Assembly (NCBI GenBank): GCA_000320545.1
Contig: ADNK01001076.1
Span: 1 to 64,000 of the forward strand
DNA from: Bigelowiella natans CCMP2755
Lineage: Eukaryota > Protista > Cercozoa
Direction: 5' to 3'
DNA length: 64,000 nucleotides
Part shown: piece by piece, positions 1 to 64,000 of the stretch
How the letters are laid out: each line of letters begins with the position of its first letter
How positions within the stretch are numbered: position 1 is the first letter of the stretch
Position numbers and translations under genes: made by a program
The notes under the pieces: generated by a model
The model's input: the letters and a program-made list of their open reading frames with translations, nothing else
What the model was told of the DNA's origin: nothing
Databases searched by the model: none

Positions 1-1
1 C

Positions 2-397
2 TGTTCGCCGTTTACGATCGGGATAGCCTTGATATGCCTGTGGGAGCGAGCAATGCCTTGTTTAGGACCCCGACCTAAGTTCGATGTGGAATATGGAAAC
101 AATAAGGTCAGGGTGAACGACGATTGGCGCATGAAGATTGTCTATCTAGGCTACCCTGGATTACGAAATATGGAGAGGGTAGCTATGAAAATAAAGGACG
201 GAAAATATCAGCTACTCTACCTAGCTGTTCCCGACTTACCCTTTGAGCACTGGTATAAGGTCCTGGGGGACCTTGATGCAGAGGGCTGGTATGGACACGA
301 ACCTAAGGACGAAGGTGAGTTCTGGGTAAGCGACAAAGGAGATAAGGTTAGAGAGGAATCTATTACCTGGTGGTTGGTGAAGTTCCGAAAGCGATGA
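2..397 (+). mobile_element. 3' end of an LTR-retrotransposon internal ORF (open from the window edge), possibly a degenerate chromodomain-like C-terminus
   Basis: Intronless frame open from base 2 to TGA at 397, followed by a purine-rich stretch, a polypurine tract and a TG-starting LTR. ERVAMKIKDGKYQLLYL is only weakly chromodomain-like. Confidence 0.5.
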
Positions 398-440
398 AGG
401 TCTAAGGGAATAAGGAAGGAAGGAAGGAGCAACGTGACTT

Positions 441-950
441 GGGGGAGGTGTAGCGCGTACCACTACGCGGGCACAAGTCACGTGCGACAACAAAGGGGTT
501 GTCGCGGATATAGAATATAGATAACGTAGATATTAATACAGCATAGGCACGTGGGTTCCGGCGGGACTCATGGCAGCACACCGGAAGTGTGCTGCCCCAC
601 GTGCGGCGGCATTCGCGAAAGCTTCGCGAATGATTACGCAGTGCACGATTTAATAAAAATATAATCTTTAATAAAAATAAACACAACTCTTCAAAAGGAA
701 GCAAACGTGCCTTTCCCCCCCCCTGCCTACTTGTGCACGTAGCGCCTCGGCCTGTGAACACCTTACGCGCAACAAACAGAGTAGGAGGGAGGAGCCAACT
801 AGAGGCCAATTCAGATCCCCTCTGAGACTGTTCACCACTGAATACGCGAGTACTCCTTCTTGTTTAGTGGAGCGGCAAAAATCGCGGGAAAAAACTATAC
901 CCCCCCCCCTTCTCCTCAATTGATCAACCCCTACCTATAACTCGGGGACA
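441..950 (+). mobile_element. Polypurine tract (441-448) plus putative 3' LTR (449-950)
   Basis: GGGGGAGG is followed directly by TGTAG at 449. AATAAA signals near 652 and 671. Candidate terminus ...GGACA at 950 gives TGT...ACA; an alternative end is TGTTACA at 1033. The 5' LTR lies outside the window. Confidence 0.6.
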
Positions 951-952
951 GT

Positions 953-3705
953 ATGTTGCAGCGAGCAAAGCAGCCACGATCAAGGTCAGGGAGCATAAAG
1001 TTGGGCAAGAGCTCAGGCCCTAGAATTGTTACAAACATTCGGACAGCCACTAAACAGCAAATCATTACAAGGTAGAAATTGCTCCACTTTGCACTGGAAC
1101 TTGATTAATCGCATTATCATTTTCAGGCACAACTTCTATATGTATGAGTTTCGGACTAAATACTGCCAGGAATTTCCCCATTTCATGTGCAAACAGGTGC
1201 GATCCATCTACCCTTTTTTCCATATTCTCAAAACTAATTTCGCATTTTGTAGGCGAAACCGTACTCTTGCGTCAAGGCGCATTATGAAAATAATATTCGT
1301 CGACGACCGAGACTGGTGAATGGCAAGTTCAATTTTACGGATAAGCTGTGCACGTTTGCCTCAATCACTGACTGCCCGAATAGCATGAACTGTGCCTTCT
1401 CTCACAGGGTATTCTCAAGGATCTCATGATTCAGAAGATGAGTTACTTATCTGATATATATTTTTTAAAAGGTTCAAAAAGAGCACATCTATCATCCTTC
1501 TCTGTACAAAACGCAGCTCTGTGAATCTCCCTTGACTGAGGTAAACAGGACTTGCCGTACTTTCAATCCGTTCCCATTTTGAAGAATATTGGCGATTCAA
1601 TTATGTCTCTTCTCGCACAGGATGGTATTTGCGCTGAATTTGGGATCCACTGCGCAAAGGCCCATGGCATAAAAGATCTCAGACAGCCTCAATATGAGCC
1701 GGACGACCCTCGTGCTCTTGTCCATCGCTCGGGGAGCACCAGTCCCAACTGTTCATCGGATAGTAGTGCAGACTCTAAATCTGGGGAACATAGCTTCCAG
1801 ATCTCTCGTACTTTCGACGAGAATACCAAAGAGCTTAAGATTCATGCCGACTACATGTATAAATTCAGAGTTACTCGGTGCCTTGCGCATACGACGGGCC
1901 AGTGTCAGTTCGATGGTAACACGTGTTTTCACTCGCATGGGGGAGAGAATTCGTCGCGCAGGATCCCAGAGCTAATCAGTGGCAAATTCAATTACTTACC
2001 AATCCGTTGTCAATATATGCTTAAGGGGAAAACATGTCATCATGCACAAAATTGTCGTTTTGCGCATTCGAAAGAGGAAGTTATTTACCACCCTTCCAAG
2101 TACAAAACCCAACTCTGTCCCCACAGATTGAAGAAGGTTCAGGTCATCCGGCAGCCTGGTGGCGTTCCAAACCAAGCAAATGAAAGCAACTCTATGGACG
2201 GAGGAAGTCCATCAGCAGACGGCAAAACAACAGAGATGTGGGTTTGCGCAGGCTATGGGATTCACTGTGCCAAAGCTCATGGAAAGGATGACCTGCGCTT
2301 GCCTGTTTTTGAGAATTGTAGCAAGGAAATGCCGGTGAAGCCCATGCCGCCTCCCTCCCATCAGCACTACAGATCAGTAGCACATCCTTCTGAGAACAAC
2401 AGCAACAACGCTATTTTCAGGCCAACAGGAATGTCTCATCGAAGAAATAGCCACAACGGTGGTGGTAGCGATATGATCCCATCATCAAACAACACAATAT
2501 ACCGATCAATGAACATGAGGACAATGAGCGACAAAATCTCAACTAAGCACCGTCACCATTCAGATGAGGTGCATCACCCTCATCCGCATCGTGCTCATCG
2601 CCATCCCTCCTCTGCTTCCAATTTTGCATGGAGCTCCTCTGCTACGTTGTCCCATTCATCAAATTCGGTTATTGGTGGAGACAGGCGCCATCATCATCAT
2701 CATCATCATCATCGCCATCATCATTACCAGCAGCAGCATCGTCATCATCATCAGCAGCAGCAGCACCACCATCAAAGGATTAATAGCTCGCCATTTCGTC
2801 AAACTAGCTGGAGCATGCACACCAAGCCACACTCTGCCCCTAATTCCCACGGGAGTGTTGGTCATCACAACTTGACCAGCAGACATCAAGAAACCAGATC
2901 TGTGTATCTATCCCGAGGAGGGGGGGAAGGAGGGAGTGGTGGTACACGTGAATCTCTCGGTAATCCAAGCAGTTATGGCACAAAGAGCCACAGTTATGGA
3001 CACCAACATCATCGTCATCCTCACCTCAACCGTCACCATGATTCCCCTTCTGGATCTCCGAGACTCCATTCCTTCGCAGGGGGGGGTAGCGGCAGTAGCG
3101 GTGGTGTTGGCATCAAGCCGCGCTCCGAATCTGCCGATGATCATCCTGGATCCTCCTCCTCGCCATTTTTATCGTTCCGAGGTTCTAAAAGCACTCTTCT
3201 TCATCATACAGGGGGCAAGAGCATTATGATTGATGACGCCGCTGATGACATGCGAGCCATTTCTTCGCATCTTTTCAACCTAGGAATTTCCCCCCCCTCT
3301 TCCAAGTCGTCGTCTAGGGATCACCAAGGTGGTGGTGGTGGTGGTGGGTTTTGTGTGGATAAATTCCAACAGCAGCAGCAGAAGAAGAAGAAGAAGGAAT
3401 ACAATAAACCGATTGGAGCTGACAGACAGCACCATGCCTCTGCTCCGAATTCGTCATCGTCCTCATCTGCTTCTTCCTCCTCACAGCCTAGTCACAATCA
3501 TCAGTATTTTACTACGCCTTCTTCTTCTTCTTCTTCGTCTTCGTCTTCTTCCACTACCACTACTACTACTATTACTACTCCTGCTACTAGTACTACTTCG
3601 AGTGGTGCTACTACTACTACCGCTCCTGTCACTAATACTTCTGGTGGATCGGGAAAACTTGCAACTTATCTTCCCTCCTTCTTGGTTAGCTTTGTAAAGG
3701 AGTAA
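953..3705 (+). CDS. Unkempt-like tandem CCCH zinc-finger RNA-binding protein (6 fingers, His/Ser-rich tail)
   Basis: Spliced frame from ATG953: ...HNFYMYEFRTKYCQEFPHFMCKQ|AKPYSCVKAH..RRRP..CAFSH|..YHPSLYKTQLC..|CAEFGIHCAKAHG..DLRQP, followed by a second triplet (YMYKFRVTRC..CFHSH, CRFAH, YHPSKYKTQLC..HCAKAHG). Confidence 0.85.
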
Positions 3706-4254
3706 GAGGTAGATAGAGAGGGGGCAACAACGAGAGTAAGGATGATAATGATAAAGAGAGTAATACACAAGAATCAGAAGGAAAAGATCTTTAGAGGTCT
3801 ACTTACTGCAGAGGGGTTTAGTTTTACTTACAGCAGCAGCGTAAGTTTAATAACGATGCATTTTTTTGTCAGTTCTTGACTTGATTATTTTACAAATAAT
3901 GAGGATCTGAAGTCATTTTACGGGCGAAAACCAGATTTTTATTCGTTCATTTCGTGTTCTAAATACTAAATAGAAAAAATGAATATTTACAGATGTGAAT
4001 AATTATTTTACACTAAGTCTTTATGTCCATACGATGTGCGATCATCGTACATAGTTATTATAAAAAATGAAGATGATATTATTTTGCTGTCGACATACAT
4101 AATTTGACACCGCCGCCTCGAGCTAGTAAAGATTTTTTTTTTTTTTCATTTGCTGACGACTAAGATTTACTTTATACAAAGAGCGTTTAAAATCGCCATT
4201 TCCCTCCTTTTCCACTTTAACTTGCCGTAATAAACAAAAATATATATTCCTGGA

Positions 4255-4440
4255 ATGGCCGACAACTATATATCTACTTCAGCGTGACATCAATAGCAAT
4301 ATATCTCATTGACTTGGAATAATCACGAATAGTCTTTCTCTGTATAATGCTGGCAAAACACTACATAATTGAAAGAGTCGTTGGTGCACCAGTTACATCA
4401 TTATCCGGGAAAATAGTGGTGTTAGATAATAATCATACTT

Positions 4441-4478
<38 letters not shown>

Positions 4479-4738
4479 TCTACCATATTTCACGTATCAA
4501 GGAGACATTCGTCCATTTTTACTGATCGACACCTTGGAACAACTCGTAAGACTGCTGTCTGGTGGGTGCATGCGGTGTTGCTTTCTCCTGAGGAACTAAT
4601 AGTTAGCCGGCTATGATCTTATTTTACATCGCCCGTACTACTACTTGGTTTCAAAAATAGAGATTTCAAGCTGCTTGTATAGTATCATTAGTAGCTTAAT
4701 TTTGCATAATAGCAATACAAACTCACACACATATAGAA

Positions 4739-4787
<49 letters not shown>

Positions 4788-5233
4788 TGGACATGTATAT
4801 TTAGTATAAATATTATGATTACTATTATTTTAATTCAGCAAAGAAATTCTGTGCGATCGATCTTGCACTGATAGTTATTAATACACTAAAATCGTAATTT
4901 TTCATCGCTCAAATTACCCATGATAAACAAGGGAATCTTTGTAACTGGTTGACCATCCATCGCATGCCGTTGTTAATACCGATATTGTGCTGCATAGAAT
5001 CATCCGGTACGCACGTACACATATAGCTAAAATAACTTTCAATGTGACTGCGTGTGTACCGTAGACGAACAAAATTGCGAAACTCAAAATTTTATTACAC
5101 GTTAATGGTTATTTTTCTTTTCGTTGAAGAAAAGAGGCATTATTTGGAAGTACGGACAACCTGTCATGTGCAATCTGATGAAAGCATAGAATTTGGTTCC
5201 GACAAATCAACAAGAAACGAAGTACATAACTAA
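4255..5233 (+). CDS. Small multi-exon hypothetical protein
   Basis: Short open segments bounded by AG/GT (DIRPFLLIDTLEQL; KKFCAIDLALIVINTLK; NLCNWLTIHRMPLLIPILCCIESS; KRHYLEVRTTCHVQSDES..VHN*). No homology recognised. Confidence 0.3.
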
Positions 5234-5239
5234 ATGCGT

Positions 5240-6015
5240 AAAAGTCATGAAATGCAATGTGAGCTACGCATGATGTGCTCAGGTGACGTGAAATGCAGCA
5301 AGCATTGATGCTTTACATTTCTCGCAGAGAAGTCCAATGTCAGCATGCGCCATTGCTAGATTGTGCATTTCTAGACTTCCATCTATCTATCTACACATGA
5401 ACAAAATGTGAGACGGATGTAATGAAATGTTTAAATTTTTTTAATGGTGCTCATTGTTGAGACACCCATTTGATGAATGCACACGCATGTGGCACTCTAT
5501 AGCATTGTGCAACACATGGCTAGAGCTGTAACGCACGCGCAAGCATGTAGCAACGTGCAGCACCATCACGCGTAGCGTATAGTCATGTTAGTGTGTTACT
5601 TTGTTGATTTGCATGCGATGCGCTGTTGCGAACAACGTGGCTTGCACTTACACAGCAAATACAATTTTGATCAAGCCATATAGTGCATCGCATGACGTAC
5701 TCTAGCACTGCATGCTAGCATGGCTACTGGCTAGCTGAACGAACGAACAAGCTGTGACAAAGCTTAAGCAGGCCTAGCGAGCGCTGGTGCGCTGGTGCGT
5801 GCGCTCTAGCTACGCGTACGACGTAGTTGCGACGACACTATACACTAGCACATGTGTGCGCATACGACCAATATACTGATCTAGTCATGAGTGCCATCAC
5901 TGTAACAACTGGACAAATACGAGCGTGCGCTGCGCTACGTGTTTTAGTTGTCATGTTAGTGGGCCACAACTGCGTAATGTGCGTGCACAGAATGCGCTGT
6001 GATCGATATTATTCG
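5240..6015. other. Convergent intergenic tract rich in CTAG/TGCA/CATG/AGCT
   Basis: Composition shifts between two facing stop codons; contains one copy of the bipartite motif. Confidence 0.7.
5407..5455 (+). repeat. Dispersed bipartite motif, copy 1
   Basis: TGTGAGACGGATGTAATGAAA...TTTTTTAATGGTGC. Confidence 0.75.
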
Positions 6016-6018
6016 TGA

Positions 6019-6896
6019 TCATTGAAATTTGAAGCCCTTCTCAACAACGTCATGAATTCCCTTTTTTCTATCTTCTCTATCCTTGTCAAAGGACGCCTTG
6101 AGTGCCTTCTCCAGCTTTGTTGCTTTTGGCTTCTTCGGATCAAGCTTCGGATTGTATGTATTCCTGTGAGCCCATCCCCTTAATTTACTGTGATCCCCCT
6201 TGAGGCCCTTCCTATTACCCGTCGACAACGGGGGAAGAATGTCTAGGAATCCTCCCTTAAATCTTTGGCTCTGTGCTTCCTCTTTCGAACGTGCTATTAA
6301 TTCTTCAGTCCGTGTTAGTCTCTTTCTTTTTCGTGCCTGAGAATGTACATCGCCATATCAAACTTTCTAGTTTCACCTCGGATTTCTTAAAATACCTCTG
6401 TATTATCATCATTCCTTGAACGTTTCCTTTTTAATTTCTTCTCCAACTTTTTTGCCTTTTTCTTTCTCTTCTTTTTTTTTCCCCTCTTCTTCTTCTTCTT
6501 CTTCTAAATGCCCGAAGCATCAGTAAAATAATAGGGTTACTGGCTGAAGTTGTACTCTTTTACAATCAAAAAGATACTGAAAGGTTCTAGCTCTGATCAA
6601 TACCATTCGGTGTGTTCGAATGAAACGTTTGCATCTATCGAGGTTAAATTAACTATTCTAACTCTTGGTGTGAAATACGTAGCGGTATCACCCGCATCCT
6701 CCACACCTAAATGCACTAATCTAGTATCTAACAGCAATTTAGCTTATGGCATAAACCTGTTTATGAAATTTCGAGGAAAATTTACCTTACTTTTCTTTTT
6801 CTTCTTTGAAGTCTTCTCCTCTTCTGAATCTTCGCTACTGCTGTCATCATGGGGATCGAATTCATCACTGTTGGATTCGTGCGAGCTGCTTGACAT
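6019..6896 (-). CDS. Lys-rich hypothetical (possibly nucleolar) protein, 3 exons
   Basis: MSSSSHESNSDEFDPHDD..KKKKKSK|KKKKKKRGKKKKRKKKAKKLEKKLKRKRSRNDDNTE|ARKRKRLTRTEELIARSKEEAQSQRFKGGFLDILPPLSTG..GFKFQ*, all phase-0 GT-AG introns. Confidence 0.65.
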
Positions 6897-7661
6897 GTTC
6901 TGCAGATCTACACGCCCTTAGGAATAGGATTGCCCAACCGTCTCCTGAGCCTCAATCACTTGTCTCTGTGTCTGCTGGCCGCTCTGTTCACCCCCACCTT
7001 CCCATGCACGATGGATTGTGCTCGCTATTCTCATTCCGCTTTCCTTTCTTTTTCTCAAGGAATCCCCTGTATTTCGATGGCGATGGATGTTTTTTTGATG
7101 TCGCGCAATAGAAACCCAGGCGGTGAGGTTGTTCAGACCCTTCGGGTTGCCACGCCTGCACACCTCTTCTTCTTCATGTTCATCACTTTCTTCCTGGAGC
7201 CCGGGGCCTACAGCTGCCAAGCCCTTCCGCTGAGACACGGTCCGCGCACACAGGAGTTTCCTAGTGCCTCCCACGACTAGACGGGCATTCCTTGATGAGG
7301 AAATGAACGACATGGCATCCGCCGGCCGACAATTGCCGGCCGACAGCCATGCAAGGGTTTCTCACTCCCCGGAAATCCCGGCAGGGATGCGCGGACTTTC
7401 AAGGTGTGCCTCATTTCGGCGGCAGCCGGAAATTTTTTTAGGATTTGAACTGAAAACGAAGATTTCCTTGTGAAAAATCGAATTTCATGTGTGAACATCC
7501 ATGGATTTCTTTGGCCGAAATTGACGTGAAATCTCTGGTGACGCTCGCAACTTTTTTTCACACGAGCTCATTGGGGCCAACCCCAGCACACCACACCAAC
7601 CTTCCTTGCCCTCTTTCCCTCATGTCAAATTCAGAGAATTTTGTGTTGAAGAACGGGAGTC

Positions 7662-7960
7662 ATGAGGGTGCATCATGAACACAACGGGGTCGCAGTTGCA
7701 CACGACAGTGTGATTTCTCTGCCAAAGTGCGGTTGGGGTCATGTGACGAGGAGGCTGGACGGGAAGACATGTCCTTGGGGAGAACTTGAGGCAACGTTCT
7801 CGGTTGCCAAGGACGAATGGCGTCACATCAGGAGAAGCTGCAAGGAGGATGGTTTGAAGGATGTGTGCCAGTCATGCCTGTGTGCTGACCACACAAGATG
7901 CATGTGCAGATCCGGAACACACAACCCTCCAGAGCTGGCATCGTGGTGTTTGATTGCACG
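7662..7960 (+). pseudogene. Hypermutated coding fragment carried inside the hAT element
   Basis: About 100 open codons with no Tyr but many His/Cys at Tyr-like positions (MRVHHEHNGVAVAHDSVISLPKCGWGHVTRRLDGKTCPWGELEATF...). Confidence 0.45.
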
Positions 7961-7962
7961 TT

Positions 7963-8019
7963 CACACACAACACACACAACACACACACACACACACACA
8001 CACATGCACACACACACAT

Positions 8020-8053
<34 letters not shown>

Positions 8054-8064
8054 CGTGCACACAC

Positions 8065-8098
<34 letters not shown>

Positions 8099-8118
8099 CA
8101 CACACACACGCACACACC
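7963..8118. repeat. Imperfect (CA)n microsatellite inside the hAT element
   Basis: CACACA runs interrupted by CATG and CAAC. Confidence 0.9.
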
Positions 8119-8599
8119 ATGCACGTGTGCATCGTGGCTCACCTTTTCTTCGTTCATCACTCGCTGTCGAATTTGAACACGTCATTTTGAAACTGTGAAT
8201 CATTTCAGAAGAAATGTGCCAATTTTGACCAGTGAAAAATGAACTGGTGAGCCCGCTGCGCCTGCCACAAACTGCAAAAAATTGTGCCTGCGCGCGCATT
8301 TTTGCTCCGGAAATGTTCAATTTTGTGATTTGAGTTGTGAAAATTTGAGAGAAGAAAGATCTTTTTGCACCTGTCACTTTGGCATGGTTTTTGTGGAAGG
8401 AGGCGAAGTCAGGGGCGTTTCCGGAGCACTCAAAGTTTGTGCCCTGCCCATTTTCGATTTTCCAAAAAACATTTTTTTTTGCTTCCCTGAGGGTCCTAGG
8501 GCCCTCACATGGTCCACAGGGGTCATGTGTGAAAGTTTGGAGCAGAATCCGCGCATGCCTGCCGGGATTCCAGGGGAGTGAGAAACCCTTGCAGCCATG

Positions 8600-9300
8600 C
8601 CTAGATGCTAGCATGTTCACAAGCATGCCAGCAGTCACAGCTAGTAGGTGTGACAAAAACGTGAACAAGCAAGCAATCTTTGCTGATTGTGATCTGTTGA
8701 TCTGTTCAAGTGTTGTGCAACGTGCATGCATCTGAAATGCATCTCTGCTAGCTAGCTAGCTCTGCCTGGACTGCACATGCGGATCCAGCTGGACTAGCTA
8801 GCAGGGCTGGTAGCAATCGACAGCATCTCTAGATCTAGATGTCTAGACAAGACATGCTCATTTTCGCTAGTTCGACTAGCATCGTGCGCCACAGCTCCAG
8901 AGCTAGCTAGCTGGACAGTGCGGCATCGTTCATGGCAATGCGAGCCAACAACAAACAACACAACCAGACAATCTAGCAATCGGCATGGATGCATGCACTA
9001 CAGCACTGTTGTTTTGTCTAGTGTTGGTCTTCCAGCCTTGGTTCATGATTTGTTTTCCGCTTGACAAATGACAAAGAGCTCACTGTGCACTCAAACAGCG
9101 CTAGAGAGAGCGAAGTAACGCTTGAATCGCATGTTGATGTACGCGCGATGGCACCGCATAATTTCGAATTCAAGGCTTGTTCTGCTAGCAATCGCTTAAG
9201 AATCGCTCTGGTGTTGTACTTTGCCATTTCGATGTTCACATATCTCGATCGAGCTTGCTAAATGTGTTGCAAAACACCATTCGCTTGGTTCAAGATGTTC
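8600..9300. other. TA-depleted, CTAG-rich tract between the hAT element and the 3' end of the bZIP gene
   Basis: Hand count over 8600-9110: 18 TA in CTAG and 3 others (GTAG, GTAG, CTAC). Confidence 0.85.
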
Positions 9301-9635
9301 GCACAGGTGAAATAAATGTACATAGTGATAATACTTCTTCTATATGAGGACCACATGCGGCAGATTCTAAGTGGCAATCGCAACTATAATTGAAAGAAAA
9401 TAGCGCAGTTTACAATACTATCTCGGGGATATTGACTACTAGTGAAATGGGCATAAATTCCTGAATAATGGTGATACAAGCTAAACGACCCGCGTGAATC
9501 ATCAAGAGGATCCTATGTTGTTGAGTCTAAGGTTTGCAATGTACGCCGTATCATAGTTTTAGCGGCTTCGGGATTTTCTACTCCCCAGGAGAACAGGCTC
9601 TTTATCTGTCGTAGTATCAGAAACGGCAATGAATT

Positions 9636-12600
9636 TTATGCAGAGTAGCAATTATGATTGATGAAGAGAATGGCTGCCTTAAGAGGAAGTTGTATGTATG
9701 ATGGCAATAGCAAAAGAAGCAGGAGTATAGTACAATTTAAATTTTACATAGATGGCTAATTTTTGTCTGTCTTGCAACCAATCACAAGTTGACCTGATCG
9801 AAGGTCAGAAGATCTAAGATTCGACGAGCGCTCTTATTCCATGCCTCGTGATGTTGACGACTGATCTCCATCATATCGATGCCAGTGCTAGAAATGCTAG
9901 TGTGCCACTTGGTATCATCCTTAGCTGCTGCTGCTGTTGCTGCTTGTGTTGGCATCTTTGCATCACTACTGGTAATGATACCCTCACCTTTGCTGCTACT
10001 GCTGCTGCTACTACTACTACTTGCAATGAAATCTGCTACTTGAGGCTCGGACAGAGCGCGAAGGAAGCTTGTCTTCTGCGACGGGGGAGGAGGATCTATG
10101 AAAAGCTGATTGCGGAGAATATCGTGAACCATCTTGAATTCCTTCTGCTGAGTCTAAAGTGATATTAAGACTATTATTAGCATTATTATTATGTATTAGT
10201 AGTGGTAGTTGCTGTCTGAGAGGAAGAAAAATACAACATGCACAACGTAATAATATCGTTGATTTAGTTGTTGATATTGCACCAACCAGCAAAGTCCGAA
10301 TTTGATCTCTAAGCTCCATCGCCCGATGCAACTGGTCAGGACTCATTTTCAAGGCCATAGAAAGGGGGTGACTTCCACTGCCACTAGCAACCTCTCGTTT
10401 CGACGACAGTCTGAGGGAAGGGGGGTGGGGCATGGAGGAGGAGGAGGAGGAGGAGGAGGAGGAGAAAGAAGAAGAAACGTCTCTTTATATAATAGAGTCG
10501 AAGAATTGAGCTGTCTTAGTACTATTGCTACGAGGTCATTACGACCTGTTCCCAATGCATGGAAATAATGAAAGACGATGACGACAACGACGACGACATC
10601 GACACGACGATGATGATGATCATGATCATCATCATAACGGAACGGTTTCTACCACCTTTCCTATTATTACCTCTTCCATGACTACTACTACCACTACTAC
10701 TACTACCTACCACCACCAGGCCCTGCTAAGTACTACTCAAGAATCATTACCGATGCGTAGCTTCTGGATGTGTTATCTTTCCGCCACTACTGCTGCTACT
10801 GCTGCTGCTACTGTTGATCATCATCATCGATTCCTCTCGCCTCCTCCTCCTTCCCTTGACTTCTTGCCACAAGAAGCAGAGCAGAGTATTAATGTGGATT
10901 GATTGTTGCATATACTGCTCGAAGGCGGCGAGATGGAATTTGGCTGCAAGGTGACGGCGTTTGTAATGAGTTACTAGATTCTCCACCAGAAATTTCTCCA
11001 ATTCGATCGAAGAGGCAGCCAAGTCGTGATGATCACTGTGCGGCATATTTGCAACGAAGGGGGGGGGGGGGCGATCTTGGCGACCGATGGCGATGATAAG
11101 TATGGAAGAGAGGACGAGGATGAAGGGAAGTGTTGCTGCTGCTGATGATGAGACTGCTGCTGGCGCTTGCTGGTACTGCGATTTCTTCCTTCACCTCCTT
11201 CCTCGTGCATCATCATCATCATCATCATCGACGGTGACTCTGTTATTGGACTTACTGGCTTATTAGTATAGGCACCATCACTCTGTGCGCCTCTCCTCCC
11301 TCCCCCCACCCGTCCCTCTGAAGCGGCCGAGACGACTGCTGTTTTTGTTTCATTGCGACCACGTTCAATCTTGGATATTTGGTTGTTCCGAATAATTGTC
11401 GGGTTATTTGAGGCAGCAGCAGCAGCACTTATTTCTGATTTTATCATCGTATTGCCACTACCCCCCACTGCTGCTGCTGCTGCTGCTGCTGCTAACATTA
11501 TCTTCTGTGCAAGCTGAAAATTCTGGTGGCGTTGACTGTGGCCGCTACTAGCTGCTAATTGCATCAATATTGAATCGGGAGTGTTGGGAGCGGATAAGGA
11601 GGAAAATGGTTGAGGGCGTGGTTGCTGCTGCTGCTGCTGCTGCTGAAACTTGTGCTGCTGCTGCTGTTCCTGCTGCTGCAAGAAAGCTGCTGCTGTAGTA
11701 GTAGGAGTAGTAAATGATGCTGACTGGTGGCTGGACGAGAGAGAAATACGTTCCTTTCTTTTCTGTATTGGACAATAACAATAACACATACAATTTACAT
11801 ATGAATTAAAAAGTGCATTGTTCGAATACGCGTGCGCAAAGGTCTCAGGAACACCATAGCAATTTGTTACTTGTAGAGGTCTACTACCTTCTCAAAGATA
11901 TCCAACGAAGATACCATTGACCGATGTACAATTACCCTAGCCTTGTCGAGAGATTTCTCCAATAGTTCCTGCAGCCACCAAATCCAAATATGAGAATATA
12001 TAAAGACGGCCCCCCTCTTCTTCTCCCCCCTCCTCCTCACCCGCCCACTGCTACTACTACTACTACCACCACCACATCTGCCTTTTATTCAACATAAGAT
12101 CTACTATATCTGCGTATCGTCTTTAGCCTGGCTATTGAAAACTATGAGAACTTATAGCTTTGATCACGATGATGATGATGATGATGATGATACACAATGA
12201 ATATAAGGTTTTTCACTACTATACCAGCACAATGTATTAATAAAGGTGCCTCTGACACCAAACACCACGCTCACTATAAAGAAGGGCTTAAGCGAATAGA
12301 CAAACAACTACTTTGGTAATAAGAGAGTCCTCGAATTTCGGAAGCTTGAGTTTGACCATCTATTAGGAGTAGTAGTGTTTGTTATTTATTGGCTATGGAG
12401 CGAAGAAATGACGTCCAATGTTTGTCACAAGCATGTTTATTGAGTGGGAGAGTAAGGGGAAGAGAAGGGAACTGGAATGGAGTCAGGAATATGATGACCC
12501 AGCAAACACGATCAAATTCACAGCTATCTTCGTACCTCAAATGTCGACTTGACATCCACCTCGCCCCTACCTTCACTTGACGATGATGGTATCTTCAATG

Positions 12601-13212
12601 AACACCAAGATCAATCAGTTTAATGCCGTATCTATGTTGCGGCACAATTAGTCATTACCATGGAGAGATTAAGTCGCTTGTCGCACCGCACGCAGGGCCT
12701 GACACTTCTTGATCGCACCTGTTCACGACCGATCGATGGGGACAAACAGCAAACAGTATTACCATATTGACGATGAACCGGCGCACGCACGCACGCACAC
12801 ATATATTCATAAGATAACGCACCCATAGTGTATGTGGACGGGGGGGGAGGGGGGCACTGTCACATAGAGTATTCGAATTTTGGCATCACCTCTCTGAGTT
12901 CCATCTCAAGATTTGTGATTTGCTCTTTCACTGTTTGCAGCATATCCCTTGTACGACGGCGTGACAGCCTTGCGAGCTCGGCCTTACGAGCCAATCGACG
13001 CTGCTTTATCTCTCGAATTTCAAGCAATTCTGTGTATGTTGTTGTGAGTAACATAGAACTGTTTTAACATTATGAACTACAGAATTAATGTGTGAGTCAT
13101 GACGGTGCAGCTGCTAATGATTAAATACCTTTCATTTGATCAGGCGGCACTTCGACGATAGTTTCGTCTTGATTTGTCGCAGAGCTGCTTTGGGTTGGAG
13201 TGCCGACAAATC

Positions 13213-13247
<35 letters not shown>

Positions 13248-13504
13248 CCCTGCTGCTGATGCTGTTGCGTGTCTACCACAGCCATGGAACTGTCCGAAGT
13301 AATATTCCTCTGCTGCTGCTGCTGCTGCTGCTGCTGTGCATTGGCATCGTGATAGGCAAATGTAGGAACTGGTACGACTGTAGCCGGTGCTGTTGTCGAA
13401 AGTCTCAATGGGTATGTTCCGTAACCGTACTGATACTGCCACTCCTGCTTTGCAGCCTGCTGCCGCTGCTGCTGTAGCTGTCCCGGTTGTTGCTGATGAT
13501 CCAT
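9636..13504 (-). CDS. bZIP transcription factor with Gln/Ser-rich regions
   Basis: Exon near 12890-13060 encodes EIKQRRLARKAELARLSRRRTRDMLQTVKEQITNLEMELRE (basic region plus zipper). The C-terminal ARRILDLLTFDQ|AAILF resembles the end of TGA/DOG1-type domains. Apparent frame shifts occur at homopolymers. Alternative stop at 9782. Confidence 0.7.
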
Positions 13505-13799
13505 TTTGGACTCTCGGGTCTCTTTTACCTCATCATTTTACTTCTGAGTAGCAAAGGAGCGCGTGAGAAAAAATCTCGTGGCACATTGAAAGAGAGAAGA
13601 GAAATAAACTTTCGCCACTAACCCCAGCTACCTTTCATAAAAATGCTCTTGGCCAGCTCACGAAGTCTTCTTCGCCAAGATCCGCCCCGAGCGACTCCGG
13701 AAAAGGCGGGATGGCTGTTTCAGCACGAAATTCAAACGAGGGCGATTGGCTTTGTTGTTGCTAGATTATTAGTTGCCAACGACGCATCATCGTCGTTAT

Positions 13800-14599
13800 T
13801 CATTTTCTCTTCTTCTTATTCCTCCTCTTCTTCTTCTTCCATGATCGCTCCGTAAGAGGGTTCTTTGATAAATCCCACAAGAAGGAAAGGGAACAACGAC
13901 GGGATTCACAAAACGGGACTGTCTTTATGGGCTGCGACTTCGTAAAAAGATCATTTAAAAGAGTTTCCGGAATAATTACACATATCTCTTTTCCAATGCT
14001 TGCCCGGAATGAATACCAGTTGTCGCGAGATAAAACTTGCTTAAATCACGTGGCTTCTTTGGCATGTCGCAGCTCAAAAATCGCATCCGAAATGCCACTC
14101 GTCGGCGGCAAGATTTGCGCTCTCTCGGCTGTAAACGAAATTCCGAGAATTTCGCCCACAGATTTTCGATTTGTTTGAGGCCATATCCAGAGGATTTCCT
14201 CCATGCGTCAACCTCGATACATTGACGGCAAGACCGAAATCCAACCAGTTCGGATGTGAACACAACACCATCATCATTCATCACCTGATTGTCTGCCGCA
14301 GTCTGGTTACAGAGCAGCCAGCCAGGGGGAGAAGATCGGACGGCTGTGTCGATTTTGTAGAAGAGGTGAGATTGGTGTTCTAGACTCTGCGAACATGCCA
14401 ACGTTGAGAAGAAAAAAAGGGCGGAATCATCTAAGGTAGGGTACAATACTCTGGAGTACTCGACTGTAGCGACTATTCATACTATTGCTTCCACCAACTT
14501 CTCAAGGTTTCGATTTGAGACGTTAGTGTGTATTGGAATCTCAGCACGACAATCTCCAAAGATCCGCCAGTAAATAACCTTGGAGAACATTGGTGTCAT
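13800..14599 (-). CDS. Hypothetical protein (multi-exon)
   Basis: MTPMFSKVIYWRIFGDCRAEIP..LVEAI|SLEHQSHLFYKIDTAVRSSPPGWLLCNQ..|VDAWRKSSGYGLKQIENLWAKF.. with plausible splice sites; no homology recognised. Confidence 0.35.
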
Positions 14600-14879
14600 T
14601 TACTAATCTAATTCCATCTTATCAGTTTACTCGCTAACATCATGGAAACAGTCAAGTCAAACTTCCCAATAGCGTTTGTGGTATTTTAAAACAAATTACG
14701 TCATTGATGCAAAGGGAGAGTCAATAAAAATTATTTCTATTCACAGTTACTGCTCATTGGAGAAGAAGTAGGAAGAAGGGTACTTCATGCTATCAAGCAG
14801 CAGCAGTAGAAAAATGACAACAGACTACTGGTGATGAAAATAATAAATACGACGACATAATTCATGAATTTATAATTAG

Positions 14880-16925
14880 ATGCTCAGCTATCAAGACTAT
14901 GCATACTTCTCAACTATTTTACTGAGCCTCAACACGGTAGCTGTTGTGTTTGTGGGACCGTGTCCCTGTATAATTTTTTCGTTGGCTAATCTGCTATTTG
15001 CTTTTGCATAGCTAATGATGTGTCAAATACAATCAAAGATCAGTCTTGGTTGCATGTGATAGAGCGAGATTTTGCAGTTGAATTTGTCATTGAACTCTTC
15101 TAATTTCTATACTATCCAATAATCTCTGCATATGTTCTCCCTAGCCTCTATGGTGCTTTTACCAAGTGATGCATCCGTTATCATTTGTATGGAATGAAAT
15201 CGCCTTTTCTTATCTTCCGAGAAAGGTAAAGTATGTGGTACGGGGAGGTTAAATACTGGGTTTATCCATCAACCGATTTTAACCAAAGTGTACATCAGGT
15301 TGTTGTAGAAAGCGCGCGTAATCGCGAGAACATGTGGATCCTTTTCTCACTGCTCCACATCTTGGCAGTGATGCTTTATTTTCCATGCTACATACTGGTA
15401 TCTACACAACAGCGAGATTCAACTATTGGCTATTTACCACAAGTTTTCCATCAAACGATTCCAATATCTTCTCCCTCGACTTCTTATTCTTGTCAGTACC
15501 GTTTCTCCGACGCCATTGGGCCATTGCTCCATCACTTTCCTATGCTACTGCTGCTGCTGCCAAAGTTTTCGTCTGAGTTGTCTTCTACATTCAACTACGT
15601 GGGTTTCATGACGGGGAGGGAGCCGGTCCTGGTTCTTGAAGATATTGCAATGAATGGTATTGGTACTGGCGATTTGCCGGATAGAGGCACCGATAATATG
15701 GGGAAATTTGCCTCGTCGTCGTCGTCCATGACAATGGTCATTTGTGATCTGGGAGCCATCTCCATGGCCCTGGCTACCATCTCTATTATCCAAAGTAACA
15801 ATAACAGTGAAAATTAGACTTGCAAAATTCGATTACATGTAAATATATACGATATTACTATCGCGATGAATCCACAGACAAGCACAATACTGCAACATAG
15901 CTTGACACAAATTATTTGTTCAGCGTTGGTGCATATACTCTCTCGTGATTCGTCAAAGTGCATAAGTAGTAGCACTTGGAGCAATTGCGGAAACAATTCT
16001 AAGAGGAATAAGGTAGTGACTTCGGAGGGAACATTTGGTCACGAACTATCATCCCCTGCTACCACGCACAATGGGCGAGGCATAAAATCAAGCGTCAATA
16101 CTTGTTGCTATTATCACCAGGATAGAGGAAAGTTTCCCGCTTCGTTATTGTCTCCAGAGGATCTCGAATGCCACTCTGACTCCTCGACATACGCAACAGC
16201 TAGCATGTGGTTAGGGTAATCATGAGGAGCCACCATTGTGTTTATGTATGTTTTAGCAGAGGTGTTGACCGTGTCTCCATTTATGGACAACTTAAAATAT
16301 TGTTATATATAGTTACGTGGGGTGAGTGCATGTGTGTGTTGGAGGAGATACACATAAATTTATAATAGCTTGAACCATTTCAGGTACTCATGTATTCTTT
16401 ATGCTGCGGCGTCCGCCATGGACCTCAACAAGAGAAAATCTGCTTTTGTAAGTACTACATCACGATGAAGAACTTATTGGATGTCAAAAGAAATATTCCT
16501 TCTCACTTATCAGGTTATTCCATTAGCAATGCTGGTTCTTATGCCTATGGTAAAAAAATGTCATTATTTATACGATGCTCGAAATATCGAAGGAATCATA
16601 GGTTTATGTATCTGTTCGTTTGGTAGGTCCAATTTGCATACGTCGTGTACGAGTGTGGGAGAACGTCAGTGCTAAACCATTCTGCTTCGACGGTTTATGG
16701 TGGTGGACTGATATACTGTTGCTTGACATTGTAAAATAACTCACATAGTTACTCGACTTTCATGAGGCTCGCGGCATTCCTCACCCTAATTCTTTTCTTA
16801 ATGACGGCTAACGCGGTAATGTGTTCATTTTGCAATCGTACAGCAGAGATGTTGATGAAGTCGTTTTTTTTTTATAGATTTTAGAAGCTGATCAGGAGGA
16901 AAGCTTACACACAGCAAATAATTGA
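14880..16925 (+). CDS. Multi-exon multi-pass membrane protein of unknown family
   Basis: Hydrophobic exons bounded by AG/GT (YAYFSTILLSLNTVAVVFV; MWILFSLLHILA; VIPLAMLVLMPM; FMRLAAFLTLILFLMTANA|ILEADQEESLHTANN*). Start uncertain. Confidence 0.45.
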
Positions 16926-16929
16926 GGCA

Positions 16930-17157
16930 TTGGAGACGAAAAACTACCTTGCGCCCTATGCTAGGTTAGACATTTAAGTCCTGCTAGCAATAATTCGACC
17001 TCAGCAATTGTAAGATATATGCGCTCAGTAGCACAATTCGATATTATAGGAACAGCATGTAAATGGTCTAATTTTGACATGCTGGCATGCTTTACTGATT
17101 CCTATAATAATTCATGTGCTCATCATCATTGATGCTTGCTATATTGTAAATATGTAT

Positions 17158-17194
<37 letters not shown>

Positions 17195-17486
17195 TATATC
17201 GCACTGCAAAACTACTCATCATAGCCAGATAGCTTGATAAACATGAGACGGATGTAATGAAAATAATTACATTTATTGAATAGTCATTCTAATGGTGCTT
17301 TGCAAACAAAGATGCAGCTACAGCACTTAGTTCTGTTGTGTCTATTTGTTGGCAAATGTACGTGAGAGGGATGTAATTAAATAATTGCATTTTTTCAATA
17401 GTCGTCCTAATGTCGCTGTGCAAAGATGTCTAGATGCATGCTAGATACACCGTAGGGCACAAGCATGTGGCTCTGGGCGCATGCAA

Positions 17487-17530
<44 letters not shown>

Positions 17531-18020
17531 ACACACAGTTTATCAGTAGTATGCGCGTACAATCTGAGCAATCTAATAGCAATCTAGTAATGCTGAATGC
17601 GCCATGTTGTCTACAATGAGTGCCCTGCTTTAGTTTCTATAAGATGTGCAGCTTATCATCAACAATTCTTGTATACTTGCGCACAATTCTATATATAATG
17701 TGTACATGATTAACATGCACGCGCTCTCAGTGGCACAGAATTGCGCAGCTAGAGCCATGTAGCAAAATATTAGACAGTAGGCACAGTAACTTCTTATGTC
17801 ATACATGTTACGTTGTGTAAAATAGACACGGTAATATTATATGTATGACATATATGTTATATCACGTTGTCTATAATCAAATGTCATTTTTGTTAGTGCG
17901 TGCGGTCGGTGCTATCACCCCTGGCGGAAGACATGTGCCAATAAGTTCTTGCATGCTACACATTCCATATTACATTGTGCGTATGTGTATGTGTGTGTAT
18001 ACACAATGTGTATTATATAC

Positions 18021-18057
<37 letters not shown>

Positions 18058-18130
18058 CAATATAGTAAAATGATTCAATGCTCAACATGCAGACAAAATT
18101 CGAGCCGGTTTAGATTCCTTTGATTATTTT
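16930..18130. other. Convergent intergenic tract (TGCA/CATG/CTAG-rich, with TA and GT microsatellites)
   Basis: Lies between facing stop codons; contains two motif copies. Confidence 0.6.
17243..17424 (+). repeat. Bipartite motif copies 2 and 3 (direct repeat, about 119 bp apart)
   Basis: ATGAGACGGATGTAATGAAAATAATTACATTTATTGAATAGTCATTCTAATGGTGCTTTGCAAA versus GTGAGAGGGATGTAATTAAATAATTGCATTTTTTCAATAGTCGTCCTAATGTCGCTGTGCAAA. Confidence 0.85.
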
Positions 18131-18140
18131 TTACATGGAT

Positions 18141-18953
18141 TTATTCATCATCCTCTGCCTGATTACGGATTTTTCTAGCAATAACAAGCGCCTTATCTGC
18201 GTTCTTTAGTGCCTTTTTCTTCCACAGGGTTTTGCGGTGGCGTTTTTTCTGCTTCGAGTGCCTCTTCTTTGGAACAGCATCGCAGCTGACATCGCGCTCT
18301 TGGAATCCAGTCAGTTCTGGGAATCCAAATTCTAAGAGAGATAATATAAATCATCATTGTTTATAATCTTAGATTTCATTTCGTTAAAATGTCCACATCC
18401 CTATCCCCATTTTTCGTTTTGGGGGGGGGTCTCATCATTTTTACAAAGTAAGTTTTCCTATTTTGGCAGGTGAAAACAGAATGTTTCTAATTGAAGTCTA
18501 CGAGAAAGATAATTTGTAAATGTAACTAGGCAGCCTAAAATGCATCTAGAGTGTTTTAACTCAGTAGTTAAAGTGTGGACTGATTTAACCATCTCGTACA
18601 TGAACGGTATACAAAGTGTAGTTTGACTAATTGACCCCAAGTATTATCTTTCACAACGCAACATTTTCATATCTAAGAATAATTTCGTTTAAATTTAACA
18701 ACTATACACTATTTCTGTATCTACCGAATGTTTGAAGAGGTTGTGAACTTCTGAAGAGCGAAGGTGCGCTCGGCGAAGAGACCATACGCATGTTGTTACC
18801 CAATGGCGACATCATACCACTCATCGCGGTGGGGGCACGGCTGGTAGCTAAAGAAGTTCCAAGGTAATTGGTGTTTTTGGCTACAAAGAGTACCGCCAGG
18901 AGTGCAAGCAGAGCCACATTCAAGGCCTGCGAAAGGGCGAGAGGGGACGCCAT
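18141..18953 (-). CDS. rpl32: Nucleus-encoded plastid ribosomal protein L32 with bipartite leader (2 exons)
   Basis: Exon 1 encodes a signal peptide (ALSQALNVALLALLAVLFV) and a Ser/Arg-rich transit peptide. After a phase-1 intron, exon 2 reads ..RDVSCDAVPKKRHSKQKKRHRKTLWKKKALKNADKALVIARKI..*, matching the L32 AVPKKR..S..K signature. Confidence 0.9.
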
Positions 18954-19335
18954 TCTGTGGTGCAGTACCCTACGGACACGAACTCAGACTTTAAGCTACG
19001 CATCAAAAAAGGAGAAATTCATACTTTTGCAGTTTCTGAAAGCATCGCGACATGCTTTCAAAACCAAATTTTCTCTGTTTCGAGTCCTATTTTACCAGCA
19101 TGTATGCAGGTTTTGGCTCGCAATTTTAGTCGCCGGGAATGATTAATTTATCGCTGTCTTCCAGAATAAGACTTTCAAAGACTTTTACATCTCTATAATA
19201 CCAGAAATGAATAAGGTTCGTATCCTGCGACATGAAATTATTTGAGATGTCGTAAGACACAGATTATGGACATTTCATTATTGCGACCTCTAAAACTTCG
19301 ACTATAACACGTTTTCGCCTGCTGCCCCCCAGTCC

Positions 19336-20123
19336 ATGTTCCGGTGTTTGCAAAACTTGAACAGGAGGATGGGGGGGGTACGAAGACGGTTCCGAGTTGA
19401 CGGAAATTTTGCCAGGCTCCTTCATGTATCCCAAAGAATCCCTGAAACTGTTAACATAGGACGTTATCGCCACCCTGCCAGAAGTCTACCAATGCCATGG
19501 TGCGTGCTCGTAATCAAAACACGTGTCGGTCGTCAGTGTTGGTGGGGTGTAAATTTCTTGTTCTTACTAGGCGATGTCATAATCGTAAACCCCCCCATTC
19601 TGTGATGAAAATGCGGCGCCGATTCTCTTCAATCTCAATGAAGGATATCGAGGTCTTGTCCCTGGCAGGCTGGGATTGGCGGGACAACGTGCCTATTCGT
19701 TCTTTATCTAATAATCAAGATAAAATGTTGGCATCCTCCTCAGCCCGCCTCCTGGACAAGCATTTTAAAGGAGGGTGGAATCTCAAAGTGGGGGCTGCCA
19801 CAGCTGACCAATTCCCTTCCAATGGATTGTAATGATCAATCATGCCTCTCTTACTCTTCTGCAATACAACCCAAACTCTTCCTACTGAATAGTTTATGAA
19901 CTTGTTCCATTTCGAGGAATTTTTAAAGTTTAATCTTTGTTGAATTGGACAAATTCCATCATACTAAATCAGGAGGTCAAAAGGACTTCACCCTGAAATT
20001 GCATTTGTTGGCCGCTCTAATGTCGGCAAAAGGTTGCAGTCAAATTTATATAGTCAATAGAATATCTTTGAATGTTTCTTGTACTTATCTGTTACGCATA
20101 AATTCATACAGTTTTCTGCTTTC

Positions 20124-20185
<62 letters not shown>

Positions 20186-20411
20186 CTTGCAATCCAGTTC
20201 TACTACTCACTGTGGTATGATTTGTTTAATCCATGAATGAATCAGCACGTTGATAAATGCTCTGGTGTCCCAAAAACTAGCACACACTTCTAAGACACCA
20301 GGGAGGACACAACAGGTCGGTCCCACAATTTTCGTTCATTATCAAACATCTCCCTTCACCTCCTACCTAATCACACAAACAAATATTTTTTATATGTCCA
20401 TATTATATATA

Positions 20412-20454
<43 letters not shown>

Positions 20455-20946
20455 TATGTGCGTGTATGTGTGCGTGTGTGTGTGTCATTTGCTTGCGTAA
20501 ATTATTCGGTCTTTATGTCTTTTAGATCAACTTCTTCTATCGAAAGCCTTATGAGCAGCGCTACATCGGTAGTGGGAAAGATGCGTCTTCATCCACCATT
20601 ACCTACCTCATCATCGTCACTACCACACAACAATTCAGTCGATCTTCCTGGCTATGGCTTTGCTAAGGCGCCTGTGAAAGTTGTCGAAGAATGGAACGTT
20701 CTTATCGGTACTACTACCATATGAAAGTTGTTTTATGTACAGTCGCAGCACCAAGAGCGCCCTAATGGGCATACTGCAAAATTTTCAGCCCCACCATGAA
20801 CTACATGAATGCACCCTGAGGGAGCTAATATATGATGCTTCCATACAGGTGCTTACACAAGAATGAGAGAAGCTTTAGTACGAATGTTCGTTCTCATTGA
20901 CAATAGAAGGTGTGTCTTGACTGCTCACGTCCCTCTCCTAACTTCT

Positions 20947-20988
<42 letters not shown>

Positions 20989-21539
20989 TGTGTGTATCGA
21001 TGTTCTTTCATATGGTGCAAGATTCATAACGGTGCTTATATATTTGAAGGGGCTTAACAACGAATGATAAAGAATTTCTGGATTTTCTTGAGGAGTAAGC
21101 AAAAGAAGAATATATGCAACATGCACTATACCTACCCACATACAAGTACTGTTTGTTTTTAACACACACACGCATCCACACGCGCAAATGCAAATAAAAA
21201 TGCAAATGCTACTCTTTGTTTGAATGTTCTTAAAGACTTAGAATTCCTCACCAAATCCTAGTCACTAAAGTGGATCGAACAAGGCAAGATTGACTATTTT
21301 GCGAATCCATGCGTTGTTATTATCTAATGTTCGTTTCCTCAGACGCATGATATAAAATGTGATTGAAACGCAGGTTGTTTGACCTGGAGACTTGCATGAA
21401 CGGCATTTCTGCACACCTTCATGATTCGAAAGCTGTCTACACTGAAAGAATTCTTCACCCTGTGAGCGCAAAGACGGGCCACGGTGTACCTGCATTGAGA
21501 GAGCTTGCATTAAGCCTACTCTCAGACATTCTTCGGTGA
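19336..21539 (+). CDS. engB: EngB/YihA/YsxC-family ribosome-biogenesis GTPase, probably organelle-targeted
   Basis: PEIAFVGRSNVGKS|TLINAL..TSKTPGRTQQ|INFF..|VDLPGYGFAKAP..|MFVLIDNRR|GL...D..FL..|ILVTKVD|..VSAKTGHGVPALRE. One GC-AG intron near 21283; start uncertain. Confidence 0.9.
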
Positions 21540-21625
21540 TCACAGCGATGCGATGGAATGCGAATGTCTCTATGTGAAATTCTTTACGTAGATTTCAGCT
21601 TGCGTTGCCATTGCGATAGTAAATG

Positions 21626-21699
<74 letters not shown>

Positions 21700-21879
21700 T
21701 ACATCTAGATATGCGCGTGAACAATACACCTTAACACAGCGATGGCTATACGTACCGCAGCAGAGCTATCCTTATCTGAGTAGTGCATGCACATTAGCTT
21801 GCTTTAGATTGTGATTAAGGCTCTTTAAATGTTTGCGAAATTATGCCTAGTAAGCACAGCCTACATGCTAGCGTGTCGT

Positions 21880-21930
21880 ATGACACGGGCGTAATAAATT
21901 GGTTGCATCTTTTCAATCATCATCCTAACG
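21880..21930 (+). repeat. Bipartite motif copy 4 (diverged)
   Basis: ATGACACGGGCGTAATAAATTGGTTGCATCTTTTCAATCATCATCCTAA. Confidence 0.7.
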
Positions 21931-22371
21931 TAGCTATGACGATGCCGGTACGATACTAGCGCTAGCTAGCTAGAGCGTACCGACCATCCGACCATGCATG
22001 CATGCCTAGATATATGTGCAGCGTGCATTGATGGGACACAGCCTAGACAGCACGAGGCGCCATCTGGCAAGCCATGTAGCGGGCTCGATCGAGTGCACCT
22101 CTAGACCTTGCTAGCTTGTTTGCTCGCATGCAGGTATAGTCAGCGTCTTCACCTTGGATATGGCCTTGCGAGCAAATTCACAATACAAAAGGGACTCATC
22201 ACACACAAGTAGCTCAGAGCTCGCATGCAATGCGCACCTAGTAGACACTAGGACACCCTGCTAGCCTGCGCCGCTCAAGTGCACACAAGCTAGCAAGCTA
22301 GCAAGTGCCAAAGTGCAGTGAATTGTTGTCGCGCTACATCTAGCTAGCTAGACATGTGCTGTATGTTCTCC

Positions 22372-22431
22372 GGATGACAATTGAAAGAATTTGAACACCG
22401 TCACTAGCTAGTTCATTGCATCCGTCTCACA
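22372..22431 (-). repeat. Bipartite motif copy 5
   Basis: Reverse complement TGTGAGACGGATGCAATGAA...TTCTTTCAATTGTCATCC. Confidence 0.8.
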
Positions 22432-22783
22432 CAATACATGTTTTTCGATCGCACATGTCCAATGTGTGTTGCATGCTTGCATTTGTTGTGGTCTGAAAAG
22501 GGCGCACAGCACACCTGTATGAACAAATGACCTGCACAGCCAAAATCCATAATCGACATTCAGACATTCCAAAAATTTGAGAATGTTCACGCTATACTTG
22601 CTTTGATTACATTTGTATGCAGAGGCCAGAATCTAGTATGCAGATGGCTCATTTGCATAGTGCCTTGGTGCAGGAACATGTGCGTAGGTGTAGAGCTACG
22701 CAATAGGGCTAGAGGGCCGTCTTATCTAAAATTGAAGCTAGGAAATATACTCTCATCAAAGAGGAATGCTTTTGTTGCCGTGG

Positions 22784-25700
22784 TTACTTTCTAACTGTCA
22801 CTTTGGGGGCCGGATTTCTGCCCTTGCAGTGTTTGTCGAGCTGATAAATAGTCATATCGGTGAGGAAAGTAATCATAATGGAAGAATTAGGTGGCATTGT
22901 CTGCTCATATTATATATTGTCAAGTAATACTGCTACTGCTGGAATATAGTACCGTCCATCCGTGGGAGGGAGGCAGCGCAGAATTGATCTTGCAGAAATA
23001 GTAGTCATCCGTAGCGTTCTTGTTGCCTGCTTTCCAATCGCATATCCACCAAGCGGTCTGATTTGTGCAACAAAAAAATATTATAAACATTTTGGAGCGA
23101 CGACTAATACAAAGATAGGGGAAAACCTGACTGCCAGAGGTATGGCGCATTATGTGCATATTGCCCTTGGCGAAGCAATCGACCCCATCTTCCTGGGACG
23201 AGTACGTGTAGGTGCCTGGGAGGAAGGAGAAGGGGGTGGAGGGGAAGGAGGGGAAGCAGTGAATAATACTACGAATAAGGAATAATTTGAGAATGGTTTC
23301 CATCTCGCAAACTCCTTTATTAGTGTTCGTACCATTGACGTGGGACGTTCCAGCACCAGAGACGGTAACAACAACAGACCCTGACCAGCACCACCACCAC
23401 CATCATAATCATCATTATCATCATCAGCATCTTCATGCCCATGACCACTTGTTGCAATCGCTCTGACCTTTCACCTCTGTAGTAACAACAGTGGCCGCAG
23501 CGTACACTGGTTTGGCCTATGACACGGTATCCAGACAACAGACGCAGTGGTGGGAATGCGGGGTATGTGTGAGCATTCAACCGACTACACAGTGTATAAT
23601 AAGTACAGATACACGCGCACTGCTATCAAAGTGTGGTTAATTGCCTCAAAACGATGATATTAGTGTTTGTTAAATGCGAGCAGCGGTTAGCTAGCCTAAA
23701 TACTGCTACTACTGCTACTACTACTAATACTACTACCTGAGGAATAACAGTTTGTTGTGGAGCAGCAGCAGCATAGGGGTTGACTGGCTGTGGAGCAGCA
23801 TAGGGATTAGCTGGTTGTTGAGCGGCGTAGGGGTTGCTCACTGGCTGCTGGGGAGCATAGGGCTGCTGCTGAGAATACGCTGGCTGCTGGTATGGATTCC
23901 GTGGCTGCTGATATGGATTCTGTGGCTGCTGCTGTGCATATACATTATTCTGGGGGGGGACATACACCGGTTGTACTTGGACTGGTCTTGGGGCGGCGTA
24001 CCTGCAGATAAGTGTGAGTCATGTGTAAGTGATGATAAGAAGAACACATGTAATTTAACACGTGTAATAATACCATCCACACCTACATTTGCATGCATCC
24101 ACGCCACCACACACGAATTGGGGAGAGGGAGGAATGCAGGAAGTCAGGTTAATATTGTTGCTGCTCACGGGTTAGTCTGAGGGGGAGGTGCATAAGCGGG
24201 CTGCTGGTACCTAAAAGAGGAGCAAGTTAAAACGATGGCAACGTCGTGATATGGTAACAATGTAGGCAGAGAACTAAATAAACTAACGCTTTTCGCTAAC
24301 GCTGAAGGTGGTGGTGGTGCAGCTACTTACGGATTTGGAGGCTGTTGCTGGTATGGGTTCTGATACACCTGGGGTATTATGATCATGTTACATTACATGG
24401 GTACCACCACCACTCGAATCCCGACTGTGTGATAGTTTCTCGTTTGATATGATTTGTCGATAATTCAATAATTATTTCTTCTTACTGGCTGGGTCTGTTG
24501 ATACACCGGCTTCGCTTGCGGTACTGATGCGGGTGCCTGACCGTACTGCTGAGGCGGTGGGGCGTACTGAGGCTAAAATGTTGCGGGTGGGGTATCAATG
24601 CAGTAGGGGTGCAGCAGAAAGAGAGATATTATTGAGGATAATAGCGGAAATGGCAGTCGTCTCTCTCCCCCCTCCCCCCCCCCCCACCCCTCTCTCTCTC
24701 TTCTGTTTATATATTTCTTACTTGCTGAAGTTGCCCTGCATAAGGGTTGGTCGCTGGCTGAGTTGGCTGATTCGCATAAACTGCACCGCCTCCAACGACA
24801 GGGGCTACCCCAACAACTTGTGCAGTTGTTGCTGGCTGGATTACTGAGAGCAAATCAAACTGAGAATAGGAACAATTGAGAAATATCATAAATGTGTAAA
24901 CCTTTAGCTTCAACTTCCTTCTTGCCAGAGTATCTGAGTGGACATTAACAAGAAGTGAATCACCCCTCGAGTTAATACAGAGAGCGGGGTATTGTACTGT
25001 TAGATTTTGATGTCATCATAGCTTACTTGACGGAGAAGACTATTTCACCCGCAGCTTTACTGCCTTTCTTAATTGCATACGCAATTTCGCCCTTGTTTGC
25101 GTTGGAGATGAGATTCTTCAGCGGAATTACTGCTTTTCCTAAAGGATGTTCCGGATGTTATCTAGGTAAAAGGGATATATTTGGGTAATGCAGTGGTTGT
25201 TGGTGCCCCCCACCAATGGTGTTATCGGAGAAGGTCTCCTTATCCATCACAGTAAACGTAAAGACCCATTTCGGCATCTGGCGTAGTCAAAATAATATAT
25301 GAAAAAAATGATTAATATTTAACCATTTCACATATAAAAGCAAGAACTGAGAAAACACTCTTCTACCTTTTGCTCGTTGACTTTGAATTCAATATCTTGA
25401 TTCCATTGGGGATTTTTTCCACCTGGCGTTAAAGTATGCGCTTCGTCATAAAAATGCAGCTCGAACTATCATTATCATCTCAGCAGCAGCATCACTACTA
25501 ATTCTAGACTTTCACCATTGTTGTGAACTTTGCTCCTTTTCTCTACTTTGCCCAGTTTGATCTTTACGTAGGGGTCCTAAAATAGAAGGTACTATCATGA
25601 CTTGTCTTGTCCACCATGTACAAATCTAATACCTGTTTCCCGATCATTTGAACATTCTTAAGATTCACTCCTTTAACCAGCTAGTTTGATTGATTGCACA

Positions 25701-25848
25701 AACCATACACAGAGATTTGTCAAGAGAATCTTTCAATTCGTCATGGTGATTCAAGGTTAAGGTAGCGATGAATTCTTCTTACATGTATGGTAAGCGTCTC
25801 CATAGATCCACCACCAGTTGGCGCAAACTGCTTTCCTCCAGAAGACAT
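22784..25848 (-). CDS. C2-domain protein with Pro/Gln/Tyr-rich linker and a small C-terminal domain
   Basis: METLTIH|LVKGVNLKNVQMIGKQ|DPYVKIKLGKVEKRSKVHNNG|GKNPQWNQDIEFKV (C2); NPYQQP repeats; C-terminus VSGAGTSHVNG|TY..WWICD..DYY..PPSHGWT|LDKHCKGRNPAPKVTVRK*. Confidence 0.85.
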
Positions 25849-26153
25849 AAACATCATTGTAGGTGCGTGGGTTGGTGCCTCCTTGTGTGTGGGTTTCGAT
25901 TGTGTTCAAGATTCAAGAAGGAAGCGCGAGACTACCTTACTGTCCCATCTCCAACTAGGTTGTCGCAACATATAAATCAAGGCTATTTTCCCCAAGAAAT
26001 GTCAGATCTATAAATAAATATCTGCGAGGAAGAAGAAGGAGAGAGAAAGACAGCCGACCTGTGGAAGATGCCGCTACTGAGGAGCTGCTGAAAGTCCAAC
26101 CAGGAAGGAGGAGGATATCATTCGCACAGCAACCGGGAAGGGGGAAGGGAAGC

Positions 26154-26618
26154 ATGGTTGGTAAGAAGACACACTCTTCAACGCCAAGGTTTACGTTGAG
26201 GTGCGTAGAATGTTCGATCCAATTGTTCCCCTGCCCCTCCTCAAGTGAGTTCTCAAAGGTTTAAAACGTCACGCACTCTGGCAGCAGCGCTATTCATGTT
26301 CTCTGCGGGTGGCTTGTATACGGCCATGTTCGGTAGTGTTAACTAGTTGAATTTCGTTGTTCACAACTAATGCTGGAATGAACAAACAATCAAGGAACTT
26401 GGAGAGAACGAAGGAAAGAGGAGCGTAGACAGGAACGGAAGGAAAGCCAGGAGCAACGCAAGGAACAGCTAAAAAATGCGGTACGCGAGGTCAAAGAAGC
26501 ATCAGGTAAAGTGAAGCGAAAGATGGAGGGAAAATTGGAGAAACTTCTTCGGAATAGAACTCAGCCTACCGATGATTCAACGCAGCAAACAGAAAATGAT
26601 GGAAGCAAAAACAGCTAA
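26154..26618 (+). CDS. Small single-TM coiled-coil hypothetical protein (3 exons)
   Basis: MVGKKTHSSTPR|FKTSRTLAAALFMFSAGGLYTAMF|GTWRERRKEERRQERKESQEQRKEQLKNAVREVKEAS..KNS*. Confidence 0.55.
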
Positions 26619-26619
26619 A

Positions 26620-27775
26620 AACATGAGAGTTTAGATGACACACGTTTTAGGCTACGATGGAATGATCGATATATGCATAGAAACTTCGACATGAACAGCC
26701 ATACGATCAGCATCACGCGTGCATCTGGACATGCGTGACTTTGCCATTGCATTGACCATGCTAGCTCTAGAGCTGCACGCTAGCTACTGTTGCATGCAAC
26801 ATGGGCGTGATGGCCTTTCTAGCTTTGTGCTATCGTTGACCTTTTGAATTGCGCGTCAATTGTTGCGTGCTCTTCTAGCTCTTGCGCCACAGCCACACCT
26901 AGACAAGACATGTGCCCGTGTGATCTAGTGATGCTCGTTTGCATCGTTAGCATCGCTGCTAGCAGATCGAGCGTCATGATGATCTAGTGATGGTGCGATA
27001 CGATAAACCAATAAGAGACTCTAGCTAGCGTAGCTAGCTCTGGATGTATGCCGAATTTTAACTTTGCATGTAGCCGATCTAGCGATCGATGTGAGTCGTC
27101 ATGTTCTACTAGTTTACAATATACTATTCTAGCTAGCTAGGCTAATATGCGTTGTGATGCAAGTGATGACCTAGTCCAATGATGCAAGCAACAGCGCGAG
27201 AATGTGTGTACATGCGCTGTACACTAGCACAAGTACATCTGTCCGCTGTAGTTGCATCTGGATTTTGTGTGCATATGCGTGCCACGTGTAACATGGCTAG
27301 ATGGCCTAATAGCATATATCTCTAAATGTGCATTACTAGATTACATCTAGTACATGGCTAACGCAGCCCGAGAGGCACACGTCTACTAGAAGATGTATGC
27401 AGCTAATTTTATAATTTAATCAGAGAAACATAAGGACAATAGACACTAATTACGTTCAGAGATTTTGCGCTAACTTTCGCAATATTTTATCGTTATCATC
27501 GTGCGTCACACAAAACGCAAGCAGTCATTGCCATAATGCATATATCTAAAATAACAATGCGTGGGGACGTTGTATCACCGCAATCCATTGACGTTAGGAC
27601 TGCTTGCAGACCTATCGAAAGATGCCTGACTACGACTGCGACTTTTATTTGCGCTCCGCTCGGCCTACAAATTGATGAAAATGGCCCTGTCAGCAAGACG
27701 GTAGCATGTATAATACAGCAAACCTGCTAAGGCATCAGCTTCTCGTTATAAGACAATAAGGAACAATATGAAAAT
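26620..27775. other. Convergent intergenic CTAG-rich tract
   Basis: CTAGCTCTAG, CTAGCTAGCG, CATG and TGCA are dense between facing stop codons. Confidence 0.8.
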
Positions 27776-27778
27776 ACG

Positions 27779-30700
27779 TCACTCATGGCCTCCGACGAAC
27801 TGTCGCTAAGCAACACTGAGGACACCTCTCATCACATTGTCTGTAGCTATGCTGCTGCAGCTGCTGCTACAAGCTAGTACTGCAGCTACCACTACTACTC
27901 GAATTATTACCGCTGCCTCCGCCTTAAGCATCTCCCTTCGTCTCCTACGTTCTCTATTCTTCATGTCGAAAACAGCCTGTGAAAGAGATGAAAAGAGAAG
28001 ATTAGAAACTGGCAGTAGTCACAGATATGGCTAGACTGATGGCTGGTGCATCGGCGATGATACACCACGGCTACGAGAAGAAACGAGAGAGTGAAAGAAG
28101 ATGTGGCAGCATTATGATGGCTTGAGACGCTGATGCCATCAAGAATGCACATATGTTATATTACTTCTTATCATCCTCATCATCGTAGTCGTTATCATGA
28201 GGAGCATCATAGTAGTAGTATTAGTAGTAGTAAGTACAGCATCAACAGACGACTCAAACAGTCAGCACTACCTGGTCAAACATGGCGAAGAACTCAGAGA
28301 AAATTCGCAGGAGGTCCTCAGGCTTGTCAATACTGGTATGCGCGAATGCCGCACACACAAATACACACACACACACACACACAAATAGTCTCCCTGAGGC
28401 AGCATTCAATTTCTGTACTCGGCCACCTCTCTTCCTTCTCTTCTTCTCCTTTTCCTCCTCCTCCTCCTCCTCCTATTTCTCGACATTTTACTCTATTGTT
28501 TGAGCACACCCCTGCTTTTCTCCTCGTCGACATTCATGCATTCTAATCATCGGTCTAGGCCTTTAATCCTCGTCTCTCGTCTTCATCATCACCATCATCA
28601 TCATCATCATCATCATCATTATAATGAGCATCATCATGATTACTCTTCAATTGCGAGGAATTTCTTGACATCGTTGAACTTGGCCCTCATTTCGTTGTAC
28701 ACCTTCTCTAGTTGCTTGCTTTTCCTGTGATTAGTAGCAGCGGGATCAAGGCGGATAGACATAAGAAGACGTGAGATAGCAATATTCATTGACTGTCATC
28801 TCTCCTCTCCCCCTCCCCTCCCCCCTTGCTCAGATAGTACAGGAACACTCACTTTGCAGCGCCTATGAACTGCGTGACCATCGCTTTGTAGAAGTGATTG
28901 ATGGGTACTGGCGACGGTTCTCGGGTATGGTTAGCCGTAGATGATGGTGAGTTGGTCGCTGTATTCGGTGAGGAGAGTGGTGCGGTCAAGCTAGTGCTAC
29001 TATTATTATCGGTATTGTTGCGGAGGTTGGGACCCGGCATCGCAGCTGCAGCAACCATCATAGACGACTTGCGCCGCTACGAGAAGAACAGCCAAAGAAT
29101 CGGAATCAGATCGTAAGTGAGAGGTAATGGTGAGACTACAACGACGACGACGACGATGATGATGATGATGATGATGATTCACATCCTCTAATAGTTACGG
29201 TTACCTTGTACTCTTCCTTCGCCTTTTGCTCCTCATGGGCCATCTTCTTCAGATCTTTTCCCAGCTCCTTCAACTTCGCCCGAAGCGCGCTGAGGCCCTG
29301 GAGGATCAGTTCGCAATCCACCTATGCACGTGATGACAACGACGACCGGACCGGCCAACAAACACGGGTTCCGTATTGTTTACAACATCATCTGGAATGC
29401 AATGGCAATTCTTGTCGCCAACTAAATAATGCACCGAGGTTGCCTACTCTATTCATTGCTCTCAGGGGACAAAGCAAAGTCTGGTTATAGGAAATTAGAG
29501 TATTATTACCTTGGCCGCCTCGTCAATATTCAAGACCGCTGCTTTGATGGGATTTCCGGCTGCATCGAGGCTCGAGTGCTTGCCCTCCCCCCTTCCTTTG
29601 GTGCCACCTAGATCGCGAAATGTCTTGGTAAAGTTGAGGATCCTTCTCGCCTCATCCCTGTTTTCATGCCGTGCCAGGTGCTCCACAATCCAATCCATAA
29701 GGGAGAGGCCTTGTGTAGACTTTGTCATATTTAGCTTCAGCAGGGCCGTGATGTGGAATGCGTAGCAATTGCTGATAAAATGGTGATGGTGATAATGATG
29801 ATAAGTCACGAGAGAACAGGAGGGACATCGATTCACGCAGTGCTTCTGTAACGTCGCTTTCCTGCTACATCATCATGCATCATCCTTAACATTCTTTTCC
29901 CTATCTCCATTTCCGATTGGGGGACTCACAACAAGAGGGCTGCAAACGTGAGACTACGCATTGATATGTGTTCTGTTATGGTACAACCCCTTCTTGCGGT
30001 CGCCGAAGTTCATGTAGTTTCCAACGGTAAGGATCAGGTGCAGAATACTTCTTAGTGACTTATTCCGAAGTATTTCCGACAAGGACTTGCGAATCAGCCG
30101 TATATTGTTGGCCATATCGCGCGTCTTCGTCTCCAGCGTCGACATAAATAGCACCTTTTCATTATTATCATTATAATTATCATTACAGTTATTATGGCCA
30201 TCATCATCATCATCATCGAAGCATCATAAAGACATATTTTTTCTAACTGTCGGAAGCCGCCGATGCTGCATAGAATTCGCATTTCTAGATCTTCTTCCTC
30301 CCTCCCCATCCCCATCCCCATCCCCTCCCATATACCTGCTCCAGGCGCTTACGGACGTGGTTGATCTTGCACAGTTCGTAGTGAAACCGCGACGGTTTCG
30401 ACAAAACCTTTGGATCTCCCTTGAACCTCCTCACGGCCTCCACCTCCTCCTCATTAGGGAGTATTTTTATCAGGGCTACGAGGCGCTCGGGGGTGAGGAT
30501 GGACAATTCAATATGCGTAATGCTGTCGCACAGCCGCTCCACCGACATCTTGAACACGTTCAAGGCGATGGAGATATTGACCTGATCAAGAGGATAATAA
30601 CAATGACGACCCCGTGGTGGTGGTGGTGGTGGTGATGATGATGATGATTATTATTATTATGATGACTGACGACGGTGATGATCGATCGATGATGGCGACT

Positions 30701-32006
30701 ACTATCAATGTGTGGCTGGCTGCTGTGTCGCAGATCAACAATCAAGCAATGATGAGCCAGTAACACACAGAAGTTTGGGCATGTCTCATCATCCACAACA
30801 CTTAAGAGTAGCACACACCTCTCTTTTGGAATCCAGCAGGCTGATCTGCTTCTCTGCTTTGTCGGTTTGTCCATTTCCCTTCTTCTTCTTTTTCTTCTTC
30901 TTCCGCTGCGGTCGTTGAAAGAGCTCATCAAACTCACTGAGATCAAACTTGACATTGTTCAGCGTGTTCTCCCAGAATGTGCCCTCGATCTCTTTCAGTG
31001 CCACGACCTCCCAGTGCAGCTTCTTGAGCGGTTTTCCCGGCTTTGACAGGGTCTCCCGTGGCTTCAACTGAGGGGTAACACCGAACATACCAGGGGGAGG
31101 AGGAACTCCCCCCATCATGGGAGGGGGCGGTATCCCACCACTCATGCCAGGAGGGGGCGGTATACCACCACTCATGCCAGGAGGGGGGGGGATGCCTCCT
31201 CCCATCGTAGGGGGCGGTGGTATTCCACCACTCATGCCAGGAGGGGGGGGGATGCCTCCTCCCATCGTAGGGGGCGGTGGTATTCCACCACTCATGCCAG
31301 GAGGGGGGGGGATACCTCCTCCTCCTCCCATTGTGGGGGAGGGTGTAATCCCACCATTCATTCCGGGAGGATGCGGGATGGCGGGCATCCCGCCCGAGGA
31401 TGGGGAAGCTCCGTGGATGGGAAGAGAAGGAGGAGGAGGAGGAGAAGAAGAAGATGATGATGATTTGGGGGGGGCTGATGATGTCGTTGAGGATGATGTA
31501 GGAAGAGGAGTGGTAGTGCTGTGCTTAGCAAGGGAGGATGCTGGTGCCGTGGAGGAGGAGGAGGAGGAGGAGGAGGAGGAGGAGGAGGGAGGGGGGAGGG
31601 GGATGCTTGACGGAGCTTATCTTTACGGTCGTTATCTTCTGATCGTGAGGGGTGTTCGGGGTGACCTGGTGATGAAATAGTATAAGCACTGCTGCTGATG
31701 ATGATGGTGATGGTGGTGATGGTGATGATGAAAATCAGAAATAAAAGGAAGAACCGCACAAATTGACTGCTGAGAAACAAGCCCGCATGTAAACACGAAA
31801 ACACGAAAACACGAAAACACGAAAACACACACACACACACACACACACACTACTACTACTACTTCATTACCTTAATATGCATCGAAGAGTTTGATAATGT
31901 CGATTCCTTATTATCATCATCATTCGCATTATCCTCCGTTGAAGATGCGGCGGACGGAGATCGGGGTGCATTTTGCTTCTTTCTCTTTGTGCTATTATTG
32001 CTATTG

Positions 32007-32038
<32 letters not shown>

Positions 32039-34144
32039 GCCACTATTGACCATCACCCCTGGCCTCTTCTGATTATTTGCCGGTCTTATAGTATTCGGTT
32101 GTCCCGGATGATGAGGCTTTATCGGGGAAGGGAGGGGAGGGAGTCCGCTACATGGCGGAGATGTTTTCCCCCCCCCCCCTTCTGTATTTTCTGTCATCTT
32201 CGCACTACTGCTGCTAGCAGTAGCAAGAGAGCTTCCCTGGTCACTCTTTTTGGGAGTAGATACTGGCGTGTTGGCGCTACTACTGCTATGCTTGGCCTCT
32301 ATTATGGCTTCATCCACGTACAACGGCATCGGCAGTGAGTGTTGTGTCGCCGTCGGTAATGATGTAATCGCAACAGATAGCCGACGGACCTGTTTCTCGT
32401 GGTGCTGCACTAACCGCGAAGCTGAGTCGCTAATGCCAGAAGGCATGCTTGCAATGTTTACATTATCCAGATCGTAGTCTTCGTCCTCATCCTCATCATC
32501 GTCGTCGTCGTCGTCTCCGTTGTTCTCCGTAAGACATACCAGGATCTTGTCCTTGTGGTCCATTGGGTTCGCCTCGAAAACCTGCAGGAGAAAGTAGGTG
32601 GGAGAGGAGAAGGGGGGGGGGAGGACGGACAAATATATCATTCTCAGTGAAGAATGCAATCATCGTGTTGGTTATGATCAGTTTAAAAACAACCATCATG
32701 ATCATAATCCTCATCTTCACAATCACAGCAGCATGCTGTCGAAACGTCATTCATTCTTTCATCGCTGTGGCACTACCCATCCTTGAATCGCCACGGGGGC
32801 CTTTGCCTCATCGGTAGCGGGTGACGACGAGGACGACGTCGCCGCCATTGCTTGAGTTTCTTCAATCTTGACATGCAAGAACACTTGCTTGCTGTTGAGG
32901 TCTCTTATTCTCTTATCGACGTAAAACGGGTCGTGGGGAAGGGTCACCACATTCCCATCCTTGCCCTTCACAGCTTTGCTTTCGAGCTGATCGCTCACCG
33001 ACGTTGGCTCCGATGTAAGGAAAAGGACTTCATTATAGCTTGACTCCTCATTGCGGCAGTACTTCCAGTAGCCTTTTTCTGTGCACTTGTGCTGGGGGGA
33101 TGGGGGTGGAGGATGATGAGGCATGTGATCACGCGGCAGGGAAAAGTAGAAGGACCACGACCTACTTCTCTTCTTCTTCTTCTTCTTCTTCTTCTTCTTC
33201 TTCTTCTTTTCCCTTGATACGAAATCAAATACCCAACCGGCGGAGACTACATTGCCAACAACATACATGCAGAGTAGCGGCAGCAAATACTTCTCCTTCC
33301 TCTAATCCAAAAGCCGCAACCACGCAATTTTTTTTGGCTCTCTCCCCATCCCTTGTTTCGAGAACATACTACTATACTGGTAGCAATAATACGCTCCCCC
33401 TCGTTGTTACTACCGTGAGAGACGAGCTGACAGTGCTTTGGTTAAGAGCAGGATGCGGAGTCGAGTGAGGGACACCAGCTGGTGATGAAGCACTAGCAGC
33501 AGAGGAGGAAGATGTTGGTAGCTGCACGCTGTCTAATGATGCCGTGCTGTTCTCTGGTGCTATCATTCGCAGCAACTCCGTTGTTAGGGCGTCATCCTTA
33601 GGAGAAGAGAAAAAAGAAGGGATGGTGGTTGGGATGAAGATAAACAAATGAAATGGATTTCGCCAACTGATCACATACAGTAACAATTTGCCTATCTTTC
33701 TTCTCCTTGGCCATCCTATTTGTTGTTCTTGCTGTAACGCCTCCCTCTATAGTTTAGCTCTTATTACCTTTAGATTTGTCCCAATAGCCAGATCCCGTGC
33801 CACACTGAGGAGGAAGAGGAGAAGGCGAAGGAGGAAGAGGAAACGGGGGATGAGGAAGAGGCAAAAGATTGCCCCCAGAATCACCTCTATGCATATATAA
33901 CCATCATTGTCGTCGTTGTGGTGATGCTGCTGATTGTTGTCTAAATAGTAGTAGCAGTAGTAGTAGTAGTAGTAGTTGTTGTTGTAGTAGTACCCTTCTA
34001 ACGTGGTCGCCCTCCTGAGGAAGCCATTTGCACCACTAATTTCATTCAAGAGCTTTTCAGCATCATTATCATCATTCTTAAGGCGACCCGTGCTGCTATC
34101 TGACCCCTCTGGAAGTAGCTTCTCTTCTACTGGTGCAGAGATTC

Positions 34145-34181
<37 letters not shown>

Positions 34182-34784
34182 TATCACCTTATCTTGAACA
34201 ACCTTTTCCTCTTTTGTGACTATTCCTTCTGCTGCTTCTGCTTCTTTGATTTGGGCGGAGTGGTCAGCAGCTGCCTCCTCTTTCCGTTTGCGCTCCCTAA
34301 CTTCCTCTTCTGCCATCTCCTCCTCATCAGCTGTAGCATCACAAATAGAAGTTGTTGTGTTGTCAAGGAGGTTGTGGTGGGAGGGGGGAAGAAAAGAACT
34401 AGTCGTAGAAGAAGAAGAATTATCGAAGGAAAGATGATCGCGGCGTCGATTTTCATCAAAGAAAGTGCGGATCAGCTTTCCCAATTCACGGCGCTCATCT
34501 TCGGTGATATCTTGCCACCCAAACGAGAACAGGTGGATTATACAGTGATTTCCAGTCAGGAAAATGGTGTGGAGGGGATAGAAATATAGGATGGTTATTC
34601 ATGAAAAGAAGAAGAAGAAGAAGAAGAAGAAGAAGAAAAATCCAATTCGGCCAATATAATATCATCCACCATAGAATACAGAAAAGAGATAAATTAGTAT
34701 CATTGAGTCAATCAATCACGTCCGTATTGTTCATGGTTCTTGATATGGGTGAATACTATTACTGTCATAAGCAAGTGTACCAAC

Positions 34785-34815
<31 letters not shown>

Positions 34816-35549
34816 TGGATCATCATCATCATGATCATCAGGATCTTCTTGAATATCTGACAATCCTGATATGTCCAATGCTTTCAGCATTCCCTTATCA
34901 TCCAGGCTTGCATATCTATCCCCTGCTGTCAGAGATGCATATTTCATAATCACGAAGAAGGGGATCGATCCCAAATAACATAATTGCCACACCTCTTGAT
35001 CGGTTGCCGTCCCCTTCCTGGTCGCTGTCACTGTCCCCAGCGCCATCCTGCAGTGAGAAATTTTGGAGTACTCTCGTCATCATCGAGATTCACCACACGT
35101 GCATGCAGGGGCAATTCGGGGGAAAGGAGGATAAAAAAGAATGGAGAGAGGGAGAATATGGCAGACGACCGCTATCAGCTTGAGTAGATTTTCTTCATCG
35201 TCAGAATTTAAAGTCGAATCCACACTCTCGCCCTTACAAATTAGGACAAAGAGCCGCGGCAGGTAAGGACAACATGCGACAGGAATTTGTCTTGAAGAAT
35301 TATATCGTGCTATCTATCTATCTACATGCGACAGGAATTTGTCTTGAAGAATTATATCGTGCTATCTAAGGACAACATGCGACAGGAATTTGTCTTGAAG
35401 AATTATATCGTGCTATCTATCTATCTACAATAGTCGCTTGTTATCACCCTGTGGTGTGAAGAAACAGTGGTATTTGCCGTTACCCTCTCCTTCGTTAAGG
35501 GTGATAATGGCGAGAGCTTTTCGTCAGAGTCCATGCACTGTTGACATTG

Positions 35550-35608
<59 letters not shown>

Positions 35609-36559
35609 TAAATGATTATCAAAAAAGACAAAGGTTAGGTACAGGACAGGGGCGACTTTGTGGAACCTCTCTCTCTCTCGATGTTCCAGTGCGCTCCTAA
35701 CCGCAAAGGCGGCTGATTGGATTTTGTGGTTTATTTCGCTTCTATACACAACGTCCCAGGCCCGTTTCTTGTCGTCTCAATGAAATGACGTTGGATATGT
35801 TCGCTACCTGTCGGGGCAGACAACGTGAAAATCAAGAGTACGAACAAAGAATAGGCTATTATCATAGCAAACAACTGAAACGAGATCGAAGATAAGGAAA
35901 TCCTTAAGGCAGAAATCGGAACAATTCCTTGCCTGGGTGTTGACGTCTACCGTTACATGGAAAATACAAGATGCATAATACATCTCTGTTGAAGAGAAGA
36001 GAAGTGCATTACACAACAGCTCTGAAGCAAAGCGGATGAAAAAAATATACCAGCCACCACCATGAAGCCCCAACCACTCTACTTCGGAGGGAAAAATGTA
36101 CTTGTTCTAATCCATCCTCCCCCCCCTTCTAGGGTTTCCCACACCATCCCTGCCCCCCCCCCTGGCCTGGAAACATTCGAAGGAACTACAACCGACGTGC
36201 TGGGTACTAACTAAGATCTACCAATTTTTCAAACTATGTACCTTTTGTTGCATTGAATGCTATTTTATTGAATATTCACAACAAATCCATGTCTCTGTGG
36301 ATATTTGCCATGCTATTGCCCGGTGTGATGAGACTGGGAGTTGTCCTGCATCATCCTGGGAATTATTTCTGCGGATTGAACAGCGCTCTAATGTAGGAGC
36401 TTTCTTATTTGCGACAGCTAAATTTTAAAGTTTTACTCCAGGATAGGGTCCAAGGAGCTGGTTAGTTAGTTGTTAGTTCTGTTCGCGCCCTTGACTTCCC
36501 AGCTATGTTGTTACACCGAAGTGAGCTAGTTCACTTTGTTTTTGTTCCTTCTTTTCCAT
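27779..36559 (-). CDS. Formin (FH1 + FH2) with a long uncharacterised N-terminal region
   Basis: Poly-Pro FH1; FH2 motifs [76 protein letters not shown]. The start and the inclusion of exons above about 33.7 kb are less certain. Confidence 0.85.
31090..31385 (-). repeat. Coding tandem repeat of the formin FH1 domain (GGIPPPP[G/T]M[S/G])
   Basis: About 8 units of roughly 30 bp with alternating PPGMS and PPTMG variants. Confidence 0.9.
35264..35427. repeat. Three-copy tandem repeat (period 51-52 bp) in a formin intron
   Basis: Identical core ACATGCGACAGGAATTTGTCTTGAAGAATTATATCGTGCTATCTA at about 35272, 35324 and 35375. Confidence 0.9.
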
Positions 36560-36600
36560 TTTCTTCCTCTTCTTTTTCTTTTCTAAAGTTGAGCACCCAT

Positions 36601-36631
<31 letters not shown>

Positions 36632-36724
36632 ACAACAACAACACTAACAACACATCTGCCCCTATTCTCTACAACAGCGGCAGGGCGCAGCGGCAGCAAA
36701 CGAGCGCCGCACCACGAGTCCCGT

Positions 36725-37427
36725 ATGCTCTTGTCCGACAGCGAGCGGAAGTGAGACATTGAAAATTTAAAACGATAGGAATAAGTCACTTGAAGCGTTT
36801 GGTGTGGAATCATGATGAAATAGAAATGAAAAAGAACTGGGGTTCATGCAGCTCTGTGCCGACCTAAGGACAAACAGCGAATCTTCTTGTTCTAAATTTC
36901 GACACGTGTATGTCCTTTTGTCGGTGTTTACATGATGCCCTTTGTTTCGTTTGCCCCACGTACGCTTAGATTCATTTCGGCCGGGATCGCTCAAGACATC
37001 CGTACCGATGGCCGGCGACGGATGGATTACCGGTAATATAACCTTCCAAACTAAAGCAGACGCACACATACTTGTTCCTGCATAGCGTGCCTTGTTTCGG
37101 AAACTCGCACGATACTGCTTCGCTGAATAGCCACTTTGTTCGAAACGGTGTACTTATTGTAAATTAGGTTCTTCGATCTGAAAACGGACGTGATTTTAAA
37201 TGCCAACGGGTCGTGTTATTTTTACTGTTTGCCTGGGCGAAAGAGAGTTTGTTAACAACGATTTTGAATATCAGATCCGCACGTATACAACTAGACAATA
37301 CAGACATTCTTGTTGCCGTAAAGGTTATGTGAGATTTTTTAATTTCTACGGAACTTAAGTAAGGAAAATGGCAGTTTTGATGATATAGCATCCTTTCGAC
37401 GTGTTGTATACTCTTAATTTTGGCATC

Positions 37428-37481
<54 letters not shown>

Positions 37482-38660
37482 ATATATATGCGGACGAAAT
37501 AGGTTGGGATAGAGGAAACGGAGGTGGCGAATCCAGATGAGGGGAGAGCATGCGGATCGGTGGAATGGTAACTACTCACCTATGAGGTGTAATCATGTTC
37601 TTGAATCGATTTCTATTCTTCTTACTTCAGCGCGCCCAGTGCTTCTATATTGTTCCAAGGTCTAATATCAATACAAACAAGAAAAATCACACAAACACAC
37701 CTACATGTGTTCATTTGCGTTTGTGCGTGCGAGGTCATGAGAAGCAATATGTTCGCAGGTAGAGGAGCCGATGCTCTGAATGTCAAGTTGACCAGGTGCG
37801 AAGAAAGCCGAGAGATATTTGCAACTTGTAGAGTGCGGAAGGAGCATAAAATGTGCATTTTGGAAAAGGGTATTCAAAGTCATTAATGTTTTTTATCAAC
37901 ACCCAGCCGTCTCCAGCAGCTTCTAGATTCAGCAATCGATAAGGAGGCACTATGCATTGTACTCTAATTTCTAACCATTGCCACTAAGAAAACGAGTAAA
38001 TAATCCCTAATCTTAGTCTCGCTCCATGCTTTATTCCTCAATATATTTCTGCCTCCTCCTCCTCAATTTCTTCTTAATTTTTATCTTAGGTTCCTCGCAA
38101 ACAATGCTGGGTTGTCAATGTAGATGCCGTGGTAGGTTTCATCTGCGAGTTCTTTCTCTTTCACGTGGTCTTGATGTTCATGGTAGAAAGTACTAGTCGC
38201 TCTCTACTCCTTATCTCCTGTTCTCTCGGTCACTACTAATCCGATTTGGATCTTTCCCCTGTCTTGTTTGTCAATTATCCCTGCAAGGTGCTGGATTCGT
38301 CTGGCAACTTAGAAGACGCTATATCAATGGCAACGTTTGCTGCATTGCACACAACAACGTACGGACTTACTTACTGAAAGCAAACCTATACATCGTCATC
38401 CTCACTACATGTCCTTTCGTCTCTCTCCCCTTCTCTGATGCCGATCATCATTTCTCACTATCGTCGTTCTTCATGGTTAAGTTGGTCTCTTTCCATGCAG
38501 CATTCCTGCGGTCAAAGTCGTCACGGGAGAAGAATCAAACGAAACTATAATTGAGGTTGTACTCACAAGAAATTCTTTTGAACGAGTGCGGCATCGTTTC
38601 GTCGGAAGGAACCGTCGTACTTCCTCCGCATCTTCTCTCATGTGTTGCGTGTATTCATGA

Positions 38661-38696
<36 letters not shown>

Positions 38697-38846
38697 GGGG
38701 GGGGGGTTGGCATTGATCTCCAGTCATTTTTTGTCCAATGTTGTGATATGGTGTTCTCTGTAGTCATCTGATTCAATTATTGATAGGTTTCCGACGATCC
38801 TTATGAGACCACAGTAAGATGTTATTCGTAGATGATTTTGAGCATT

Positions 38847-38887
<41 letters not shown>

Positions 38888-39863
38888 ACGTGCATGTGCA
38901 TGTAGGTATGATGTGTGCGATGTCCTCGATGGAATATAGCATCACTACCTACACAAGGAGCATAGATTGCATTTTGACCTGTTGTTGCCGAGTATTTGTT
39001 CATTGTAGTATATGCCATTATTCGTTTCAGGACTTAAAGCTGAACGAACCCCCGCTTACAGTCTCCTTGACCAAGGTATAAGGATGTTAAGTACTTGGAG
39101 GGGGGGTCATGGAGGGATTGCATGTATGCTAAGTTGTTGTAAAAATAGGTGGGGACGCACTTCATCGTCGATGCTACAGGAGAGGAGGAGTCTTGCATGT
39201 CTGCAAAGGTGGGTGCTAGTAATCATACAACGAGCCGATAATCGAAATAACTCTCTCTCTCCCCTCTTTCACTAGGTTACGTTCGCCGTGGATGCTGGAG
39301 GAAAGTTGTGTGCAATGAGCAAGACCGGAATTGGTCCTTTCTTCTGATAGAATTCGTACACTTCGATTCCCTAAGTCACCACCCATGATGAACATTCATT
39401 GAATTACCATTCTCTGCATCATCTCTGATATGTATTTTGACCTATGGTATAACATATGATATCTAGGCGGTATTAGCAAGAAATTGTTGACAAGCATGAT
39501 GGCAACAGCGTCTGGTGAGTAGACTTTATGCATCAACCAAAAACGATGAAAGAGCGAGATTAGAAACTTCTATATTTTTTTTTGCTTCGCCAATCGGCTC
39601 GAAAGCTATAAGAAGACAAAATCCTTTGTACATTTTGAGTGGTAGAAGTAGTGGCTCAAGTAGAATAAAGAGGTGGTGATGGTAGTAGTGATCATAGGCG
39701 ACGATACTTGACAAATGATTGCATCTATGATTAAGAATCACTGCCAAAATATCAACCATGTTCGCTTTTACCCCGACTCTTAGAAACAGGAAAAAAGCTC
39801 ATAGAGAAAATAAGGTCAACAATAAGAGAAGGTGAAAAGGAAGAAAGGAAAAATGATCGTTAA
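36725..39863 (+). CDS. RRP42: Exosome complex RNase PH-like subunit RRP42 (EXOSC7)
   Basis: MLLSDSERK|FISAGIAQDIRTDGRRRMDYR..CAPSASILFQG|RGADAL..IDKEALCI|VPRKQCWVVNVDAV|VLDSSGNLEDAISMA..|IPAV..|VSDDPY..PLTVSLTK|VGTHFIVDATGEEESC. Confidence 0.9.
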
Positions 39864-40039
39864 AAATGCTGAAGAGATCGGAAAAGATAGAGAAGAGATA
39901 AAGTATCTCCACGGAAATGGCGGCTGCATAGCTGGGCTACGCGGTGAACAAGCAGGCGGGCATGATTTAAATTTAGGGATTCTCGAGACAGAGGATTTGG
40001 GAGTATCCATGTTATATTAGATTCAGGTATCGCTGCTGC

Positions 40040-40640
40040 CATGAATGGTAGTTCACGTGTGCATTATCTGGCCGGACCTTACCTATGCAATCGCACATCA
40101 TGTATCTGCTGGCTTATGAGACGGATGTATTGGCATAATTTTTCAATGATCAGCTATGCAAAGCAGCGGCCACACGGTTAAATTGACTTGTTCGTTTCTG
40201 TTGCGGTGTCTATCATTCATGAAAAAGCGACAGGACGCGCATGTCGCGCTGTACGTACACTATTGCGCATCTCCGTTTTTTCTGGTGACAGTCGCTTGGT
40301 AAGAGACAGTATATATACTAAATATATAAACGCGTCGCTTAACATCGTGGTCTCTGCTGGCTTATCAAATTTACATTAGATCAGCACTTTGCTTGCGTAT
40401 TGATCGCACGGACATGCTATGCATACAAGCATTGATGCAAGCTGCTACTGGCTAGCTGGGAGCCTGGCACGTATAACTTACACGTATTGCACTGCATGCT
40501 ATTTAAGTTATTGAATGCTGCATGTGCCATGCTTGCTCATACAGCGCCGTGTAGATATGTGACATATCTAGAAGTCATCTATGTAACATTTCAACTAATT
40601 TCAATTTCACTAAAGCCAGACCTTGGATGTTCATAATACG
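40040..40640. other. Convergent intergenic tract
   Basis: CATG/TGCA/GCGC-rich DNA between the RRP42 and UBE2T stops; contains motif copy 6. Confidence 0.6.
40116..40155 (+). repeat. Bipartite motif copy 6 (short spacer)
   Basis: ATGAGACGGATGTATTGGCATAATTTTTCAATGATCAGCT. Confidence 0.75.
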
Positions 40641-40642
40641 GG

Positions 40643-41638
40643 TTAAGAGTCTTTTTGTTTTTTTTTCCTTGAAGCTAAGCTGAACCTATTGTTTCTTTTT
40701 TTCCCAGCGTGAGATTCTTTCCCATTTTCGTGGTTATTCAACGATGTTGTGTCTTCATTACTTTCTTGACTTTTTCCACCGGGTGCTGATGAAGACTTGG
40801 ATTTATCGGAAGAAGAAATTTCGTTGCTTATCCTTTTGTTAACCTTGACATCCCCATCATCATCCTTACTATCAGTGCTACTATTTTTATTCTCAGCAAT
40901 CACCTCCTTATTTGACATATCGGATCCCTCCCCATCCCCCCCTCCGGTGCTTCCCTCACCAGTTCCGCCTGTCTCCGAAGTTGTTCCTACTACCAGAGAC
41001 GGAGCCGTACCACAAGCGTGCTTTGCGGTCCATTGTTTTGCTACTCGCTCAAACTCCGCTCGATCATTCGTGTACTGTTCAGTGATGTCGGCCATAAGCC
41101 CGTCGTTAGCGTTCGGAGTTGCCATCAAAAGCCGGACAGTCGCCAACAGAGTACAGAAATTAATCGATGGCGACCAGCTACCTTTCGGCGGCATTTTGAG
41201 GGTGTCGAGGCATATTCTTCCCCCTGAGTCGATGTTTGGGTGGTAGATTGGAGTGACGAATTTTAGCTTTGGCGGCTCGAATGGATATCGATCTGGAACC
41301 TCAAGTCTCAGCTTGAACGTTCCTTTTGCATAGGGGCTATCTTCTGGTCCGGTAATCTGCGCTTCGAACATGTCGAGCCTATCTTCCATCGGCCACGCAC
41401 AAACTCCGTGGGGAGGGTCTCGATCCAGCAGCATAATTTCTCTCTTCTACGGGTAGAAAATGGCAGGTGAGAGCCTTCCTTCAAGGATAGATTCGAACTT
41501 TTCAAGCATCACAGTTAGGGAAAGGATAAGAAAGAAGTAAATAATACTCAAAGACTCTCATTCATGTTTTTATCTCTTCGACTACAATGCTCTCGGAGGA
41601 AAACAGCTTCCCGCCATTGCTACCATTCGGCCCTTCAT
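40643..41638 (-). CDS. UBE2T: Ubiquitin-conjugating enzyme E2, UBE2T/UBC37-like
   Basis: MKGRM|KREIMLLDRDPPHGVCAW..YPFEPPKLKFVTPIYHPNIDSGGRICLDTLKMPPKGSWSPSIN..PNANDGLMADI, with a long tail ending in a basic NLS. An upstream in-frame ATG at 41695 is possible. Confidence 0.9.
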
Positions 41639-41732
41639 CGCGAAAGGAAGTTTGGTAAGTCGATTGAACAAGTCAACTTTACTAACCAGAAACATCGAAC
41701 ATTAATCTAATGATTAACAACACAGGCCGTAT

Positions 41733-42684
41733 TTAGTAGGGACATTCGAATATACTTTGGGAAGTAGTGTATGCGGAAAATATCCTAATATTCTTATCGA
41801 GATACATACACGATGTCGACTTTTTAATATATTTTATAGGATATATATTGGATATATTATTATCAGGAATATCCAACGAAACAACGGCTGCAACAAAATC
41901 AAACTTATTAATAGGAACGAGCAATTTAGCGCCCACCCCGATGGCCAAGGTTCATTCATCAGTACACCTAGTTTTAGATCCTCTAAGGATGTTTTTGAAT
42001 GACACAATGTATCTGGGAGGGTGGTAATAGAGGAATAGTAAGGACTTGCGATGGTTTTTCATCTTTGGAATATCAATGCGTGAGCAGGTGGGAGGAGCTG
42101 GAGAGAAGAGTAATCAGGAATTGCAGGTGTTGTTTATGTTTGCGCGTTACACTCTAATATGCAAAATGAAAAAACAGATGGCATGCGAGGGGGGGGGAAT
42201 AAAACTGATTGTACAAAAGAAGAAAAAGGAGTAAGAGGAGAATAGACGGAGGGCACGAATGGGCGGCTGTAATGCTCTCATATTCAGGACAAATTGGAAA
42301 AGATTCTCGAAGAATTTCATTGTTCGAAATTCCGTCCTACCTATGTTCGCGTCGGGGAAAACGAATATCTTCCTATCTCAGAGGTCTAAACTGCTTCCTA
42401 CCGGAGGAAGAAAAGCACTGAGCTAAAGGATTTCTCTTTTGAACGTGTGTGTGTGTGTGTGTGTGTTTGACCTTAGGCGGAGATAAAGAAATGTCCCCTG
42501 TGTCAGGAGCAGTATGGGTAGTAGCTCAACCAATATACCACCAAGATGAGCATCTTTCTTGCTCAATCACCACCACGACGATTGCTACGGCAAAATATGA
42601 TGAGTGATGTTGTCTTGTTCTCAGGCCGTCCTATTATCATTGCCCCTATGAACACGTCACTTTTGACATATCCTGCACCAGAGT

Positions 42685-42721
<37 letters not shown>

Positions 42722-43690
42722 CCAAACACAAAGACTGATGATGAGAGAAATGGGAGGAGGATATGAAGTGGTGTCATAATTGTTGTGTCGTCAGTCGGTT
42801 TTCATTGATAGTTCCCTCCACCTCAGGAAATCAAGTCGCACCATGAAAAAGTACGCAGGAAGGTATTCCATACGCATTTACATCGTCCCACATTGAATCC
42901 TTGAGTAGCTAGCTGTAGTAGCAAAAGCAATCATAATGTCCCTTATCAATCACTTGCCCTGTCTACCGAATATAGGGAAACAGGGACGAGCATAATCAAA
43001 GGCTTAGCGCCCAGTCAAATGGCATTAAATTAGGTTGCTGCAACCCTCCTAACATTCCACTTCTCCTTAGCTACGGATTCCATTCGGCGTAACATTTCAC
43101 CCTCCCCGCCCACCCCCCCCCCTCTCTCTCCTAAAATTTCGTAGGCAAAAGCATTCTAATAGAGATAGAGCAAGGTATGGTATCTTGTCTCAAGATATGG
43201 AAGGGAAGCTGTTGTATCCCCTCGTCTCTCAATTGTGTCGTCGTTTCCCCCCCTCTCTTGTTCGATATTTGCGTGTTTTGGTCCCTTCTTTTTCGCTGAT
43301 ATGCATAATCCGGCGCTTGGTGTCGTCTCCATTCGTCATCATCGTCACCCATCAATGCCATCATCACGTTGTTAGCCATTCCAAAAGAAGCTTTTTCTCC
43401 TGAAAGTGAGATCGATAGAAACGCCTGGTTGATGGTCCTCAAGGTGATGATGGTGGAAAAGGGGGAAGGGAGGGGAGGGGAGGGAGTTATGGGCAAGTTT
43501 AAGAAGATATACAACCGGTAGATCTCTTACACAAAACGTGATGATGATTTTGTACACAAAACAGCTTGGCGATAAGGATGGATTGATCAACTGCCTGGTT
43601 GCTGCAGATGAATAACATCGTGATGATGGATGATGGATGATGGATGATGGATGATGATGACGATACTCACACGTGTATATACACGCACGC

Positions 43691-43733
<43 letters not shown>

Positions 43734-44098
43734 CCACATACACATACACATACACATACACACAGTTGGAAGTCGAGACAAGAATAAAACGAGATTGGTA
43801 ATTCGCCACCTTCCCTCCTTCTCCTGGAACCCCCTCCCCGCCTTGCTGCTTTATCTTCCTCCTCCTCCTCCCATGGCTTGTTCGTGACGGGCAAGGGATA
43901 TAACCGTCGGTGACTGACGATGATGAGAAATGAGAATGAACCATGTTGTTGTTGTTGTTGTTGTTGTTATTGTTCAGGTTGGACAGTAGTAGATTTAACT
44001 TTGAGGCATGGAGAAAGGTTGTCAAGAGGGAGTTTACAGCACCAGTCAAAGGCGAGAAGGAAAAGGAGGAGGAGGAGAATCAATCGGTCGGTCATGCA

Positions 44099-44142
<44 letters not shown>

Positions 44143-45122
44143 GAATAAGCTGCAGCACTAGCAAAAAGTGATAAATGATTTGAACACATCACCTACTGAC
44201 AATTACGTTGGTGATTATCATCAACACCATTATATTTGTATTCATCACTACTATATGTGTGTATATATATACACACATATATACATATATATGTATTTAT
44301 ATATACATATATATCATTAGATGAGGCGATTGATTCAATACATGAAACGCCTCGATCACGCCATTCTCTTCACAAAAAAGCAGGTAGGGTATTAATAATA
44401 GCAGTGGAAGTTAGGTAGTGGCTAGTTAGCAGCAACAGTAAGAGCGATAAATCCGTAATAACCCATCACAATCCATCAACGTCAATCTACCACCACCACA
44501 ATAACAACAACAACAACAACTACTACTACTACTACTACTGCGACTACTGCGACTACCACTTTCACATATCTGTTGGTCATTACAGTACGATGAGCGCAAT
44601 CTGGCTGTCATAAAGGCGAGAGACATGTAAGCTACTACTTCTACATCCTCAGTGCTACGCGTTGCTTGTTTCTACTGATTAGTTCTATACTGCATTGTCA
44701 TAGAAGTAACGCAGGGTAGGTAGGTGTGTGTGCCAAGAGAAATATTTTCCAATTATTGGGTGAGGATCTTTTATATCGGAGAAACCTCAACCGCCGCCCC
44801 CCCCCCCCCTTTCTCTCTTATTACATGTATTTACATTTATTTGCATATAATCTTTGTGCACATTCCACATTCACGTTGTTCTGTTGTCGTTCTATTATGA
44901 AAGCTTGCGGCAGCGAGTAAGCATGGCTAAGTCGTGGGGCTATGTGCCGGGAGACTTATATCTGGACACAAAACTCAGTAATCATGCTTGCAAGTGTTGT
45001 TGTTCTTGCAGCGCACAAAAATGATAGATGATCATACAAAGTCGGCATAGCACATGTCTCGTCTCGATGTTGGCTCTGCCGCACTTCCCATTATCTGAAC
45101 AACAACAACAACAACAACAACT

Positions 45123-45154
<32 letters not shown>

Positions 45155-45352
45155 GCAGACATCGTGTGTCGTGTGCAATATGTTGGTGAAGAGGCGGGTC
45201 TTCTCCACGTTGTCTATGGCCGGCAGGTGTGCATATAATAATAATTGCAATATTATTAATGATGTTAATAATAATACAGCACTATTAACACCACTCATCA
45301 TCCTGCGTAAGTGTTTAGATGCAGTAGTGAGAATACCGTATGCTTGGTACAC
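41733..45352 (-). CDS. Multi-exon hypothetical protein
   Basis: Protein-like segments between microsatellite-rich introns (AHLPAIDNVEKTRLFTNILHTTHDVC; TINQAFLSISLSGEKASFGMANN; VVSLDIPDNNISNIYPIKY..FECPY*). Family not recognised. Confidence 0.35.
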
Positions 45353-45450
45353 TTTCTTTCTTCTTCTTCTTCTTCTTCTTCTTCTTCTTCTTCTCCCAGT
45401 TAAAATACTATAATACAGTATGCAATGATGTTATGCACATGTGCTCCTCC

Positions 45451-46131
45451 ATGTCGTCGTCGTCGTCCTCTGTGGCTGCTGGTATGAAGGTGCGGAAATT
45501 CACGAAGAAGGAAGCTGCGGTCACCTTCCAGCATTTGTCAAAGTACAAACACGGCTATCTTGCTATGGCAGAAGCTCGCCCCATTGACACGACGGCGATG
45601 ATGATTGGTATGCGAACCCCATCCCCCCCCCCCCCTCTCTGTGCGAGCGTGCGCGTGTGTTTATATGATGTATATATCCGTAGTATGTGCAATGGTTGAA
45701 CACACCCACTCGCTTCTACAGATTCTTTGGAAGCCAAAGGAGGAGGAGGAGGAGATGCTCTTGCCCATTCCCCCTCCTTTTCCGGCGCCGCTACTGCTGC
45801 TGCTAGTACTGGTAGTGGTGGGACAAAACGTAAACAGCAGCAGCCTCAGGAAAGACTTTCTACTTCAGGCCACAAGAAGAAAAATTGCAGGTGATAGTAT
45901 CATCATCATCATCCTCATCATCATAATCGTCATCATCGTCACCATTAGCATCATGTGGGTTATTAAGAATCAGCATGTGTGTGTCAAGTGAGGGAGGGGG
46001 GGTGGGGGGGGAGATGGAACAAATGAAAGGGATAGAGGAAGAGAGCGAGAAGATCCAAAGAAACACTTATCATTGCTGACGATGATACATTTATTTATTT
46101 TTTAGTAGAAGGGAGGTGCACTTCATCCACG

Positions 46132-46179
<48 letters not shown>

Positions 46180-46454
46180 AATAAGTAGTAGCAGCAGCAG
46201 GAGTAGTACTAGCGAGCTAAACAGTGATGATAGATAGGAAATTCAGGAAGGTTGATTCTGCACAACTCTTAACCATTTTGTGTCATTGCTTGTTCTTTGC
46301 GTTGTTTCTTCTTCATCCCTCTCCCCCCTTCCCCCTTCCCCATATTCGAATGGCTCCTTGGAACATGGATCGGCCCCTTTTCTTGTCTGTCACCTCCAGC
46401 TACTGCCGGCATGATATCACGACCGCAATTCACATGAAATGCGGTGCTTCTGAA

Positions 46455-46490
<36 letters not shown>

Positions 46491-46672
46491 CATAAATTGT
46501 TTGTAGTTGTAGTAGGAGACATATAACAATGAATAATAATGATAAGAATAGTGATAATATCAGTAATACTAATAGCAAATTAGAATAAGAAGGAAAACAG
46601 GATCATTCTTTTATCTTGGATTTCTTTCTTCTCCCCCTCCCTTTCTGCTTCCACACACACACATACACACAC

Positions 46673-46716
<44 letters not shown>

Positions 46717-47222
46717 TTCTGAAGCTTGCATCATTATCATCATAACTCTGTTGTTGTTGTTGTTGTTGTTATCTGATTAGGCGTATGCACAAACTTTGAG
46801 TTGTGCCTAGACTGTTTTGCATCAGGTGCTGCATGATGAGGATGATGATGATGATGATGAATTTGAGAAAGGAAAACAATCTGGGCAGAGAAAGCATCGA
46901 TGGTGTCTTCTATCATCGTGATAATAGCGCTTTAGTTGTTGTTGTTGTTGTGGGGGGGGACAAAGATAATCGTTTGTTGGTTGGTTGGTTGGTTGGTTGG
47001 TCAATCGATCGATCGATTGGTGGTGTTCTTCAGTTTTCTAATAATTATGATTTTTCTTTACTTGTTGAGAGCATTTTTCTCTCCTCCTCCTCCTCCTCCT
47101 CCTTTTGGCTACACACACAAAAGCCTTCCCATCATGATGATGATCATTATGATGATGATTATATCATTATCATTGTCCAGGATACGAAGTGGATTCACAT
47201 AAGAAAGAGCACAAGTCAGGAT

Positions 47223-47274
<52 letters not shown>

Positions 47275-47656
47275 TAAATCAGAAGAAGAAGAAGAAGAAA
47301 GAGGAGAGAAGGGAGATGGTTGATGATAAGGGCTGACACAAAATAGTGTTTCCTACACACGAATAATACGACAGGCTGGTGTGTGAAATAGAAAAACAAT
47401 CTGTTGTCTCTTCGCCCCTTCACCTCTCCTCGGTTGTGTGCGTTGTGCGTTGCGTGTTGCTCTTGTTCTACAGGTATTATATAAAGGAAAACGTCTGGAC
47501 ACCGATTTATGAACGTAAGTGCGTATGTTTTGGTGTGAAAATATACAATTGATATCATACAGCCATATGATAATAACAATGGTATTGATAAAATATAAAA
47601 AATAACGATAACACTGAATGTTGTTGTTGTTGTTGATAATGATGATGATGATGATG

Positions 47657-47701
<45 letters not shown>

Positions 47702-47895
47702 CGTGTTTGAGAGCGAATCTATGGGTTCTCCTGAAGCGTGTTGTGCTCGATCGATCTATAGTAACTCTTATCATCAATCAATCATAATTATTAACACATC
47801 GCTATCATCAATCATAATATAACACATCGGTAGCACATTGGGGCGCGGACGAGGAGCTGGCCCTCTTGGACGCCATTAGAAAGTAATACATGTTG

Positions 47896-47933
<38 letters not shown>

Positions 47934-48013
47934 TAGATTATTAGCATCATCATCATCAGTAGCAGTTATGAGTAGTTATAATGATATTCCCATCATTATT
48001 CTAAATATTCAAT

Positions 48014-48048
<35 letters not shown>

Positions 48049-48060
48049 ACATGTGTAGTA

Positions 48061-48114
<54 letters not shown>

Positions 48115-49396
48115 TTTATACCACAACAGATATGGATTTGGTAATTGGACTGGTATTGCTTCTCGAGTAACAACGAAGGTCACAATGAGACGCTCATTTG
48201 CCGTCGCACTTGTTGTTGCTTTTGGTGATGGTGATGTTGATGATGAGGATGAGAATGAAAAGAAGTTGCATGCAAAACACGACACACTAACATACCTGCT
48301 TGCTGCTTTACACTCGCAGACGGCGCTCGAGTGCCGGGATCACTACAGCCGCGTTTATCTCCAAGGTAGTGTCGCTCTGGAGGAGGAGGAGGAGGAGGAA
48401 AGGGGAAGATGATGATGATAGTGATGGTGTGATAGTGATTTACTTGCGCTCAATCTGACCTCGGTGATGATGATGATGATGATGATGATGATGGTGATGA
48501 TGATGCAAGGATTAAGTACTGCTTCGTCATGCAACCTTTAGCCACCAATCCCACCCTTATTTTGCCTTCAATTTGGTTGGCGAATTCCTTCTTCTCCCTT
48601 GGCATCACCACCACCACTGCCACCATTATCATCTTCATCATCAGTCACTGTTGTCATTATTATCAATCATCACAGGACCAAGCACTCCTTACCCAGATCC
48701 CGCCTTTGAGTTACTGGGACAACATAGTAAGTCAGGAGGAGGAGATGGGGGGGGGAGGGGGGGTAGTTGCAGGAGTAGTAGTGCTAAGGAGAAGCCAATC
48801 TCTGCGACTATGATCTTATCTAATATGAATACATCATTGACAAATTCCTCGGTACTTGCTCATTATAGGCCGAATCGCTGCTACTTCGGCTACTGGAACC
48901 TCCTCCTCCTCGTCCTTCTCATCGTCATCATCGTCGTTGTCGCCTCCGATGAAGAAGAAAAAGACAACAGCAACAACAGTGACAACAAATGCTCCTACCA
49001 CACCTGTAGCATCTGGAGGAGGCGGAGGGCCTTTATCCTGGGGACTAGTTGGGGGGGGGAGAAACAAATCCAAAAGTGGTACTACTACTACCACTACCAC
49101 TACCACTAATACTTATAATAATAATAATAATAATAATAATGACGACAATGATAACGATATCATCATCGTGTATATTATTGCTATTGATTAATGTGGTTGG
49201 CCGTGCTGCTGTTGATATTGATTCTCCAAGTAGTAAGAATGTCAAACAGCTACATCATCATATCACACCCCCGTCGTTTTGAGCCGACTCCATCATCATC
49301 ATCATCAACAACAACAACACTATCTGTTCATAGGTGCTACTTGCAATTCCAAAGCAGCAGCAGCAGCAGCAGCCAGCAAGTTCCCCCTAGCTCCTC

Positions 49397-49429
<33 letters not shown>

Positions 49430-49435
49430 CAGTAG

Positions 49436-49472
<37 letters not shown>

Positions 49473-49618
49473 AGTTAATTTTGAGGAGGAAGTAGGAGGA
49501 GGATTAGCAAAAATTGCAATTGCAATACGTACGTATATGCAGCATTATCACCCAGGAAAGGAAGGATAATGACCCGATGAGTGTTGTCTGTATAACGCTT
49601 GATGACCGCTGGGTTAAC

Positions 49619-49660
<42 letters not shown>

Positions 49661-50040
49661 ATACTACCCCTCCCCTTTCTCATGGCTGCAGGTTGGTTAC
49701 TTGATCGAGCGCAAAGACTTCGAGGTGGAATGGGATAATAATGCTGAAGATCTTCTCGCTGATATGGAGTTCTCGTCAGTTTTATTAGAGATCTTATTAT
49801 GTGCCATTATCATCATCATCATCATCATCATCATCACCATCTCTCCCCTTGTCTCTCTCCCCCCATCAGACCTGAAGATAAGGAAGAGGACATTAATCTT
49901 AAAGTAATGAGAACAAAAACAATAACCATGAGAGATGGATAAGCACGTGCGCGCTCACGCCCCCCCCCCCCCAACACACACACAGAAAGAGAGTTTTGGG
50001 GAGGGGGGAAGAATAATCCGAAGTGTATTTATAGATATAG

Positions 50041-50113
<73 letters not shown>

Positions 50114-50857
50114 AAGAGGAGAACACGTATATATATATTAATATATATATATATATATATATATATGTATAGGTGCGTGTCTTGGAGATCTACAACTCGA
50201 AGCTAGACGCACGCGAGAAAAGAAAAAAGGTAAATTATAGGGGGTTTGTAAGGGGGGGGGAGAGAGAGATCCTACATGAGTGTCCCCGCTGCAAGGATTA
50301 TTGCCGCTCTCCCACCCTCTGATCCAAACTCTCCTTTCTATCCCCCAGTTTGTGCTAGAGAGGGGGCTTCTGCAAAAACCGGAGTCTAACAACGGAAATA
50401 ACAGATCTAAGGAGGAAAAAGAGATCGAGCAGAACCTTAGGGTATGTATTAACGACAATGATAATGATGATGGCAGTAGCGGCGGCGGCGGTGGTCATGA
50501 GTCGATAATGGTAATGGTTATAATTATGGCGGATGATGCTGTACCCTATGATTGTTTCCAGATATGGGCCCGATTTCACTCCGAAGAGGAGCATAGAAGT
50601 CTAGTGGAGGGACTCATAGGTGTCATTTGTAAGCATGGATGATAAAATTACGTTGTATTGATGCTGATCGTCAAGTGGTAGTACTGTTGTTCTAGTATCA
50701 GTTTCAGCTTAGTCTAATGAGAATAGCGAACAGATTTTCAAGAATTAGGGGGGGATTAGAGGTTCCTATCCCGATGTGAAATACTGACGAATTTTTGGAA
50801 TATGCAGAAGAAAGAATGGTTAGGAAACAGATTGAGCAGCTTCAAGCTCAAGTGTAG
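45451..50857 (+). CDS. ADA2: Transcriptional adapter ADA2 (SAGA subunit; ZZ + SANT + ADA boxes)
   Basis: NCS|YCRHDITTAIHMKC|VCTNFELCLDCFASG (ZZ); WGADEELALLDAIRK|YGFGNWTGIASRV..ECRDHYSRVY (SANT); GYLIERKDFEVEWDNNAEDLLADMEF; VLEIYNSKLDAREKRKK|FVLERGLL; ARFHSEEEHRSLVEGL. Confidence 0.92.
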
Positions 50858-50859
50858 CA

Positions 50860-52450
50860 ATCAGGTCGAGGGTTGATGAGTGAGGAGCTTATTGCAAGAC
50901 CCATCGAAACTGTGAGCTGCGATCCAGCGATCATCGTATCGTGAGATAAAAGGTCCATTCAAGGCCGTGGTTTACACCAGCAGTCAGGCTGGTGTAAAAA
51001 GGAGCACAGGACTCGTCGGTCGGGAGGATGATAGTAGATTTGCAACACCATATTGCTTATTAACTTATATTCGCATGGCATTGCTGTATTTTACATCACA
51101 AGCACTCTGTCATGTCTACCTAGGCATGGCCACATCTTGACATGCCGACTTACTAGATTATCCACACGAGCAATTTGATGTTTTAGCACGCGGGGCATCG
51201 TTTCGCGCCTCGCGCGACTACAGCAACTGACTGGATGCATGCGTCGTCATGTTATCGAACATGGTCACACAAGTCTTCTAGGCTTTGCTAGTTTGCGCTA
51301 CTAGACCAGCAAAGCTTTGTCATCATCTTGCAAAGTCTGCACGATGCAATCTCTAGAATCTAGCAATGCCTTGCGTCACATTTCGCTCTGCTCACACCAG
51401 CTAGCTAGCACAGCACACCAGAGCAACGCGATGCAATGCAGAATGCCCTCCAACCCTCTCACACGGAAAAACTAGCTAGAACTGGCGCCCTGACACTCAA
51501 GCTAGCACACAACTGCATCAATCCCGGTAACGAGTGGGTTTTGAACAAACTGTGCTTTGCGCGTGCGGCCTGGCGCGCTCAATCGTTGCAATTGGACATT
51601 GGAAGCACACTGGAGCCTGTTTGAGGTTCAAATTTGATTTTTTTTTCGAATTTCAGCTTGAAAACTTCATTTTTCAACGCCTGGCAGCGGGCGAAAATTG
51701 AAAAATTCTTACCACTTTTGAACACGCTAGCGCATTTGCATTTGCGTGCCACAAGTTTTGCAAGCTCATGAGGGTGTGTGCACACTAGCTTCATGGACGT
51801 GCGAAGTTTCAGCACACGCACGCAAAAAGCATGCACCTGGGCGCACACAAACGCGCAAATGTGCACTCAATGACTCTCAATTAAAGCTTCATGCCATTCG
51901 TTACACATTTGACACAGTTGTGCAAGCACAATCACAACATCCACGATCAGATGACTCGATGATCTCGAGCTGCAGCAGCAGAGACTTTGTGAAATGGCAT
52001 TGTTTGCACAATCGTCGGGCAGGCTAGCTAGCTTCAGAGCTAGCACTGGAGCGAAATGCACAATGAAGGTCACATGTTCGTTCCATGCTAGCATGCATGC
52101 ACAACGCATGCTTGCTAGCATGATTCGAAGTGTTCGATCGCAATTCGAAGACAAGTCGCATGTGCAGACACTTCGGCTGCATTTTTGTCTCTTGCTGGTT
52201 GCTTGTCGCAGCTTGGCAAATGCCCACTTGTCGCTGCTGCTGCAACCACACATTCCGCGGCTTGCGGATGGAAAGCATTACAACACTGTCTAGCTGTGTG
52301 CATGGGCTCATGCTAGCATGTGGAAACCAATGAAAGCTTGCTGATAACTTGGCATTTGTTGCTTGGCAAACTTGAGTTGGCTTAAATCCAGTTATGAAAG
52401 TAGATTTACTAGCCACACATTGATGACTGAGCGACTTGAACGAAAGTCGT
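50860..52450. other. Convergent intergenic tract, strongly TA-depleted, containing a probable transposon relic (about 51440-51900)
   Basis: Hand count over 51360-52320: 15 TA in CTAG and 5 elsewhere. The A/T-run-rich block at 51600-51720 resembles in style the subterminal DNA of the hAT element. No TIR or TSD resolved. Confidence 0.7.
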
Positions 52451-52559
52451 TTACAAGGTTTTTGGCTGATCAATTGTACCACTACTTGGCAGAATAGAAG
52501 GAAACATATGAAACATACTTATAGAATAATGAAAGGAAGATATTGACGATATTCTCCTT

Positions 52560-53438
52560 TTATGATTGCATTTTGCTTTGGATATGCACATCTAATTATT
52601 GAAGTTGTATTAGCAGTGTCGTAGTCCAACCTAACATTTTCCAACGCTTCATTTCCACCACTGAGCTATAAACATCTCGGATTTCCAAAAGATGAACTCT
52701 GGAGTCTCGACGTATGTGGTGATCTAAATGTGGACGAAGTTGACGGCTGCGTTTGGGATGATTTCTCGGACGGAAACCGCACTATCTAGGTAATAATCGG
52801 GGAGAAGTTGCCTCCATTTGAACATAAATTGTTGAAACAAGAACTTCGTTTACTCCTGAATATCAGATGGGAATTACATACAAATTACTTTTCCTGTTAA
52901 GATCAGACAACAGAAAGTGTATGGATACAATACCAACGAACCTTTGAACAACGGGACGTAACATAGACTGGTCATCTATTTTGCATCGAAATTTCACCGG
53001 GCTCTAATAATTGATTTAGAAATTTGGGTTATGGAAGCAATTCTCTCTGCAAATGTGACTTGAGGTTTCACCATTTTTGGAATTCTCTGTGAAGCTACGA
53101 GCTGTAGCTCTTTGAATAGACCAGGTGAAGGCCGGAAGGGGACAATGTACTGACAAAAAGTTGACAGGTTATCTTATCTCAACTTCTCGTGCACTAGAAA
53201 CAATTTTTACACAATGTACCCTTCTTCTGAAGGTCTTTCGTTTGATTAAAAGAGTGTCATCGACGGATTTGTTTTCGCGCCCATGTTGTAAGGCTACAGA
53301 TTTCGAGCAAAAGGATTTCTTGTGAATCATCCTCTGACAACTGAATCCAACCTTCGTTACAAACGAGTCCAAATCGAATTCGGCTGCTCCTTTATTGTCA
53401 TCCCTTTTCAGCTTCTGCTTTTTTTCCAAGCTCTCCAT
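52560..53438 (-). CDS. Hypothetical protein with short introns
   Basis: MESLEKKQKLKRDDNKGAAEFDLDSFVTK|RMIHKKSFCSKSVALQHGRENKSVDDTLLIKRKTFRRR|...; 3' end uncertain. Confidence 0.4.
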
Positions 53439-53560
53439 GATCCTCCACAGTGAACCCCCCTCCTTTCTTTTTATTTCTCCTTTCCGGGGTATTATTTCTC
53501 CTTGCCCTCGGAAGAAAAGGTGAAAATTAGGTATTTTCAGCAATATTTATCGAAAGGTGG

Positions 53561-53843
53561 TTTTGGCGCCAAAACGAGAAATTGACAAGTTGTTTTGGGA
53601 ATGAAGTGATTTCAGATATTAAGACATCCAACTTTACGTGTCGTCTTACAATTTTTCTCTCTTCTGCGGTCTGTTGAATACTTTGAACAGAAGGTAGTTT
53701 TCAAAGATCCTCTGTATTTAATTGTAGAATCACACCGGCGGAGACCAAAAACTTAATAAATGCAGAATGAAGAAATTGTGTAAAAATATTCCAATTTCAG
53801 CGGCTCAACTGCTCAACCTCTTTTCCCGCGCTTTTCCCGCGCT
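53561..53843. promoter_or_regulatory. E2F-like sites in a divergent promoter
   Basis: Palindromic TTTTGGCGCCAAAA at 53561 and tandem TTTTCCCGCGC x2 at 53821-53842 match TTTSSCGC. Confidence 0.5.
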
Positions 53844-53952
53844 TCTGGAAACATTTAAAAGCGGGTATTAACGGGGTTTAAGGTTCTCGCTCGAACAGAC
53901 AAGCTTTGGGTGCTCCCCACACATAGTACGATCCCGCAGGGAGATCGCGGAA

Positions 53953-54772
53953 ATGGTAGATTGACAAGCGACTTGAAATTGCTTGGGCGCATTTGAGACA
54001 ATTGTGATTTTGGATGTATTTAGGCTGAAGCTAAATCTGAGGCCAAAAGAAAGGTGCTATGCTCACTGGAGCAACACCTCGCAGAAAAGTCTTTCGGGGA
54101 AAACCTCGCAAAGAGTAAGTATTATTTTTACGTGTCAGTTTGAGAAGAGTAGAATGAACTTAATTTATCCGCCAAAAAAAGGCCTATCAGAAACAGCGCG
54201 TGGGCAGGGAGGGTCAATAATATCTGATCAAATATTGGAAGATACAATATCAGGTGCAATCTTTACATCAGTAGCGAGGGATCTTTGGATTAAGATCACG
54301 TTGAGCCATTTGTAATCCCAGTTGAATTTGATATCCTACTACAGCTCTGATTAAGCTACTCCCAGAGGAACTACGAAAGGATCTGCCCGCACCTGACAGA
54401 GTATCCAACATGACAATAGTTCTTCCTTTAGTTTTAAGGAAATTCTCGTTCACCCCCCTTTCTCTACTGCATACAAATAGGATTTCATACAAGGTGCACT
54501 TAGTCCAATGAAGCAAAAGCGGCCTAGGTTTTACAATCATATACATGTACTTCGTATCGTTATATAAACCTGTTTCGATATCCAGGGAAGGATGCTGGCA
54601 AGTAGATGATGTAGTAGAACTGGTGCAGGTAATGCTTAAGCTTAGATTTTATCTCTCAACTATCTAACCTGTCATATTGCTATACGATTAGGTGGTTTTG
54701 ATATCATTGGCAGCTGCTGTAGATAAATTTAGAGAAATAGGAGGATATGTTGTGGACGCAACAAAGCTCTAG
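53953..54772 (+). CDS. Small hypothetical protein with short introns
   Basis: M|AEAKSEAKRKVLCSLEQHLAEKSFGENLAK|..LIKLLPEELRKDLPAPDR|DFIQGALSPMKQKRPR|EGCWQVDDVVELVQ|VVLISLAAAVDKFREIGGYVVDATKL*. Confidence 0.55.
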
Positions 54773-54774
54773 TG

Positions 54775-55500
54775 ATGCGACATGGTATCTAGTAGACTAG
54801 CAGAGCATTAGCATTTGTATGTTGCTTACAGAGCGCTGCAATCGTTGGCTGACATCGTTGACACTGCGATGCATAGCTAGATTAACTAGATTAGGATGAC
54901 CATTGAAAAAATTTGATCATGTCATCACGAGAGCCGTCTCACACATCCATCTCTAGTAGCTCCATGTTAGGCGTACGACGTACATGCCTATAGATGCACA
55001 TGCATCGTCACATGTACAGCATTTGCATGACACATGATCGATGCGCGTTCGATTTATAGATTCACTGTCTAGCTATAAGGCATGGTACGCGATACGCGGT
55101 ATGCAGCCGGCGTCGTAGGCACGTGAAACACAAGCAGCCTAGCGACTTCTGCGCGCGCTGTACGTGATGAGCTTCGCATGCGCTCGGAACACTGCATGCA
55201 CTAGCTAGTGCATGCTAGCCAGCGCGTACATGTCACGACTAAGCCTTGCGCAAATGGCTGCGTCCAACTGCACCACGTGCTCATGTCCTTCGTTCAAACA
55301 TAGATCGAGCCTACCTAGCTATGTATTTGGCGTGAAGAAAAAACATGTAATGGCTCAGTCGACAAACGCAATGTCACACAGAGATCGGGCGACGTGCAAC
55401 TAGTTACACAAGGTACATCGTTTCTGAATTAGATAAATGCCTTGTGTATAATCATAAGTATATTCGTCTAACATGTAGATTTCAGAGAGTATATATTTTG
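54775..55500. other. Convergent intergenic CTAG/TGCA-rich tract
   Basis: Between facing stop codons; contains motif copy 7. Confidence 0.75.
54891..54945 (-). repeat. Bipartite motif copy 7
   Basis: Reverse complement TGTGAGACGGCTCTC...AAATTTTTTCAATGGTCATCCTAA. Confidence 0.75.
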
Positions 55501-55504
55501 TAGT

Positions 55505-57828
55505 CTAGTTTTGCTGTTCAGTATCCTCTTGAGCTTCCTGAAGTCCAGTCCAGTATGCTTTATGGTCAACAATCGTTTCAGCCCAGCTGTAGAGGTCATC
55601 CTGCATTGTTTTATAAATGTACATTAGCTCGCATCATCTGCAATTGACGGCAGAACCATTTTGTTACCTTTGCATCAGGTAGACGCTTGAAGGTCACCAC
55701 TTTCCGGTTCGAAAGGTTCAAGATTAATTTGTTACCTGAGAAGAAGAATTTCTTGAAATATAATTTTGGGACTGACTCAAATGATGTCTACCAAATTTAG
55801 CAACTCGCGCATCAATGATATTGGATAGCGGTATAACTGCAGTTTCCGAATTGAGCTTTGATCTTTCACCATCCTTGTTGATTTGGGTATCGAAATCCTC
55901 TAGGGCTTCGTAGTCCAACTTCATCGAAGAATAGTATAGGGCAAATTTGTGCAAGCATACCCACTTCTTCTTGTCTCCGCCGAAACTGAACCATAGACTA
56001 CTATGAGATCACAACTTTATATCTGAAGGAGAACTCACTAACCCTGGGTTTTTCTTGAGGAACATGGCAGGTGCAATCTTAGGGAGATCAGAAATTCCAC
56101 GCATGATGGGCTCATTCTCTCCACGGAATTGCACAGGAATCTTGCCTGTTTGTTGAACATTTAAGAATCAAATAGAAGAGAGAACGACGCTATTACATGT
56201 ACCTTCATATTTCATAGAAGCACGACGATTCACCAAATTCTGGGAAGACGGCAGAATTTCATCCTCCTGAGGAAATTAACTTTTAGAACAATGTGAAATA
56301 AGTTCGTGAAGGATTGTCATTACGTTGGCTTCGTCTGGGATTAAAAACTCAATATCCATCCACCGAAGACTTTCAAGCTGCTCCTGTAGAATATTATCAT
56401 GCATCCTTTAAGAAATAGAAAACCCTAAGCAGATCTCCCCTCTTCTCTATTCCTCGTTTTGCTCCAAGTGTTTTAGTGGTTGAGATGGATGTCAGAATTT
56501 ATATACCACAATATGTACCTTAGAAATCCTACTTTCCATGCCAGAAGCTTTTGCCTGCTCATATTGCTTGATAGCTTCTTTAAATTGGCGGGTGTGTCTC
56601 ATAACGATCTTCTGGACAATCTTTGTACGCTGTTGTCATTGTAAATTTTTAATTAGTTCTCGACAATTTAATCTGATCTTGTGAAAACATGGACCTACCT
56701 CATTGCCAAAATCATCTTGAACTTCATGTTCCGAGATATTGTGTCCTGCTACCTTATCAATGATCCATCCAACTTCCACTCCTTTCTCTGCAAAAAAGGA
56801 ATAAATTATATGAGTAAAATTTGGCATGTAGGCAACTTGCTGGTTCGAATGAAGAATCTACCGTTTGCTTGTCCGTGCTGGCTAATCTGGATGACATGAA
56901 CAAGAAGAGATGCTTCATTGTGAGAAATCACGAAACCCATCTTGTGGCTCAAATCAAAATGGAGGACTTTATGGCGACCACCCTAATTGGCAGAGTTATG
57001 TAAGCTTGTGAAATATTTAATCATGAATTATCAGAAACTTACTCGATCGCTTACAACAGTTTTTTCGTCTTCCATCTCAGCAGGTATTGCATCATCCTCG
57101 TCATCATCAGGTGCAATGACAGTCTGTGCAATCTCAGTAGGGGCCATCTGATCCATTTTCGGAGTGGGCTAATTTCAAGTTGGAAGTTTTCATTACTGAG
57201 TATTAATGATTGAAGTATGGTGGAAATATCAGCAATTCCGCTGCCACTGAAGTGCACTTGCTAAATAGTAAAAATTCATTTTACCTCAAGAGGACTCGAG
57301 TCAAGAGCAGGCGGAGAAGTTTCCTGAGAAGGCTTTTCTGGCTGCGTCGCTGCTCCGGTAGTTAGTATCGGTGCTGGCATAGAAGATGTATCTTCTTCGA
57401 CGTCAGGTTCATCGAAAATGCTTCTCTAAATAAAATTATGAATACGTGTTTTCTCTTCAGTGCAAATGCGCCTCCCACTCCATTGTCAGGATTGAGTTTA
57501 TGTTACCGGTTTTGTTCCATTCTTCTTCTTCTTCTCCCTCTCCATTTCGATCTTCCTCAAGGAGAGATCCATTACGGTGTTATCCATTGTTTCTCTTTTC
57601 TCAGGAGTATCTTTAGTTTCGTCCTAATAGCGAAAAATACGCAGTCAGTACATTGTGTTCACAATAGACTTATATTTGTGACCGGTAGGCCAACACTGTA
57701 GTGTTCATCGTTGCCCTTGGTATTGAGGTCTTCTGATTCTGCCCGCAGTGTAAATAAATTAGACCATTTTGATTTTAAACTAATTTCGATGATTGTAGAA
57801 GAGTACCTTCATCATTCACGATGGGCAT
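55505..57828 (-). CDS. Protein with a C-terminal PH-like domain and a possible degenerate PDZ-like segment
   Basis: Many short introns. EKGVEVGWIIDKVAGHNI is PDZ-like. MFLKKNPG|LWFSFGGDKKKW|ALYYSSMKLDY..AVIPLSNIIDARV..VVTFK..|DDLYSWAETI follows the PH pattern with the conserved Trp helix. Confidence 0.6.
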
Positions 57829-57862
57829 TGGGAGAGGCGCGCGGCCAGCACAGCAGCCGAAA

Positions 57863-60800
57863 ATGGCGAACATCGTCAAATAAATTTAAACTAATATATT
57901 CTTCGTCGTTTTCAAAAACACTAAGCTGATGCGGCCCCTCCAATGACACGCTCTATCTTCTTGATCCACAAAAAGCTCGGTAAGAATGCGGTGTCCTGTG
58001 GTTGACTTTCAATAGTATCTATCTCATAGGATCTTCAAGCAGGAATATCAAAAGACGACAAAGAAAAATGTACTTTAACTATACATCTACGACATGACTA
58101 AATTCAGTTATCACTGCTTTAATCTGGGTTTTACCTGTTTTCTGAAGTTTCAGGATAATGAAAATTAGTCTGAAATCTATCAGCTTCCCTTATCCCAAAG
58201 TCATCTTCATATATGTCCTGTTTTCGGGTAATTGTCATGTCTTTTACATTTTTACCCATTCGTTTTTAGAATAATGTGAAATAGATCTAGATCTGCTAGA
58301 GACAAGAACTTCAACAGACGTTACGCTGGTGTAGAGGTTGACCAAATTTTGCAAGTTCACCTTGGTCTTGTCTCTTTCCCCGGATTGTCTATTATTTTTA
58401 CCATGCGACAATTTTTTTTTTAGATGCAAAAAAACTAGAAAACAATGTCTTCATGCATGAACGTCATCCCTATTCGCTATAATTCAGTGAACTTTCTCAT
58501 TCCATGGCATTCGAGGACTACTAATTCAGCTTCACCTATGACGCATCATCGTAAGCAATCTGATTTATCATAATATTCATAATATTATTATTCCTTGAGT
58601 GAGTACTTCTCAGAAATTCATCTTGAACGTAGTAAATAATTTCCGCTTAAATGCTAATAAGTTGGCGCAAAATATCATATCAGTGATAACAACCTGAAGT
58701 AGTTTAGTGTTTATTTCTTTAATGTGAGTAATTAATTCATGCGGGATTTGACCTAAAAATGATGACATAAAACATTTGCAGCTTGCAGAATTTAATTCTT
58801 CCTCCCCTGAAGGTTTGGCCAGACGTCGGCAGACCTTTTCCACGGAAGGTATTTAGACGAACTATTTAGAATGGAGAAATAGGAGCTTACCTTCGTTGTC
58901 ATCTTCCCGAAAACTCTTTTGGGGCGTTGTAAATTCTCCTATGGGAAGCATGCAGCGAATATCATCATAATTAACATTGAGCAGAATGGTTCTGTCGGTG
59001 AAACCAGTCATATGCAGTCATGTCTTTCTTCTACTCTTTTGTGCTCAACGATCTCGATATTGTTCGAATAGACTTATCTTCCATGGGGATCACGACATCA
59101 TCGACCTCATCGTATTCAACTGCCACGAACAAAGACCATTATGATTGTAAGGTGGTGCAAGCAACCGAGAAAAAAATGCTTCAAAGATTTTTGCCTTCGA
59201 TTTGAGTATTTGTACATTTATTCAAGGTCAAGATGGTGCTTCTAGGTGGTCAAAACGTTGGGACATCTGCAATGGTATGCACAAATACAAAGTGCTTTAC
59301 ATAATCTAATTTTTTTGGCACATTTGCAGGTGAAGGATTTTTGGGATGAGCAGCAGCAGTATCAGGTTTTTATCCGCGTAGTTTTATCTATATTTTGGAA
59401 AGCTAACTGAATTATTCTGCCACGCGATAGACGTATGTTTCGTTTGAGTTCGCTGCTGGGGGGGTCGAAGTCAACATTAAGACGGTGACAACGCGAAGTA
59501 ACCCTCTAAGTTTTCAAGTAAGCAATGGTTATTTTGACTACTCAGCTCGATTTTCGGGGCAAGCGCGTGAGAACTGAACTCGCAGATAACGCAGGGTTGA
59601 TCGAAGGAAGCTTTTCGCAAGTTTCAACCCCAATCTCATTGCTGATTTGACTTACACAGGCGCATATTACCTTCTGATCCACTAGCTGAAGCAATATATG
59701 ACAATGCTAATGCGGTAGCACAGCCTGTTCTTTGTCACGAATCATTCGTCAGAGTCAATGTTTCAGGTTCTAATATGCTATTCACACCGAAAGCGCTCTA
59801 GTTTCGACCAGGCGAAAAAGTGGCTTGAACACACCCATAGATATGCTATGAAGGTACTTCTCGCTCATGCACACGTTATATAGCAGTCATTGTTCTATTA
59901 TACCTCTCAGAAGCGAAAGAGGCTGCAAGGTGTCAAAATCACACCGGATTCCTACTCCGTAAAACCCCAAGGGCGAGGAAGTAGATCCCCGGAAAGTCTA
60001 GGGACATCTCATGAAAGTTCCTCTCGATTAAGAAGAAGTGCTAATTCCAGTTTCCGACATTCAAAACGGGCGATAATACCTTCACTGCCGCCAACACAAA
60101 CCCCACACCCACTCCATTCGTCGTCGTCAACATTTACTTCGAATGCTGATTGGTGGCCTGATCGTGTGTTTGTAGTAGCAACGGGTAATTTACGATCTAA
60201 AACAAATCCAGTCTTCATTCCACCAATTTATGAGTGTGTACGATGCACATTTATCAGATCACTCATCAGAAGAAGAAGAAGAAGAAGAAGAAGAAGAAGA
60301 AGAAGAGACTGGTGATGAAAAAGCTAGTAGGGGTGCTAATAGAACAAGCAACGAGATTGCGGTCACTGGGACTAGCACCAAAGCAGCAGCAGATGCTGCT
60401 ATTGCAGATTCGTCGGAGTTGCTGGGGATAAATTACTTAGAAAATGGGCTCACCCAAAAGCAAGTCACCGTTGAACTTGAGAGGTAGTACTTTGGACGAG
60501 TATTTCCAAGAATGTTTGCTATTATGTTAAAATCTTCCACAACCCGTTTTTCTATTGTTGCATCTCAGTGTTCAGCACGAGGTATGGAATGTGCCCGAAA
60601 TATCAACGCTATGCGTGTCTTACCTGCCACGGGATTCACAGCGAAGGTCGCCACCAGATTTGTACCATTATTTCTTATACTAAATATATGCGTTTTCTAG
60701 GATCGGAGTCACAACAGGCAAAGCACTAGCATTAGCTTATAAAGCAAACTTCGCAGAGGTTGTTTGAAAGCAGTCACTTTTGTTGCGTGAGAATACAACA

Positions 60801-60928
60801 TTGGTTACAATTGACTACGGTTTCAGGTGAAGCTCGAGGACGCTAGAGGAGTCGCGAAAGTTTTTGTAGATCTTATTGATTCGACAATAATTCAAGAGTC
60901 AGAATCGTCTAAAGAAAGGAAAAGATAA
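57863..60928 (+). CDS. Protein with a C-terminal degenerate Rab/Ras-like GTPase fold
   Basis: KDHYDCK|VKMVLLGGQNVGTSAM|VKDF; AIYDNANA|VLICYSHRKRSSFDQAKKWL; GKALALAYKANFAE|VKLEDARGVAKVFVDL. Start and N-terminal exons uncertain. Confidence 0.6.
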
Positions 60929-60929
60929 C

Positions 60930-61925
60930 ACTTAAAGTGTGCTATGCGAAGGATACATTAAAGAAGCAGAAGTATTGTTCAAAAATTCATTTTTAGATTC
61001 CCAAGACTGGTGTTGTCAAGGCTAGTACAAGCACAATGCAATATCGATCGACGAATGAATGGTCCATGCTGAGCCACACTAGCACACACGACAACAAATT
61101 TGTGCATCGCAATAATGCAAGCGTCGGTCGACAGACGAAGCAATTATTGCCATGCTATGCAGTGTATAGGTATGGGATTTCATTTAATATTTCGGTGACG
61201 ACGCCTGCGACGTCATGTTATATTGTTCAATGTCCACCCCGCCTAGCTAGCATGTAGCGTGACGCAGGCTATAGCAGGTGTAACGTGCTCGATTACACTA
61301 GTACAATGCTAGAATGCGCAGCATATTCAGATGTAGCAATAGTAGCCATGCTAGCATGTCAGATGTGTATACACATCTAGATTGATAAACAATTGTATAA
61401 ACTAGTGGTTACCCACACCATCTGTCTACTGTCTATGCTACTACTCATAGCAAGCTATCGCATCTATACGCAATGTAACGCAAGCACAACTAGACAACCC
61501 CGCTTCGACTCATGCACACACTCACATCTTTAGACATGTGTAGATCTCTAGATCTAGCTAGCTAGAGATCTAGAGATAGCTAGATAGATGCGATGCAGTT
61601 AATTATGTAGACAGATCCAGAGCTGATCGACAGTGCTAGAGTGCCATTCTAGCTAGCCTCTAGGGCCGGCTCTAGCAAGCTAGTGCTGGCATAAACTAGA
61701 TAAGACTGCATGCTCGGTGCACGGGCGAGCTCTAGAGCTGTCAGTGCATGTTGCGCTACACAACTAGTAGCACTCGCTAATATGGGTGCACGTTCATGCT
61801 TTGCTATGATATCGCATGATATACATATCATTTGCTGTGCTGCTATTATGTAACAATGAAGCGTATACCATCTAGAGTTTAAGCTGAGGACTCATAAAAA
61901 TTAAGATTTTTATACAATACACTCC
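60930..61925. other. Convergent intergenic CTAG-rich tract
   Basis: For example TAGATCTCTAGATCTAGCTAGCTAGAGATCTAGAGATAGCTAG, between facing stop codons. Confidence 0.85.
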
Positions 61926-61927
61926 AC

Positions 61928-62937
61928 CTAGAAAGCTTGACCCATAGGACGATTTGTTTTAGTTTTGATTCTTCTTGGTGCCTTTTTGTCCATAGCAATA
62001 AGAGTAGGCTTTGGAGGAAGACGAGCGCGGATTCCAAGACGCATGACAACATCCCGGAACTTTGTAGGATTTCGTTTGTAAAGGTCTACAAGGTTTTTCC
62101 GCCGTTGCTGAATTGCAATGACAAGACCGCGTCTAGTCGAATAGTCCTTGCGGTTTGTTGCCAGATGCTGGAAGGAAAAACAGTTTGATGAATTTCGGAA
62201 ACGAATTGGGTCAGCGTAAAATTTTATTACCTTTGTTAGGTGATACACCCGTTGAGTAGTTTTTGCAATTTGATACTCTGGAGAGCCTTTGTCATTCTCA
62301 TGACGCATATATTCTGCAAGCATATCCTCCTGAGACTCCGTGGGGGTTTCGCTTAGCAGATCGTCATCAGTAGCAGAGCCTAGCCAATCAGAGCCGGAAA
62401 CATCAACTGGTACCCATTCCGAAGGCGGGCGAAGGGGTTCACGTAGGATAGCAAAAAGACTGTCGTCATCAGTCTTCGACTCAGCGAATAGCTCTTCTGC
62501 TCCTGTGCTTTGCTGGCCCCCTTCCTCAGCGCAAATTCTGTTTTGCCTTTGGGGAGCAGACATACGGCCTATACGTCCAGTCATTTGCGGTGCAAGACGT
62601 GGAGCCTGGATATTAATAAGTTAAATTCAAATTTCGCATATTATCCAGTGAAGGAAACTAACCACAAAAGATCTTGCTGAAGAAGTACGGATCGCAGAGC
62701 CCACTAAAGGACTGAGTATATTGTGAAATCGATTTGAATGAAATGATTATCCGTATATTATACCAAGCTGAAACTCACAAGTTCATGGACATAAAAAATC
62801 GTCATGCAATATTGGGCAAAACACTAAAAGCAAATTGTCCACGTTCAATACATTTCGCTTCCAAACGACGACATACACGTAAATGTAAAAAGTTATTGGT
62901 ACACTCATTCATTGACGCGCGCGCGCGCGCTTGTGTG

Positions 62938-62996
<59 letters not shown>

Positions 62997-63154
62997 GAGT
63001 CTGCATTTGCAAGAGAGAAATCAGAGATGGATGCCATATTCGTTAATGAAATTTGGTAATGATCTCGGGAATAAATCAACACTAACCTTTGAAAACATAT
63101 TAATGCTGCAATTAGAAGAGATCCGATAGATACAGCAACGGAGATCATAGACAT
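61928..63154 (-). CDS. rps15: Nucleus-encoded plastid ribosomal protein S15 with bipartite leader
   Basis: MSMISVAVSIGSLLIAALICFQS|PLVGSAIRTSSARSFV|APRLAPQMTGRIGRMS.. leader; S15 core RHENDKGSPEYQIAKTTQRVYHLTK|HLATNRKDYSTRRGL..RRKNLVDLYK..RLGIR. Confidence 0.9.
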
Positions 63155-64000
63155 CCGCGACCTAATTAGTGTGCTCCAGAGTATAAGTTGGTAGGTAAAG
63201 TAGACTGCTAAACTTGTTTACAGTAACATCGTGAGAAAAGCTATCGATTCATCATGCTCCCACCACACGTTATCATTTTCAGTCGAATTAAAGTGCGTAT
63301 AATTCGAACAGTAGCCTTCAGATTGAAATGACAGGTCCGCTATCAAGTAGTCACGTCGACGAGCAGAATGGAATACCCCCTCTCAACGGACAAGCATTAT
63401 TTTGACAATTCAACTGCTATCCACGTTTTCGAAATAAAGCAAAGCATTTTTATTGCTGGAAGTTGATTTAATTCCTGTCTATAAATGCGATGATCAACTA
63501 AGTATGGTACCTGAGGGAGGGGGGGGAGGGGACTTGGAAGGTCTCCATTGGTTTCGGATTTCAGAGTTAATTGGCGCAGATAAATATATCCAAATCGGGA
63601 AGAGGATGACGATTAACAGAAAAGACTTCAAAAAAATATGTCGTATGTTGTGAATGGAAATATTTTTCTTGCCGCATTTGAATGGTATACATGGTAAGCT
63701 GGAGGTCCGCGGTCAGAGAGAACATTTTCAGACATGCAATTACGTTTATCAAACTTTAGAACATCATTTCTGACAGGAATTAGGGCTTTCATGTAATGCG
63801 ACTTCCAGACTTTGGAGACGAACGTGTTTAATAACCTCTCTCTGAATTATTTTTCGTGAAATATTGAGTTGATTTACTGAAACCAAGATCGTAGATTGTC
63901 AGTTTAATGTACACAGGGAGAAACACAGAAAACACAGTAATCCCGGTATCCCGGTATTTAAGCCTACTGCCCGGGCCCTTATTAACTTATTTTATCGGTC

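Follow-up and report, generated by a model that had tools for sequence, protein, structure and literature searches.

The window, by which we mean the whole 64,000-nt stretch of Bigelowiella natans DNA analysed here, carries a TA-poor hAT-like MITE (family 1) and a second MITE (family 2), which are listed with the features around them in Table 1. The bounds of the first element, as proposed in an earlier note on this DNA, proved correct, with terminal inverted repeat (TIR) arms of 44-46 nt that are 93 % complementary and an identical 8-bp TSD on either side. At least 13 copies of family 1, all TA-poor (0-9 TA per full copy), are present in the genome; among nine full copies, the 8-bp TSD is exact in six, near-exact in two and absent in one. 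A Pfam search inside the element returned no hAT transposase domain. Three PF05699 loci lie elsewhere in the genome, none of which adjoins the TIR pattern of the MITE, and comparison of the retrieved genome DNA revealed no sequence common to the MITE and these three hAT transposase loci. We read the long ORFs of the element as by-products, because loss of TA deletes TAA and TAG stops; the same stripping of stop codons creates long false ORFs in the B. natans genome. Some family 1 copies are transcribed and spliced: an RNA-like run over 7401-7633 returned family 1 transcripts from other copies, one of them with a 231-nt GT..AG skip.

Table 1. Coordinates of the features discussed in the text (positions in the window; a dot marks features without strand)
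Feature	Position	Strand	Remarks
Non-autonomous TIR element, hAT-like MITE (family 1)	7352..8591	.	1240 bp; 2 TA vs ~80 expected
Left TSD, 8 bp, CAGCCATG	7344..7351	+	Identical to right copy
Right TSD, 8 bp	8592..8599	+	Identical to left copy
Left terminal inverted repeat	7352..7395	+	5'-CAAGGG...
Right terminal inverted repeat	8548..8591	-	
TA-free core	7441..8496	.	Former TA sites recognisable from CA<>TG flips between copies, among them 7451, 7471, 7539, 7808, 8283, 8445
(CA)n tract with interspersed TG	7960..8120	.	Copy L008 has T at some tract positions
302-aa ORF	7823..8731	-	Zero Tyr; no Pfam match; judged spurious
ORF across element	7662-8198	+	No Pfam match; likewise judged spurious
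Left flank, single-copy, moderately TA-depleted	6927..7343	.	6 TA vs 20 expected; 5/6 xTAG or CTAy
Right flank, single-copy, TA-depleted	8592..9110	.	21 residual TA, 21/21 xTAG or CTAy, 18 CTAG
8-bp scar cluster	8597..8980	.	4-bp duplication around CTAG (8601, 8829, 8867, 8973) and around CCAG (8897, 8964)
First exon of spliced Lys-rich host gene	6786..7328	-	Likely long 5' UTR, ATG near 6896; overlaps depleted left flank
Host-gene intron, GT..AG	6504-6785	-	
Second MITE (family 2)	51508..51922	.	415 bp; unrelated to first; CAC...GTG ends, 2-bp TSD, at least 40 copies; independent test

Other host genes in the window, at 1552-3705 (+), 30789-31388 (-), 40643-41434 (-) and 61928-62584 (-), comprise an Unkempt-like CCCH zinc finger, a ubiquitin-conjugating enzyme and ribosomal S15, all recognised by Pfam, and a proline-rich formin-like exon recognised by eye.

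The observation from which the analysis started, namely that the element holds only two TA dinucleotides, was confirmed. The two are TTAG at 7439 and CTAG at 8497; the core between them, where 71 TA are expected (61 leaving out the CA tract), has none. The probability of finding none is ~4e-22 even after the expectation is scaled by the TA O/E of the window (0.81), and the resulting gap of 1058 bp is the longest TA-free gap in the window, the runner-up (267 bp) being about four times shorter. CA and TG are in excess in the depleted core (O/E 1.65-1.98) and CG is as common there as in the window overall (37 vs 34), as had also been remarked from the letters. The (CA)n tract is probably an erased (TA)n microsatellite. 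Depletion is wider than the element, covering approximately 6927-9110, and reaches ~424 bp (left) and ~523 bp (right) into single-copy DNA. Neither is the erasure an assembly or consensus artefact, because independent contigs give the same sequence and the same variants: in a comparison covering 6000-7950, which was picked to avoid the long CA tract, a contig from an independent 2025 DNA run was identical to the window over 6000-7403, and MITE-family contigs of that run showed matching TA/CA/TG variants at 7439/7440, 7451/7452 and 7693. The stretch is present in 14 DNA runs of 2025 from 12 studies, a pattern that would be expected of a mutation-accumulation series.

Alignment of copies revealed that former TA sites have turned independently into CA or TG in different copies. 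In family 1 (13 copies, CA tract left out), we counted 12-13 CA/TG columns, five CA/TA/TG columns and five TA/TG columns, these being columns in related copies and not independent events. CA<>TG pairs number 22, against eight for every other double transition combined, and seven of those eight are AC<>GT, which are likely by-products of adjacent flips. The second family, whose MITE is putatively CACTA/CMC-like, behaves in the same way: 20 aligned copies gave six CA/TA/TG columns, three CA/TA and one TA/TG, even within the TIR and the TSD, and copy L048 has a TSD that reads TG at one end and CA at the other, the outcome expected of a TA mutated after insertion. The three hAT transposase copies are likewise TA-erased; they are 87-90 % identical, any two of them being set apart by 20-43 CA/TG flips, one of them (L056) being fragmented and another (L054) retaining a 536-aa ORF with a single Tyr. 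A CA<>TG flip requires two neighbouring transitions unless both states derive from TA or from CG. Ancestry from CG is unlikely because, over both MITE families, three-state columns with TA (CA/TA/TG) outnumber those with CG (CA/CG/TG) 11 to four, and because the copies do not show more C>T change at CpG (11/129) than at CC/CT (22/267). The deamination of 5mC, dismissed in the earlier note, is indeed an inadequate explanation, and the CA<>TG flips and surviving TA columns bear out the change that the note had expected between family copies.

The process has, however, already been reported, and the erased MITE is a further example of it and not the new system that the earlier note had put forward. 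TpA>CpA/TpG hypermutation was measured in B. natans by mutation accumulation (Mettrop et al., bioRxiv 10.64898/2026.01.13.699255): in some of the lines, two viral inserts acquired A:T>G:C changes at TpA at ~1000 times the background rate, a 186-kb single-copy insert being the main target. The changes were de novo DNA mutations of either strand in vegetative single-cell lines, and a subset was Sanger-checked; low-TA CDS were enriched for transposon domains, one PF05699 hAT among them, and the authors proposed adenine deamination and kept one ADAT2 candidate (bioRxiv 10.64898/2026.01.13.699255). The preprint scanned CDS and 1-kb windows and is silent on CTAG, context, flanks and MITEs. Its text puts all GC-biased changes on TpA, while its Table S2 has four T>C in ATG/ATT; the same table has an unexplained strand skew, with 17 T>C at CTA against three A>G at TAG. 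Our literature search brought up no report of TpA hypermutation in protists other than this preprint. The genome carries one NCLDV capsid locus in a profile search, and for this 3.5-kb locus one scaffold_10 placement agrees with 3/3 listed mutations in site and third base, a weak fit (chance ~0.05).

The copy alignments and the de novo measurements together uphold the claim of a targeted conversion of TpA to CpA/TpG. An account without any mutator, which would invoke an assembly artefact, decay of CpG or selection against TA as an insertion target, could draw on the fact that CG>CA/TG also yields CA<>TG flips and on the four CA/CG/TG columns, but it is hardly credible in view of the 11 CA/TA/TG columns, a CpG that is not hypermutable, the agreement of independent contigs and de novo events that were measured and in part Sanger-checked. 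We consider it highly probable that the MITE is a dead non-autonomous hAT-like element and that the TpA-specific A:T>G:C hypermutation of B. natans would have saturated it together with unique flanks of ~0.4 and 0.5 kb.

The residual TA sites point to a context rule. In a hand count of Table S2, G stands 3' of the mutated A in 20/206 TpA changes, against 21.9 % of available sites as estimated from a 3.5-kb insert sample (OR 0.38, p 5e-4), so that a 3' G slows change ~2.6-fold. In depleted islands, the O/E of CTAG is 1.19 and that of the remaining contexts 0.00-0.09; CTAG lasts longest because an A with a 3' G is mutated less. Among non-TA sites, A>G change affected 18/100 AAT/CAT sites vs 26/539 elsewhere (p 2e-5), a preference matching the contexts of the four T>C entries outside TpA in Table S2, and AAT and CAT are thus weaker secondary targets. 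Strand outcomes in the alignments, each based on few independent sites, are mixed: xTAG sites (CA 31/TG 15) fit the 3' G rule, whereas CTAy sites (CA 20/TG 17) do not support it, and D-TA-H leans to TG. The rule as a whole (5' T required, 3' G slowing, AAT/CAT secondary) provides a fingerprint for testing candidate deaminases and argues against an ADAR-like enzyme.

Protection accounts for only part of the abundance of CTAG, to which insertion scars add. CTAG lies between exact 4-bp direct repeats in 20 % of cases (171/860), compared with 1.1 % for all 4-mers and 6.5-6.9 % for CCAG/CTGG. In both MITE alignments, the scars are copy-specific 8-bp insertions consisting of a 4-bp duplication plus CTAG, and roughly every second CTAG in a depleted island is such a scar. 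They are probably excision footprints of a transposon, which would add fresh CTAG that decays slowly to CCAG/CTGG; a search of the retrieved genome DNA for an intact transposon with a 4-bp TSD and CT...AG termini was negative. Further scar clusters occur at 5356, 5715, 22101-22298, 26767-27336, 52088-52313 and 61079-61732, also in non-erased DNA, and the duplications tend to M-N-N-K. The 3' G effect, the AAT/CAT secondary targets and the CTAG insertion scars are additions beyond the preprint.

Which base is attacked is a separate question. The earlier note had written the change as T>C or, equivalently, A>G; the direction from TA to CA/TG was right, but sequence alone cannot assign the attack to A or to T. 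The route that it had brought up, in which a TET/JBP-type enzyme oxidises the T of TpA and the product (5hmU or 5fU) pairs wrongly with G to give T>C, would leave an identical sequence outcome, the context rule then being that a 5' C protects T. Polynucleotide adenosine deaminases give transitions only, with a strict 5' T and weaker C/A. The spectrum observed here, purely of transitions, with a strict 5' T as seen from A and weaker C/A, is of this adenosine-deaminase-like kind, and thymine oxidation gained no support and appears rather unlikely; a PF12851 (TET/JBP) profile search of the genome gave no match, with an equally silent control that makes it uninformative, as did a search with PF05063 (MT-A70). 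Error-prone gap filling in depleted domains by a Pol eta-like polymerase, with its WA>WG signature, could account for the AAT secondary target, and Pol eta favours TA over AA. Table S2, in which 206/210 de novo transitions are at TpA and one is at AA, with zero transversions (bioRxiv 10.64898/2026.01.13.699255), is far stricter than Pol eta, and this origin seems very unlikely.

On the deamination reading, a TadA/ADAT2-fold enzyme would turn the A of TpA into inosine within the DNA, and replication would then fix the change as G. Such adenine deamination is the likeliest of the chemistries considered, and we hold it to be about as probable as its negation. Transposase genes lose Tyr codons through the TpA changes (Tyr to His/Cys) and are thereby inactivated. 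The genome has six TadA/MafB19-like matches (contigs C980, C3623, C3286, C3588, C570 and C1679), some of which may be nucleotide deaminases, and one PF02137 (ADAT1/ADAR domain) locus, which is probably ADAT1. It also encodes a full-length, bacterial-type C5 DNA methylase domain (G000:C1391:110667-111599, E 2e-76; the frame spans 649 aa without interruption), with four partial loci besides.

Averaged over copies, depletion fades within ~1 kb of the element ends and is often one-sided or absent; one-sided depletion fits landing in existing islands equally well as spreading, which we count against our explanation of a saturated element and flanks. In family 2, TA retention tracks the TA content of the flanks (rho 0.66, p 0.0014), more TA being kept in TA-rich surroundings, whereas family 1 has no such correlation (rho -0.02), a further point against. 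The earlier note had proposed a repeat-directed 'reverse RIP'. In a homology-triggered form of it, pairing of duplicated DNA would recruit a mutator that leaks into the flanks, as RIP does. Although every repeat family examined is depleted and mean depletion weakens with distance from element ends, this repeat-directed mode is doubtful and, in our judgement, unlikely: the 186-kb target of the preprint is single-copy, the flanks here are unique, family 2 copies that are equally repeated differ by neighbourhood and hypermutation occurs in vegetative single-cell lines. We favour a regional process over homology sensing because of the depleted unique flanks, the family 2 trend and the single-copy viral target. 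It is reasonably probable that the mutator would be aimed at silenced chromatin domains and not by DNA-DNA pairing of repeats, and such aiming would account for the damage to unique flanks. In B. natans, TEs and repressed genes share a single H3K9me3/H3K27me3 state (bioRxiv 10.1101/2025.03.17.643675), which is a plausible guide.

The depleted left flank also includes host sequence. An RNA-like contig over the first exon (6786-7328) has zero differences from the genome, and the change therefore resides in DNA; the exon is transcribed yet TA-depleted, which we likewise count against the explanation of a saturated element and flanks. The RNA contig of this gene (6000-7328, -) stops 16 bp from the TSD, and a marine metatranscriptome contig matches 6109-6338 with three differences.

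Taken as a whole, the data allow the tentative suggestion, which we consider possible and no better than that, that B. natans has a natural adenine base editor of DNA with a TadA/ADAT2 fold and the motif T-A-H (weaker C/A-A-T), which chromatin would guide to silenced domains and which would spread from a fresh transposon into unique host DNA, here the 5' exon of a gene that is expressed. Of this, the hypermutation itself is published; the enzyme, its guidance and the spreading are the unpublished parts. If true, the occurrence of such an editor in the nucleus of a eukaryote would be of consequence for base-editing tools as well as for genome defence.

Among known systems, the element resembles the hAT superfamily in the 8-bp TSD of most full copies, the CA...TG ends and the short TIRs, and differs in being without a transposase of its own. 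Fungal RIP shares with the present case dense dinucleotide-specific transitions on both strands of transposons that reach into flanks, but runs the opposite way (CpA>TpA), TA being lost and CA/TG gained here. RIP requires duplication and a sexual cycle. Here, by contrast, unique flanks are depleted, the target in the preprint is single-copy and the lines are vegetative. TadA/ADAT2-type deaminases and ADAR have in common with this process A>G change with a 5' T/U. ADAR prefers 5'UAG on dsRNA (PMC10661471), whereas a 3' G is disfavoured here (OR 0.38). The closest likeness is to the TpA hypermutation of B. natans itself, with TpA loss, CpA and TpG gain, and both CA and TG arising from one former TA; that work concerned viral inserts, whereas the present case is a non-coding, near-saturated MITE with copy-level evidence, a 3' G effect, AAT/CAT targets and depleted unique flanks, and widens the known range of the algal mutator, beyond viral inserts, to cut-and-paste transposons with the unique DNA beside them.
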